Of a stretch of 64,000 nt of DNA, positions 1-64,000 are shown in pieces. The DNA lies in assembly GCA_029865345.1 (NCBI GenBank), contig JAOUHD010000001.1, positions 10,488 through 74,487 on the forward strand. The letters are read 5' to 3'. Positions within the stretch are counted from its first letter, which is position 1. Each line of letters starts with the position of its first letter. The stretch is from Nitrospira sp. Lineage in GTDB: Bacteria; Nitrospirota; Nitrospiria; Nitrospirales; Nitrospiraceae. A program made the translations under genes and the position numbers. The notes below the pieces were generated by a model. It had not been told where the DNA came from, did not search any database, and saw only the letters and a program-made list of their open reading frames with translations.

Positions 1-353
1 ACGTCGATACGCACATCCTTCGTCGACAGTGTTCGCACTGTCGGGCCCAAGTCGATTTCCCTGCTCCCCGTTGTCTGGCCATCGATCGTCACAGTGTCCC
101 CGGCCACGCCCGGTTGTGCGGTAATGGTCACTCTCGTGACGTTGTTGGAAAGATTGACGGTATAGCTCGTTGTGGCAGGGTTGAAAGATGGCTCTAGTGT
201 TGCCTCAGCGGGGCCGTTATTGACCTTCAGGCTGCCAAGTGCTGCCTCTGGATTCACGGTCGCTGAGTCGCCACAGCCATAGGCGATCAAGCCGATCACA
301 ATGAGGAACGCGGCAGCGAGATACTGTCTCACGACGGTCAGGGTACGCATCAT
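1..353 (-). CDS. Cadherin-like beta-sandwich domain lipoprotein (partial, runs off window edge)
   Basis: Not in ORF track; hand translation from ATG at 353: MMRTLTVVRQYLAAAFLIVIGLIAYGC-GDSATVNPEAALGSLKVNNG...LEPSFNPATTSYTVNLSNNVTRVTITA. Lipobox-like IAYGC and FxPxTTxYTV motif match the neighbouring paralog. Confidence 0.8.
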   Translation of the reverse strand, partial: MMRTLTVVRQYLAAAFLIVIGLIAYGCGDSATVNPEAALGSLKVNNGPAEATLEPSFNPATTSYTVNLSNNVTRVTITAQPGVAGDTVTIDGQTTGSREIDLGPTVRTLSTKDVRID

Positions 354-661
354 GGTGATGTGGTCTCTTTCTCTAGAGGCGTGATGTGGTAGGTCCATCA
401 GTGTGAACCTCAATATAAAGGGGTGAATAATACGAAACTGCAAAAGGTTGGTCTACCCCTACTTTGGTATAGGGGAAATAGGACAGGTACTTATGGACCC
501 TCCTACGGTGAGGTCAAGGTTCCAGATCGAGATGAGGTCAGACGGGGATGCGAGAGGGGGGAATATATTCGAGGACCGGATTTCAAGTGAGAAGTCAGAG
601 TGATGCCGCGTGGATTGTTGGGCGCAAGGGGCTACAGAGGAGCAGAACGATTTGCAGTAAC

Positions 662-1999
662 CTATGGCGCCTGGTTGACGGTAATGGTGTAGGTCTTAAA
701 GTCGCCATTTGGTGGGGTCACGGTGATCGATACCAACGTGGGTGTTCCTGCTCCGTTCAGCGGAATGGTTGTTTGGCCGGTTGCTTGCCCCGCTCCAGGG
801 TCGGCGATTGAGCCAGAGAGGACGGCATTCGGATCGGACTTGGTCGCGGAGACCTCCACGCTGGTGACGGTGCTTGCCACATCCACTGTATAACTCGTCG
901 TGTTGGGATCAAAATTATTGATAAGGTTGGTGCCTGAAGGGTCCAATTTCACCGTCAACGCCGACAGATTGTTATTGTCAGAAAGTCGTCGGTTGACGGT
1001 AATGGTGTAGGTCTTAAAGTCGCCATTTGGTGGGGTCACGGTGATCGATACCAACGTGGGTGTTCCTGCTCCGTTCAGCGGAATGGTTGTTTGGCCGGTT
1101 GCTTGCCCCGCTCCAGGGTCGGCGATTGAGCCAGAGAGGACGGCATTCGGATCGGACTTGGTCGCGGAGACCTCCACGCTGGTGACGGTGCTTGCCACAT
1201 CCACTGTATAACTCGTCGTGTTGGGATCAAAATTATTGATAAGGTTGGTGCCTGAAGGGTCCAATTTCACCGTCAACGCCGACAGATTGTTATCGCCGGA
1301 GAGATGGTTCACCGTGATGCGGTAGGTCTTCTTACTGCCATTTGGTGCAGTCACTTCTATTGTTACAAGAGTGGTTGTTCCTGGTACACCAATTAGAATG
1401 ATTGCTTGACCTGAGCTGGTTCCCTGTCCATTGATCACGATAGTGGCATTCAGATCCGACTTGGTTGCAGAGACAGTTACGCTTCCGGCGTTAGCATCCG
1501 GCACATTTACCGTGTAGTCCTGGATGTTCGCATCGAAGTCGGGAAGTAATGTCTGACTCGTGGTGCCTACTTTAACGCTCAAGGCCGACAGATTGTTATC
1601 GCTCGATAGGAGTCTCGTAACCGTGACGGTATAGGTGGTCTCAAGTCCGGTCTGTGTTTCCACCACAATGAGGATGGTCGTGGTCGACCCCGGAGAGCCT
1701 AGGGTCACAGACCGTTGCGAGGTCACGAACCCATCGATCGTGACTATTGCCGTCTTGTCCTTGGGGACAGCGGTCACGGTGACGCTGGTTGCAGAGGTCG
1801 GCGCGTTGACCGCGTAGTTCGTGGTATTGGCAAAAAACGCCGGCTGGAGAGCCCCGGGGGTGATCGTGAGGCTAGCCAAGGGTGCTGCGACGTCTTCCGA
1901 AACCGACGCAGTGTCCGCGCAGCCATAAGAACTTAAGCCGATGACAAGGAATAGGGCGGTGACGAGCCACTGTCTTGTGAAGATGAGGTTCCGTTTCAT
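662..1999 (-). CDS. Cadherin-like beta-sandwich repeat lipoprotein (4 repeats)
   Basis: Signal peptide ending SSYGC (lipobox-like); four ~100-aa Thr/Val-rich repeats with DNNLSALxV...FDPNTTSYTVDV...VTVSATKSD...TYTITVN, typical of cadherin-like beta-sandwich domains. Confidence 0.8.
   Translation of the reverse strand: MKRNLIFTRQWLVTALFLVIGLSSYGCADTASVSEDVAAPLASLTITPGALQPAFFANTTNYAVNAPTSATSVTVTAVPKDKTAIVTIDGFVTSQRSVTLGSPGSTTTILIVVETQTGLETTYTVTVTRLLSSDNNLSALSVKVGTTSQTLLPDFDANIQDYTVNVPDANAGSVTVSATKSDLNATIVINGQGTSSGQAIILIGVPGTTTLVTIEVTAPNGSKKTYRITVNHLSGDNNLSALTVKLDPSGTNLINNFDPNTTSYTVDVASTVTSVEVSATKSDPNAVLSGSIADPGAGQATGQTTIPLNGAGTPTLVSITVTPPNGDFKTYTITVNRRLSDNNNLSALTVKLDPSGTNLINNFDPNTTSYTVDVASTVTSVEVSATKSDPNAVLSGSIADPGAGQATGQTTIPLNGAGTPTLVSITVTPPNGDFKTYTITVNQAP
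673..1293. repeat. Two identical 303-bp direct repeats (673-975 and 991-1293), period 318 bp = 106 codons
   Basis: Line-by-line comparison shows the same sequence from GGTTGACGGTAATGG to GACAGATTGTTAT in both copies. Confidence 0.92.
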
Positions 2000-2235
2000 A
2001 TATCCCCGATCACTTTCTTCTAAATAGAGGAGTGATGGACCGGATCATGCTTATGAACACGAACTGTAGGTACTGATCCTACGAGAGGGGTCGCATTCGG
2101 TCGAGCCCTACATAGGTAAGGGTTTGCCGTCATTGTGGGGAGAAGAGGTTGGTTGGTGAACGTATGAGTGCATGGCGGTGGAACCACCAGTGTCGGTCAG
2201 CGCGAGTGTTTGGGACATCTCTGCGCGTTGAGCGG

Positions 2236-3618
2236 TCAGTGCCTGGTTTGTGAAGTGCCCTGCGATTTGGCGAGGAGCTCGGCCTTGGAAGGAATCTGGG
2301 TGAGGAGATCCGGGCGGACCTGAAAGACCCCCTGCAGACGTTGGCCGGTGGCATAGAGAAGATTGCCTGCCTTGTTGCCGAGGGTCAGCTTCCCTATGGT
2401 CTGGCCGTCCTTGCCCGTCGCCACAAATTCTGCGGCGGGCGCAAGTAGCCCATAGGGGGCCAGTGGTGCGGATTGTTTCATGACACGTTCTTCCGCTGGA
2501 AGATTCGCGACCCGACTGACAAACAGATCTGCCGCTTCTTGGCTAATCTTCACGGTGGGCTGATCTTCAAGCAGCCATTCACCGGTCTGGTTGATCAAAA
2601 CATACTGATGCTCTCTTGTCTTTACCGACAACATGGCGATGTCGGTGTAGTCGAGGCCGAGCAGCCGTTTGTCCTGGAGCGTGAAGAGTTCTTTCGTGAG
2701 ATCTCTGATCAGTACGGGGTTGATGCGATAGAGCGGGCCGTCGGCGGTGGTCTCCGCAATGGCTTCTCCGCTCTGGGGGTCCGGTTGATACAGCCGGACG
2801 GACTGGTCACCGGTTGCCGTATGCAGCGTGATTTTCAGCTTGGGGGTCGTCAGAGTCTTGGCCACGCTGTCTCGTTCAGGACCGGGATCGATGATGCCGA
2901 GTGCTTTCAGATCTTCCAACCGAAACATCAACGAGCGGACTTCGTTCTGGTCGGCTTCGGCTTCGATGGGATAACGGATCTTCCACGACGGCTTCGGCTT
3001 ATCCTTGGCCATGTTGTAGAGCACGACTTCGGTGGTGGCATAAGTCAGGCGGACCCGTTCGATATCATTCTGGACAAATCGCAAGAGCTCTTTTCGGCGG
3101 AATGCCATCAAGGACTTGTTAATGAAGTCCTTCGGCGCCAGGTTGGTCAGTAACACGCTCCGGTCCGATTCCCGAAGCACATAGAGAGTATTGGATAGCG
3201 GACCACTGTCGCCGATTGAAATTGTCTCGTGTTGTACCCCGGCCGTGACGGTGAGGGTGGTCACCGGCTGTTCAAGCCCGAAGGCCGCCAGCTGTGTCGC
3301 CTGCTCCTCGACAGTTCTGGTGACGGTTCCTGTCACGAGCGCTCGAATCAGCGCCTGCACTTCGCGATGATCGGCATCCGTTTGAAGCGGAGCCACGATC
3401 GACCATTTACCAGGTTCTCCCAGCTTTAATTCGATAGGCCCCTGCGCGGTGGTGATCCTGAGTCCGGTGATAGCGGTTTCGGGGAAGGGCAGGACTTGTT
3501 TCTGTGCGCGCTCCTGTTTTTCTTCTCGCTGCTGGGCGGGAAGCTCCATGAGATAGAGATAGCCTCCTAGGCCAGCCAGTACAAGAAACATGAGGAGAGT
3601 CGGCCAGTAGCGAGTCAT
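2236..3618 (-). CDS. DUF4340 domain-containing protein (N-terminal membrane anchor)
   Basis: N-terminal TM (LLMFLVLAGLGGYLYL); two repeats of the 'W.I..P....AD..EV..L...L' / 'YGL..P' pattern; directly downstream of a GldG-like gene, the usual context. Confidence 0.75.
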   Translation of the reverse strand: MTRYWPTLLMFLVLAGLGGYLYLMELPAQQREEKQERAQKQVLPFPETAITGLRITTAQGPIELKLGEPGKWSIVAPLQTDADHREVQALIRALVTGTVTRTVEEQATQLAAFGLEQPVTTLTVTAGVQHETISIGDSGPLSNTLYVLRESDRSVLLTNLAPKDFINKSLMAFRRKELLRFVQNDIERVRLTYATTEVVLYNMAKDKPKPSWKIRYPIEAEADQNEVRSLMFRLEDLKALGIIDPGPERDSVAKTLTTPKLKITLHTATGDQSVRLYQPDPQSGEAIAETTADGPLYRINPVLIRDLTKELFTLQDKRLLGLDYTDIAMLSVKTREHQYVLINQTGEWLLEDQPTVKISQEAADLFVSRVANLPAEERVMKQSAPLAPYGLLAPAAEFVATGKDGQTIGKLTLGNKAGNLLYATGQRLQGVFQVRPDLLTQIPSKAELLAKSQGTSQTRH

Positions 3619-3621
3619 AGG

Positions 3622-5145
3622 CTAGAGACGCCGTCGTTTTCTCCACACGATGATGCCGGTAAGCAGCGTCACGAATGGAAGGAACACAACCTGGATGTAA
3701 ATCAGTGCCCGTTCTTGGGTGGGGTTGGGTGTGAACGGGTGCAATGCCGGTTCTCGTGGTGCGATGGAAATCAAGTCCCGTTCCTCGGCCAGCCAACCGG
3801 TTGTGTGGAGGAAAAAGTCACTGTTGCCGGGGAAATTAAAAAAGGCGTTGGAGACGAAGGTAGAGTTTCCGATGACCACGATGGCGGGTCGGGGTGTGCC
3901 CTCCTCCGGGGCTTTCTTCGGTGCCAGCGCGGCCGCCATAGGCAGCGGTCCTTTCACGTCTTCCTTTTCGTTCAGGCTCACGACCCGGCCTTGCATGTTC
4001 ATTTCAGCCCAGCTGTTTGGCGAGGTACGGGCCAGCGGCACAAAGTCCCAGTCTTTCCCGATCTGCTCGTCGAACGTCACGTGCCGGGATAGCGGTAACA
4101 GCACGGCGGAGTTGAGGTCTTGCGTGATCTCATGCTCGGTAAACGTTCTGACCAACAGCGCGGTGAGATCTCCCTGGGCCAATCGATCTTGCAGATCAAC
4201 CAACACCCCCGACCCTAGACCCAGTCCCCAATGGGCGAGTAATGATTCTAGTCCAGTCTGTGTGTCGGGATCGGCCATGACCAAGAGATGGCCGCCCTTC
4301 TCGACGTAGGCATGAATACGATCCTGCTCGTCTTTCATCACGGCGCGGCGGGGGCCTGCCACTACCAGTACAGCGGTATGATCCGGCACGGCTGATTCCT
4401 TGAGGAGCGAGAGCGTGCCGACCTCATAGCCCTGTCGGATGAGCGCTTCTTTGGCAGCAGAGAGCCCATTGCGGTCCTTGTCTTCGACATTCAATTCGCT
4501 GTGGCCTTCGACGAAGACGATGCGTTTCTTGGCATCCTTGGAAATGCGGATCAGCGCACCGGTCAGCTCAACTTCTGAGGGAGAGGTGACGCGGATTGTC
4601 TGGCCATTGCTCTCGAAAATGGCGGTATCGGTTCGGAAGATTCCATAGCTCTGGGCGATCTTCGGCTGTTTCTCCGGGTCGATGAATTCTATGCTGAGCT
4701 TGGGAGACGCTTGCCGATAACTCTCCAGCCGTTCCTTGAATACTTGATAGCCGGGATCTTTTTCTCTCGTGAAGACGGTAATTTTAATATCGTGGGGCAG
4801 GCCGCGAAGCACGCGGTGAGTTTGTGGGGCGAGCGTAAAATTCTGACTTTCCGATAGGTCCCAACGTATCGAGTGTCGAGAGGCCAGAAAGTTCACAATG
4901 ATTAAGATGCTGGTGAACAATACGATCATCAGAAAGCTGTTCAGCCCCATCCTCGTCGAGCGTCGGCCGGAGAACGCCTTGACTGCCTCAAAATGGAAAA
5001 CGAAGAATAGGATGAGGCAGGCCAGCGCCAGCCCTTCCGCGATCGTGACGGCCCACAGCCAGTCAGGGCGAAGACTGTACGTGATCATGCCGCCGAGGCT
5101 GAGCACGACTCCGAGAATACCGAGAGGAAAGGACTTGAGGCTCAT
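3622..5145 (-). CDS. GldG-family ABC transporter auxiliary component (GIFT domain)
   Basis: N-terminal TMs, 'RWDLSESQNFTLAPQT', 'IVFVEGHSE', 'YVEKGGHLLVMADP', 'NSDFFLHTTGWL', C-terminal TM ending WRKRRRL. Confidence 0.82.
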   Translation of the reverse strand: MSLKSFPLGILGVVLSLGGMITYSLRPDWLWAVTIAEGLALACLILFFVFHFEAVKAFSGRRSTRMGLNSFLMIVLFTSILIIVNFLASRHSIRWDLSESQNFTLAPQTHRVLRGLPHDIKITVFTREKDPGYQVFKERLESYRQASPKLSIEFIDPEKQPKIAQSYGIFRTDTAIFESNGQTIRVTSPSEVELTGALIRISKDAKKRIVFVEGHSELNVEDKDRNGLSAAKEALIRQGYEVGTLSLLKESAVPDHTAVLVVAGPRRAVMKDEQDRIHAYVEKGGHLLVMADPDTQTGLESLLAHWGLGLGSGVLVDLQDRLAQGDLTALLVRTFTEHEITQDLNSAVLLPLSRHVTFDEQIGKDWDFVPLARTSPNSWAEMNMQGRVVSLNEKEDVKGPLPMAAALAPKKAPEEGTPRPAIVVIGNSTFVSNAFFNFPGNSDFFLHTTGWLAEERDLISIAPREPALHPFTPNPTQERALIYIQVVFLPFVTLLTGIIVWRKRRRL

Positions 5146-5915
5146 TTCCAGCGTGTCGACTCCACGACCCGATGCGTGAGGAACAGCATGAGCGCCAATC
5201 CGCTTCCGAAGTACAGGAGATCGCTTGTGTCGATCAATCCCCGCACCAGACGCTCATAATGTTCCATGTATGACACATACGTGATGACGCGGCCTGCAGT
5301 AGTATCTCCGAATAAGCCTCCCAATCCGGCGATCAACCAGATGGTCAGGAGTAGGCCGAAGCTCACAAAGGCGGCGACGATTTGATTTTCCGTCAGCGCT
5401 GAGGCAAACAGGCCCACGGAAAGAAACAGGGCTCCCAGCAGCACCATGCCCAGATAGCCGGTCCAGATGGGATTCCAGTCGAAGTCGCTGAACAGCATCA
5501 GCACCGTGGGGACCAATACGGTGAGCCCGACGAGGCCGAGATAGATCAGGAACACGCTGACGAATTTGCCGACGACGATTTCATGGATTCTGATCGGCGA
5601 GGTCATCAAGAACTCAAAAGTCCGCAGCTTGCGCTCTTCCGCGAATAACCGCATGGTCAGGATGGGCAGAATAATCACGAGGACGATCCGCATGCTCGCG
5701 AACAGATTTCGGAAGACCAGATCGTTCAAGTTGATTTGGGCCATTCCCCCCTGCTGCATCTGCATCAATTGGATGGCTTGCGCCCCGGCGAAACCAACGT
5801 AGAGGTAGGAGAGCAGCCCGAAGATGAACAGAAAGACCGCGCCGACCACATAGACAATGGGAGAGACGAAGTAACCGCGCAGTTCTTTGGCGATGATGGC
5901 CTGCACTGGTGTCAT
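5142..5915 (-). CDS. GldF-like ABC-2 type permease
   Basis: 'AIIAKELRGYFVSPIVY', 'LTMRLFAEERKLRTFEFLMTSPI', 'VGLFASALTENQIVAA'; about six TM segments. Confidence 0.85.
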   Translation of the reverse strand: MTPVQAIIAKELRGYFVSPIVYVVGAVFLFIFGLLSYLYVGFAGAQAIQLMQMQQGGMAQINLNDLVFRNLFASMRIVLVIILPILTMRLFAEERKLRTFEFLMTSPIRIHEIVVGKFVSVFLIYLGLVGLTVLVPTVLMLFSDFDWNPIWTGYLGMVLLGALFLSVGLFASALTENQIVAAFVSFGLLLTIWLIAGLGGLFGDTTAGRVITYVSYMEHYERLVRGLIDTSDLLYFGSGLALMLFLTHRVVESTRWK

Positions 5916-5921
5916 AGTAGG

Positions 5922-6908
5922 CTACGCCTCTGTCTTTTCGGCTACGACCATGCTGACGGCGGCCTCAGGCGGTTCGGAGAGGTGGTCTTCGTGGCGCGTG
6001 AGCTGGAGGAAGACGTCTTCCAATGTCATCGACACAGTGCGGAGCTCAAGCAATCCCCACTGGCTCAAGACGGCTACGCGTGCGATCTCGTCCCGCAGAT
6101 CACGGCCCAGCTCGCATTCGAGAAGAAAGCTCCCTCCTGCCTGTCCGGGAAAAACATTGAGAACGCCGGGAATCGCGCGAAGTTTCATCTCGCAGTCAAC
6201 TGGGCAGGTCTTGAGGGTAATCGAAACTTTCTCCGATTGACGCAATCGGGCCGATAGCTGCTCTGGGGTATCTTCCGCAACGATACGGCCTTTATTGATG
6301 ATGACAACTCGTTGGCAGACTGCAGTCGCTTCCGGAAGGATATGGGTGCTGAGAATCACGGAATGCGAGCCGGCCAGGCTCTTGATGAGCTCTCGGATTT
6401 CAATGATCTGTTTGGGGTCAAGGCCGACCGTTGGTTCGTCAAGGATCAACACCGGGGGATCGTGTAAGAGCGCTTGCGCCAGCCCCACGCGCTGACGATA
6501 GCCGCGGGATAGGTTGCCGATCAGCCGATGGCGGACGGAGCCCAGCTCGAGGCGTCCAATCGATTGGTCGAGCGCTGACGAGAGTTTCGGTCCCGTGATT
6601 CCACGGAGTCGGCCGACAAAAGTCAGATATTCCGCCACCGTGAGTTCTTGATAGACCGGCGGTGTTTCCGGCAGGTAGCCGATTTGGCGTTTCACCTCCA
6701 ATGGCTGGTCGGCGCAATCAAACCCCGCCACTCGTGCCGTGCCCTCGGTCGCCGGCATGAAGCACGTTAAGATCCGCATGGTGGTTGTTTTGCCCGCACC
6801 GTTGGGACCAAGGAACGCCAGCACCTCGCCTTTGGCCACCGAGAAGGTGACGCGATCAATGGCGGTATGATGCCCGTAGCGCTTGGTGATGTTGTGAACG
6901 TCGATCAC
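5922..6908 (-). CDS. GldA-like ABC transporter ATP-binding protein
   Basis: Walker [10 protein letters not shown], signature LSRGYRQRV, Walker B ILDEPT. Start moved to GTG at 6908 (VIDVHNITKRYG); the track's 7016 start adds a non-homologous N-terminus. Confidence 0.88.
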   Translation of the reverse strand: MIDVHNITKRYGHHTAIDRVTFSVAKGEVLAFLGPNGAGKTTTMRILTCFMPATEGTARVAGFDCADQPLEVKRQIGYLPETPPVYQELTVAEYLTFVGRLRGITGPKLSSALDQSIGRLELGSVRHRLIGNLSRGYRQRVGLAQALLHDPPVLILDEPTVGLDPKQIIEIRELIKSLAGSHSVILSTHILPEATAVCQRVVIINKGRIVAEDTPEQLSARLRQSEKVSITLKTCPVDCEMKLRAIPGVLNVFPGQAGGSFLLECELGRDLRDEIARVAVLSQWGLLELRTVSMTLEDVFLQLTRHEDHLSEPPEAAVSMVVAEKTEA

Positions 6909-7353
6909 GAATGTGGTATCGGTGTGAACAATTGGGGAGAGTGGAGTGGCACCGCTCTCGAAACTACACCATATTCCTTGAAGGAGGATCTTACTCACTC
7001 CGTTCAAGGCAGTCAATATAGGGGTAGTAGGATGAGTATCAAGCCTGATGGGTCATCTACGCAATGTCGGGAGCGTGATCGCTCAACGATGTCTCCCTGT
7101 CGTTTCCGGATCCGTATGATCTACACAGGTGTTGAATTTAAATCCTGGCTCGTTTATATAGTTGTGGTAGAAGCCTATCCGTTGAATTTTCCCCACAGTC
7201 ATCCTCTCGCTCACAGAGAGGAGCTCCATACGGAAGTGGGGGAGCCGATACTCCAGTCGGTATTGTCGAAGTCCCATACCTTTTATACCCTGAATCGACC
7301 AGTGGTCTCGTTGTTACCATAGGGTTACCATCAGGAGGGAGGCGATACCCAGC

Positions 7354-7992
7354 ATGCAGACTGAGCTTCATCACAGCCGGCTTTCGTCGTCGTCTACATC
7401 CTTTGCGATACTCCTATGCTTATCATTGGGGGCCTGCTCGTGGGTTCCCAAAGGGGATATGCAATTGGATATTGGGATCAAAGATCGAGGAGTCGCTTCG
7501 TGGTACGGTGAACAATTTCATGGCAGACAAGCGGCGAACGGCGAGTTGTTCGATATGGAAGCGCTGACGGCTGCCCATCGGACCATGCCTCTCGGCAGCG
7601 TGGTGCGTGTGGTGAATTTGACGAATGGCAAGCATCTCTATGTCCGGATCACAGACCGGGGTCCTTATGAGAAAGGGCGGATTCTCGACCTTTCCCATGG
7701 TGCGGCTGTCCAGTTGGGTGTGGAGCACAAAGGGGTGGCCTATGTGCAGGTTGAGATTGTCGGCGAACGCCGCCCGGAGCTGATGCTGTTGTCAGAACAA
7801 TTCTCAGACCGAGCTGCCTCGCTTCTTGTTGGTGCGCAGCCGTGGACACATCGGGCGTCGCCTGGGATGGCTTCTCCGGCTAGAAATTTCCTTGGCGATC
7901 TCTGGATTGCAAGGCGGAATCGCTGGGCTGTTGCCATGCTCGCGGTCACTCATCCTGCCGGCACTCCGGTCGCCTCGTTGGTCCTTAACTAA
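7354..7992 (+). CDS. rlpA: Septal ring lytic transglycosylase RlpA-family lipoprotein (DPBB domain, no SPOR domain evident)
   Basis: Lipobox LGAC; 'GVASWYG..FHG..AANGE.FDM.ALTAAH.T.P.GS.VRV.NL.NG...VRITDRGP......LDLS..AA..LG'. SD AGGAGG upstream. Confidence 0.88.
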   Translation: MQTELHHSRLSSSSTSFAILLCLSLGACSWVPKGDMQLDIGIKDRGVASWYGEQFHGRQAANGELFDMEALTAAHRTMPLGSVVRVVNLTNGKHLYVRITDRGPYEKGRILDLSHGAAVQLGVEHKGVAYVQVEIVGERRPELMLLSEQFSDRAASLLVGAQPWTHRASPGMASPARNFLGDLWIARRNRWAVAMLAVTHPAGTPVASLVLN

Positions 7993-8012
7993 AGTCTATC
8001 TGGCTGATTACC

Positions 8013-8042
8013 ACCAGCGGACCTCCCGGCCCGCTGGTTTGT
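8013..8042 (+). terminator. Probable intrinsic terminator after rlpA
   Basis: Stem ACCAGCGG / CCGCTGGT followed by TTGT; short U-tract. Confidence 0.45.
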
Positions 8043-8101
8043 CGGCCCCGCACTACTGCTATTGTATACGCGCGATGATGACCATACTGGTCTCATCCAG
8101 G

Positions 8102-8131
8102 TTGACAGTGTGCAAAGCTCTCCACTAGACT
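8102..8131 (+). promoter_or_regulatory. Putative sigma70 promoter TTGACA-N18-TAGACT
   Basis: Perfect -35 at 8102-8107 and TAGACT at 8126-8131, about 60 nt upstream of the ATG at 8191. Confidence 0.55.
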
Positions 8132-8190
8132 GCATCGTTCCCGTCAGTAGCTGACAATACGTGAGTTTATCGAAGGGGAGGCATGGAGCG

Positions 8191-8406
8191 ATGGCCAAGA
8201 AGCGCGCAGCGGAACCGGATGAAGTGAAGTTGAAGAAGAAGATCGGCGCAAAGCTGACCGATCAAGGCAACCCGGAGGGGGGCACCGCTCTCCGGTCACT
8301 GAAGAAACGATTGAAGAGAGAACAGCGTAAACGGCGGGCACTTGTGCAGCGGAAGAAACGAGCGGCCGGAAGCAAAGGCGCGGCTGCCACCTCTGCATCA
8401 GCCTAG
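8191..8406 (+). CDS. Small, highly basic hypothetical protein (71 aa)
   Basis: ATG at 8191 behind GGGGAGG; 23 of 71 residues are K/R; follows a promoter-like element. Confidence 0.7.
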   Translation: MAKKRAAEPDEVKLKKKIGAKLTDQGNPEGGTALRSLKKRLKREQRKRRALVQRKKRAAGSKGAAATSASA

Positions 8407-8443
8407 TCTTTTTGCGGTGACAGTTGTGCCAGGCTCTGATTCC

Positions 8444-9274
8444 ATGGAAGAAGAACCAAAACATCCCCCCCAGGGCATCAACCCTCTCACCCAGCAAGTT
8501 GGTGACGAGCCGCTCGCCGGTGGTGTAGCCGATCAGATGCCGGCTGGTTCTTCCGCTGTCGACGAGGGGGCGATTAGTTCAGGTACTGTCGCCCTTGATG
8601 AAGAGCAGGTCAAGGACGAGATCGACATTCAGGTCGATCTGCTGAGTGATCCTGACTGGGTGGTCCGCCGCGAAGCGGTGATTACTTTGGGCGAGATGGG
8701 TGATGAGCGGTGTGTCGAGCCGCTGGCCCGCGCGCTACGCGACGGTGATTGGCAGGTTCGAGAGGTCGCCATTGAGGCGATGGGGCAGGTAGGCTCTCCT
8801 GCCGTCGAGACTCTTCTCAAATTGCTCCGCGACTGGGAGGTACGGAAATACGCGATTGCTGCGCTCGGGAAAATCCGTGACGAACGGGTCCTTGATCCCT
8901 TGATGCTTCAGCTTCGGAACGATGAGTTTAAAGACGATGCTATTGATGCCTTGGTCGTACTGGGTGAACCGTCCGTCGAGAGGCTGATCGGTGCCCTTCG
9001 TGATAAGGACGAAAATGTCCGTAAGTGCGCCGTCCTTGCGTTGGGGCGGATCAAGAGCGGTGAGGCCATTGATCCCCTGATCGGGATGCTCGGTGATAAA
9101 GATTGGTTTACGCGGTTGACGGCTGCCGCCGCGCTGGAGTCGATCGGTGACGAGCGGGGCCGCGAGGCGATGAAGCCCTTGCTCAAGGATTCCGATATGG
9201 TGGTTAAGATGCGGGTGGAGCGAATTCTGGCCAAGTGGAAGAAGCCACCGATCTCTCAACCGGCCAACGCCTGA
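8444..9274 (+). CDS. HEAT-repeat (PBS lyase HEAT-like) protein with acidic N-terminal extension
   Basis: Repeated 'D..VR..A..ALG..GD..AV.PL...L.D' units; start moved to ATG 8444 (MEEEPK). Confidence 0.85.
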   Translation: MEEEPKHPPQGINPLTQQVGDEPLAGGVADQMPAGSSAVDEGAISSGTVALDEEQVKDEIDIQVDLLSDPDWVVRREAVITLGEMGDERCVEPLARALRDGDWQVREVAIEAMGQVGSPAVETLLKLLRDWEVRKYAIAALGKIRDERVLDPLMLQLRNDEFKDDAIDALVVLGEPSVERLIGALRDKDENVRKCAVLALGRIKSGEAIDPLIGMLGDKDWFTRLTAAAALESIGDERGREAMKPLLKDSDMVVKMRVERILAKWKKPPISQPANA

Positions 9275-9275
9275 G

Positions 9276-9731
9276 TTAGTTGTTCAAGATTTGATCCATT
9301 CTCTGCTGGAGTTCATCCAGCTTTTTCATCGACACTTGTTTCCCCGCCACAATTTCCGACTTCACCTCCCGCAGCGATCCGGCCATGTCCCGGAGGGGAT
9401 TGGTTGCGGTATCGGATTTGACTCCCTTCGCGGCGGCTTCCACGGCAGCGACGGCTTCGGCCAATTCTTTCGCTGCGTCGCCGAAATTGCGATCGACGAG
9501 GTGCGCCTTCGCCTGGACTAATCGAGACTTCGCGTCCACGAGTCCTTGACGCTTGCGGAGATCACGTTCGATCCCGAGTGTCGTGTCCAACACATTTCTG
9601 GATACATCTTTCAACGACTGTTGAAGCTCTGCGACTGTTCGCTGAAGCGTCCCGACGGGTCGTTGTCCGAGATAGTAGCCCGCTCCGAATGCTCCAACGA
9701 GCAGCAAGACAACAGCGAAAAATTTAACCAT
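9276..9731 (-). CDS. Hypothetical membrane-anchored coiled-coil protein
   Basis: N-terminal hydrophobic segment (FFAVVLLLVGAFGAGYYLG), then helical heptad-like sequence; 12 nt from the upstream gene's stop. Confidence 0.7.
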   Translation of the reverse strand: MVKFFAVVLLLVGAFGAGYYLGQRPVGTLQRTVAELQQSLKDVSRNVLDTTLGIERDLRKRQGLVDAKSRLVQAKAHLVDRNFGDAAKELAEAVAAVEAAAKGVKSDTATNPLRDMAGSLREVKSEIVAGKQVSMKKLDELQQRMDQILNN

Positions 9732-9743
9732 AGCGGCCCTCGG

Positions 9744-11153
9744 TTAGTGGCGTCGTTTGGATGAACTTAACCGGGTCAACTGTTGGAGTAGGCTGTTGGC
9801 ACTCGCAATACGCACGGCCTCATCCGAGTCTTGTAAACTCTTTACCAACAGCGGGATGGCGCTCTCGCTGCTTTTCCGCAATCCCTTGGCGGCCATTAGG
9901 CGAGGAAGTGGCTGCTGATCCTGTAAGAGCGTCTGGAGAACCGCCAAAGCGTCTTTCTCGGCGGAGGCACTCAAGGCCTGTGCTGCTGCACCACGGATTG
10001 AAGGGTCGGAATGCCGAGCCAACTCTGTGGCCAGCGTGAGGGCGGAGGGATCGCCCAGGCGAATCAATCCCTCTGTGGCGTTGGCACGGACATGACTATT
10101 CGGGTCTCTCGTGAGTGCTAGCAGCAAGGGCCGGTTCTCCTTGATGCCAAGCTTTCCAAGACTTGCCGCAGCGACACCACGAACCATCGCCATCTCGTCC
10201 CCGATTGCGTGGGTGAGCGGAGCTGCGCCGTTAGCGGAGCCAAATTCTCCCAGTGCTCCGGCAGCGAACGCGCGCACCGATGGATCAGGATCATACACAG
10301 CTTGGGAGAGGATCGCCAGGCTGGCCGGACGTTTGAGGCGCCCCAATACCCCCAGCGCGGCCATCCTCGTCTCTGGGTCCGGCAGGGTCGCGGCGCTGGT
10401 GATATCGTCCAGCTTTTCTGTATGCCCCAGTTTGAACAGGGCGGCGTAGGCGAAGATGGCCTCAGGCCCATCTTCAGTCCGAGCGATATCCAGAAACCGC
10501 TGCTGAACGTCGGTGGCCTGTGCTTCCCCGAGCGCCGTCATCGCAGCGATACGGACGGTCGGCATGTCATCCCGCAACGCGCGGCGCACGGCGCCGGATT
10601 TCGTCGCGAGTCCGGCTTTTCCGATCGCCTCGGCGGCGCGCGCGCGTACGACTACCGAAGTGTCCAGTAAGCCATCCTCCAAAATTGCCGAGGTCTCAGG
10701 CAAGCCCAATTCGGCAAGGGCCGAGTAGGCCGCAATGCGGACGTGCTCTTTTCGGTCTCGAACGTGGCCGGTAATCACTCCGAGTGCCAATGGGCGAAGC
10801 AGCGAAGCATCAGCGGGCTGGCCCGTCTGGCTCAATTTCGCATAGATGGCCAGGGCTTCGTCTGTTCGTCCAAGTCGGACATAGCTCAGCAAGGAGAGCC
10901 GGAGGAATGCGGTCGAGGGTGTCACGTCCGGTGGAAGACCTCGGTAGAGAGCGGTCACTTCGGGGTAGTCGCCGGCCTTGAAGAGGGTCGCAGCTTTCGA
11001 TTCGACCGTGGAAGGGGCTCCTGCCGATGCAGGAAGGAGAGGCGCTGTGCTGAGAATCAGCAGGAGCGCGCCAATGACACGCGTCATGGCAGTCGGGGTG
11101 AAGCCCTGGTCGCGTATCAGCGAGCGATCTGCTGCGTCGAACCGAGTCACCAT
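9744..11153 (-). CDS. HEAT-repeat protein with putative signal/TM segment
   Basis: Many 'D.D..VR..AA.ALG' repeats; hydrophobic segment RVIGALLLILSTAPLLPASA. ATG at 11153 overlaps the glgP stop (ATGGTGA); alternative start 11087. Confidence 0.8.
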   Translation of the reverse strand: MVTRFDAADRSLIRDQGFTPTAMTRVIGALLLILSTAPLLPASAGAPSTVESKAATLFKAGDYPEVTALYRGLPPDVTPSTAFLRLSLLSYVRLGRTDEALAIYAKLSQTGQPADASLLRPLALGVITGHVRDRKEHVRIAAYSALAELGLPETSAILEDGLLDTSVVVRARAAEAIGKAGLATKSGAVRRALRDDMPTVRIAAMTALGEAQATDVQQRFLDIARTEDGPEAIFAYAALFKLGHTEKLDDITSAATLPDPETRMAALGVLGRLKRPASLAILSQAVYDPDPSVRAFAAGALGEFGSANGAAPLTHAIGDEMAMVRGVAAASLGKLGIKENRPLLLALTRDPNSHVRANATEGLIRLGDPSALTLATELARHSDPSIRGAAAQALSASAEKDALAVLQTLLQDQQPLPRLMAAKGLRKSSESAIPLLVKSLQDSDEAVRIASANSLLQQLTRLSSSKRRH

Positions 11154-13297
11154 GTCGTCGGTGGCCGCACCGTGGCGGCGCGGTACATCAGCCCAACATA
11201 GTCCTTCAGCATGCGAGTGGTACAGAACTGGGGCGCGATGGTGCGGATACATTCTTTGACCATTTGGAGCCAGCCCCGGGGAATTCCGTCACGATCGCGC
11301 TGATAGAACAGTGGCACGACCTCTTGTTCCAATATGCGATAGAGCTGTTCCGCATCATGATGATCCTGCGCCTGTGTGTCGGCCTGTTCGCTGAGTGGCT
11401 GGATGCCCCACCCGTTGGCTCCATTATATCCTTCAACCCACCAGCCATCGAGGACGCTCAGATTCAACACGCCGTTCAGGGCAGCCTTCATGCCGCTGGT
11501 GCCGCTGGCTTCCAGAGGAAAGCGAGGGGTGTTCAACCAAATATCGACACCTTGGACGAGGTACTTTGCCATATGCATCTCGTAATCTTCAAGGAAGGCG
11601 ATACGACCACCCAACTTGTGGTCATGGCAGAAGTTCAGCACCTCGTGAATGAAGTATCGCCCCGGTTCATCGGCCGGGTGGGCCTTGCCGGCGAAAACGA
11701 GTTGGACCGGCCGCCAGCGGTCTTGGAGGAGCGCCTTCAACCGTTCCAGGTCTCGGAAGAGCAAGGTCGCCCGTTTGTACGTCGCGAACCGCCGGGCAAA
11801 GCCAATGGTCAAGGCCTCGGGATCCAGGAGCGTGCCGCGTGTGAGCACTTGAGACGGCTGAAGATGCCCATGCATCCAGCCGACCCTGGCTCGTTCTCGG
11901 ATGAATCCCATCAGTTTCCGCTTCATCGTTTGTCGGACCACCCATAGCTCGTGGTCGGGAACGTCCATCACCCGCTGCCACATGGCCGGATCATCGCAGG
12001 TGTGGGTCCAGGTTGGGCTGAGCGACTTGCTGTACAGATGGTGCAGCTCCGGCGAGATCCATGTCGGCGCATGAATGCCGTTGGTCACGCTGCGGATGGG
12101 GATCTGGTCGGTCGGCAACCCCGGCCAGAAGTGTTGCCACATCTCTCGTGAGACCCGGCCATGTTCACGGCTGACGCCGTTGACGTGGGCCGACAGGCGC
12201 ATGACCAGGGCCGTCATATTGAAGCCGTGTCCGTGCGACTCGGGAGTTTCTCCGAGGCGGAGGAACTCGTCACGCGAAAGGTCCAGTTGTTCCCAATAGC
12301 CGGCAAAATATCGATCCATCAGATGGTGCGGGAAGACATCGTGCCCGGCCGGCACTGGGGTGTGTGTCGTGAAGACGGTGCTCTGACGGACCAGCTCGCA
12401 GGCCTCCGCATGGGATGACCCCTTTTGAACAAACTCGCGTACCCGTTCCAATGTCAGGAAGGCCGAGTGACCTTCGTTGGCATGCCAGATCGATGGCGAT
12501 ATATTGAGTGAGCGCAACATGCGCACGCCGCCGATACCCAGCAAGATTTCCTGGCAGAGGCGCATTTCTTGGTCCCCGCCGTAGAGACGGGCGGAGAGGG
12601 CACGGTCCTCCGGGCTGTTTTCCGGCACATCCGTATCGATGAGGAAGAGCGAGATCCGTCCCACCAGCACTTTCCAGACAGTCGCGGTCACCCGGCGGCT
12701 GCCCATCTCGACGGCAAACCGGCAGGGCTCGCCCGACGGCGTCAGGGCCAGATGAACCGGAGATTCGTCGCGGTTGAACGGAGCGTAGGCCGCCTCTTGC
12801 CACCCTTCCGGCGTGATCCGCTGGCGGAAATATCCCTGCGGGTACATGAATCCGATTCCGACGAATGGCAAGCCAATGTCGCTCGCCTCCTTGCAATGGT
12901 CTCCGGCCAAAATTCCGAGACCACCGCTATAAATGGGGACGGAGGCATGCAAGCCAAATTCGGCCGAGAAGTACGCAATCGTCGACTTCGTCAGATCCGC
13001 ATGGTGCGTCCCGACCCAACTTTTCTTGTTGGCCAGATATTCGTCAAACAGGCGGAACACCGCCGAGTATTGGCGGAGAAACGACGGGTCTTCAGCCAAG
13101 CGTGCCAACCGGTCCGGTGTGACATCAGACAAGAGTTTGACGGGATTGTGGTGTGTGAGAGCCCACAGAGTCGGATCGATCAGTTCGAACAGCTGGCGAG
13201 CCTCCAACGTCCAGCTCCACCAGAGATTCTGCGCCAGTTCGGGTAGACGATTGAGGTTCTGCGGGAGAGAACGGTGCTCTACGTTAGGAGAATCCAC
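11147..13297 (-). CDS. glgP: Alpha-glucan (glycogen/starch) phosphorylase
   Basis: 'AYFSAEFG...YSGGLG.LAGDH.K', 'WHANEGHSAF', 'IGFARRFATYKRA', PLP-lysine motif EASGTSGMK. GTG at 13297 sits 5 nt behind AAAGGAG. Confidence 0.93.
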   Translation of the reverse strand: MDSPNVEHRSLPQNLNRLPELAQNLWWSWTLEARQLFELIDPTLWALTHHNPVKLLSDVTPDRLARLAEDPSFLRQYSAVFRLFDEYLANKKSWVGTHHADLTKSTIAYFSAEFGLHASVPIYSGGLGILAGDHCKEASDIGLPFVGIGFMYPQGYFRQRITPEGWQEAAYAPFNRDESPVHLALTPSGEPCRFAVEMGSRRVTATVWKVLVGRISLFLIDTDVPENSPEDRALSARLYGGDQEMRLCQEILLGIGGVRMLRSLNISPSIWHANEGHSAFLTLERVREFVQKGSSHAEACELVRQSTVFTTHTPVPAGHDVFPHHLMDRYFAGYWEQLDLSRDEFLRLGETPESHGHGFNMTALVMRLSAHVNGVSREHGRVSREMWQHFWPGLPTDQIPIRSVTNGIHAPTWISPELHHLYSKSLSPTWTHTCDDPAMWQRVMDVPDHELWVVRQTMKRKLMGFIRERARVGWMHGHLQPSQVLTRGTLLDPEALTIGFARRFATYKRATLLFRDLERLKALLQDRWRPVQLVFAGKAHPADEPGRYFIHEVLNFCHDHKLGGRIAFLEDYEMHMAKYLVQGVDIWLNTPRFPLEASGTSGMKAALNGVLNLSVLDGWWVEGYNGANGWGIQPLSEQADTQAQDHHDAEQLYRILEQEVVPLFYQRDRDGIPRGWLQMVKECIRTIAPQFCTTRMLKDYVGLMYRAATVRPPTTW

Positions 13298-13361
13298 AAA
13301 CACTCCTTTGGTCAAGATCACGTAATCAGTATCGGCAATGACGGACGATCACCGGTTGCGA

Positions 13362-14198
13362 TCAGGCGTGTCCGGCCTTATGCCACGAGGCCCAGTCTTT
13401 GGAGAATGCCACGGCGGCATAACGTTCGCCAAGGATTTTTGCAACCCGGTTCAGGAGTTTGGAGAGTTGCTGAAGCTCGGACGTGGTGAGGTCCTCACGG
13501 AACCGGGGGTGGAGTCCCCAACGGGTCTCCACTTCTTCGCCCGACACGCTCGACATCAAGCTGACAAGCTTGATTTCCTGGCCGGTCGACTTGTTCTGTT
13601 CCGTCGATGTCTCGACGGCTGGAGGCACAGTCTGCGACGGTTCCTGAGAGGGAGGAGCCTGTCCTTGCAGGACTGCGCTGAGCGCCGGCACGACCGCGCT
13701 GGCGCAGAGCGTCGCTGCGGAACTGAGCCGCGCGTTGCCGACTGTGCCGAGGGCCTCGGCGACTTTGTCGCCGAACTCGCGGAACATCTCGTTCTTCGTC
13801 TTGGAGTCTTCGGTGATCAGGAACTTGTAGTGCTCGTAGGCTTGCCGACTCTCCGCCACGGTCGTCCCGATCGTCATGACAATTTCCATCTGATCCGCAT
13901 TGTTTCCGAAGGCCGGTTCTAACGCGTGCTTTAGCTGTTGCGTCACAGCGTCTTCCAGCCCGTTCATAAACTCCATCTGGTCTTTGAGCGGAATGTGCAG
14001 GGCCACCAGCCGATCCGCGAGATTGAATATGACCTTGAGGAATTCCAGGTAGATGCCCCACTCCTGCTGCCGCTTGAGCTTCAGTGCCTGCTCAGGCGCA
14101 GTGCGCTTCATCATCGTGACCGACTCGCCCGATACGGCGAGCATGAGTTCGGCCAGCTGGCGGAGTCGTTCCTGGTATGCAGTATTAGTGGTGGCCAT
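13362..14198 (-). CDS. Hypothetical protein (helical, central Pro/Ser/Thr/Glu linker)
   Basis: Long ORF with protein-like composition; ATG 14198 lies just downstream of a strong promoter; upstream of and co-oriented with glgP. Confidence 0.75.
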   Translation of the reverse strand: MATTNTAYQERLRQLAELMLAVSGESVTMMKRTAPEQALKLKRQQEWGIYLEFLKVIFNLADRLVALHIPLKDQMEFMNGLEDAVTQQLKHALEPAFGNNADQMEIVMTIGTTVAESRQAYEHYKFLITEDSKTKNEMFREFGDKVAEALGTVGNARLSSAATLCASAVVPALSAVLQGQAPPSQEPSQTVPPAVETSTEQNKSTGQEIKLVSLMSSVSGEEVETRWGLHPRFREDLTTSELQQLSKLLNRVAKILGERYAAVAFSKDWASWHKAGHA

Positions 14199-14221
14199 AA
14201 GTTTGCTCAAGAGCAGCGGGG

Positions 14222-14250
14222 ATTATAGCGGAGACTTGCGTGGGGAGCAA
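14222..14250 (-). promoter_or_regulatory. Putative sigma70 promoter TTGCTC-N17-TATAAT
   Basis: Minus-strand TATAAT at 14227-14222 and TTGCTC at 14250-14245, 17-nt spacer. Confidence 0.6.
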
Positions 14251-14354
14251 AGAGGAGGATTCGGCAATTTCTTGCCCGCTCTCGACTTCGAGCGTACGAT
14301 TTCCATGAGTTTAACCTATAGATTGAGAGTGGATTTGAGAGACGAGCTCCACCA

Positions 14355-14675
14355 ATGTTGAAACAGTATTTGTTAACCATTAGCGTCTTACTTGATGTCC
14401 CGTACACTGGAGAGGATGAAACTGGGAAACAGGAACTTTTAGGAGGGTTCTTTCAAAATATTGGTCTTACTGCAAGTAGCAGTGCTCGAGCAAGGACTCT
14501 AGCCGACACGGCGGTCAACGAAGGTAGGATCGATTGGGCTAATTCGACCGAAACTCAAATCAACCTTGAGACGTATGATGTCGAAATCTCAAGGCATTGT
14601 AAAGAGCTAGGCTTGGAAGGTGTTTGGTACGTTGGCCCAAAGTTCTTGTATGAGGCTGATCAAGGCCAAGCTTGA
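14355..14675 (+). CDS. Small acidic hypothetical protein, AT-richer than its neighbours
   Basis: 106-aa ORF; first 60 nt are 24/60 GC by hand count, visibly lower than flanking genes; no family recognised. Confidence 0.55.
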   Translation: MLKQYLLTISVLLDVPYTGEDETGKQELLGGFFQNIGLTASSSARARTLADTAVNEGRIDWANSTETQINLETYDVEISRHCKELGLEGVWYVGPKFLYEADQGQA

Positions 14676-14922
14676 ACAAGAATTTCAAATCAGGGTTCTG
14701 CTACAAATTGCGTAGCAACCGCTGTACTTCCCTCGCCAGTCCGATTTACCTTGGAATTTCTTCGCGCACATTAACGTATCGTCTGAGATGAGGCCACCAG
14801 GGCCGGCAAGTCCTGTGCAATTGATTTCAGCTATTTGCTAATTGCCAGCTGGCTCTGGAACCGGGTGCCGTCCTTCACCCCTTCCGATAGAGTGAGCCCT
14901 GCGGAATCAGAGTGCTCTCCAA

Positions 14923-15453
14923 ATGGAATTCAGCTCAGTGCGAAATACAGAGTCGGAGCCTCGCGTTCAGGTCTTGCCGCGTGATGAGACGCGCGAGCAT
15001 CTGATCACCATTGCGGACATGCTTGCCAAGGTGATGGATACCACGATCAGGATTCCCGGTACGTCGTGGTACATCGGGTTGGACCCGTTGCTCGGACTGA
15101 TTCCCGGCATCGGTGATGTTCTGGCCAATCTCATCGGCACGATCATTCTTGGATTGGCGACACGCCTACAGCTTCCCAGAATTGTGCTGGCCCGCATGAG
15201 TCTCAATCTGCTCATCAACGGGACGGTCGGAGCCGTTCCAATTGTCGGAGATCTGTTCTCGGTCTGGTTTCGGAGTCATTCGAGAAACGCTGCCCTGTTT
15301 CGCGACGCAGCCATGAAGCTGGATCGCGAAACCCATGCTGATTGGTTTTATGTGGCCGGTATCATCGGGGGCACGGTGGCCCTCTTGCTACTTATGATCG
15401 CCTTCATCATATGGTTGGTCTACCAGCTGTGGATGATGGTCTCAGGTGGATAG
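14923..15453 (+). CDS. DUF4112 domain membrane protein
   Basis: 'LAKVMDT.IRIPGT...GLDPLLGLIPGIGD...RM.LN.L...VG.VPIVGDLF.VWF.S..RNA.L'. Confidence 0.82.
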   Translation: MEFSSVRNTESEPRVQVLPRDETREHLITIADMLAKVMDTTIRIPGTSWYIGLDPLLGLIPGIGDVLANLIGTIILGLATRLQLPRIVLARMSLNLLINGTVGAVPIVGDLFSVWFRSHSRNAALFRDAAMKLDRETHADWFYVAGIIGGTVALLLLMIAFIIWLVYQLWMMVSGG

Positions 15454-15530
15454 GAAAGGGAAGTTGAGTGTGGTATACAACGACCCTTTCTGAATAACGA
15501 AATTAGCGGCTACTCTCTTCGAATATCTTC

Positions 15531-17558
15531 ATGGAACGAGACGTCAAAGCCTATGTGCTGAAGCGACCTACTGAGGACGCCGTGCCGCGCAAGTTGTCGA
15601 TCGACTACGCGGCGGCGCTGAATCCACAGCAGCTTGCAGCAGTGACGGCGGGTGATGGGCCGTCGTTGGTCATTGCGGGAGCTGGGAGTGGCAAGACGCG
15701 CACGCTGGTCTATCGCGTCGCGTATCTGATCGACTCCGGCGTTGATCCGTCGAACATTCTCTTGCTGACCTTTACGCGCAAGTCTTCACAGGAAATGTTG
15801 GAACGTGCTGGCGATCTGATCGGGACGAGTAGTCATCGGGTTTGTGGAGGGACGTTTCACTCCGTTGCGAACATGCTATTGCGCCGCAATGGCCGGTCGA
15901 TCGGCATAGAACCTGGGTTCACGATTCTGGATCGCGGCGATGCGGAAGACTTGATCGCGTTGGTGCGATCGCAGCTGGGTCTCAACGAGAAGGATAAGCG
16001 CTTTCCCCGCAAGGGGACGATCATGGAAATGATCAGCAAGAGTGAGAACACGCTGCGCAGTCTCGACGAGATCATTCTGGAGGAGTTCAGCCACTTCTCG
16101 GATCATTCGGAAGATCTCGGTCGATTGCAGAAGGCTTATCAAGCTGCGAAGCGACAGAAGCAGTTGTTGGACTACGATGATCTCTTGGTCATGCTGCGGC
16201 AGTTGTTGTTGCTGGACGAGACGGCACGCACACATATTTCCCGCCAGTATCGCTATATCCTTGTGGATGAGTATCAAGATACGAACCGGTTGCAGGCCGA
16301 AGTCATCCGTCAGCTGGCGACGACACATCAGAATGTGATGGTGGTTGGGGATGATTCACAGTCGATCTATGCGTTCCGGGGTGCGACCTTCAAGAATATC
16401 ATGGATTTCCCAGTGCTGTTCCCGGGCACGACGATTTATAAACTTGAAGAAAATTATCGCAGCACCCAGCCGATCTTGAACCTCGCGAACTGCATTATCG
16501 ATGAAGCGGCTGAGAAGTATACGAAGCGCCTGTTTACTAGAAAGATCGATGGCCCGTTGCCGGCGCTGGTGGAAGCCGCTGGAGAAAACGCACAATCCCG
16601 ATTCATTGCGCAGAAGATTCTTGAGCTTCGCGAAGAAGGGGTATCGCTGAGCGAAGTGGCGGTCCTGTTTCGCTCAAGCTTCCATTCCTTCGATTTGGAA
16701 ATCGAGCTGTCCCGCAAGGGGCTTCCCTTTATTAAACGCGGTGGAGTGAAGTTTATCGAAACAGCTCATGTCAAGGATCTGCTGGCCCATGTGCGAGTCG
16801 TCGCGAACCCGCTTGATACGGTGAGCTGGCATCGCGTGTTGTTGTTAGTGGAAGGGGTGGGGCCGAAGAAGGCCCAGGATTTGCTCGCTGCGATTGTGAA
16901 AGCTGAGCGACCATATGATGTGTTACGCGGAGTGAGCGGCCGTTCCGGCCAGGGTCTCAAGAACTTGGCCAACACGCTGGAGAGTCTAGCTGGATCGGAC
17001 GATCGGCAACCGGCTGAACAGGTCAATCATATCTACGAGTACTATCTCCCGTTCCTCAAGGACCAGTACGACGATTACCCTAAGCGCACGAGGGATCTCG
17101 ACCATCTCCATACGATTGCCGAAGGGTACCATGGCATCGACGAATTTCTTGCCGATTTGGCGTTGGAACCGCCGGACGGGAGTGCGGTGAATGTCGAAGC
17201 GCCTGATCGCGATGATGAACGGCTCGTACTCTCGACGATTCATTCCGCGAAGGGGTTGGAGTGGCAGTGTGTCTTTGTGATCTGGGTGGTCGACGGTCGG
17301 TTTCCTTCCGCCTATTCCTTTCTTGCCGATGATGAACTGGAGGAAGAGCGGCGGCTTTTTTATGTGGCCGTTACGCGAGCCAAACGGCATTTATTTATGA
17401 CATACCCCATCAATGTGTACGACAAGACCAGCGGGATGTTGCTGTCGAAGCCCTCACGGTTTCTGGACCATGTGTCCTCGGACCTGCTTGATACTCTCGC
17501 ATTGGTAGAGGAAGGCGGACGCGAGGATTGGGGAATGACACGAGACCCCTATTATTGA
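15531..17558 (+). CDS. UvrD/REP/PcrA-family ATP-dependent DNA helicase
   Basis: LNPQQ, AGAGSGKT, DEYQD, VGDDSQSIYAFRGA, LEENYRST, STIHSAKGLEW, EERRLFYVAVTRAK. Confidence 0.93.
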   Translation: MERDVKAYVLKRPTEDAVPRKLSIDYAAALNPQQLAAVTAGDGPSLVIAGAGSGKTRTLVYRVAYLIDSGVDPSNILLLTFTRKSSQEMLERAGDLIGTSSHRVCGGTFHSVANMLLRRNGRSIGIEPGFTILDRGDAEDLIALVRSQLGLNEKDKRFPRKGTIMEMISKSENTLRSLDEIILEEFSHFSDHSEDLGRLQKAYQAAKRQKQLLDYDDLLVMLRQLLLLDETARTHISRQYRYILVDEYQDTNRLQAEVIRQLATTHQNVMVVGDDSQSIYAFRGATFKNIMDFPVLFPGTTIYKLEENYRSTQPILNLANCIIDEAAEKYTKRLFTRKIDGPLPALVEAAGENAQSRFIAQKILELREEGVSLSEVAVLFRSSFHSFDLEIELSRKGLPFIKRGGVKFIETAHVKDLLAHVRVVANPLDTVSWHRVLLLVEGVGPKKAQDLLAAIVKAERPYDVLRGVSGRSGQGLKNLANTLESLAGSDDRQPAEQVNHIYEYYLPFLKDQYDDYPKRTRDLDHLHTIAEGYHGIDEFLADLALEPPDGSAVNVEAPDRDDERLVLSTIHSAKGLEWQCVFVIWVVDGRFPSAYSFLADDELEEERRLFYVAVTRAKRHLFMTYPINVYDKTSGMLLSKPSRFLDHVSSDLLDTLALVEEGGREDWGMTRDPYY

Positions 17559-17602
17559 TTTGAGTTTGTTATCGTGACGTATCACGCCTGTTTTCTATCC
17601 GC

Positions 17603-18490
17603 ATGAGCTACCGCCCAATTCGATTGCTCCTCGTAGTGTGGTGCTGCTGGTCTGGGCCAGCTTTTCTCGCCGAGGCATCCGTCAAATCTCTGAACCAGCA
17701 AGGCAGTGCCGGCCAAACGTGGGTGCGTTTTCTCGCTGACGCGGAACGGCTCCGGTTGCCTACGAAGTTTCTAAAGGCGCTCTCACCGGACTTTATTCAG
17801 TTTGAGTTCGATGATCTTCGGACCTACGCCGCCGAGTACCATCCCGGAGAGCATCGGATGGTCCTGAACCGGTCGTTGTCCTTTAACGCTGCGGGGAGGG
17901 TTCTCAAGCCGCTTGCCCAGATGACGCACAAGGAACTGGAGGTGCTCTATCATGAACTGTTTCATGCGTATATGGATTATCTCAGTCTCATAGAGGAGCA
18001 ATCTCGTGAGGCCGGTAGCCGTTCAAAAGATCTGCTGGGCTTCGCCCGAGAGCAGCAAGTCTGTCGCTATAGTGAAGTGAAAATAGCGCCGATTGTTCAG
18101 CGACAGAATGAAATGGAGTCGCGCTACTTGACGCAGGCCGAGTCGTGGGAAGCGCTGAATGAAACATGGGCGGTCTTCATTGGCTGGACCGTGTGGAATC
18201 AGCTTGAGGTACAGCGCAAGACCGGGAAATCCATGTTTCAGGAGCGGGGACAAGCTCATCGATGGATACAGCGACTCAAAACGGCATTTGAGAAAGTGGA
18301 GCTCCGAGGGTACTATGCCCCTGAAGATCCCGCAGAACGACGTCTTGCCCAGAAGCGATATTTGGCGAAACCGTCACAGCTCACACTACGGGAAGCCGTG
18401 GTTTTAATGAAACAAGTCCTCGGTTTTCAGTATGATTTTGTTGAGCAGTTGGAAGCGTCACTTGGGGCATTTCCGGCATCTGCCTGTTAG
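17603..18490 (+). CDS. Secreted hypothetical protein with HEXXH motif (putative zincin-like metallopeptidase)
   Basis: N-terminal signal-like segment; 'LYHELFHAYMDY' plus downstream 'EALNE'. Function is inferred. Confidence 0.65.
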   Translation: MSYRPIRLLLVVWCCWSGPAFLAEASVKSLNQQGSAGQTWVRFLADAERLRLPTKFLKALSPDFIQFEFDDLRTYAAEYHPGEHRMVLNRSLSFNAAGRVLKPLAQMTHKELEVLYHELFHAYMDYLSLIEEQSREAGSRSKDLLGFAREQQVCRYSEVKIAPIVQRQNEMESRYLTQAESWEALNETWAVFIGWTVWNQLEVQRKTGKSMFQERGQAHRWIQRLKTAFEKVELRGYYAPEDPAERRLAQKRYLAKPSQLTLREAVVLMKQVLGFQYDFVEQLEASLGAFPASAC

Positions 18491-18542
18491 GCTGCCGAGG
18501 GAAAGATAAATTAAAAAAAAGTACCGGAGCCGAATTCCCCTC

Positions 18543-18571
18543 TTGACATGACGAAAGTTCATCAATAGAAT
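18543..18571 (+). promoter_or_regulatory. Strong sigma70 promoter for the tRNA-tuf operon, TTGACA-N17-TAGAAT, with upstream A-tract
   Basis: TTGACA 18543-18548, TAGAAT 18566-18571; AT tract TAAATTAAAAAAAA near 18507-18520 (UP-element-like). Confidence 0.8.
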
Positions 18572-18738
18572 CCAGCATTTCCTAACCTAGCCTGTCCGAG
18601 CACTTCAGTGAATCAATCTTTGAGGATTGAGGAAGAAAGCTGTGCACGGGTAGGTCTGCTTGTCTTTGTTGAGCGGTTGGTCGGTGAGCGCGTCTTCTGT
18701 GTGCTGGATTTGATTGATCGAGAACGATGAAGTATCGC

Positions 18739-18824
18739 GGGCAGGTACCCAAGTGGCCAAAGGGGGCAGACTGTAAATCTGCTGGCTTATGTCTTCCAAG
18801 GTTCGAATCCTTGCCTGCCCACCA
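18739..18824 (+). tRNA. tRNA-Tyr (GTA)
   Basis: Acceptor GGGCAGG/CCTGCCC-A-CCA, anticodon arm GCAGA-CT-GTA-AA-TCTGC, long variable arm, GGTTCGAATCC. Confidence 0.96.
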
Positions 18825-18932
18825 AACCGCGCTTGTGTGGGTCGGCGAGCTTCGTTTATGTAGAGTGAGCCGGATAAAAGCTTCAGGTGTTTGGCATTGA
18901 TGAATGCGTGAATCGAGAAAATTGCGGAAAAG

Positions 18933-19007
18933 GCGGGCGTAGCTCAGTGGTAGAGTTCCAGCCTTCCAAGCTGGCTGTCGTGGGTTCAAATCCCATCGCC
19001 CGCTCCA
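18933..19007 (+). tRNA. tRNA-Gly (TCC)
   Basis: GCGGGCG/CGCCCGC-T-CCA; anticodon arm CCAGC-CT-TCC-AA-GCTGG; GGTTCAAATCC. Confidence 0.96.
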
Positions 19008-19112
19008 AGAAAAAGGTGCTAGGGCGGTAAGAGTCAATTGGCGAGCGGTGGCAATCAATTATTAGTAGTGGAGAGAGGGCTAGGTTCACGAATGACCTCT
19101 GGCGTGTCGAAT

Positions 19113-19188
19113 GCCCACGTAGCTCAGTTGGTAGAGCACGTCCTTGGTAAGGACGAGGTCACGCGTTCGATCCGCGTCGTGGGCTCCA
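19113..19188 (+). tRNA. tRNA-Thr (GGT)
   Basis: GCCCACG/CGTGGGC-T-CCA; anticodon arm CGTCC-TT-GGT-AA-GGACG; GTTCGATCC. Confidence 0.96.
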
Positions 19189-19271
19189 TGCAGGGCTTGT
19201 TTGATCTAGGGTGGAAGCAGTAGGGCGCGATGGGTTGACACCTTCAGTGTTCTAGACAAAGGGGTGGCATT

Positions 19272-20477
<1,206 letters not shown>

Positions 20478-20558
20478 CGAAGCAAGTGGACAGGGAGTAA
20501 GTCAACGCGAGAGTGCGTGTTGGCTGCGATCTTGTCGGTTTGTATCGAGGAGAAAGAG

Positions 20559-20708
20559 ATGCGTGAAATCATTAGCATGGCTTGTACGCTCTGCAAGCAG
20601 CGGAATTACTCGACCATGAAAAACAAGAAGAACGATCCGGATCGGTTGGAGCGAAGCAAGTTTTGTAAGTTTTGCCGCAAGCACGTGCCTCATAAAGAGG
20701 TGAAATAG
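20559..20708 (+). CDS. rpmG: 50S ribosomal protein L33 (Zn-binding CxxC...CxxC form)
   Basis: [45 protein letters not shown]; ATG 20559 behind GAGGAG. Confidence 0.96.
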
Positions 20709-20789
20709 GCCGAGGCGAGAGGGATGATGGAATCGTTCGGGGTGGAGTGCCTCGCCGATTGGCTGATGCCTCAGACCTTGCGTTCGAGT

Positions 20790-20864
20790 AGGGGCATGGT
20801 GTCAATGGTAGCACATCGGTCTCCAAAACCGAGAGTCTAGGTTCAAATCCTAGTGCCCCTGCCA
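20790..20864 (+). tRNA. tRNA-Trp (CCA)
   Basis: AGGGGCA/TGCCCCT-G-CCA; anticodon arm TCGGT-CT-CCA-AA-ACCGA; canonical rpmG-tRNA-Trp-secE position. Confidence 0.95.
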
Positions 20865-21055
20865 AGTCTCGTGTACACGATCCGGAGGGCTGTCGGAATT
20901 GAGCTCGATGTGTGGTGAGCCCTGTAAGTTTTTTGTGGGTAATAGATAGGAGTGGATTGCAGCATCAATTGGCCTTGCAATCGGAGCTGGCAGATTGGGC
21001 GTGATGGGTGTGAGTCAGTTATTCGGATTGACGTGATTAGGCAACGGAGTCACAG

Positions 21056-21250
21056 ATGTTTAAGCGCATGACAGAGACGATTCGACTGTTCGTGACGGAC
21101 GTGCGGGCAGAGCTAAAAAAGGTTTCCTTTCCGAGTCGCGCGGAAACCATCGGGTCAACGACGGTGGTGATCGTGTTTTGTATTATAATGTCTCTGTACT
21201 TATCCGTCATTGACTCATTCCTTTCATGGTTGGTTGCGAAATTCATCTAA
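21056..21250 (+). CDS. secE: Preprotein translocase subunit SecE
   Basis: 'F..DVRAELKKVSFPSR.E....T.VVIVF' with single TM; synteny. Confidence 0.95.
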   Translation: MFKRMTETIRLFVTDVRAELKKVSFPSRAETIGSTTVVIVFCIIMSLYLSVIDSFLSWLVAKFI

Positions 21251-21313
21251 ATCTGGCGAGAAGAGGAATTTGGGGAAGTTGGCGGTAATTCATCGAAGGC
21301 ATGAGGGTGGTGC

Positions 21314-21850
21314 ATGACAAAGAACTGGTACGTCATTCATACGTACGCGGGTTTTGAGGGGCGAGTGAAGACCAGCCTCATGGAGCGTGCCAATCAAATG
21401 GGGCTTGTTGAAAAGCTCGGGCAGGTGCTCGTTCCGACAGAGGATGTCATTGAAATTAAGGACGGGAAGCGACGGACTTCTCGGCGAAAGTTCTATCCGG
21501 GCTACGTCCTTGTGGAGTTGGAGTCTCCGTTGGGGGATAACACCGTCCAGATGATCAAGGAGACGCCAAAAGTGACTGGATTCGTTGGGGGCGGCGCGGT
21601 GCCGACACCTCTGACCAGTGATGAGGTGGAGGCCTTGCTCAAGCAGGTCGATGCGGGTCAAGCCGAGCCTCGGGAGCAGGTCAAGTTCATTAAGAGCGAT
21701 AACGTTCGCATTATCGATGGGCCTTTCCTTGGGTTTAATGGGGTGGTTGAGGAGGTCGATCAGGATCATAGTCGGGTGAAGGTGATGGTGAGCATTTTTG
21801 GTCGGTCGACCCCTGTGGAATTGGGCTTTTTGCAGGTTGAACGGATTTAA
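21314..21850 (+). CDS. nusG: Transcription termination/antitermination factor NusG
   Basis: WYVIHTYAGFE, FYPGYVLVE, KOW 'VRIIDGPF.GFNG', SIFGRSTPVEL. Confidence 0.98.
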   Translation: MTKNWYVIHTYAGFEGRVKTSLMERANQMGLVEKLGQVLVPTEDVIEIKDGKRRTSRRKFYPGYVLVELESPLGDNTVQMIKETPKVTGFVGGGAVPTPLTSDEVEALLKQVDAGQAEPREQVKFIKSDNVRIIDGPFLGFNGVVEEVDQDHSRVKVMVSIFGRSTPVELGFLQVERI

Positions 21851-21928
21851 GCCGATCGGTCGATGTCGGTCTTCAGTCGTGTGAGGGCTGAAGGTTGAGT
21901 GTCGATCGCGAAGGAGAAAGAGAGCGAC

Positions 21929-22354
21929 ATGGCGAAAGAAGTTTCGGCACAGATCAAGTTGCAAATTCCGGCTGGCAAGGCCAATCCGGCTCCTCCTGTC
22001 GGTCCCTCCTTGGGACAACATGGGGTCAATATTATGGAGTTTTGTAAGCAGTTCAATGCCAAGACCCAGAAGGACGGGGATAGTATTATCCCTGTCATCA
22101 TTACGGTCTACAAGGACCGTACCTTTAGCTTTATCATGAAGACTCCCCCGGCGTCTGACCTCCTCAAGAAGGCCGCTGGGATTATCAAGGGATCTGGTGT
22201 GCCGCAGAAAGATAAAGTAGGGAAAATCACCAGGCAACAGCTGGACGAAATTGCTCGGAAGAAGATGGCCGATCTGAATGCAGCTGATGTGGAGGGGGCG
22301 ACGAAAATCATCGAAGGTACTGCCCGTAGTATGGGTGTCGTTATTCAAGGCTAA
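21929..22354 (+). CDS. rplK: 50S ribosomal protein L11
   Basis: [32 protein letters not shown]; ATG 21929. Confidence 0.98.
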
Positions 22355-22380
22355 TGCCAAGATCGAAGGAGCGTCTGGTC

Positions 22381-23073
22381 ATGGGAAAGAAAATGAATGC
22401 GGCGATCAAAAATCTTGAGCCGCGTGTCTATGGGTTGCGCGAGGCCGTTGAAGCCGTGAAACGATCAGCCTATGCGAAGTTTGACGAATCGGTTGATCTT
22501 GCGCTGAGGCTGGGAATCGATCCGAAGCGCTCGGATCAGCTGGTTCGAGGGACGGCGTCGCTTCCTCACGGCACAGGGAAAAAGGTTCGCGTCTTGGTAT
22601 TTGCCAAGGGTGAAAAGGAGCAGGAGGCGCGACAAGCCGGGGCTGACTATGTTGGGGCTGACGACTTGATGGAGAAAGTCAAGGGCGGATGGATGGAGTT
22701 CGATTGCGCGATTTCCACGCCGGATCTTATGGCCTCGGTCGGGAAGCTCGGTAAAGTGCTCGGACCTCGCGGATTGATGCCGAACCCTAAGACCGGCACC
22801 GTGACCTTCGAAGTTGGGAAAGCGGTCGCTGATATTCGGAAAGGGCGTGTAGAGTTCAAGGTTGAGAAAGCCGGTATCGTGCATGTGCCGGTCGGAAAAG
22901 TGTCCTTCGATACTGCGAAGCTGTACGACAATGCCTCGGCCATCATTGAATCCGTCATCAAGGCAAAGCCTGCCTCCTGTAAGGGGCGTTATCTCAAGAG
23001 TGCCACGATTGCGAGCACGATGGGGCCTGGTGTGACATTGGATACCGTTACGCTGACCAAACAGTGGAGTTGA
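22381..23073 (+). CDS. rplA: 50S ribosomal protein L1
   Basis: [36 protein letters not shown]. Confidence 0.98.
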
Positions 23074-23159
23074 GACACGCGTTCAGCGTGAATCGTTCCT
23101 CGCGATTCGCTGGACGGATGATATTGGGCGGATAACGAATAGCGACCAGAGAGGGAGCG

Positions 23160-24095
23160 ATGAAGAAGGAAGAGAAAGTTACGGCAGTGGCGGAGTTGAC
23201 CGAAAAATTCGGTCGCGCCCGGCTGGCTATCCTGACGGAATGCGTCGGACTTCCGGTCAATCAGGTCACCGAGTTGCGCAAGCAGCTCCGCGGGGCAAAG
23301 GCAGAATATCGAATCGTGAAGAATACGCTTGCGGCGCGTGCCGCCGAAGGGACGGACTTGGCCGGACTCACGGTTCATCTCAAGGGACCGACCGGAGTCG
23401 TCATCGGGTACGACGATCCGGTGTTGCCGACCAAGGTGTTGAAGGACTTCATCGGTGCTGAAAAGCGGGACCAGAAGATTCGCATCACGGCCGGGGTGCT
23501 GGAAGGCAAGATTCTCCAGCCGGCTGAACTGGCAGCCGTTGCGAAACTGCCGAAGAAGGAAGTGCTGATTGCGATGTTGCTGTCGGCCATGCAGGGGCCG
23601 ATTCGTGGAGTCGTCTATACGTTGAGTGCGGTCTTGTCAAAGTTTGTACGAGTCATTGCAGCCATTCAGGATAAACGGAAAGGAGAAGGGGACATGCCAG
23701 CTACAGAGGGAAAGTTATCACAAGAGGAATTGATTAAGGCGATCGAAGGAATGAGCGTGCTCGACCTGGCCGAATTAGTGAAAGGGTTAGAGACGCGGTT
23801 TGGTGTGACAGCGGCGGCTCCGGTTGCTATGGCAGCGGCGCCGGCTGCAGGTGGTGGGGCGGCGGCTCCTGCTGAAGAGCAGACGGCATTCGACGTCATT
23901 CTCGCGTCGGTACCGGCGGACAAGAAGATCCAAATCATCAAGGTGGTTCGCGAGTTGACGAGTCTCGGTTTGAAGGAAGCCAAGGACCTTGTAGAGGGTG
24001 CACCGAAGCCAGTCAAGACTGGGGTGGCTAAGGAAGAAGCCGACACGATGAAGAAGAAGCTCGAAGAAAGCGGTGCCAAGGTCGAAGTCAAGTAA
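23160..24095 (+). CDS. rplJ-rplL: In-frame fusion of 50S ribosomal proteins L10 (codons 1-~173) and L7/L12 (from Met179)
   Basis: L10 motifs ([31 protein letters not shown]) run without a stop into L12 motifs ([60 protein letters not shown]). Confidence 0.93.
23681..23696 (+). promoter_or_regulatory. Internal ribosome-binding site AGGAG-N8-ATG for L7/L12 inside the fused ORF
   Basis: AGGAG 23681-23685, ATG 23694-23696 in frame; would yield a 133-aa L12. Confidence 0.75.
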
Positions 24096-24220
24096 GGAAG
24101 CGAGTTCGTCATAGTTGCGGCTGTTCTGGTGTTCGCCGAAGGCGGAGGTCTCTCTATGTTACGGGAATCTGTCGTCAGCGGTGACTGCTGTTCACCGCCA
24201 ACCAGCGTGGAGGAGTAGGC

Positions 24221-27200
24221 ATGTCCGAAACGACTCTGCAGGAGTTCGTCGAGCGGAAAGATTTTTCTCGCATTCGAACCAATATCGATATTCCGGATCT
24301 GATTGAAATACAGAAGCGCTCCTACGAAGAGTTTTTGCAGTTTGAGGTCGAATCGGAGCGCCGGAAGGATCATGGATTGCAGGCGGCCTTGGCCAGCGTG
24401 TTTCCGATTCCAGATTATAACAACACGGCCGTGCTCGAGTTTTCGAGTTATACCTTAGGGACGCCAAAGTACGACGAGCGAGAATGTCTTGAGCAGGGTA
24501 TGACCTACGCGGTTCCGTTGAAGCTGCGTGTCCGTCTGGTGGTGTTAGATAAAGAAGATAAGGGTCCGCGCAAGAAAGTGCTCGATGTACGCGAGCAAGA
24601 AGTCTATGTCGGTGAATTGCCGCTCATGACCGAGCGCGGGACATTTATCGTCAACGGGACCGAGCGCGTCGTCGTCAGTCAGCTGCACCGGTCGCCGGGC
24701 GCGTCGTTTACGCATGATAAGGGCAGGACTCATGCCAGCGGCAAGGTGTTGTATTCGGCCCGCATTATTCCGTATCGGGGCTCATGGCTCGATTTCGAGT
24801 TTGATGCCAGGGATATTCTTTATGTGCGGATCGATCGTCGTCGGAAAATGCCGACTACTATTCTGTTGAAGGCCTTCGGCTTTTCGAGCGACGACTTGCT
24901 GAAGATGTACTACCCTGTCGAAGAAATTCGCGTGTCCCAGGGGAAGATGTTCCGCAAGCTGGATCCAGAAATCCACCATGGACTTCGCTGTTCCGCTGAA
25001 GTGACGGATAAGAGTGGTAAAGAGATCTTGGTACGAGAGGGGGCCAGGCTGACGAAGGGGATGATTGCCAAGCTGAAGGCTGCTGGAGTGAAGGAGATTC
25101 CCTTGTTGCCTGCGGAGTTGGTGGGTCGTGCCACCCTTACGGAATTGGTTGACTCGAAGAAGAGCGTGTTGGCGGAGAAAAATCAGCGATTGACTGCCGA
25201 GATCGTGGAGCAGATCACTGAAAGCGATGTTGAGGAATTCAAGGTCATTTATCTGGATATGGCAACTGCTACGCCGGTCATTCTTGATACCTTGTTGATG
25301 GAGAAGATCGGGTCAAAAGAAGAAGCGATGGTCGAAATATACCGTCGCCTCCGTCCCGGTGAGACACCGTCGGTGGATACAGCCAGAGCCTTATTCGACA
25401 ATCTATTTCTGAATTCCAAGCGCTATGATTTGTCTCCGGTCGGTCGGCTCAAGCTCAATAAGAAGCTCGGTTTGGACTTACCGCTCGAGCAGCGTACCTT
25501 GACCGCACAGGACATCGTGGAAGTCGTCCGCTATATCGTCAATCTGAAGATCGGCAAAGGGGAAATCGACGATATTGATCACTTGGGGAATCGCCGGGTG
25601 CGATCCGTCGGTGAACTCTTGGAAAATCAATTCCGACTGGGCTTGGTGCGGATGGAGCGGAGCATCAAAGAGCGTATGAATCTTCTCGATATGGAAACGG
25701 TGCTACCGCACGACTTGATCAATGCTAAGCCGGTCGTCGCGGCCGTCAAGGAGTTTTTCAGCAGCAGCCAGCTGTCTCAATTTATGGATCAGACGAACCC
25801 CCTGGCTGAAATCACACATAAACGGCGTCTATCTGCTCTTGGCCCAGGAGGACTCACGAGGGAACGGGCTGGGTTCGAAGTTCGAGACGTGCATCCGTCT
25901 CACTACAGCCGTATTTGCCCGATTGAGACACCGGAAGGTCCTAATATCGGCTTGATTACATCGCTGGCCACTTATGCACGGATCAACCAGTTCGGATTCA
26001 TTGAGGCACCATATCGGAAGGTCGTCAAGGGACGTGTAACTGATGAGATTGAGTTTCTCTCGGCGATCGAGGGCGATAAATACATCATCGCCCAAGCCAA
26101 CTCAAAATTGGATGGGTCGTCCAAGCTGGTATCGGAAACCGTCTCGTGTCGTCACGGTGGAGACTTTGTTCTGGCCGCCCCGGATAAGATTGAGTACATG
26201 GACGTGTCGCCAAAGCAAGTGGTGAGCGTGGCGACCGCGCTCGTGCCGTTCTTGGAGCATGACGACGCCAATCGTGCACTGATGGGTTCCAATATGCAGC
26301 GCCAGGCGGTTCCGTTGGTCACATCGGAGGCTCCTCTGGTGGGGACCGGGATGGAAGCGGTGGTCGCGCGAGATTCTGGGTATGTTATCCAGGCTCGTCG
26401 GGCCGGGGTCGTGGAGAGCGTCGATGCTACCCGCATCGTCGTGCGGGCCGATTCGAAGGATTCGAAGGATGGGAAGGATGGGAAGAAGGGGAAGGATTCC
26501 GGGCTGGACGTCTATGACTTGATCAAGTTTCAGCGATCGAACCAAAATACCTGTATTACTCAGACGCCAGTGGTTCGGCTTGGCCAGCCGGTTAAGAAGG
26601 GGCAGGTGCTTGGAGATGGACCGGCCATTGATCATGGCGAGCTCGCGTTGGGCAAGAATGTCCTTGTGGCGTTCATGCCCTGGGGTGGGTACAACTTCGA
26701 GGACGCCATATTGCTGAGTGAAAAACTGGTCCGCGAAGACGCCTTCACGTCGATCCATATCGAAGAGTTCGAGGTGGAAGCGCGGGATACCAAGCTGGGG
26801 AAGGAAGATGTCACGCGCGATATTCCCAATGTCGGAGAAGAGGCGCTGAGAAATTTGGACGAGAGCGGGATTATCCGGATCGGTGCCGAAGTAAAGCCTG
26901 GCGATATTTTGGTCGGAAAGGTGACGCCGAAAGGGGAAACCCAGCTGACCCCGGAAGAGAAACTGCTCCGTGCGATCTTTGGTGAGAAGGCCGGCGATGT
27001 GAAGGATACATCGTTGACCGTGCCTCCTGGAGTGGAAGGTATCGTAGTCGACGTCAAGATTTTCTCTCGCAAAGGACTCGACAAAGATGAGCGTTCAAAG
27101 AGCATCGAGGCTGACGATCAGATAAAGTTGCAACGTGATCACCATGAAGAGCTACGGATCATTGATGAGGAAAAAACGAAAAAGATTCGCAAGCTCTTGC

Positions 27201-28195
27201 TGGGGAAGGTCGTTGGACGTGATCTGATGGACCCTGAGAGTGGCGACGTTATCTTGAAGAAGAAGGGTAAGATGACGGCGGAGATTCTTAAACGATTGCC
27301 AGACGACACGGTGCGTCACATCCTCCTGAGTGATCCTGACGAGCAAAAAGAGCTGGAAGATGTTGAGCGACGGGCGAAAGAGCAGATTGAAATTCTCCAG
27401 ACGTTGTACGATGAAAAGGTGGGGCGCTTAAAACGAGGTGATGAACTGCCTCCTGGTGTCATCAAGCTTGTTAAGGTCTACGTCGCCATGAAGCGCAAGA
27501 TTCAGGTCGGAGACAAAATGGCCGGTCGACACGGCAATAAGGGTGTCGTATCTCGAGTGTTACCAGAAGAAGATATGCCCTATCTTCCGGATGGGACCCC
27601 GGTGGAAATCGTATTGAATCCTCTGGGTGTGCCGTCCCGTATGAACGTCGGGCAAATTCTTGAGACTCACCTTGGATGGGCAGCTAAGGCCTTGGGCATC
27701 CAGGTGGCCAGTCCGGTCTTCGATGGCGCGTCCGAGAAGGAAATTAAGGACCTGCTGAAAAAAGCCAAACTGCCGGTGAGTGGCCAGTCGCAGCTCATCG
27801 ATGGCAAGACGGGCGAGCCGTTCAGTAGTCCGGTCACGATCGGGTATATGTACGTGCTGAAGCTCCACCATCTGGTGGACGACAAGATTCACGCACGATC
27901 GATCGGCCCCTATTCTCTCGTGACTCAGCAGCCTCTTGGCGGCAAGGCTCAATTTGGGGGTCAGCGGCTTGGAGAAATGGAAGTCTGGGCGCTACAGGCA
28001 TATGGGGCGGCATCAACGCTTCAAGAATTCCTGACCGTCAAGTCAGACGATGTGCCGGGTCGCTCTCGCATGTATGAAGCGATTGTCAAAGGTGAACCGT
28101 TCCTCGAGCCCGGGTTGCCTGAGTCGTTCAATGTGTTGGTGAAGGAACTGCAGAGCTTGGGACTCGATATTGAGCTGGTTAAGACGCAAGACTAA
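24221..28195 (+). CDS. rpoB: RNA polymerase beta subunit
   Basis: [54 protein letters not shown]. Confidence 0.99.
26450..26500 (+). repeat. In-frame 9-bp tandem repeat in rpoB ([17 protein letters not shown])
   Basis: GATTCGAAG x2, GATGGGAAG x2, AAGGGGAAG, GATTCC. Confidence 0.8.
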
Positions 28196-28241
28196 CCGCT
28201 TGTGTGCCGGCTGAAGACCGGTATCAGAGGAGGTCACTACC

Positions 28242-31200
28242 TTGGAAGGCGTATATACACTGTTTGAAAAGCAACGGGATTCGGTGTCGTTTGATGCGAT
28301 GCGGATTCGCATCGCATCGCCCGAGAAGATCCGATCTTGGTCGTATGGTGAAGTCAAGAAACCGGAAACGATCAACTATCGGTCATTCAAGCCTGAAAAA
28401 GACGGGCTGTTTTGTGCCAAGATCTTCGGTCCTACCAAGGATTGGGAGTGCAATTGCGGGAAATACAAGCGCATGAAGCACCGAGGGATCGTGTGCGACA
28501 AATGCGGCGTCGAGGTGATTCAGTCGAAGGTTCGACGTGAACGGATGGGCCATATCGAATTGGCTGCGCCTGTCGCCCATATTTGGTTTCTGAAGGGTGT
28601 TCCGAGTCGGATTGGAACCCTGCTTGATATGAGCCTCAAGCAGCTCGAGAAAATTCTCTACTTTGAGAGTTATGTCTGTGTGGACCCAGGCTCAACCGAC
28701 CTAGGGGAAAAAGAGTTGGTGCCGGAAGATAAGCTGCGGACCCTTGTATCTGAGTTCGGGTCGAGCGGGTTTAAGGTTGGAATCGGTGCAGAGGCTATCC
28801 GTGACTTATTGAGGAAGATCGATATTAATGCGCTGTGGGATGAATTGCAGGTGAAGTCAAAAGCGTCGACATCGGCAGCCATGAAGAAGAAGTATGCCAA
28901 GCGCTTAAAGGTACTGGAGGCGTTTCGTAAGTCTGGGAATAAGCCGGAATGGATGATCATGGATGTCATTCCGGTCCTGCCGCCGGAGTTGCGTCCCCTG
29001 GTTCCGCTTGATGGAGGCCGATTTGCCACATCTGATCTGAACGACCTCTACCGTCGTGTGATCAATCGAAATAATCGGTTGAAACGATTGATGGAGTTGA
29101 AGGCGCCAGGCGTCATCATCAGGAACGAGATGCGGATGCTGCAGGAAGCTGTGGATGCGCTCTTCGATAATGGTCGCCGAGGGCGCGCGATTCGTGGTCC
29201 AAACAAGCGTCCACTGAAATCGTTGAGCGACATGCTGAAGGGAAAGCAAGGACGGTTCCGGCAGAATCTACTCGGGAAGCGTGTGGATTACTCTGGTCGT
29301 ACCGTCATTGTTGTCGGTCCTGAGCTGCGTCTCCATCAATGTGGTTTACCGAAGAAGATGGCACTTGAGTTGTTCAAGCCGTTCATCTTTCACAAGTTGG
29401 AAGCCCGAGGTGCGGCTACTACTATTAAGAGTGCCAAGCGGTTAGTTGAAAAAGAGCGGCCAGAGGTTTGGGATGTATTGGACGAAGTGATTCGCGAGCA
29501 CCCTGTACTGCTGAATCGAGCCCCGACGCTCCATCGGTTGGGCATCCAGGCCTTCGATCCTGTGTTAGTTGAGGGCAAGGCGATCCGATTGCATCCGCTC
29601 GTCTGCGCCGCGTTCAATGCGGACTTCGATGGAGATCAGATGGCGGTGCACGTCCCGCTATCCGTTGAAGCGCAGGTTGAAGCACGGGTTCTCATGATGT
29701 CCATCAACAACATTCTTTCTCCGGCCAATGGTAAGCCGATTGCGGTGCCGTCGCAGGATATGGTGTTGGGCTGCTATTGGTTGACGAAAGAGCGGTTGGG
29801 CGCAAAGGGCGAGGGGAAGGTGTTTGGGTCCCCTGAAGAAGTTCGGATTGCCTATGATGCGAGAGAAATGGAAGAGCATGCGCGGATTAAGGTGCGTCTT
29901 GAGGGTTCACTGGTGCAGACAACTGTTGGCCGTGTCTTGCTGTCAGAAATCCTTCCGCAAGGTTTACCGTTCGCCAATGCGAACAAGCTCATGACCAAAA
30001 AGGAGATGACGAAACTCATTGATTCGGTCTATCGACAGACTGGTCATCGAGACACCGTCGAGTTTCTGGATAAGATCAAAGATATTGGCTTTACCTATGC
30101 GACGAGAGCCGGTTTGTCGATCTGCGTCGATAATATGCACATTCCGAGTAAGAAGGAAGAACTTATCGGGAAAGCGCAGCGCGAAGTGATCGAGATCGAG
30201 AAACAGTATTCGGAGGGGTTGATCACGAACGGCGAACGGTACAACAAGGTGATCGACATTTGGGCACACGTCACTGAGCAGGTTGCCAACGAGATGATGA
30301 AGGAGCTCGGCGCCGGCGGTGATCCGGCCAAAGCCGAATCGTTCAACCCAATCTTCATGATGGCGGATTCTGGTGCTCGTGGTAGTTCGCAACAGATTCG
30401 GCAGTTGGGTGGTATGCGCGGATTGATGGCCAAGCCATCCGGTGAGATCATTGAAACGCCGATCACCGCAAACTTCCGTGAAGGGTTGACGGTGTTGCAG
30501 TACTTCATTTCCACTCACGGTGCTCGTAAGGGGCTTGCCGATACGGCGTTGAAGACCGCCAATTCAGGGTATCTCACTCGGAGATTGGTCGATATTGCTC
30601 AAGACGTCATTATTAATGAGCTTGATTGTGGTACGCGAGACGGCATTACTGTCAGTCCATTGGTCGAAGGTGGTGAAATTATCCAGCCGTTGGAAGAGCG
30701 CGTTCTCGGTCGTTTGGCGGCAGAGGATATTCGTGACCCCGTCACCGGGGAAATTATTGTGTCTTGGAATGAAGAAATCAATGAAGAGCTAACGAAGTTG
30801 ATCGTTGAGGCGGGAGTTGACCGTGTGAAGATTCGGTCCGTGCTGACCTGTCAATCTCCCCGTGGTGTCTGTCGTGCCTGTTACGGTCGAGATCTGGCGC
30901 GAGGGCGTCTGGTGGAAAAGGGAGAGCCGGTCGGTGTCATCGCGGCGCAATCAATCGGCGAACCTGGCACGCAGTTGACGATGCGGACCTTTCACATCGG
31001 CGGCACGGCCAGTAAGGTCGTCGAGCAGACCGTGCTTGAGGCGAAACATGCCGGGCGCATTAAGTTCATGAGCTTCGATGCCAAAAAGAACGCCGACATT
31101 CACAATGGTGGTATTGCGGTACGGAATAAAGATGGTGAATGGGTCGTTATGAATCGTAATACAAAGATTGCGATTGTCGATGATAGTGGACGAGAGCGTG

Positions 31201-32420
31201 AGAAGTACCCCGTGGTGTATGGGGCTAAGATCAAGATTAAAGATGGCGATTCGGTTGCCGCTGGCCAGAAATTGGTCGAGTGGGACCCGTACTCTCTGAC
31301 TATTCTGACGGAAGTGGGTGGGAGAGTGGCGTACGGTGATATTGTCGAAGGTGTCACGATGAAGGACGAGTTCGATGAAGTAACTGGCTTGTCGCGTAAG
31401 GTTATCATTGAGCATACCGGCCAGACACTTCGTCCTCGCGTGTCGATTAAAGACGACAGTGGTAAAACGGCCAAAGCAACCGGCGGATCTAGCGCGGTGG
31501 CCAGATACTTATTACCGGTCGGAGCCCATATCTTTGTCGAAAAAGGGGCCACCGTGCATCCCGGTGATGTCTTGGCAAAGATTCCTCGTGAGACGACGAA
31601 GACTAAGGACATTACGGGAGGTCTTCCGCGCGTGGTGGAGCTGTTCGAGGCGAGGAAGCCAAAAGAGCAGGCGGTCATCACTGAGATCGATGGAGAGGTC
31701 TCCTACGGTGGGTTCGTCAAAGGCCAGCGCAAGGTTCTCGTCGACAACAAGATGGGTGATGTGAAGGAATATTTTATTCCTAAGGGCAAGCACGTCAACG
31801 TTCACGAAGGTGACTGGGTTCGGGCTGGAGAGCCGTTGATGGACGGCTCGGCAAATCCTCATGACATTCTTGATGTGTTGGGTCCGAATGAATTGCAGAA
31901 GTACCTCGTGGATGAGGTGCAGGACGTATATCGATTGCAAGGCGTTTCGATTAACGACAAACATATCGAGATCATCGTGCGGCAAATGCTGCGTAAGGTG
32001 CGGGTTGAAGATCCGGGAGATACCCATTTTTTGCCGGCCAGTCAAGTCAGCAAGAGTCTCTTCGAAAAAGAAAATGAGCGAGTGCTCGCCAATGGCGGCA
32101 CGCCTGCTCTGGGCAAGCCTGTCTTGCTTGGGATTACCAAGGCGGCCCTCACGACCGATAGCTTTATTTCTGCGGCATCATTCCAGGAAACCACACGCGT
32201 ACTCACTGAAGCCGCGATCAATGGACGCGAGGATAAGTTATTGGGCTTGAAGGAAAACGTCATTGTGGGTCGTTTGATTCCGGCAGGGTCCGGGTTTGAA
32301 GAGTACCGCGATACGTTCGTCATCAGTGAGAAGCCTGAGGTAATACCTGTAGGTGTTACAACTGCAGTATCATCTGGTGCGGCAGTTCCAGCGGTTTCAG
32401 GGGAAGGTGCTCGGTCTTAG
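28242..32420 (+). CDS. rpoC: RNA polymerase beta' subunit
   Basis: TTG start behind AGGAGG; zinc finger CNCGK...CDKC, catalytic [21 protein letters not shown]. Confidence 0.99.
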
Positions 32421-32441
32421 TGCGTGACGGATATTGCCTAC

Positions 32442-32470
32442 TTGACAGTCGGCGTTTACGTCACTATAAT
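32442..32470 (+). promoter_or_regulatory. Perfect consensus sigma70 promoter TTGACA-N17-TATAAT for the str operon
   Basis: TTGACA 32442-32447, TATAAT 32465-32470. Confidence 0.9.
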
Positions 32471-32527
32471 CCGGCGGCTTTGCACTTGACGGTTGGTGCT
32501 TGTTCTATTTGAAAGGGTTTGAACGCG

Positions 32528-32899
32528 ATGCCGACGATCAATCAGCTGGTTCGGAAAGGCAGGATCTTTGTGAAGGCAAAGACCAAAAGTCCTGCCCTGA
32601 AGTCCTGTCCGCAGAAAAGAGGCGTGTGTCTTCGTGTATACACAACGACGCCGAAGAAGCCGAACTCAGCATTGCGAAAAGTTGCGCGTGTGCGCCTTAC
32701 GAACGGTATGGAGGTGACGACGTATATACCTGGCGTAGGGCACAATCTTCAGGAGCATTCTATTGTGCTTGTGCGTGGAGGTCGCGTTAAAGATTTGCCG
32801 GGCGTTCGATACCATTTGGTTCGTGGCGCCTTGGACGCGGTGGGTGTAGCTGGAAGAAAGCAGAGTCGTTCGAAGTATGGAGCAAAGCGGCCCAAGTAG
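32528..32899 (+). CDS. rpsL: 30S ribosomal protein S12
   Basis: [34 protein letters not shown]. Confidence 0.99.
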
Positions 32900-32944
32900 A
32901 TTTTGTGAGTTTTGAAAATCATCACACGGATTGGATAGGTTGAT

Positions 32945-33415
32945 ATGCCACGCAGTAGGTTTTTGGGTCAACGAGAAGTGCTTCCAGATGTGCGGTACCG
33001 AGATAAGCTGGTCGGGAAGTTTATTAACGCGCTAATGAGTAGCGGGAAAAAGAGTACGACGGAACGGATATGCTATGGCGCGTTTGATGTTATTCAGGAG
33101 AAAACTGGCGGCGACCCGCTGAAAGTGTTTAAGGCAGCTGTAGATAATGTAAAGCCGATTGTTGAAGTCAAGTCTCGTCGAGTAGGGGGTGCCTCCTATC
33201 AGGTTCCGGTCGAAATTAGGCCTGCACGTCGAGTGTCGTTGGCGCTTCGTTGGTTATCGCAGTATGCCCGTACACGCGGTGGCAAGAGTATGCGTGAAAA
33301 GCTTGCCGCTGAACTGATGGATGCATCGAATAATACAGGGGCTGCGGTCAAGAAGCGGGAAGACGTGCATCGGATGGCAGAAGCCAATAAAGCATTCGCC
33401 CATTATCGCTGGTAG
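32945..33415 (+). CDS. rpsG: 30S ribosomal protein S7
   Basis: [30 protein letters not shown]. Confidence 0.99.
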
Positions 33416-33538
33416 TGTCATTCTGTGCTGCAGTTGAGCCGTGCTGCGATCGGCAGACTCTGGCCAGCTTGTATCGCAGCGGTATTTCTTTGCTTGACTT
33501 GCGGCACTCGTTTTTTTTGAGAGAGTTAGGGAGTTAAA

Positions 33539-35608
33539 GTGGCTCGTCAGACATCGTTAGGGCAAACGCGCAATATCGGTATCATGGCCCATATTGATGC
33601 CGGTAAGACTACGACCACGGAGCGCATCCTCTATTATACGGGCATGACTCATAAGCTGGGTGAGGTCCATGAGGGTGCGGCCACGATGGATTGGATGGAG
33701 CAAGAGCGTGAGCGAGGCATTACCATTACGGCCGCCGCGACAACCTGTTTCTGGCGTGATCATCGCATTAATATTATTGATACACCTGGGCACGTTGACT
33801 TTACAATTGAGGTGGAGCGCTCCTTGCGAGTGCTTGATGGGGCGGTAGCAGCGTTTGATTCTGTTCAGGGTGTTGAGCCTCAGTCTGAAACGGTCTGGCG
33901 TCAAGCTGATAAGTATCATGTGCCTCGTATCGCCTTCATGAATAAGATGGATCGTGTCGGTGCGGATTTCTACGGAAGTGTCCAGTCTATCATTGATCGA
34001 CTGGGGGCTATGCCGGTTCCGATTCAGATTCCGATCGGGCGTGAAGCAGAATTTCGAGGATCGATTGATCTGGTAAGGATGAAGGGATTCTTCTACGACG
34101 ACGAAACGTTGGGTGCGAAGTATAAGGTCGATGAAATTCCTGAGGCTCTTCTCGCTCAGGCGAAAGAGTACCGAGAGAAAATGCTCGATGCGGTGGCAGA
34201 GTTTGATGACCAGGTTATGGAGAAGTATTTGAGCGGCCATCCATTGACTGAAGAAGAGGTTATGCGCGCGATCAGAGCTGGCGTTATCTCGATGAAGATT
34301 ACTCCGGTGCTGTGTGGGTCGGCTTTTAAGAATAAGGGCGTTCAGCAGTTGCTGGATGCCGTTGTTGACTACCTGCCGTCTCCGCTTGATGTTCCTCCGG
34401 TCATGGGGTTGGATCCGAATAGCAGTAAAGAAGTTGAGCGAAAGTCGGATGACGGTGAGCCATTTTCTGCATTGGCATTCAAGATCATGTCTGATCCATT
34501 TGCCGGACAGTTGACATTTTTCCGTGTCTATTCTGGAACGTTGAAAACTGGCACAGCGGTTTTGAATGTGACCAAGGGGACAAAGGACCGCATTGGGCGT
34601 CTCTTGAAGATGCATGCCAATAAGCGAGAAGAAATCGATGAGGTGTACGCAGGGGACATCGCTGCAGCGGTGGGGCTTAAGGGGGCTACAACGGGAGATA
34701 CGCTGGCGGATGAAAAGCAGCCAGTGCTCCTGGAGGTGATGAAGTTTCCTGAGCCGGTGATTGCGATGGCAATTGAGCCTAAGACAAAGCAAGATCAAGA
34801 GAAGATGGGTTTCGCCCTCCAGAAATTGGCTCAAGAGGATCCATCATTCCGTGTGCGGACGGACGAAGAGACTCAGCAGACGATCATTGCTGGAATGGGT
34901 GAATTGCATCTTGAAATCATCGTCGATCGAATGTTGCGTGAGTTTAAAGTTGAAGCAAATGTAGGAAAGCCTGAGGTGGCATTCCGGGAGACGATCAGGC
35001 GGAAGGCTGAGGCTGAATCGAAATATGTTAAACAGACTGGCGGGCGTGGACAGTACGGTCATGTTGTCTTAACAGTTGAGCCTTCAGAGTCAGGTAAGGG
35101 GCTTGAGTTTGTGAATAAGGTTGTGGGTGGGGCAATTCCGAAGGAGTTTGTCCCTGCTATTGAGAAGGGTGTTCGCGAGCGGATGGAAAGCGGTGTAGTT
35201 GCAGGGTATCCGCTTCGGGATGTGAAGGTGACGGTGATTGATGGTTCCTACCACGATGTCGATTCAAATGAAATGGCATTTAAGATTGCAGGGTCAATGG
35301 GATTTGCTGATGCGTGTAAGAGGGCCGATCCTGTCCTGCTTGAACCAATTATGAAGGTTGAGGTTTTGGTTCCGCAGGAGTTCATGGGTGATGTGATTGG
35401 TAACTTGAACAGCCGGCGAGGTAAAGTGCAAGGAATGAAGGTCCGGGCTGGTGCTCAAGCTATTGATGCTGCCGTGCCCTTAATGGAGATGTTTGGCTAT
35501 GCGACTGATCTCCGGTCTCGTACGCAGGGTCGTGCGACCTATAGCATGGAGTTTGATCGGTATGATCAGGTTCCTAGAAATATTGCGGAAGCCATCATCA
35601 AGAAATAG
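33539..35608 (+). CDS. fusA: Elongation factor G
   Basis: [48 protein letters not shown]. Confidence 0.99.
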
Positions 35609-35635
35609 CGTGGTGAATTAGGAGGGGGTGGCATT

Positions 35636-36841
<1,206 letters not shown>

Positions 36842-36879
36842 GACGGAACTGTTCGCTTGACAGGTTAGGAGTGAATGAC

Positions 36880-37191
36880 GTGAAAGTCGATCAGCGGATC
36901 AGGATCAGATTAAGGGGTTTTGACTACCGAGTGCTGGATCAGTCGGTTACGGAAATTGTTGAGACTGTTCGGCGCAGTGGGGCTAGGGTAGTGGGGCCAA
37001 TTCCGCTTCCTACGCGGATTGAAAAGATTACCGTCCAACGGTCAACGCACGCTGATAAGAAATCCCGTGAGCAATTTGAGATGCGCACACATAAGCGATT
37101 GCTCGATATTATGGAGCCAACGCCTGAGACGATGGATTCCTTGATGAAACTGAATTTGGCGGCGGGAGTGGATGTAGAGATAAAACTATGA
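36880..37191 (+). CDS. rpsJ: 30S ribosomal protein S10
   Basis: [37 protein letters not shown]; GTG at 36880 is 8 nt behind AGGAG. Confidence 0.97.
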
Positions 37192-37252
37192 TGGCGCATG
37201 AGTTTAGGGTTGGATGTGATCTTGATTGTCCTCTCAATTATGCGGTGAGTCA

Positions 37253-37873
37253 ATGACAAATGGACTGATTGGAAAGAAGTTGGGAATGACCCAAGTCTTC
37301 GATGTGAGTCGTTTAACTCCAGTGACGATAATCGAGGCGGGTCCGTGTCGAGTGGTGGCGATAAAGACGAAAGAACGGGATCAATATGAAGCGGTCCAGC
37401 TTTCTTTCGGTGAAGTCAAAGAGCGCAAGCTGTCGAAGTCAGAGTTAGGGCATCTCAAGAAAAACCAAGCGGCGCCAAGTCGTATCCTGCGTGAGTTTAA
37501 AAAAGACGGAAATCCGGCTGTCGGACAAGTGGTAACGGTCGGCATGTTTCAGAAGGGTGATTGGGTTGACGTCATCGGAATATCCAAAGGTAAGGGGTTT
37601 CAGGGTGTCGTGAAGCGTCATCACTACGCGGGTGGTCCTGAGTCTCATGGGTCCATGTTTCATCGGGCGCCAGGTTCTATAGGGGCGAGTTCGTTTCCTT
37701 CTCGTGTGTGGAAAGGGAAGACCTTGCCTGGCCACATGGGGTCGGAGCGTGTCACGGTTCAGAGGTTGAAGGTCGTTGAGTCGCGGTCTGATGAAAATCT
37801 CCTCTTTGTCCGAGGGGCCATTCCTGGGGCCATTAGCGGCCTCGTTATCGTCCGAAAGTCAAAAAAGAGCTAG
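37253..37873 (+). CDS. rplC: 50S ribosomal protein L3
   Basis: [33 protein letters not shown]. Confidence 0.98.
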
Positions 37874-37874
37874 T

Positions 37875-38498
37875 ATGCCTACTATCGATCTCGTTGATTT
37901 GCAAAAGAAGAAGGTGGGAACGGTCGATTTATCTCCGCAGGTATTCGGCTGTGAGCCTCGTGCCGCTTTGGTTCATGAAGCGGTCATCATGCAGCGTGCC
38001 TGTGAGCGTAGGGGGACGGCCTCTACGTTGCGGCGCGGTGAAGTGAGCGGATCTGGTAAAAAGCCATGGAAGCAAAAGCATACGGGGCGTGCCAGGGCTG
38101 GGTCTCTTCGCTCTCCTGTCTGGCGCCATGGCGGAAGTGTTTTTGGGCCAAAGCCTAGAAGTTATGCCTATTCTATGCCCAAGAAGAAGTATCGTATTGC
38201 ACTACAGAGCGCATTGTCGGCTAAGGTAGTGGAGAGTAAATTGTTTGTTGTGTCTGATCTTTCCCTCCAGCAGCCCAGAACGAAGTTGCTAGCGCAAGCG
38301 TTAAAGCAATTCACTGGGGGTGATCACGCGCTGGTGATCGTTGGTAAGGATCAGTCTGACATCTTGAAGGCTGCTGGAAATCTCGCTGCTGTGAAGGTGC
38401 TTAGCGCTGATCAGCTGAACGTGTACGATGTGGTTCGCGCCCAAGTGATCATGATTGCCGAGCGGGAGCTTGGTCCTGTGAATGAGGTGTGGTCATGA
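37875..38498 (+). CDS. rplD: 50S ribosomal protein L4
   Basis: KKPWKQKHTGRARAGS.RSP.WRHGG..FGPKPR. Confidence 0.98.
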   Translation: MPTIDLVDLQKKKVGTVDLSPQVFGCEPRAALVHEAVIMQRACERRGTASTLRRGEVSGSGKKPWKQKHTGRARAGSLRSPVWRHGGSVFGPKPRSYAYSMPKKKYRIALQSALSAKVVESKLFVVSDLSLQQPRTKLLAQALKQFTGGDHALVIVGKDQSDILKAAGNLAAVKVLSADQLNVYDVVRAQVIMIAERELGPVNEVWS

Positions 38499-38788
38499 AA
38501 GTTGATAGCCACAGGATCTTGATTCGGCCATTATTAACGGAAAAGCTTACTGCACTTCGGGAAGCAACGAATACGGTGGGTTTTGTAGTTCATCCTGATG
38601 CAAACCGCATTCAGATCAGGCTGGCCGTCGAGGCGCTGTTGAAAGTCAAGGTTGACAAGGTCAACGTCATGAATGTTCGTGGGAAAGTTAAGAAGCTCGG
38701 TCGATTCTCTGGTAGGCGTTCCGATTGGAAGAAGGCGCTGGTGACTCTTAAGCAGGGCGAAAAGTTAGAGATGTACGAAAGTGCCTAG
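38495..38788 (+). CDS. rplW: 50S ribosomal protein L23
   Basis: IRPLLTEK, VKVDKVNVMNV.GK.K, DWKKALVTL. Confidence 0.97.
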   Translation: MKVDSHRILIRPLLTEKLTALREATNTVGFVVHPDANRIQIRLAVEALLKVKVDKVNVMNVRGKVKKLGRFSGRRSDWKKALVTLKQGEKLEMYESA

Positions 38789-38840
38789 TAGGGTCTCGTC
38801 GTCGGCTTGTTCGTGAAGGGTGAAAAGTGGGAGTATTATT

Positions 38841-39683
38841 ATGGGACTGAAGTCGTATCGTCCTACGTCTCCTGGTCGTCGAGGTATGACGGCTGTGGTG
38901 ACCGAGGAGTTAACCAAAAAGAAGCCAGAGAAATCGTTGACTGCTTTCCATATCCGAAGCGGAGGGCGCAACAATGATGGTCGGACGACTGTCAGGTTTC
39001 GTGGGGGAGGGCATAAGCGGCTCTATCGCACGATTGATTTCTTGCGCGATAAAGTTGGAGTTTCAGCTCGGGTTGAGGCTATTGAGTACGATCCGAATCG
39101 ATCAGCACGAATTGCACTCCTGAAATATCTGGACGGAGAGAAGCGGTATATCTTAGCTCCTGTCGGATTAAGCATAAATGATGAAATACAATCTGGCCCT
39201 CAGGCGGAGATCAGACCTGGGAATGCGCTTCCTTTGATGAATATGCCTCTTGGTACGACCATCCACAACCTTGAGTTGAAGGTTGGAAAGGGAGGTCAGT
39301 TGATTCGAAGTGCTGGTGGGTTTGCGCAGGTCATGGGGCGTGATGGTGTGTATGTGCAGGTACGTCTAAAGTCAGGTGAAATGCGTCGAGTCCTAGGGGT
39401 ATGCATGGCGACTGTTGGGCAAGTTGGTAACGTCGACCATGAGAATGTCAGTGTTGGAAAGGCCGGGCGGAATCGTTGGAAAGGGAAGAAGCCTCACGTT
39501 CGAGGGGTTGTGATGAACCCTGTCGACCATCCGCACGGAGGTGGTGAAGGAAAGTCTGGGCAGGGGAATCCTCACCCGGTCTCTCCGTGGGGTCTTCCAA
39601 CCAAGGGGTACAAAACTAGACAGAATAAGAAAACAGATAAGTTCATTATTGCTCGACGTAAGCCAGGAGTTCGCAATGCCTAG
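38841..39683 (+). CDS. rplB: 50S ribosomal protein L2
   Basis: [41 protein letters not shown]. Confidence 0.99.
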
Positions 39684-39963
39684 ATCGGTAAGTAAGGGCG
39701 CGTTTATTGACGGTCACCTTCTCGAAAAAGTCGAGCGCATGAATGAGACGAAGGACCGCAAGTTAATCAAGACGTGGTCGCGACGGTCAACGGTCATCCC
39801 GGACATGATCGGCCATACGTTCGCGGTTCATAACGGGAAGAAGTTTATTCCGGTGTTCGTGACTGAGAACATGGTTGGTCATAAGCTTGGCGAGTTCGCT
39901 CCAACAAGGTTTTTTAAGGGGCATGGCCATGCAAGGTCTGAAAAGGCTGTCGCACTTAAGTAG
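39676..39963 (+). CDS. rpsS: 30S ribosomal protein S19
   Basis: [38 protein letters not shown]; true ATG at 39676. Confidence 0.98.
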
Positions 39964-40053
39964 AAAGGTTGATCGGTTGGCTCATTATCAATGTCTGACG
40001 TATCGCGTTATTCATTGATTGTTGGTATCCAATTGGCTAACAGGGTTTAGAAA

Positions 40054-40410
40054 ATGACTGAAGCACGTGCGGTTCTAAAGTTTGCTCGCGTTGCGCCTCG
40101 GAAGGCAAGACCAGTAATTGATTTGATTCGTGGGAAGCAAGTGCCCATGGTGTTGGCCATCTTGAAGCACACGCCACGCCATGCTGCGAGGCTCGTTGAA
40201 AAAATCGTCCGCTCCGCCGTGGCCAATGCAGAGCTAAAAGAGATGGGCGATAGCGAATCAATGGTCATCTCCAGGGCTTTCGTTGATGGTGGTCCCACAT
40301 ATAAGCGTGTACGTGCGAGGTCGATGGGGCGGGCCAATGCCATTCAAAAGCGTACGAGTCACATTACCGTCGTTGTGACGGCTCCCGAAATTCAGGGTAA
40401 GAGAAAATAG
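40054..40410 (+). CDS. rplV: 50S ribosomal protein L22
   Basis: [41 protein letters not shown]. Confidence 0.98.
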
Positions 40411-40440
40411 CTCATTTCTCTCTATTGAGGCATATAACGC

Positions 40441-41112
40441 ATGGGTCAGAAAACACATCCAATAGGTTATCGGCTTGGCTACAACTATACGTGGAGCTCG
40501 CGCTGGTATGCAGGTAAAGATTACGCCAAACTACTCCATCAGGATGTTAAGATCCGAAAGATGGTTAAGGCAAGGCTGTATCATGCCGGCGTATCCAAAG
40601 TTGAAATTGAGCGTTCTGGTGATCAGACTAGAGTGATTATTCATACTGCTCGCCCTGGCATTATTATCGGACGCAAGGGGGCTGAGGTTGATAAGCTGAA
40701 GGCTGACCTTGAAAAGCAGTATGGGGGACAGGTTTATATTACGGTCAAGGAAATAAAGAAGCCAGAACTTGACGCTCAGCTGGTTAGCGAAAATGTTGCT
40801 ACTCAGCTTGAGAAGCGGGTTGCATTTCGGAGAGCGATGAAGCGCAGTGTTCAGTCCGCATTGAGGCTTGGTGCTCAAGGTATCAAGATCATGGTGGCTG
40901 GTCGTCTGGGTGGTGCTGAAATTGCTCGAACGGAATGGTATCGAGAGGGGCGTGTTCCACTACATACGCTCCGCGCTGAAATAGATTATGGATTCGCCGA
41001 AGCGCACACGACGATGGGGCAGATCGGGGTAAAGACCTGGATCTACAAGGGTGAGCTTCTTCCTGTGCAGCCCTTCAAGGCCGAATCATCTTTAGAACGA
41101 CGGTTTGGGTGA
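40441..41112 (+). CDS. rpsC: 30S ribosomal protein S3
   Basis: [46 protein letters not shown]. Confidence 0.99.
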
Positions 41113-41124
41113 GGAGATCGACCT

Positions 41125-41550
41125 GTGTTAGCGCCTAAGAAAGTTAAATTTAGAAAGATGCAAAAGGGCCGGATGACCGGCAAGGCCTATCGTGGTGGCC
41201 AAATTACTCTTGGGGAATTTGGTCTCAAGGCATTGGAGCCAGGATGGGTGACGAGCCGGCAAATTGAAGCCGCGCGTATTGCGATTACTCGGTACGTGAA
41301 GCGCGGAGGGCAAGTGTGGACACGCATTTTCCCTGATAAACCGATCACCAAAAAGCCGGCCGAGACTCGAATGGGTAAGGGGAAGGGGAATCCTGAGTAC
41401 TGGGTTGCTGTTGTCAAGCCTGGTAGGATCCTTTATGAGATGGACGGCGTCACCCCAGAGGTTGCTAAAGAGGCGTTTCGTCTTGCGTCGCACAAGTTGC
41501 CGATTGCCACGAAATTGGTTGTTCGTGGCGAGTTTGGTCAAGGTTCTTGA
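41125..41550 (+). CDS. rplP: 50S ribosomal protein L16
   Basis: [29 protein letters not shown]. Confidence 0.99.
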
Positions 41551-41573
41551 GAGGATAAAGAGGAGCAGGGGAT

Positions 41574-41789
41574 ATGGCATTGGACGTCAAGGAGCTCCAG
41601 CAGCTAGGGGTGAGTGAGCTTGTCGATAAAGAAAAGCAACTTGTACAAGAGCTGTTCAGTCTACGTTTTCAGTTTGGCTCGGGACGTCTCGAGAATCCTA
41701 TGCAAATCCGAAAAACAAAACGGGATATTGCGCGGGTGAAAACTATTCTCGAGCAAGTGAAGGCCCGAACAGAGGGCCCTAAAAAGTAA
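41574..41789 (+). CDS. rpmC: 50S ribosomal protein L29
   Basis: ELFSLRFQ...G.LENP.QIR..KRDIARVKTIL; synteny. Confidence 0.96.
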   Translation: MALDVKELQQLGVSELVDKEKQLVQELFSLRFQFGSGRLENPMQIRKTKRDIARVKTILEQVKARTEGPKK

Positions 41790-41797
41790 AGGATGCT

Positions 41798-42064
41798 ATG
41801 GCTGAGGTAGTAAAGCGCCGTCATTGGTATGGTGACGTCGTCAGTAACAAAATGCAAAAGACGGTTGTTGTCGTGGTTTCACGAACGGTCACTCATCCAG
41901 TCTATAAGAAGGTTCTTAGGCGGGTGACGAAACTGAAAGCCCACGATGAAGGTGGAGTGTGTAAAGTGGGAGATCGTGTCAAGCTCGTGCAGACGAGGCC
42001 GTTAAGCAAAGAAAAGAACTGGCGTGTCGTTCAAGTCATGGAAAAAGGTCAACCTGAAAAGTAA
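41798..42064 (+). CDS. rpsQ: 30S ribosomal protein S17
   Basis: [33 protein letters not shown]. Confidence 0.98.
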
Positions 42065-42117
42065 GAAGCGGTATTTCGGATGGTCTTTGGTTTACTGCCG
42101 CGCGTAGGAATATAGCG

Positions 42118-42486
42118 ATGATTCAGAACTATACATATATGGATGTGGCCGATAATTCCGGAGCCAAGCAGGCCATGTGTTTTCATGTGTTCGGGGGGAC
42201 GAGACGGCGTTATGCGTCGCTGGGTGATATCGTGGTGGTGGCTGTCAAGGAGGCGATCCCACAGGCGGGCGTGAAGAAGGGGGATGTGAGCCGGGCTGTC
42301 ATCGTCCGAACCACAAAGGAAGTTCGCCGAGAAGATGGATCGTATATTAAGTTTGATCGGAACGCATGCGTGTTGATCAACAAAGATGGCGAGCCAATTG
42401 GAACGCGCATATTCGGTCCTGTTGCCCGCGAGCTCCGCTGGAAGAAATTTATGAAGATCATTTCTTTAGCGCCTGAAGTTTTGTAG
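42118..42486 (+). CDS. rplN: 50S ribosomal protein L14
   Basis: MIQ....[31 protein letters not shown]. Confidence 0.99.
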
Positions 42487-42505
42487 GGCAGAACAAACGA
42501 GGAGC

Positions 42506-42838
42506 ATGGTGGAAGTAGTCCGAAAAAGCAAAATTCGAAAAGGGGATACGGTTGTCGTGGTCTCTGGTCGTGAGCGAGGCAAGACGGGGAAAGTTCTGTC
42601 TGTTGATCTGCAAGCCGGGAAGGTGGTTGTCGAGAAGTTAAATATCATCAAGCGACACACAAAACCCAATCAGAAGGCAAAGCAGGGAGGTATTCTCGAG
42701 CGAGAGGCACCTCTGCAGATTTCCAATGTCATGTTTTTCTGTCCGGTCACACAGAAGGCTACGCGGATCGGGATTCGGGTTTTAGAAGATGGGCGACGAG
42801 TGCGCTTCAGTAAGAAATCAAACGAGGCTGTGGAATAG
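42506..42838 (+). CDS. rplX: 50S ribosomal protein L24
   Basis: KOW '[22 protein letters not shown]', EAPLQISNV. Confidence 0.98.
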
Positions 42839-42846
42839 GCTACGTG

Positions 42847-43497
42847 ATGACTAAGGAACCTAAAAATAAATCTAATAAACCGTCCGAGCGTAAATCATCA
42901 AAAAAAGAATCGGTCACGCCCGCGCCATTGGACCAAGGTGGCGAGGAGTCCAAGTTTCGACCACGTCTTCGTGATATATATGACCAGAAGGTGGTCCCCG
43001 CACTCATGAAGGAGTTTGGATATAAAAACGTGATGCAGGTTCCACGGCTTGAGCGTGTGGTGTTGAACGTGGGAATGGGTGAGGCGATTCAGAATGTGAA
43101 ACTCTTGGAAGGTGCGGTAGCTGAGCTGGGGATGATCACCGGTCAAAAGCCGGTCGTCACTCGAGCTAAGAAAGCCATCGCCGGGTTCAAGCTTCGGCAG
43201 GGGTTGCCCATCGGAACTAAAGTGACGCTTCGTAGCCGGCGGATGTATGAGTTTTTTGATCGCCTGGTTACGTTAGCACTTCCTCGTATCCGAGACTTCC
43301 GTGGCGTTTCTCCAAAGGCTTTTGATGGTCGAGGGAATTACACCCTTGGTGTAAAAGAGCAACTCATTTTCCCTGAAATTAAGTACGATGAAGTTGCCTC
43401 GATTCATGGGATGGATATTACGGTTGTCACTACGGCCAGGACGAATGACGAGGGGAAGGCGCTTCTGAAGCACCTGGGTATGCCGTTCCGTACGTGA
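42847..43497 (+). CDS. rplE: 50S ribosomal protein L5 with Lys/Ser-rich N-terminal extension
   Basis: Core begins near 'PRLRDIY'; [37 protein letters not shown]. Alternative start GTG 42844. Confidence 0.97.
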
Positions 43498-43542
43498 GCA
43501 CGACGTGGGTCAATGGTGTTTGTTTGAACGGAAGGAGTGCGT

Positions 43543-43728
43543 GTGTCGAGATTAGCGCTGAGAAATAAGGCAGCAACGCAGCAGAAGTTCTCCACGCGTA
43601 ACTACCATCGGTGTGGAGTTTGTGGTCGAGTTCACGGATATCTCCGTCGGTTTCAAATGTGCCGCATTTGCTTTCGACTGATGTCTCTGCGCGGAGAGAT
43701 TCCTGGCGTGCGAAAATCTAGCTGGTAA
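43543..43728 (+). CDS. rpsN: 30S ribosomal protein S14 type Z (Zn-binding, 61 aa)
   Basis: RCGVCGR...[11 protein letters not shown]...[11 protein letters not shown]; GTG at 43543 behind AAGGAG. Confidence 0.97.
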
Positions 43729-43777
43729 CGGGTGTTCTCACACCGGTGAATGCCAATGGAGGATAGAAAGATATAGC

Positions 43778-44173
43778 ATGGTTACCGATCCAATCGGCGA
43801 TCTTCTGGTTCGCTTAAAGAATGGCGCTCAGCGTCGTCATGAGACTGTCACAGTTCCAACTTCAAAGTTGAAGCGTGCTATTTTGACGATTTTGATGAGA
43901 GAAGGTTATGTTGACGCCATTGAGGATGGAGCTCATGAGGGGCATCCAATTCTTACCGTACGTCTTCGATATGTCGGTGAGGGGCAGCCTATGATCACCG
44001 GGCTGGAGCGCGTCAGTAAGCCAGGACGACGGGTGTATATTGGTAGTCAGGAAATTAAGAAAGTTCGCAATGGGATTGGCGTGTCCATCCTTTCTACGTC
44101 CAGGGGAATCATGACTGACCAGGAGTCCCGTAAGAATCGTCTTGGGGGTGAGCTTCTCTGTTCCGTATGGTAG
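43778..44173 (+). CDS. rpsH: 30S ribosomal protein S8
   Basis: TDPIGDLL.R..N, RVSKPGRRVY, ILSTSRGIMTD, GGELLCSVW. Confidence 0.99.
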   Translation: MVTDPIGDLLVRLKNGAQRRHETVTVPTSKLKRAILTILMREGYVDAIEDGAHEGHPILTVRLRYVGEGQPMITGLERVSKPGRRVYIGSQEIKKVRNGIGVSILSTSRGIMTDQESRKNRLGGELLCSVW

Positions 44174-44216
44174 TCGGATGAGTTATTTCGATCTCGATCG
44201 AGGGGTGTAATAAACA

Positions 44217-44753
44217 ATGTCCCGCATTGGAAAAAAACCGATCGTAATTCCGGGTGGAGTGGAAGTTAAAGTTGCTGGATCAACTGTGTCAGTTAAGGGT
44301 CCACTAGGCAAACTGGATTGGTCCCTCGAGCAGGGAGTCGACGTTGCCGTTAGCAATGGCCAACTCATTGTCGGCCGTTCGAGTGACGATCGTAAGCTGA
44401 GAGCCTTGCATGGGCTGACTCGTGCCGAATTGAGTAATATGGTTCAGGGTGTAACAAAAGGATACGAACGCTCGCTTGAGATTACTGGAGTAGGCTACAA
44501 GACTCAAGTTCAGGGGCGGACACTTAGCTTCAGCGTGGGGTATATCAATCCAGTGATCTATGATGTGCCAACGGGCATCGATGTCAAAGTGGACAAGCAG
44601 ACGCTCATTAACGTCAAAGGAGTTGATAAGCGGTTAGTAGGGCAAGTGGCAGCTGATCTTAGAGCTATTAAGCCACCTGATGTCTATAAGCAAAAGGGTA
44701 TTCGCTACGCGGGCGAGACATTGCGTAAAAAAGAAGGCAAGACGGGGAAATAG
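44217..44753 (+). CDS. rplF: 50S ribosomal protein L6
   Basis: MSRIGKKPI, VKGPLG.L, LEITGVGY, PDVYKQKGIRY. Confidence 0.99.
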   Translation: MSRIGKKPIVIPGGVEVKVAGSTVSVKGPLGKLDWSLEQGVDVAVSNGQLIVGRSSDDRKLRALHGLTRAELSNMVQGVTKGYERSLEITGVGYKTQVQGRTLSFSVGYINPVIYDVPTGIDVKVDKQTLINVKGVDKRLVGQVAADLRAIKPPDVYKQKGIRYAGETLRKKEGKTGK

Positions 44754-44762
44754 GAACTAGCC

Positions 44763-45128
44763 ATGAATGCTGCAGACAAAGTTCGACAACTTAATCAACG
44801 ACGCCGTCGAGTGAGACGTGTGATTATGGGAACGACCGGCCGTCCACGTCTGAATGTATTTCGAAGTGCGGCCCATATTTATGCCCAGATTATTGATGAT
44901 ATTCAAGGTGCAACTCTGGCGGCTGCCTCATCGCTCGATAAGTCGCTACGCAAGTCCATGAAATCGACTGGTGGCATTGAGGCGGCTAAGGCGGTGGGAA
45001 AATTGATCGCTGATCGGGCCAAGGCTGCCAAGGTAACTACCGTAGTTTTTGATCGAGGGGGGCGGATGTATCACGGCAGAATTAAGGCACTTGCAGATGC
45101 ATCGCGTGAAGGGGGCTTGCAATTTTAG
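44763..45128 (+). CDS. rplR: 50S ribosomal protein L18
   Basis: [43 protein letters not shown]. Confidence 0.99.
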
Positions 45129-45212
45129 GCTGAGGCGGGATGCGAGGCGAGCAAGAAAAGCGTGTGATTTCCTGGCGAACTGTTTCTGAACTTAGGACTG
45201 AGGGGTAAGAGC

Positions 45213-45722
45213 GTGCGAGTCAATCCCGATGAATTAAGCCTAAAAGATAAAGTTGTATTTATCAATCGTGTGGCAAAAGTTGTGAAAGGCGGAAAACGTT
45301 TCAACTTTTGTGCACTCGTTGTTGTCGGCGACGGTCATGGGTGGATAGGGATCGGCAAGGGAAAAGCTGCTGAAGTCCCGGTTGCGATTTCAAAGGCTGT
45401 CGAACAAGCCAAGAAACACCTTGTTCATGTTTCACTGAAGGGCGCAACTATTCCCCATGAGGTGCATGGTTTGTTTGGTGGAGAGCATGTGCTGCTGAAG
45501 CCGGCCGTCGACGGTACTGGAATCATCGCCGGGGGGGCGGTTCGTGCTGTGGTGGAGCTGGTCGGTGCGCATAATGTCATCGCAAAAACATTGGGCCGTG
45601 GAAACCCATTCAATACTGTTCGTGCCACACTCGACGGGCTCACTCAATTGCGCAATTTGGACGATGTTCTTCGCTTCCGTCGACAAGTACTTCCTGATGG
45701 TCGAGAAAGGGCTGCGGTGTAA
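45213..45722 (+). CDS. rpsE: 30S ribosomal protein S5
   Basis: [37 protein letters not shown]. Confidence 0.99.
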
Positions 45723-45940
45723 TGAGCTCATCCAAGACGCCTAAAACTTCAGAGCATGCTGCTCAAAGCGTGCGCGTGACGTTACGACGAAGTCCCATTG
45801 GGACACCTGAGCGGCATCGCCTTGTATTGCGTGGCCTCGGTCTTCGACATATTCGACAGACAGTTGTCCATCCAGACACGGCTCAGGTGCGAGGACTAAT
45901 TCAAAAAGTAGGCTACCTGCTTGAGGTTGGAAAGCCATGA
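45722..45940 (+). CDS. rpmD: 50S ribosomal protein L30
   Basis: VTLRRSPIG...R.VLRGLGLRHIRQTV...DT.QVRGLI.KV; synteny. Confidence 0.95.
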   Translation: MSSSKTPKTSEHAAQSVRVTLRRSPIGTPERHRLVLRGLGLRHIRQTVVHPDTAQVRGLIQKVGYLLEVGKP

Positions 45941-46386
45941 AACTTCATGATTTAGCTCCAGCAAAAGGAGCAAAGAAGCGAAGGAAGCGTATAGGACGTG
46001 GACCTGGGTCTGGTCACGGGAAGACGGCCACAAAAGGGCATAAGGGACTTCTGGCTCGATCTGGTGGCGGTAAGCGTCCAGGGTTTGAGGGTGGACAGAT
46101 GCCGTTGGTACGGCGGCTACCAAAATTCGGATTTACCAACCCAACCAGGACAGAATATTCAATCGTCAACATTAAGAGTTTTGAACAATGGGTTGGAAAT
46201 GAGACCGTCACTCCGCAAGCCATGGTTGACGCTGGATTAGTGAAGCGAAAAAAACTTCGAATCAAAATTCTTGGCAACGGCGAATTAAAGAAAGCACTCG
46301 TTGTTCAGGCACATAAGTTTAGTAAATCGGCTGAATCGAAAATCCAAGCGGCCGGAGGGCGAGTCGAGGTCATCGGCGGTGCTTGA
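45937..46386 (+). CDS. rplO: 50S ribosomal protein L15
   Basis: RIGRGPGSGHGKTA.KGHKG, GFEGGQMPL.RRLPKFGF. Confidence 0.99.
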   Translation: MKLHDLAPAKGAKKRRKRIGRGPGSGHGKTATKGHKGLLARSGGGKRPGFEGGQMPLVRRLPKFGFTNPTRTEYSIVNIKSFEQWVGNETVTPQAMVDAGLVKRKKLRIKILGNGELKKALVVQAHKFSKSAESKIQAAGGRVEVIGGA

Positions 46387-47698
46387 ACGGCTCCTGACAA
46401 GTTTTCAGAATATCTTTAAGATCCCCGAGCTGCGTACTCGTGTTCTTTTTACGCTTGGAATGCTCGTGGTGTACCGAATCGGGTCTCATATCCCGACTCC
46501 TGGTATCAACGGCGAAGCCCTTTCCGAGTTTTTGCAGAAACAGGGGGGGGCCTTGCTTGGGTTCCTCGATATTTTTTCAGGTGGGTCCCTGTCCCGCCTG
46601 ACGATCTTTGCGCTGGGCATCATGCCATACATCAGCGCATCGATCATCCTTCAGTTATTGACGGTCGTCGTCCCTCATTTGACCAAATTAGCCAAGGAGG
46701 GGGAGCGTGGCCGCAAGAAAATTATTCAGTATACCCGGTTCGGGACGATCGGTATCGCTCTGATTCAGGGGTTTGGGATTGCGGTTGGGTTAGAACAAAT
46801 GAATCAGGGCGCATTCGTGCTGCACGCTGGATGGGGATTCCGTCTGATGACGGTCATTACACTGACGGCTGGCACGGGTTTCTTGATGTGGCTCGGTGAA
46901 CAGATCACCGAGCGAGGAATAGGCAATGGCATCTCGTTAATCATTTTTGCTGGTATTGTAGCCAGGCTTCCTGCGGCCGTGGCGCAGACCTATAATTTAT
47001 ATGAAATCGGCCAGCTTAATGCCTTTTTATTGATTGCCTTGGCACTCTTGATGATCTGTGTTGTCGCCGCGATTGTTTTTCTGGAAAGTGGGCGGCGAAA
47101 AATTTCCGTGCAATATGCAAAGAGGGTGATTGGGAGACGGGTCTATGGAGGGCAGAGCACGCACATCCCTTTGAAAATTAATACGGCAGGTGTCATTCCT
47201 CCTATATTTGCCTCCTCAATCATTGCGTTTCCTGCAACAATTGCCGGATTTTTCGAAACACCATGGGTGAAATCTATCGGTGATCAGCTGGCTCCTGGCT
47301 CGCTGCTGTACACATTGATGTATGTGGGCTTAATTCTCTTTTTCTGTTTCTTCTACACAGCGGTCGTTCTGAACCCCGTTGATATGGCCGACAACATGAA
47401 AAAGTACGGAGGGTTTATTCCTGGCATTCGACCTGGGCAACGAACTTCAGACTATATCTACAATGTCTTAACCAAGATTACATTTGCTGGTGCTATCTAT
47501 TTGGCCATTGTCTGCGTGATTCCTGAATTGTTGATTTACAAGCTGAATGTTCCATTTTATTTTGGTGGCACCTCCCTGTTGATCGTTATTGGCGTGGGGC
47601 TGGATACGGCCCAGCAAATTGAATCCCATATGTTGATGCGGAATTATGACGGGTTCTTGGGTAAGGGGATGGCACCGTTGCGTGGGAGAAACGGCTAA
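46379..47698 (+). CDS. secY: Preprotein translocase subunit SecY
   Basis: GTG 46379; IFALGIMPYISASII.QLL, GIGNGISLIIF, AGVIPPIFA, PGIRPG, FGGTSLLI. Confidence 0.99.
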   Translation: MLERLLTSFQNIFKIPELRTRVLFTLGMLVVYRIGSHIPTPGINGEALSEFLQKQGGALLGFLDIFSGGSLSRLTIFALGIMPYISASIILQLLTVVVPHLTKLAKEGERGRKKIIQYTRFGTIGIALIQGFGIAVGLEQMNQGAFVLHAGWGFRLMTVITLTAGTGFLMWLGEQITERGIGNGISLIIFAGIVARLPAAVAQTYNLYEIGQLNAFLLIALALLMICVVAAIVFLESGRRKISVQYAKRVIGRRVYGGQSTHIPLKINTAGVIPPIFASSIIAFPATIAGFFETPWVKSIGDQLAPGSLLYTLMYVGLILFFCFFYTAVVLNPVDMADNMKKYGGFIPGIRPGQRTSDYIYNVLTKITFAGAIYLAIVCVIPELLIYKLNVPFYFGGTSLLIVIGVGLDTAQQIESHMLMRNYDGFLGKGMAPLRGRNG

Positions 47699-47702
47699 CA
47701 TC

Positions 47703-48359
47703 ATGCGGCTTGTATTTCTCGGTGCTCCGGGTGTTGGGAAAGGCACACAGGCAGATAAGGCCTCGGTTCACTATCATATACGAAAGATTTCGACTGGGGA
47801 TTTGCTTCGAGAGGCGGTTCGGGTCCAGTCAACTCTGGGCTGTGAAGCGAAAGAACATATGGATCAGGGAAGATTGGTCCCAGATTCGGTTGTGATAGGG
47901 CTGGTGCAGGAGAGATTGGCAGATCCCGCATGTGAAAATGGTTTTATTCTCGATGGGTTTCCACGGACAGTTCCTCAGGCAGACGCGCTTGGGAAGGTGC
48001 TCGATGAACGGAGTCTGCCGCTGGACCGAGTGATTAACTTTAGGGTTTCTCGAGAAGAAGTTGTGAAGCGCCTGAGTGGGCGTCGGAGCTGTCCAAAGTG
48101 TCAGGCGACCTATCACCTCGAGTTTGCCCCATCAAAGAACGGTGGCCTCTGTGAGCGCTGCGGAGAAGCGTTGATTCAGCGAAGTGATGATCAGCGGGAA
48201 GCGATTGAGATGCGCCTCCGTGTGTACGAAGAGCAGACAGCGCCGTTAATAGACTTTTATGAGAAGCGGCATGTGTTGTCGCATCTTAACGGTGCCGAGG
48301 CGGTTGACACGGTATACCACAACCTCGTGAAAGTACTCGCGACACCTCAGACCGCATGA
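47703..48359 (+). CDS. adk: Adenylate kinase (Zn-lid form)
   Basis: LGAPGVGKGTQA, STGDLLR, GFILDGFPRT, lid CPKC...CERC. Confidence 0.98.
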   Translation: MRLVFLGAPGVGKGTQADKASVHYHIRKISTGDLLREAVRVQSTLGCEAKEHMDQGRLVPDSVVIGLVQERLADPACENGFILDGFPRTVPQADALGKVLDERSLPLDRVINFRVSREEVVKRLSGRRSCPKCQATYHLEFAPSKNGGLCERCGEALIQRSDDQREAIEMRLRVYEEQTAPLIDFYEKRHVLSHLNGAEAVDTVYHNLVKVLATPQTA

Positions 48360-49114
48360 TCATTCTGAAAACGCCCGCCGAGATCGCGGTGATGGCAGAG
48401 GCGTCAAGGGTGGTGGCCGAGGCGCTAGCGATTGTAAGGAAAGCGGTCTGTTTCGGTATCAGCACGGAAGAGCTGGACCGCATTGCCGAGGAGGCAATAC
48501 GGGTGAGGGGGGCAATTCCGGCGTTCAAAGGCTACCGGAACTTTCCCAAAACCCTCTGTGCATCTGTGAACGAGCAGGTCGTTCACGGTATCCCTTCGAA
48601 GAGAAAGCTCAAGGATGGGGATATCATCGGACTTGATCTTGGTGCTATTGTGGGTGGATTCTATGGGGACTCTGCGGTCACCGTCGCGGTTGGTCGGGTT
48701 CCGGAGGCGACGGCAAGGTTGGTTCAGGTGACGGAAGAGGCACTCTATCTTGGGATTAAACAGGCGGTGGTCGGCAACCGTCTGACGGACATCTCGAATG
48801 CTGTGCAGCAACATGTTGAGTCTGCCGGTTTCTCTGTGGTGACCGAGTTTGTGGGGCATGGGATTGGTCGGCAGCTGCATGAAGAGCCTCAAGTTCCCAA
48901 CTATGGGAAGCCTGGTCAGGGGCCTCGATTGCAACCAGGTATGGTCCTGGCGATTGAACCAATGGTGAATATAGGTCGGAGTGCCGTTCGTGTTCTTGAG
49001 GATAGGTGGACCGCAGTCACGGTGGATGGAAGCCTCTCTGCCCACTTTGAACATACGATCGCCATTCAACCCAGTGGGCCGCCTCGCGTTTTAAGTCAAT
49101 TAGAGAAGACCTAG
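48356..49114 (+). CDS. map: Type I methionine aminopeptidase
   Basis: SVNEQVVHGIP, GFYGDSA, GHGIGRQLHEEP, AIEPMV, SAHFEHT. Confidence 0.98.
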   Translation: MIILKTPAEIAVMAEASRVVAEALAIVRKAVCFGISTEELDRIAEEAIRVRGAIPAFKGYRNFPKTLCASVNEQVVHGIPSKRKLKDGDIIGLDLGAIVGGFYGDSAVTVAVGRVPEATARLVQVTEEALYLGIKQAVVGNRLTDISNAVQQHVESAGFSVVTEFVGHGIGRQLHEEPQVPNYGKPGQGPRLQPGMVLAIEPMVNIGRSAVRVLEDRWTAVTVDGSLSAHFEHTIAIQPSGPPRVLSQLEKT

Positions 49115-49145
49115 TTAGGTTACACAGGAAAGAATATAGAAGGAC

Positions 49146-49364
49146 GTGGCAAAAGAAGATATTATTGAAGTCCAGGGCTCGGTAACAGAAACGCTTCCTA
49201 ACGCCATGTTTCGGGTTAAACTGGATAATGGCCATGGCATACTGGCTCACATCTCAGGGAAAATGCGGATGCATTTTATCCGCATCCTTCCCGGCGATAA
49301 GGTCACGGTGGAAATGTCACCATACGATTTGACCAGGGGCCGAATTACCTATCGCTTTAAGTAA
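49146..49364 (+). CDS. infA: Translation initiation factor IF-1
   Basis: [37 protein letters not shown]...IRILPGDKV. Confidence 0.99.
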
Positions 49365-49382
49365 CGGGAGTGGCGAATTGTT

Positions 49383-49496
49383 ATGAAGGTCAAATCATCA
49401 GTGAAGCCCATATGTGCCAAATGCAAGGTTGTGCGTCGTTGTGGAGTGGTGCGGATTTTATGTACAAATCCACGTCATAAGCAGCGGCAGGGATAG
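49383..49496 (+). CDS. rpmJ: 50S ribosomal protein L36 (37 aa)
   Basis: Too short for the ORF track; hand translation [37 protein letters not shown]. Confidence 0.97.
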
Positions 49497-49612
49497 TAGT
49501 AGAGAGAATGGGGAGTTTCGAACTGTCAGTGTTAGGCGCAGGGCTCGTATGGCAGGCTCCAACAGTGCAGTGGTTGAGGCTCTAGTGCTCAGTACTTATA
49601 CCGGGAGGCAGA

Positions 49613-50011
49613 ATGGCACGCATTGCTGGCATCGATTTGCCACGAAATAAACGAACGGATATCGGACTGAGCTACATCTTTGGAATTGGACGTATCTCGG
49701 CTCGGAAGATTCTCAATGAAGCGGGAATTGATGGTGCGGTCAGGATTAATGACCTGAGCGAAGATAAGATCGTCAAGTTACGTGAAATCATTGAGCGTGA
49801 TTACCGGGTTGAAGGAGACCTCCGCAAAGAAGTGTCGCTGAATATCAAGCGGCTGATTGACTCGGGGACCTATCGAGGGTTGCGTCATCGCAAAGGCCTG
49901 CCTGTCCGCGGACAGCGAACCAAGACCAATGCTCGGACACGTAAGGGACGGCGCGCAGGTGTCAGTAGCAAACCGAGATCGACGATGACTAAAGGGGCCT
50001 CAAGCAGTTAG
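49613..50011 (+). CDS. rpsM: 30S ribosomal protein S13
   Basis: [36 protein letters not shown]. Confidence 0.99.
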
Positions 50012-50038
50012 TCTGCTGAAACAGCCAGAGGAGTTCGC

Positions 50039-50422
50039 ATGAGCATTAAAAAAGGGAAAAAGAAAGAACGTCGAATTGTTCAGAGTGGCGTGGCCCATGT
50101 CCAGGCGTCATTCAACAATACGATTGTGACGATCACCGACATGAGTGGAAACACGCTGGTTTGGGCAAGTGCCGGAAATCAAGGGTTCAAAGGATCACGG
50201 AAGAGCACCCCCTTTGCTGCTCAGCGTGCTGGAGAGGCTGCAGCGCGAAAAGCTATGGAAAGTGGGATGCGGCAAATCGATGTCTATGTGAATGGGCCAG
50301 GTTCTGGTCGAGAATCAGCGATCCGTTCCCTTCAAGGAGCGGGTTTGCGGATTAATCTAATTCGCGATGTCACACCAATTCCGCATAATGGGTGTCGACC
50401 TCCCAAACGGCGGCGAGTGTGA
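50039..50422 (+). CDS. rpsK: 30S ribosomal protein S11
   Basis: [44 protein letters not shown]. Confidence 0.99.
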
Positions 50423-50509
50423 TTTTTTCTATGTATGCTCAGAGTTCCTGGGCGAGACCGCAAGGCCTGTTGCTAGTGAGTCAGTAAGTTCTATTGCGAG
50501 GAGGAAGCA

Positions 50510-51136
50510 GTGGCAAAGTATCGTGGTCCAGTCTGTCGGTTGTGTCGGCGAGAAGGGGAGAAGCTTTTTCTCAAGGGCACGCGCTGTATGACGGAAAAGT
50601 GCGCGATCGAACGTAGGAGTTATCCGCCTGGTCAACATGGGCAGGGGCGACAGCGAACCTCTGACTATAGTCTCCAGTTGCGGGAAAAACAGAAACTGCG
50701 TCGTATCTATGGACTTCAGGAATGTCAATTCCGTGGCGTCTTCGAACGCGCTGAACGACAGACCGGTGTCACGGGCGATGCCCTGTTGCGGTTGTTGGAG
50801 TGCCGCCTGGACAATGTTGCGTATCGCTTAGGGTTCGGTGCTTCACGCAAGCAAGCTCGCCAGATGGTCAGTCATGGTCATTTCACGATCAATGGGAAGA
50901 AGATCACGGTGGCTGGGGCGCTGGTAAAGCCTGGAGATGTGATCCAGATTCGTGAACGGAGTCGAGACATGGCCGCATTCCAAGCGGCCTTAGAATCAGT
51001 TGATAGTCGAGGTATTCCTGATTGGCTGGAGCTTGACAAAGGCGCATTTAAAGGAACGGTGCGCACATTGCCAGCCAAGGAACAGATCGCATTGCCAGTC
51101 AATGAACAGATGGTCGTGGAATTGTATTCACGATAG
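50510..51136 (+). CDS. rpsD: 30S ribosomal protein S4
   Basis: YRGPVCRLCRREG.KLFLKG.RC, QLREKQKLR..YG, LECRLDNVAYRLG. Confidence 0.99.
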   Translation: MAKYRGPVCRLCRREGEKLFLKGTRCMTEKCAIERRSYPPGQHGQGRQRTSDYSLQLREKQKLRRIYGLQECQFRGVFERAERQTGVTGDALLRLLECRLDNVAYRLGFGASRKQARQMVSHGHFTINGKKITVAGALVKPGDVIQIRERSRDMAAFQAALESVDSRGIPDWLELDKGAFKGTVRTLPAKEQIALPVNEQMVVELYSR

Positions 51137-51217
51137 TCCGCCGGTCTGCGGTGCGGTCTTTGGACATCGGCGCTATTCGCCAATGTCTTAGTCACTCGAT
51201 GGTATGGAGGGTGGGTC

Positions 51218-52216
51218 ATGATTAAAGCGATGAAAGACTTTCAGATCCCAATGCGGGTGGAAGTCGATAAGGATGCACATTCTCCCACATTTGGACGGTT
51301 CACTACGGAAGCATTTGAGCGGGGGTTTGGTACTACGATCGGGAATGCCCTCCGTCGCATTTTGCTGTCCTCGCTCACGGGAGCTGCGGTGACCACCGTG
51401 AAGATTGAAGGGGTCGTGCACGAGTTTTCGACGATTGCAGGTGTGACGGAAGATGTTACGGCAATTATTCTGAATATTAAAAGCTTGCGGCTGGCGCTCC
51501 ACACGGATAAACCAAAGACGATACGATTGAAAAAGAAGGGGCCTGGAGAAGCAAAGGGGGCAGATATTCTTCACGATGGCGATGTGACAATTCTGACGCC
51601 AGATTTGCATATTGCCACCCTGGACAAGGATGCGACTCTGGATATTGAGATGACTGTGAAACATGGCCGTGGTTATATGCCGGCTGAACGTAATAAGGAA
51701 GAGGGATTGCCGATCGGAGTGATTGCCATCGATTCCATCTTCTCTCCCATCAGGCGAGTCAATTTCCATGTTGAGAATGCACGGGTTGGTCGTATGACTG
51801 ACTATGACAAACTAACGGTTGAGATTTGGACCGACGGTACCATCAGCCCGCGTGATGCCCTATCTACAGGGGCTGGGATTTTGCGAGAACATCTGGATAT
51901 TTTCATCAATCCGGAAGAGCGAAGCGAAGGAAAGAGCGAAGCGGGATACGAGGAATCTCATCGGGAAGTAAACAAGAATCTATCTCGTGGCGTGAATGAG
52001 CTGGAGTTGTCCGTCCGCGCGGCCAATTGCCTGAAGAACGCGAATATTAAAACGATCGCTGATCTCGTCCAAAAGTCTGAAGGAGAGATGCTCAGGACAA
52101 AGAACTTTGGGAAAAAGTCTCTCAACGAGATTAAGGAAATTCTTTCTGAGATGGGGCTTTCGTTAGGAACAAAAGTTGAGGCTTCCCCATACAATGGAAG
52201 TCCGAAATCTGAATGA
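51218..52216 (+). CDS. rpoA: RNA polymerase alpha subunit
   Basis: [56 protein letters not shown]. Confidence 0.99.
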
Positions 52217-52240
52217 TGCTTTCCAATCAAGAGGACTATC

Positions 52241-52672
52241 GTGCGACATAGAAAAAAGGGACGACAACTTGGACGGCAGACGAAACATCGATGGGCGTTG
52301 TTTCGGAACTTGGTGACCTCACTGTTAGACCACGAGCGTATCGAGACCACGGGAGCTAAGGCTAAGGAGATACGAGGATTTACCGACCGCATGATCACTC
52401 TTGGCAAGGAAGGTACGCTCCCTGCGCGGCGCCGAGCATTAGCCTTTATCCGTAGCAAGGACGTTGTGTCTAAGCTGTTTAGCGATGTGGCGACACGATT
52501 CAAAGATCGGCCAGGAGGATACACCAGGATCATCAAAACTCGTCGCCGCATTGGCGACGCCGCTGAAATGGTGGCCATCGAATTGGTTTCTCGTCAGGAA
52601 TTAGCCACCAAGAAAAAATCCAAAGATGGTACTGCCTCGCCTGCATCCACTGATGCTGCACCTTCAGCATAG
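52241..52672 (+). CDS. rplQ: 50S ribosomal protein L17
   Basis: [12 protein letters not shown]...[26 protein letters not shown]...R.GDAA. Confidence 0.99.
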
Positions 52673-52703
52673 TTTTTAACCAGAGCATTTAGCTGTCCGT
52701 CTG

Positions 52704-52742
52704 AAGACTCCCATGTGACAACACATGGGAGTCTTTTTGTTT
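52704..52742 (+). terminator. Rho-independent terminator ending the ribosomal supercluster
   Basis: Perfect 14-bp stem AAGACTCCCATGTG-ACAA-CACATGGGAGTCTT followed by TTTGTTT. Confidence 0.9.
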
Positions 52743-52760
52743 CCACTTCCCTGGAGGACG

Positions 52761-52789
52761 TTTACTTGGCAGATTATGCATGCTACGAT
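52761..52789 (+). promoter_or_regulatory. Putative sigma70 promoter TTTACT-N17-TACGAT (extended -10 TGn) for lptCAB-rpoN
   Basis: -35 at 52761-52766, TG at 52781-52782, -10 at 52784-52789; directly after the terminator. Confidence 0.55.
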
Positions 52790-52835
52790 CGTGCCAGTTA
52801 TCGGTATGAATCTATCTCGTGGAAATTCTTAGAGC

Positions 52836-53405
52836 ATGTGGGAACTTATAGCAAGACGGGCCCTTCTCACCTTGAGTGTGTTGTTAGCGACATTTCTCGG
52901 CTATCTTCTCTTCAGAAATGCCGACTCAGCTCAGAATAGCCGTCCCCTCACCCCAGAGTCGATTGAACAAGCAGATGCCAAGATCTTGGAGTTTATCTTT
53001 ACCCAATCGAAAGGGAATGTAGTCCAGTGGCAGGTGCAGGCGAAACAGGCTCGACTATTTGAGCAAGATAAGCGTGCCGTGCTGCGTGACGTCGCCCTCA
53101 CCTTCTACGGTGCTGGAGGAGATGAGGTGACCGTACATGGGGAAGAGGGTACGTTGGATACAGCGACCAAGAATTTCAAGTTGGCAAATCGCCAAACGCC
53201 CATTGTTGTGGAAACGAGGAGCGGGTATACGATTTATACCAACCACTTGGTCTGGACGGACGAGGCACGAGAAATTCGGACCGAGGATCCTGTCCGCATG
53301 GTGGGGCATGGATTAGAGGTGAGGGGGCATGGGCTGATTGGGCGAATGGAATCCGAAGAATTTGAGGTGTTGCAGGATGTGCATGTGGATCTGGCTTCTT
53401 CTTAG
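52836..53405 (+). CDS. lptC: LPS export ABC transporter periplasmic protein LptC
   Basis: Single N-terminal TM, then beta-jellyroll-like 'WQVQAKQA...EG.LD...YT..L.W...I.T..PV...G..L.G.G'; lptC-lptA-lptB order. Confidence 0.85.
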   Translation: MWELIARRALLTLSVLLATFLGYLLFRNADSAQNSRPLTPESIEQADAKILEFIFTQSKGNVVQWQVQAKQARLFEQDKRAVLRDVALTFYGAGGDEVTVHGEEGTLDTATKNFKLANRQTPIVVETRSGYTIYTNHLVWTDEAREIRTEDPVRMVGHGLEVRGHGLIGRMESEEFEVLQDVHVDLASS

Positions 53406-53985
53406 TGCCTTCTGTGTCGGATCCACCTTGGCAGCTCCTTCAGCGGAATCTGTGAGTCTGAAGAGGAGCGTGGAGGCGCCCGGTGTCCCAACCACAATTA
53501 CCTCAAAGAAAATGACAGTCCGAAATCAAGACAGCCAGGCTATTTTTGAAGAGACGGTTGTGCTGACCCGCGGATCACTTATCGTTCACTCTGACAAAAT
53601 GGTTGTGTTGTTTGCTTCACGCAATCACGATTCCTCGCTGCCATTGGGGAGCGGCACGGACCGCCATGAATCCGGTCAGAATTCCTTGGCCCGAAAGGAG
53701 CACAGCGCCTTGTCGCCGATGTCGAATCGTTCCGTCCAACGTATCGAAGCAACCGGCGATGCCCATCGTGTCAAGATTAAGTACGAGAATGGCAACGCAA
53801 CGTGTCAAAAAGCCGTGTATTTCGTTGACAGGGAGAAGATCGTGTTGACAGGCGATCCCATAGCTTGGGAACGGGGCACCCGTGTCAGCGGCAAGCAAAT
53901 TACGATTTTCATGGCGGAAGAGCGGAGCGTGGTGGAAGGCGGTTCACATGTTCGCATCGAAGATGAGGGGCCGAGTCAACCATGA
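53383..53985 (+). CDS. lptA: LptA/OstA-family LPS transport periplasmic protein
   Basis: Signal peptide; 'TITSKKM...AIF...V.LTRG.L...SDKM', 'IEATG', 'A.C.KA.Y....EKIVLTG.P...G..VSG..I'. Confidence 0.85.
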
Positions 53986-54764
53986 CCCAGAGTGTTCATG
54001 CAGCGTCTGAGGCTCTCGTCGACTCGATTGCGGTACAGGGGGGGCATTGTCTACGCGCCACTGGATTGGTGAAAAGTTTCCGTGGACGCAAAGTCGTCAA
54101 GGGCGTCGCGGTCGAAGTATATGCCGGTGAGGTGGTCGGGCTTCTCGGTCCGAATGGAGCAGGCAAGACCACAATCTTTGACATGATGGTTGGGTTGTGT
54201 CAGCCCGATGAAGGGGAGATCACCTTCATCGGAGAATCCGTGACTAACTTGCCCATGTATAAACGCGCACGGCGGGGAATCGGTTACCTCCCTCAGGAAT
54301 CGTCTGTGTTTCGACGACTCTCGGTTGAACATAATGTCTTGGCGATTCTTGAAATGCTAGGGTATGCTCGTAAAGAGCGAAGTCAGCGGGTGGACGCCTT
54401 GCTCAAGGAGCTAGATCTTATCCATATACGAAAGAGTATGGCCTATGCCCTCTCAGGGGGAGAGCGTCGCCGCTTGGAAATCACACGTGCGCTGGCGGCT
54501 ACACCGTCCTTCATGCTGTTAGATGAACCGTTTGCTGGGATCGATCCGATCGCAGTTGCGGATATTCAGCAGATCATTACGCGCTTGAAAGAGAAAGGGA
54601 TCGGTATATTGATTACCGATCACAATGTACAGGAAACGCTTTCAATCGTCGATCGTGCCTACATCATCAATGAAGGATTGATCTTAGAGGCGGGGTCTCC
54701 TGAAGCTATTGTGCAGAGTCCAACGGCTCGGGCCGTTTATCTTGGGGAACAGTTCAAGTTGTAG
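53982..54764 (+). CDS. lptB: LPS export ABC transporter ATP-binding protein LptB
   Basis: GPNGAGKTT, '[22 protein letters not shown]', [34 protein letters not shown]. Confidence 0.97.
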
Positions 54765-54783
54765 AAGAGTAGTAGGGGCATTG

Positions 54784-56292
54784 ATGAAACTCCGTCTGGT
54801 TCCACAACTCTCGCAAAAGCTCATCATGACGCCGCAACTGCAGCAAGCGATTAAGCTACTGCAGCTGTCTCGACTAGAACTGCAGCAGAGCCTCACACAG
54901 CATCTCCTGGAAAACCCTTTACTCGATGAGATACAGTCCGATGCCGAGGAAGGCGAGTCCTTGGTCAATGAGGAAAAGGTCGAAAATCCCACTGCATTGG
55001 AAGGGCAGGATCGGTCTGACCCAGCAGTTGAGACACGTGAAGAACAAGGGTCACCGGAGGAGTTTTCCGCTTCCGGGTGGGAAGAGTATTTCGGCAGAGA
55101 TCAGCGGAGCGGCGCATCCGAATATTCCTCGGCACAAGATGAGTTTCCTTCGTACGAGCAAACGGTGGCAAAAGCGACGTCTCTCGAGGAGCATCTCCTC
55201 TGGCAATTGTCCTTGTCCGGGCTCAGTGATCGAGAAAAAGAACTTGGTCGGTTGATCATCGGCAATTTGGATGACGATGGCTATCTTCGCATTCCTTTGG
55301 CTGAGGTTGTGGTCGGGACTGATTTAGCCGAGTCCGAAGTCGAGTCTGTGCTCAAAGACATTCAAACGTTCGATCCGACCGGGGTTGGTGCAAGGGATCT
55401 TCCCGAATGCCTGCTGCTACAACTCGGGCATCTAGGTCGGAATCTGTTTGGATCACTTGGGTCGCCACCTGGTGCATTGAAAGGGTCCGTTATCGAGAAT
55501 GTCGTGTTGCACCATTTAAAAGACTTAGAAAAAAAACAGTATGGCAAGGTCGCGAAGGCTTTGAGCATTACAGTCGAAGAAGTCTTTCAAGCGACGAAAG
55601 TCATTGGAGAACTTGAGCCAAAGCCAGGGAGGCCGTTTTCCAATACCCAGAACTACGTTATCGTGCCTGATGTGTTTGTGGTTAAGAATGAGGGGGAGTG
55701 GGTTGTTCTGTTGAACGACGATGGGCTTCCACGCATGAGAATCAGTCCGTATTACAAACAGCTTATTTCTTCTGGGCAGAGCGGGACATCTGAAACCAAA
55801 GCATATATGGATGAAAAGTTGCGGGCCGCTCAGTGGATTATTCGAAGCATTGAGCAGCGCAATCGGACCATCGTGAAAGTGGTTTCCAGTATCGTCAAGT
55901 TCCAGGAACAATTTTTTGACCATGGCGTCCAATCTCTCAAGCCCTTGGTTCTCAAACAGGTGGCCGAGGATATTGGGATGCATGAATCTACAATTAGCCG
56001 TGTGACGGCGAATAAATATATGTATTGCCCGCAGGGCATGCTGGAACTCAAGTTTTTCTTCAACGCAGGGCTTCAACATGTTGATGAGCCATCAGGGATG
56101 CATTCCTCCGTTTCCGTCAGGGATATGATCAAGACCATGGTGGCTGAAGAGGATGCAAAGCGTCCTTTGAAAGATGAGGAAATTGCAGCCAGGCTTCGCA
56201 AACAGGGAGTGATTATTGCGCGGAGGACTGTGGCGAAATATCGGGCCGAGTTGAATATCTCGTCCGCCAGTCAACGTAAGCGCTTTTTTTGA
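54784..56292 (+). CDS. rpoN: RNA polymerase sigma-54 factor
   Basis: 'QKLIMTPQLQQAIKLLQL', 'LKPLVLKQVAEDIGMHESTISR', RpoN box ARRTVAKYR. Confidence 0.98.
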   Translation: MKLRLVPQLSQKLIMTPQLQQAIKLLQLSRLELQQSLTQHLLENPLLDEIQSDAEEGESLVNEEKVENPTALEGQDRSDPAVETREEQGSPEEFSASGWEEYFGRDQRSGASEYSSAQDEFPSYEQTVAKATSLEEHLLWQLSLSGLSDREKELGRLIIGNLDDDGYLRIPLAEVVVGTDLAESEVESVLKDIQTFDPTGVGARDLPECLLLQLGHLGRNLFGSLGSPPGALKGSVIENVVLHHLKDLEKKQYGKVAKALSITVEEVFQATKVIGELEPKPGRPFSNTQNYVIVPDVFVVKNEGEWVVLLNDDGLPRMRISPYYKQLISSGQSGTSETKAYMDEKLRAAQWIIRSIEQRNRTIVKVVSSIVKFQEQFFDHGVQSLKPLVLKQVAEDIGMHESTISRVTANKYMYCPQGMLELKFFFNAGLQHVDEPSGMHSSVSVRDMIKTMVAEEDAKRPLKDEEIAARLRKQGVIIARRTVAKYRAELNISSASQRKRFF

Positions 56293-56336
56293 TATCCGTT
56301 GCTTCGCATCCAGCTGGATCACAATTGGAGGTGGGC

Positions 56337-56648
56337 ATGAAGCTGAGAATTACAGGGCGTCACATGGACATTACGCCAGCGCTTAGAAACTACGTGGAAA
56401 CCCGATTCGGTCGCCTTGATCGATACGGGCTGAAGGTCGGATCGCTGCAAGTGGTATTGGGAGTCGAGAAGCTTCAGCATAAGGCTGAAGTGATTGGTGC
56501 GGTCAGTGGCAAACGAGTGCAAGCCAAGACGGCAACGCCTGAGATGTATGCCACCATCGATGCCCTAGTCGACCGTGTAGATGCGCAGTTTCGAAAATGG
56601 AAAGACCGCCTTGTCAATCATAAGCCGGCTCAACCGAAGAGGGCGTGA
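56337..56648 (+). CDS. hpf: Ribosome hibernation promoting factor (short HPF/RaiA)
   Basis: 'I.GRHMDITPALRNYVE.R..RL', 'MYA.ID.LVDRV..Q.RKWKDR'; GGAGG SD; follows rpoN. Confidence 0.92.
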   Translation: MKLRITGRHMDITPALRNYVETRFGRLDRYGLKVGSLQVVLGVEKLQHKAEVIGAVSGKRVQAKTATPEMYATIDALVDRVDAQFRKWKDRLVNHKPAQPKRA

Positions 56649-56818
56649 TCACATTTTCTACGCGAGTCTCTTGTAAGATTTGCGGCCTCGTTCCTTGGCG
56701 CACGACATGCATCTGAGCGGCTCAGAGCGTTCCACGTTACTGAGTCACGCGTGAGGCTGGCAGCCGAATCCCAAATGGGAATATCTCAGCTATATCAACC
56801 GAGACAATATGCGATCCC

Positions 56819-57685
56819 ATGGCCCGACTGAATCTAGTCATTATTAGTGGGTTGTCGGGCTCGGGTAAAACCTATGCCCTCAAAGCATTTGAGGATGCCG
56901 GATATTTCTGCATCGATAACCTTCCTCCGGCTTTGCTTCCGACTTTTGTCGATCTCTGCAACCAGCAGCAAAGCGAAATTGGCAACGTTGCCCTTGGGAT
57001 TGATATTCGAGAGCGTGCGTTCTTTTCGGATTTCGTTGGTATCCTGGAGAGAGTGAAAGCGCTCGGTCATGCTATTCAGGTGCTTTTTCTTGAGGCTCGT
57101 GAAGAGGTATTGACCAGGCGATTTTCAGAGTCCAGGCGCCCACACCCACTTTTGCCACATCTTCCCGTCTTGGATGGAATCCGATTCGAAAAGGAGCGTG
57201 TAGCCGAACTCCGATGCCAGGCTGATCGAATCATCGATACGTCCGATCTGACGGTCCATGAGCTCGGTGAGTTGCTTGCGAAGCAGTTTCAGCGGGAGTC
57301 ATCGGATCGACGACTGACAATCTCACTCATCACCTTTGGATATAAATTCGGGGTGCCGTACGATATCGATTTGTTGTTTGATGTGCGCTTTCTCAGGAAC
57401 CCATTTTTCGTGCCTGAGCTCAAGCCCCTTTCCGGAGACAATCCGCTGGTCCGGACCTTCGTGCTCACAGACTCTGATGCCATATCACTCTTGCAGCATC
57501 TCGAAGGTTTTCTGAAGTTTCTCTTGCCCTTATTCCAGCGAGAGCGGCGTAGTTATCTGACCATCGGTATTGGGTGTACCGGCGGGCGTCATCGCTCGGT
57601 TGCGGTTGCCGGGCGTCTTCGAGAAAGCCTTGCCGCCCTAGGGTACGAGGTTGGCCTCAAGCACCGAGATATCGATAAATCGTAG
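56819..57685 (+). CDS. rapZ: RNase adapter protein RapZ (P-loop)
   Basis: 'IISGLSGSGKT.AL..FED.GYFCIDNLPP', 'RRFSESRRPHPL', 'FGYKFG.P.D.D..FDVRFL.NP', 'IGCTGGRHRSV'. Confidence 0.96.
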   Translation: MARLNLVIISGLSGSGKTYALKAFEDAGYFCIDNLPPALLPTFVDLCNQQQSEIGNVALGIDIRERAFFSDFVGILERVKALGHAIQVLFLEAREEVLTRRFSESRRPHPLLPHLPVLDGIRFEKERVAELRCQADRIIDTSDLTVHELGELLAKQFQRESSDRRLTISLITFGYKFGVPYDIDLLFDVRFLRNPFFVPELKPLSGDNPLVRTFVLTDSDAISLLQHLEGFLKFLLPLFQRERRSYLTIGIGCTGGRHRSVAVAGRLRESLAALGYEVGLKHRDIDKS

Positions 57686-57746
57686 CCGGTTGATGGAATA
57701 ACAGCCACCGTTTTCCTGCCGTTACTCTCGCTTTCTTAACGCTTCC

Positions 57747-57774
57747 TTGACAGGTAGAGCATATTGACTATACT
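57747..57774 (+). promoter_or_regulatory. Putative sigma70 promoter TTGACA-N16-TATACT for the HTH-pilMNOPQ operon
   Basis: TTGACA 57747-57752, TATACT 57769-57774; a second TTGAC at 57764. Confidence 0.6.
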
Positions 57775-57788
57775 TAGCCTTGTGAATA

Positions 57789-58034
57789 ATGCAAGGTATC
57801 AGAACTAGCATAAATACTGACGTGAAGAAGCCTAGGTATACATCAAGTGCAGTGGGGTTTAAGGCCCATCAAGTGTGTGGCTTATTTGATATTTCCAAGG
57901 CGACCCTTTTTCGCTGGGAGCGAGAGGGTGTCATTACCGAACCCGCTCGAGATTGGAGAAACTGGCGACTGTATACGAGAAAGAATGTGGATGAAATCGA
58001 GAAAATTATTCGCGCCAGAAAGGCTGTGGTGTAA
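57789..58034 (+). CDS. Stand-alone MerR-type HTH protein (no effector domain)
   Basis: 'FKAHQVCGLFDISKATLFRWEREGVI..P.RD.RNWRLYT..NVDEI' matches the MerR wHTH pattern; true start uncertain. Confidence 0.8.
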   Translation: MQGIRTSINTDVKKPRYTSSAVGFKAHQVCGLFDISKATLFRWEREGVITEPARDWRNWRLYTRKNVDEIEKIIRARKAVV

Positions 58035-58049
58035 GGTGGCAGGTATCGC

Positions 58050-59156
58050 ATGTTGACTTCATTCAAAAAGCTCTTCGAAACCGACATTGTTGGGATGCTG
58101 ACCCCTCGCCGGCAGTTAGTGGGGCTAGATATCGGATCCAGTGTGATCAAAATTGCTCAGCTCAAGGAAAATAAGGGACGGTACATTCTCCAAAAGTTCG
58201 GAGTGAAACCCCTTGAGCCGGAAGTGATTGTCGATGGAACGGTCATGGATGAAGGACGTGTCGTCTCGGCGATTCAAGAATTGTTTGCGGAAGCTAACAT
58301 CAAGAACAAGCATGTCGCCATCTCTATTTCTGGGCACGCCGTAATTGTGAAGAAGATCAGCCTGCCTCCGATGCCGGATGATGAGTTGGAGGGGCAGGTG
58401 AAATTAGCGGCGGAGCAGTACATTCCCTTCGATATCAACGAAGTGAATATCGACTTTCATGTCTTGTCTATGGATGCGTCAGAAGATCAGCAAGGGGATA
58501 TGTCGGTGATTCTTGTTGCGGCGAAGAAAGACAAGATTAATGAGCTGACCGAGTTGGTCAAGGCTGCCGGACTTGTCCCAATGGTCATGGATGTCGATGC
58601 GTTTGCGGTTGAAAATATGCATGCGATTAATTATCCGATGGCGCAGGAAGAAACGACGGCGTTGGTGAATCTCGGTGCGAGCGTGATGAACGTGAACATC
58701 ATACGTGCCGGGTCCTCGTTATTTACGCGTGATATCCCGTTAGGGGGAAATCGGTATACGGAGGCGATTCAGCGTGAGATAGGGCTCTCATTTGAAGAGG
58801 CTGAAGAGAGTAAGAAAAATGATCATGTGGGTGACTCTAGCGGAGGGTCGTTCACCAGTGTCATGGACAGCGTGAATGCGGAAGTAGCGTCCGAGATCGC
58901 TCGGACGGTGGACTACTTCAAGACCTCGACCACTAACGCTGAGATCAGTCGTGTTCTTGTCTGTGGCGGTGTGGCTAGGGCAAAAGGGCTGATTCAGCAG
59001 CTCGGGGATAGGATGCAACTGCCTGTCGAAATGGCTGATCCATTCGCTGAAATCGATGTGACTGGCTGTGATATGGACCCTAACCTACTCGCAGATTTGG
59101 CTCCATCGGCTGCCGTCAGTGTCGGACTGGCCTTAAGAGCGGTGGGGGATAGATGA
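58050..59156 (+). CDS. pilM: Type IV pilus assembly protein PilM
   Basis: Actin-like 'VGLDIGSS.IKIAQL', 'EAEQYIPF'-like 'AAEQYIPFDI.EV.IDF', 'MDVDAFA', 'LVCGGVAR', 'SVGLALR'. Confidence 0.96.
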   Translation: MLTSFKKLFETDIVGMLTPRRQLVGLDIGSSVIKIAQLKENKGRYILQKFGVKPLEPEVIVDGTVMDEGRVVSAIQELFAEANIKNKHVAISISGHAVIVKKISLPPMPDDELEGQVKLAAEQYIPFDINEVNIDFHVLSMDASEDQQGDMSVILVAAKKDKINELTELVKAAGLVPMVMDVDAFAVENMHAINYPMAQEETTALVNLGASVMNVNIIRAGSSLFTRDIPLGGNRYTEAIQREIGLSFEEAEESKKNDHVGDSSGGSFTSVMDSVNAEVASEIARTVDYFKTSTTNAEISRVLVCGGVARAKGLIQQLGDRMQLPVEMADPFAEIDVTGCDMDPNLLADLAPSAAVSVGLALRAVGDR

Positions 59157-59710
59157 TTCGGATTAACCTCCTTCCGGGTGGGCCCAAAGGAAGGCCGGCC
59201 AAACCTCAGTATGACGTACGCGCACAGGCGCTGCTCGGGGTTGGACTGATCCTGGTCACGCTGGCTGGGTGTTGGTGGTATTCGACCTCGTTAGACAGCG
59301 AGCTTGAAGCTCGGCAGGAGGAAAAACAAGCTAAAGAGAAGCAAGTTGCTCAGCTGAAAGAACAGGTTAAGCAGGTGCAGGACTTTGAGCAACGGAAAAA
59401 GCTTCTTGAGGACAAGAACCGGATTATCGATCAGCTTGAGCAATCCAGAATGGGTCCGGTCAAGGTTCTCGACCACGTGAGTCAGAGTTTAGAGCCCCTC
59501 AAGGTATGGCTCACAAGGCTGGGTGTGGCATCCGATACCGTGGAGTTAGAAGGGAAGGCCTTAACAAACGACGACGTGGTGGAATTCGTGAATAACTTGC
59601 GACGGACGGATTATTTCACGGGCATCAATCTGCAGGAGAGCAAGGCTGCAGTTGAAAACAAGATTAATGTGTACCAATTTCGTTTGGCATTTCGTCTGAA
59701 GGGATCATGA
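59153..59710 (+). CDS. pilN: Type IV pilus assembly protein PilN
   Basis: MIRINLLP motif, TM, coiled coil, 'VWLT.L.....V.LEG.A'. Confidence 0.95.
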   Translation: MIRINLLPGGPKGRPAKPQYDVRAQALLGVGLILVTLAGCWWYSTSLDSELEARQEEKQAKEKQVAQLKEQVKQVQDFEQRKKLLEDKNRIIDQLEQSRMGPVKVLDHVSQSLEPLKVWLTRLGVASDTVELEGKALTNDDVVEFVNNLRRTDYFTGINLQESKAAVENKINVYQFRLAFRLKGS

Positions 59711-60354
59711 TGGCTTTGCCACAGCTCAATCTTGATGCGCTTCGCAATGTGCCAGCTTCGCAAAAAGCCGCGCTCTTATTCCTGCTCGTGGGTGGCATGA
59801 TTGCGGGTTTCTATTTCTACATTGCAGAACCGAAGTCTGCAATGATCACGGCGCTCGACGCTGAAAACGGCAAGCTGGAGAGTGAAATTCAAACACTTAC
59901 GATTAAAGTGAAACATCTCGATGAGTTAGTTGCCGCCAATAAGCAGCTCGAGATTGAATTAGCAAAGAAAAAGGAACGTCTCCCTCCGGAAGAAGAAGCG
60001 ATCATGCTGTTGAAGCAGGTGTCTGACCTCGGCGTACGATTGGGACTCGATATCAGACTATGGAAGCCAGGCGCCCAGACTGAAGATGCGTCGAAGCTTT
60101 TCATCAAGATGCCGGTCAGTGTGGAAGTAGCCGGGGCTTATCACACGGCCGCCCTGTTTTTCGATCGGATCAATCGACTCCCGCGGATTGTTACCGTATC
60201 GGGTCTTAAGATGGGATCGCCGAAGATTGAACAAGGACGAATTGTCTCGCAAACAACATTTGACCTGGTGGCATACGCTGCGCCTCAAGAAAAGCCAGTT
60301 TCTGGAGGATCTTCTTCGGTGAATGCTCCCAAAGTGGCTCAAGTTGGTAAATAG
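59707..60354 (+). CDS. pilO: Type IV pilus assembly protein PilO
   Basis: TM, coiled coil, 'LP.EEE...LL.QVS.LG...GL', 'PV.VEVAG.YH....FFDRIN.LPRIV.V'. Confidence 0.93.
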   Translation: MMALPQLNLDALRNVPASQKAALLFLLVGGMIAGFYFYIAEPKSAMITALDAENGKLESEIQTLTIKVKHLDELVAANKQLEIELAKKKERLPPEEEAIMLLKQVSDLGVRLGLDIRLWKPGAQTEDASKLFIKMPVSVEVAGAYHTAALFFDRINRLPRIVTVSGLKMGSPKIEQGRIVSQTTFDLVAYAAPQEKPVSGGSSSVNAPKVAQVGK

Positions 60355-60357
60355 GTT

Positions 60358-60966
60358 ATGAGAAAGAAGCCTAGACAATATACTCTATCCATTGGAGCCA
60401 GCGTGGTGTGCGTGTGTGTCATCATTTTAGGAAGCACTGGTGCACAGGCCGAGTCTTCCCCCGTTCCTGGGATGATCGCTCCGATGAGGCAAGATGCGCT
60501 CAGGGTGCCTGCTGTGCCAGAAATTCCAAGAACTGCCCCGCAAACTATAGAAGCGCCATCGTCTGGGGTGAACACCCCGGTGCCTTCTCAGCTGTCCGCA
60601 CCAGACGGTGTGGTTGGGAGTGGGTATGACCCTTCCGGTCGTCGAGACCCATTTGCACCGATCATCCAGGAGCTTCAGCCGGGGAAGACGGATTCAACCC
60701 TTCCACCTTTGCAACGCGTGACTCTGACGGAGCTCAATCTTATTGCCGTTGTATGGGGCGCATACGGCTATACCGCAATGGTTCAGACCCCGGAGGGATA
60801 TGGGTACACCGTTCGACGGGGAACGAGGGTCGGGCAAAACAACGGAGTGGTCAGCGCCGTGACCGAACGTGGCATCATTGTCCAGGAACGGTTCACTGAT
60901 GTGTATGGCAAGAAGCAGGAGCGAGAACATGTCAAGCTTCTACATCCCAAAGAGGGCTCAGAATGA
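60358..60966 (+). CDS. pilP: Type IV pilus assembly protein PilP
   Basis: 'YDPSGRRDPF', 'PLQR..L.EL.L.AVVW', 'AMVQTPEG.GY.VRRG.RVGQN.G.V..V'. Confidence 0.92.
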   Translation: MRKKPRQYTLSIGASVVCVCVIILGSTGAQAESSPVPGMIAPMRQDALRVPAVPEIPRTAPQTIEAPSSGVNTPVPSQLSAPDGVVGSGYDPSGRRDPFAPIIQELQPGKTDSTLPPLQRVTLTELNLIAVVWGAYGYTAMVQTPEGYGYTVRRGTRVGQNNGVVSAVTERGIIVQERFTDVYGKKQEREHVKLLHPKEGSE

Positions 60967-62939
60967 AACCACTATTTCGCGCAGATAATGTCCTGACTGC
61001 TGGATGTTTCATCGGAGCCTTGGGGGTGTCGCTCACTGCTCTGACCATATGTGCCCAGAGGTCCGCAGTTGCCGAAGAGATCGGCCGGATACAACAGAGT
61101 GATGTCACGCGGGCCAAAATGGCCACGACGCGATTGCTGGCACAGGCCGTGACCGCCATCGAGGTGCGTCCCGAAATGGATGTGGTGACCGTCGTGGTTG
61201 CCGGAGATGGCCAACTATTTCCCGAGGCCAATTTTTTGGATGAGTCCCGGCTCATCGTCGATATTCCTGCCGTATCGTCCACCCTGAGGCGATCGGTGGT
61301 ACGGGCCGACCACTACTTGCTCAAGAAAATCAGAGTAGGTCACCATGCTGATAAGGTCAGGCTGGTGTTCGATGTGTCCGAACGCCCGGTGTTTTCTCTG
61401 ACTCGAGAGGATAATAAGATATTGATCACTCTGAAGCCGAGCGAACGGAAAACGACGGCTGTTGTCGCTGCGCACATTGATGGTGGAGAGATCAGCGCAT
61501 CTCATCCCCAGGCCCGTAGGGCGCTGTTCGAGCCAGGGAATCGTGTAGTCAAACGGGCGACGCGAATCATCGGCCCCGCGCAGGCTCAGTTCAAGGTGCA
61601 GCGCGTCCAGATGGCTGGAGAAGGTGCTCCCGCTGAAAAGGACGACCGATCCGATGATATCGTGGCAGGGCAAACGCGATTTGTCGGTCGGCGGATCTCG
61701 CTCGACTTTCAGCAGGCCGACATCACCAATATCCTTCGACTGATTGCCGAGGTCTCTGGCTTCAACATGGTCGTTGGGGAAGGGGTCAAGTCAAAAGTGA
61801 CCATGAAGCTGGTCAGTGTGCCGTGGGACCAGGCCCTGGATATGCTATTGAAGATGAATGGGCTCGGTATGATTCGTCAAGGGAGTATTGTGTGGATCGA
61901 TTCGCTGGTAAATATTTCCAAGCAGCAGGATGAAGAAGCCCGGGCCAAAGAATCGAAGACGAAGGCTGAAGAACTCGTCGACCGCGTTTTTTATATCAGG
62001 CACATCGTGGCTCAGGAGCTCATGATGACACTGCGGCCGACCTTGAGCTCACGCGGCGTCATGCAATTTAATGCGGGGAGTAATGCGTTGGTTGTGCGAG
62101 ATACAGAGTCCAAATTGGCTGTCATGAAGCAGCTGGTTGAGGGACTTGATCTAGAGGTTCCTCAGGTTCAGATTGAGGCGCGCATCGTCCAAGCCGATAC
62201 CGTGTATGCGAGAGGCTTGGGGATTCAGTGGGGCTTCCAGGCGGGCAATCGCACACCCACGGATTTCTTTGCCCTCTCGAATATTACCGGCCCATTTGGG
62301 CAGATAGCCGGGACGGGGAGCAGTGCGATCGATCGAAGCTTTCTGGTGAATTTGCCGGCTCAGGTCGGTGGCTTGCCTGCTGTCCCGTCGATCGGCTGGA
62401 CCTTTGGAAAACTCGGCGGCGACTTTGCCTTGGATATGCGGCTCTCAGCCGGAGAGTTGCTTGGGTTAAGTAAGGTGATCGCAGCGCCGAAGATCACCAC
62501 ATTGGATAAGCGCGAAGCGAAGATCTCTCAGGGCGAATCGATTCCCTTTCAGACAACATCCTTACAGGGAACGCAAACGACGTTTGTCGATGCAAACTTG
62601 GAGTTGAATGTCACACCTCAGATCACCTCTCGCGATCCAAAGGAGGATGGAAAGAGAATTATGCTTCGTGTGCGAGCAACACGAAATGCTGTCGGGGCAC
62701 GAAGCAATCCAGCCGGTCCGAGTATCGATCGACGGGAGGCAAATACCCAGGTGGTCGTTCGAGATGGCGAAACCATGGTGATCGGTGGAGTCTTTGTCGA
62801 TAGTCAGAACAACAATGTTCAAGGCGTTCCCTATCTATCCCGTATGCCGGTTCTTGGGTGGTTATTCAAGAACAAGTCCGAATCAGTCTCGAAACAAGAA
62901 TTGCTCATTTTCCTTACACCAAGCATTATCAAGACATAG
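60963..62939 (+). CDS. pilQ: Type IV pilus secretin PilQ (AMIN + secretin domains)
   Basis: AMIN 'KIRVG.H.DKVRLVFD', 'GRRISLDFQQADI..ILRLIA', 'VPWDQALD', 'QVQIEARIV', 'VPYLS..P.LG.LFK...ELLIFLTP.I'. Confidence 0.96.
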   Translation: MKPLFRADNVLTAGCFIGALGVSLTALTICAQRSAVAEEIGRIQQSDVTRAKMATTRLLAQAVTAIEVRPEMDVVTVVVAGDGQLFPEANFLDESRLIVDIPAVSSTLRRSVVRADHYLLKKIRVGHHADKVRLVFDVSERPVFSLTREDNKILITLKPSERKTTAVVAAHIDGGEISASHPQARRALFEPGNRVVKRATRIIGPAQAQFKVQRVQMAGEGAPAEKDDRSDDIVAGQTRFVGRRISLDFQQADITNILRLIAEVSGFNMVVGEGVKSKVTMKLVSVPWDQALDMLLKMNGLGMIRQGSIVWIDSLVNISKQQDEEARAKESKTKAEELVDRVFYIRHIVAQELMMTLRPTLSSRGVMQFNAGSNALVVRDTESKLAVMKQLVEGLDLEVPQVQIEARIVQADTVYARGLGIQWGFQAGNRTPTDFFALSNITGPFGQIAGTGSSAIDRSFLVNLPAQVGGLPAVPSIGWTFGKLGGDFALDMRLSAGELLGLSKVIAAPKITTLDKREAKISQGESIPFQTTSLQGTQTTFVDANLELNVTPQITSRDPKEDGKRIMLRVRATRNAVGARSNPAGPSIDRREANTQVVVRDGETMVIGGVFVDSQNNNVQGVPYLSRMPVLGWLFKNKSESVSKQELLIFLTPSIIKT

Positions 62940-62964
62940 GGACTGTTTCATCTCCGTGATCACC

Positions 62965-63010
62965 AAGAGCCTGATGATGCTGAAAGGTATCATCAGGCTC
63001 TTCTGTTTAT
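62965..63010 (+). terminator. Probable intrinsic terminator after pilQ
   Basis: 16-bp stem AAGAGCCTGATGATGC-TGAAAG-GTATCATCAGGCTCTT (one G-U), followed by CTGTTTAT. Confidence 0.7.
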
Positions 63011-63185
63011 CCCAAAGAGATTGCGGTAATCCCACCCAGAGTTTGAGCGCTCAGCGCGGAACGTAACCGTCTTTTTAGTCGTGCCGAGGCTGTGATACGA
63101 TGGCCATCCGATGGATGGTTCACGTACGATCGCGGTACAAATCTGACATGCCGTTCTACTCCGCCAGATTTCCCAGGACGACGAA

Positions 63186-64000
63186 ATGACTGCAATCTTC
63201 ACGGTTCCCGTTTCCCTATCTGAAAGAAGTTACGAGATTGTGATTCAGGCCGGACTGTTGGAGAGGCTTGGTAAGAGATTGAAGGAGCACGGTGTAGGAG
63301 GGAAAGTTGGCATTGTGACGGATCGGCACGTCGCCCGGCACTACCTCAAGAGTAGTCTGGAGGCGATCAAGCGGTGCGGGATTGAACCCATTCCGATCAT
63401 TCTGACTCCCGGAGAGCGGTCAAAAACGCTGAAGACGGTGGAGCAGATCCTCGACGTGTTGGCGCGTCATCGGTTTGAGCGGTCGTCGATGGTCGTGGCA
63501 CTCGGCGGAGGTGTCGTGGGTGATATGGCCGGGTTTGCCGCTTCGATCTACCAACGTGGTATTCCCTATATTCAGGTGCCGACGACGCTTGTGGCACAGG
63601 TCGATTCCAGCGTCGGAGGAAAGACGGGTGTCGACCATCGGCTCGGGAAGAACCTGATTGGATCGTTTTATCAACCACGCGCCGTCTGGATCGATCCATT
63701 GACGCTGCATACGTTGCCCGCTCGGGAAGTCGTCGCCGGACTGGCCGAGGTCATTAAATACGGAATCATTGCGGACGAGTCCTTTTTCGCCTATCTACAG
63801 CGGCACATGCCTGCGTTACGGAGGCAAGCGCTCGGTATCGTCGCGACCGTGGTGAGGCGATCCTGTGAGATCAAGGCCGAGGTGGTGGCCGCAGATGAGC
63901 GAGAATCAGATCGCAGGAGAATCCTCAACTATGGGCATACCATCGGACATGCGCTTGAATCGTTGGGGGGGTATCAGTCGCTTGTCCATGGAGAAGCGGT
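63186..64000 (+). CDS. aroB: 3-dehydroquinate synthase (partial, runs off window edge)
   Basis: Not in ORF track; hand translation MTAIFTVPVSLSERSYEIVI...GERSKT...ALGGGVVGDMAGFAA...QVPTTLVAQVDSSVGGKTG...GKNLIGSFYQP...GLAEVIKYG...LNYGHTIGHALE. Confidence 0.97.
   Translation, partial: MTAIFTVPVSLSERSYEIVIQAGLLERLGKRLKEHGVGGKVGIVTDRHVARHYLKSSLEAIKRCGIEPIPIILTPGERSKTLKTVEQILDVLARHRFERSSMVVALGGGVVGDMAGFAASIYQRGIPYIQVPTTLVAQVDSSVGGKTGVDHRLGKNLIGSFYQPRAVWIDPLTLHTLPAREVVAGLAEVIKYGIIADESFFAYLQRHMPALRRQALGIVATVVRRSCEIKAEVVAADERESDRRRILNYGHTIGHALESLGGYQSLVHGEA

Follow-up and report, generated by a model that had tools for sequence, protein, structure and literature searches.

The ribosomal stalk proteins uL10 and bL12 are encoded in a single open reading frame with a conserved internal bL12 start signal throughout the order Nitrospirales

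The genes for the two proteins of the ribosomal stalk, rplJ (uL10) and rplL (bL12), form one uninterrupted reading frame in the 64,000-nucleotide stretch of Nitrospira sp. DNA analyzed here (the window), and wherever a genome of the order Nitrospirales could be read at this locus, its frame was open as well. The initial annotation had described a fused ORF at this locus, and both its coordinates and its reading proved exact on re-translation: a single 311-codon ORF occupies 23160..24095 on the + strand, with the TAA at 24093-24095 as its only stop, and residues 1-178 correspond to uL10 and residues 179-311 to bL12, without any stop codon in between. The junction reads GCC ATT CAG GAT AAA CGG AAA GGA GAA GGG GAC ATG CCA. 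Pfam assigned Ribosomal_L10 (PF00466) to residues 1-97 (E 1.7e-27), Ribosomal_L12_N (PF16320) to residues 188-234 (E 7e-18) and Ribosomal_L12 (PF00542) to residues 244-311 (E 1.8e-28), each far above threshold. The fusion lies in the gene cluster tuf-rpmG-secE-nusG-rplKA-rplJL-rpoBC, and its calculated mass is 32.9 kDa (19.2 kDa for uL10, residues 1-178, and 13.6-13.7 kDa for bL12, residues 179-311). That the uL10-bL12 ORF is real we regard as practically certain. From the sequence comparisons described below, it is probable that a uL10-bL12 chain is made, that five further copies of bL12 are supplied by internal initiation, and that the chain is uncleaved in the ribosome. A covalent chain accompanied by free bL12 from an internal ribosome binding site had already been suggested from the window, and it is the best-supported reading here: the frame is open, there is no separate rplL, and the Shine-Dalgarno sequence (SD), the ATG and the unstructured mRNA around them have all been kept. 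The features of the locus are collected in Table 1.

Table 1. Features of the fused rplJ-rplL locus, with positions in the window
Feature	Position	Strand	Basis
rplJ translation initiation region	23138..23159	+	SD-like GAGAGGGAG, ending 2 nt before the ATG; -8.2 kcal/mol with the anti-SD
uL10 globular rRNA-binding domain, residues 1-132	23160..23555	+	PF00466; AF2 pLDDT 74-85; Foldseek TM (target) ~0.9 to uL10 chains
uL10 helix alpha8, residues 133-173, predicted docking site for bL12 N-terminal-domain dimers	23556..23678	+	Alignment to 1zav_A; AF2 helices 133-145 and 152-173
Junction codons AAA GGA GAA GGG GAC (K174-D178)	23679..23693	+	uL10 C-terminal tail plus SD and 8-nt spacer of the bL12 start; no stop
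Internal ATG (Met179), predicted start of free bL12	23694..23696	+	No variation among 111 distinct ORFs of four families
bL12 N-terminal tail (179-187) and dimerisation/uL10-binding domain (188-214)	23694..23801	+	PF16320; coil 174-187, helices 188-196 and 200-214
bL12 flexible Ala/Pro/Gly hinge, residues 215-243	23802..23888	+	AF2 coil, pLDDT <50; sequence
bL12 C-terminal factor-binding domain (244-311) and only stop (TAA 24093-24095)	23889..24095	+	PF00542; 1ctf TM (target) 0.95

The source genome of the window is a metagenome-assembled genome (MAG) of 227 contigs. A search for the read-through in related genomes had been proposed as a check, and it returned an open frame, rather than separate genes, in all 41 relatives: one full-length match per genome, spanning residues 1-311 and free of internal stops. 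Of these genomes, 24 belong to the same genus and 16 to three further families within Nitrospirales, and six are single-contig. Across 110 loci (97 distinct ORFs) an internal stop was never seen and the internal ATG was invariant. Among the 80 related Nitrospira loci are that of the closed N. moscoviensis NSP M-1 genome (NZ_CP011801.1) and those of the isolates NS4, LAS72 and BLG_1. The junction is open in the closed genome of N. defluvii as it is in that of N. moscoviensis, where the tryptic peptide spanning the junction is the same as in the window. With a 60-aa probe for the junction, matches were obtained in 280 of 301 Nitrospirales genomes and in all 41 genera, and none of the 150 probe matches listed had a stop at the junction. 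Among the 20 genomes listed without a probe match, three break at contig ends, and 17 gave no L10 or L12 match at all; since one of these 17 is a single-contig, 99%-complete assembly, the sequence has probably been masked in them rather than being biologically absent. Among all readable genomes examined, we found no member of Nitrospirales with a stop at the junction. As a separate observation, contig ends in Nitrospirales MAGs often interrupt the rplJL ORF (five examples were noted), and in very many assemblies rplJL lies on contigs of ~15-16 kb, at ~1-3 kb or 10-12 kb from an end, which suggests that a recurrent assembly breakpoint flanks the rplJL cluster.

Beyond the order the arrangement is different. 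In a sample of 201 genomes from the phylum, the frame was open in every member of the order; two families of sister orders within the same class had L10 and L12 as separate genes in different frames, and the other Nitrospirota classes showed one to three in-frame stops or separate genes. Translation of the outgroup loci revealed the rplJ stop followed by a spacer of 60-150 nt before rplL; in one sister-order genome, for example, L10 ends in AEAG and a stop, followed by ~110 nt and then by AGAAGGAGATGTGAA-ATG. This two-cistron layout was seen in no readable genome of the order, where codons 1-311 are free of in-frame stops. Seven Nitrospirota genomes outside the order seemed to have L10 and L12 in one large frame, but on translation they proved to contain in-frame stops and spacers, and were discarded as fusions. 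In GTDB, Nitrospirales consists of four families (Nitrospiraceae, UBA8639, NS-4 and UBA2166), with JACQCE01 and JACQBZ01 as sister orders (PMC12342949). This fits the four fused families (f1-f4) and the two unfused sister families found here, of which only f1 was matched by name, to Nitrospiraceae. The fusion is ancient, with a single origin at the base of Nitrospirales. Both the rplJ stop and the rplJ-rplL spacer were lost, so that the end of uL10 now runs directly, and in frame, into the ATG of rplL.

The peptide encoded at the junction varies among the families. Conservation of the KGEGD linker, another of the checks proposed for the window, holds in part: KGEG(D/E) is kept in f1 and f2, but the deep families f3 and f4, which are also fused, have other peptides there, namely KEDS in f3 (AAG GAG GAT TCC ATG, K-E-D-S-M) and KGTGE in f4 (AAA GGA ACG GGA GAG ATG, K-G-T-G-E-M), with an SD still encoded in each. 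Since the linker peptide differs (KGEGD, KEDS, KGTGE) and a GGAG/GAGG core is always present, the conserved signal is one of the RNA and not of the peptide. The codons point the same way. Glycine codons of the linker end in A or G in 188 of 189 cases, compared with 47.8% (~48%) over the remainder of these ORFs; since GGA and GGG replace each other freely, these sites do mutate and yet stay purine.

In the window, the SD of the internal start was placed by the initial annotation at AGGAG, followed by an 8-nt spacer and ATG, within 23681-23696, and all of these positions were borne out: AGGAG lies at 23681-23685 (AAGGAG at 23680-23685) and the ATG at 23694-23696. The predicted energy of this SD is -9.0 kcal/mol at position -8, against -8.2 at position -2 for rplJ, and only 3.6% of in-frame 22-nt windows within these ORFs reach -9.0 kcal/mol. 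The internal rplL SD is stronger than that of rplJ itself in all four families (rplL/rplJ, in kcal/mol: f1, -9.8/-8.4; f2, -9.2/-7.3; f3, -12.2/-9.2; f4, -7.2/-6.4), although in f4 its value is moderate (-7.2 kcal/mol), which counts against internal initiation there. The canonical anti-SD motif GGATCACCTCCTT at the 3' end of 16S rRNA was present in one to three copies in five of six closed Nitrospirales genomes, and the controls gave no matches. The mRNA from -30 to +20 around the internal ATG ranks, in the median, among the least-structured 1.4% of in-frame windows, and falls within the least-structured 10% in 95% of 44 ORFs. The sequence signals of internal initiation, an SD, a start codon and an accessible mRNA region, were all found at this site, and internal initiation very likely yields free bL12.

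No other source of bL12 was identified. A tblastn search with both halves against the 227 contigs of the window's own genome returned no second L10 or L12 (the next best hits had E 0.02 or worse), and each closed genome of the order gave a single match, and thus no separate rplL. With no second rplL, all bL12 must come from the fused ORF. Under the preferred reading, every ribosome that starts at the rplJ ATG would read on, so that uL10 would be born as a 32.9-kDa uL10-bL12 chain, and other ribosomes would start at the internal SD and ATG and produce an excess of free 13.7-kDa bL12. Being stronger and better spaced than the rplJ SD, the internal SD would favour this second start over that of rplJ.

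The two halves retain what is needed to build a stalk of known type. Besides its PF00466 domain, the uL10 half has an alpha8 with predicted bL12-dimer segments (by sequence alignment). Its alignment with T. maritima L10 (1zav_A) is gap-free as far as residue 178 of 180, and alignments to the shorter L10 of E. coli and B. subtilis end near residue 158. In 1zav_A, T. maritima L10 is crystallised with three L12 N-domain dimers; as alpha8 of the Nitrospira uL10 aligns without gaps to the L10 of these T. maritima L10-L12NTD structures (1zav/1zaw/1zax), it is of the three-dimer type and should, by this alignment, hold three dimers, that is, six bL12 N-domains, one of them tethered and five free. The bL12 half, 63% identical to T. 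maritima L12 (with the alignment to 1dd3 beginning at query residue 189), contains the N-terminal dimerisation domain, the Ala-rich hinge and the C-terminal factor-binding domain. An AF2 model of the monomer (pLDDT 65) has the L10 globular domain, helices at 133-145 and 152-173 and a coil at 174-187, followed in the bL12 part by helices at 188-196 and 200-214, a hinge coil at 215-243 and the C-domain at 244-310. The monomer model did not confidently dock the tethered N-domain on alpha8, and pLDDT was below 50 for residues 146-189. Neither sequence search nor Foldseek found a PDB chain that covers both halves, Foldseek returning separate halves only. From the end of alpha8 to the first bL12 helix the tether measures ~14 residues (174-187), which by simple geometry should be long enough to reach the last alpha8 site. 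Of the six bL12 N-domains on the stalk, one would therefore be held through this coil and five would be free, and should the chain remain intact in the ribosome, a factor-recruiting arm would be built into the stalk base itself.

Given that the chain is made, we think it likely that it persists uncleaved. The alternative is that the fusion is made and then cut near the junction, so that the mature ribosome would carry an ordinary non-covalent uL10(bL12)6 stalk and the fusion would serve synthesis and assembly only. The sequence data are compatible with cleavage throughout; the junction falls within the predicted 14-residue coil and would be accessible to a protease, and processing of ribosomal proteins has precedents. 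Ub-eS31 and Ub-eL40 are processed in eukaryotes, and L27 is cut by Prp in Firmicutes. However, the junction peptide differs from family to family (KGEGD-M, KEDS-M and KGTGE-M), the linkers of independent fusions in other phyla are unrelated, and the tuf-rpmG-secE-nusG-rplKA-rplJL-rpoBC cluster contains no protease gene. A junction peptide that varies in this way offers no conserved cleavage motif, which argues against a dedicated protease, and we consider cleavage unlikely.

We give very little credence to the possibility that the 311-aa fusion is the sole product, with uL10 and bL12 in a 1:1 ratio and a stalk that is strongly reduced or built in some other way. A single ORF is annotated, and the bL12 half shows no additional constraint at the codon level: divergence at 4-fold sites is 0.557 in the bL12 half and 0.492 in the uL10 half, so bL12 is not the more constrained of the two, and its synonymous sites give no codon-level evidence of higher bL12 translation. 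But a 1:1 product could not occupy the three full dimer sites that alpha8 retains, and without initiation the SD, the invariant ATG, the purine-only synonymous sites and the open mRNA would have no reason to persist.

Equally improbable is a recoding event, either a programmed frameshift to an out-of-frame stop or a stop-independent release, that would produce free uL10 without a tethered bL12. Many f1 sequences do contain GAT AAA, in which a shift to the -1 frame exposes a TAA located 22 nt upstream of the ATG, and A-rich runs (AAA AAG AAA, for example) occur in some relatives. Slippery heptamers (X XXY YYZ) were nevertheless found at the junction in just 2 of 127 ORFs, the window has AAA CGG AAA, which is not slippery, and no out-of-frame stop was found to be conserved across the four families. 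In the absence of a stop, a slippery site or a conserved out-of-frame stop, ribosomes that start at 23160 must finish at 24095. The junction could acquire a stop by any of several single-base changes (AAA>TAA, GGA>TGA or GAA>TAA), the first of which would create the common TAAGGAG layout, and none of them was seen in ~300 species. Because 4-fold sites are near saturation (~0.5) even within the Nitrospira sample and these routes to a stop have never been taken, we infer that selection keeps the junction frame open. The remaining alternative, a stop codon missed through a sequencing or assembly error, was raised in the initial annotation as a single-base error and might be entertained for a MAG of 227 contigs, but it is untenable, its probability being negligible, since more than 100 independent assemblies from four families, closed isolate genomes among them, share this open junction.

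To our knowledge, the bacterial L7/L12 stalk has always been described as a non-covalent uL10(bL12)4-8 complex, and none of the stalk papers found mentions a fused form. The fusion itself has left a trace in the databases. The N. defluvii ortholog (CBK41052.1; UniRef100_D8PCU3), which is 81% identical and has the same junction KKGEGDM, was deposited in GenBank as [quoted passage not shown] and appears in UniRef as "Multifunctional fusion protein"; the bare fusion had thus already been noticed at annotation, in 2010. Elsewhere the protein is entered as L10, as L7/L12 or as hypothetical. We found no discussion of a natural L10-L12 fusion in the full-text literature searched, to which neither the N. 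defluvii genome paper of 2010 nor that of Davydov et al. (2013) belonged. As far as we could find, what was known is the fusion name in one record; the conservation across the order, the internal start, the selection and the mechanism were not met with in the literature.

Fusions of this kind are not restricted to Nitrospirales. A library of representatives at 50% identity contained some 20 more clusters of full-length fusions (33-48% identity), each a single ORF of ~300-320 aa with no stop and a G/E-rich patch one to three residues before the internal Met. Those that could be named belong to Armatimonadota, Chloroflexota/Dehalococcoidia and Bipolaricaulia, and most clusters are small and uncultured. 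At the DNA level, two fusions from outside Nitrospirales lacked a stop and had SDs of -10.3 and -9.3 kcal/mol before the internal ATG. These fusions share the design of those in Nitrospirales, but their linkers are unrelated, and since the sister orders of Nitrospirales are unfused, the fusions of other phyla have separate origins. The design is therefore recurrent, and among the cases found Nitrospirales is the large clade with cultured strains and closed genomes. Four long candidate "fusions" from the library (P0159, P0188, P0200 and P0207) had Arg/Pro-rich linkers that look out of frame, and were rejected as probable artefacts. The same library also holds four proteins with four to seven tandem bL12 C-terminal domains and no L12 N-domain (P0126, P0142, P0152 and P0172, of 593, 953, 322 and 1056 aa), one of which is also joined to LRV/HEAT repeats.

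With the canonical rplJ-rplL operon the fused locus shares orthologous, complete domains, the gene order rplK-rplA-rplJ-rplL-rpoB, and a bL12 that has its own SD and ATG. It differs from the canonical uL10(bL12)4-6 stalk of E. coli and T. maritima, which is non-covalent, in that the stop and the spacer are missing and one bL12 is synthesised joined to the uL10 C-terminus. In-frame internal initiation with two products is familiar from E. coli, in the IF2 isoforms of infB, in clpB, and in the long and short forms of cheA. These genes resemble the Nitrospirales ORF in having one frame, an internal SD and start, and a full-length plus a C-terminal product. Their short form is a truncated isoform, whereas that of Nitrospirales is a whole separate ribosomal protein, needed in about five-fold excess.

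A second parallel is offered by archaea and eukaryotes, where the C-terminal extension of P0 (uL10) ends in the same factor-binding tail as P1/P2. The P0 stalk base would be alike in principle, by analogy, in that the base protein carries one factor-recruiting element besides the bound dimers. The two extensions are non-homologous: that of P0 is a short acidic peptide on a long linker, and that of Nitrospirales is a complete bL12. No acidic tail of the P0-type P-protein kind was found in the Nitrospira uL10, whose extension is, by Pfam, a complete bL12. A broader proposal, which we advance tentatively as one that may or may not hold, is that Nitrospirales would have no free uL10, and that every ribosome would carry the uncleaved chain, maintained by selection ever since the order arose. 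The bacterial stalk would then have converged on the P0 design both in Nitrospirales and, separately, in a few other phyla; the tethered copy would nucleate or stabilise uL10, otherwise prone to degradation, while it is assembled co-translationally, and would fix one of the six bL12 positions in cis. In E. coli, uL10 is degraded when in excess over L7/L12 (Petersen 1990, as cited in PMC13001810). It may be speculated that the tethered N-domain protects uL10, or that it nucleates assembly of the stalk.

A natural covalent stalk would be a ready-made experiment on whether a tethered bL12 works in factor recruitment. It bears as well on how stoichiometry is set when two genes share a frame, and on whether linkage to bL12 protects uL10 during assembly. 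Nitrospirales are ecologically important, as they include the main nitrite oxidisers and the comammox bacteria, and the cultured strains of the clade make the 32.9-kDa chain, the junction peptide and the internal start directly testable. There is also a consequence for annotation: pipelines give the protein inconsistent names and miss free bL12, which affects marker-gene and proteome analyses of Nitrospira.

Upstream of the fused ORF, the rplA-rplJ spacer (23074-23159) measures 86 nt, and both its length and its sequence vary among the Nitrospira loci compared. No Rfam match to an L10 leader was obtained in 20400-24400, and no conserved fold was found in the rplA-rplJ spacer; autoregulation of rplJ, if any, thus differs from that of E. 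coli and B. subtilis. The starts of two neighbouring genes may also deserve revision. The longest rplA ORF begins at ATG 22354, where it overlaps the rplK stop (TAATG) with nearly no SD (-3.7 kcal/mol), and the ATG at 22381, with a good SD (-9.1 at position -6), is the likelier start (window positions 22354-22383). For rplK, the listed start is GTG 21899, but an ATG at 21929, located just after AAGGAGAAAGAGAG (-9.3 kcal/mol), agrees better with the N-terminus usual for uL11 (21899-21931). Finally, a tRNA gene lies at 20790-20861, between rpmG and secE (Rfam RF00005, 61.4 bits).
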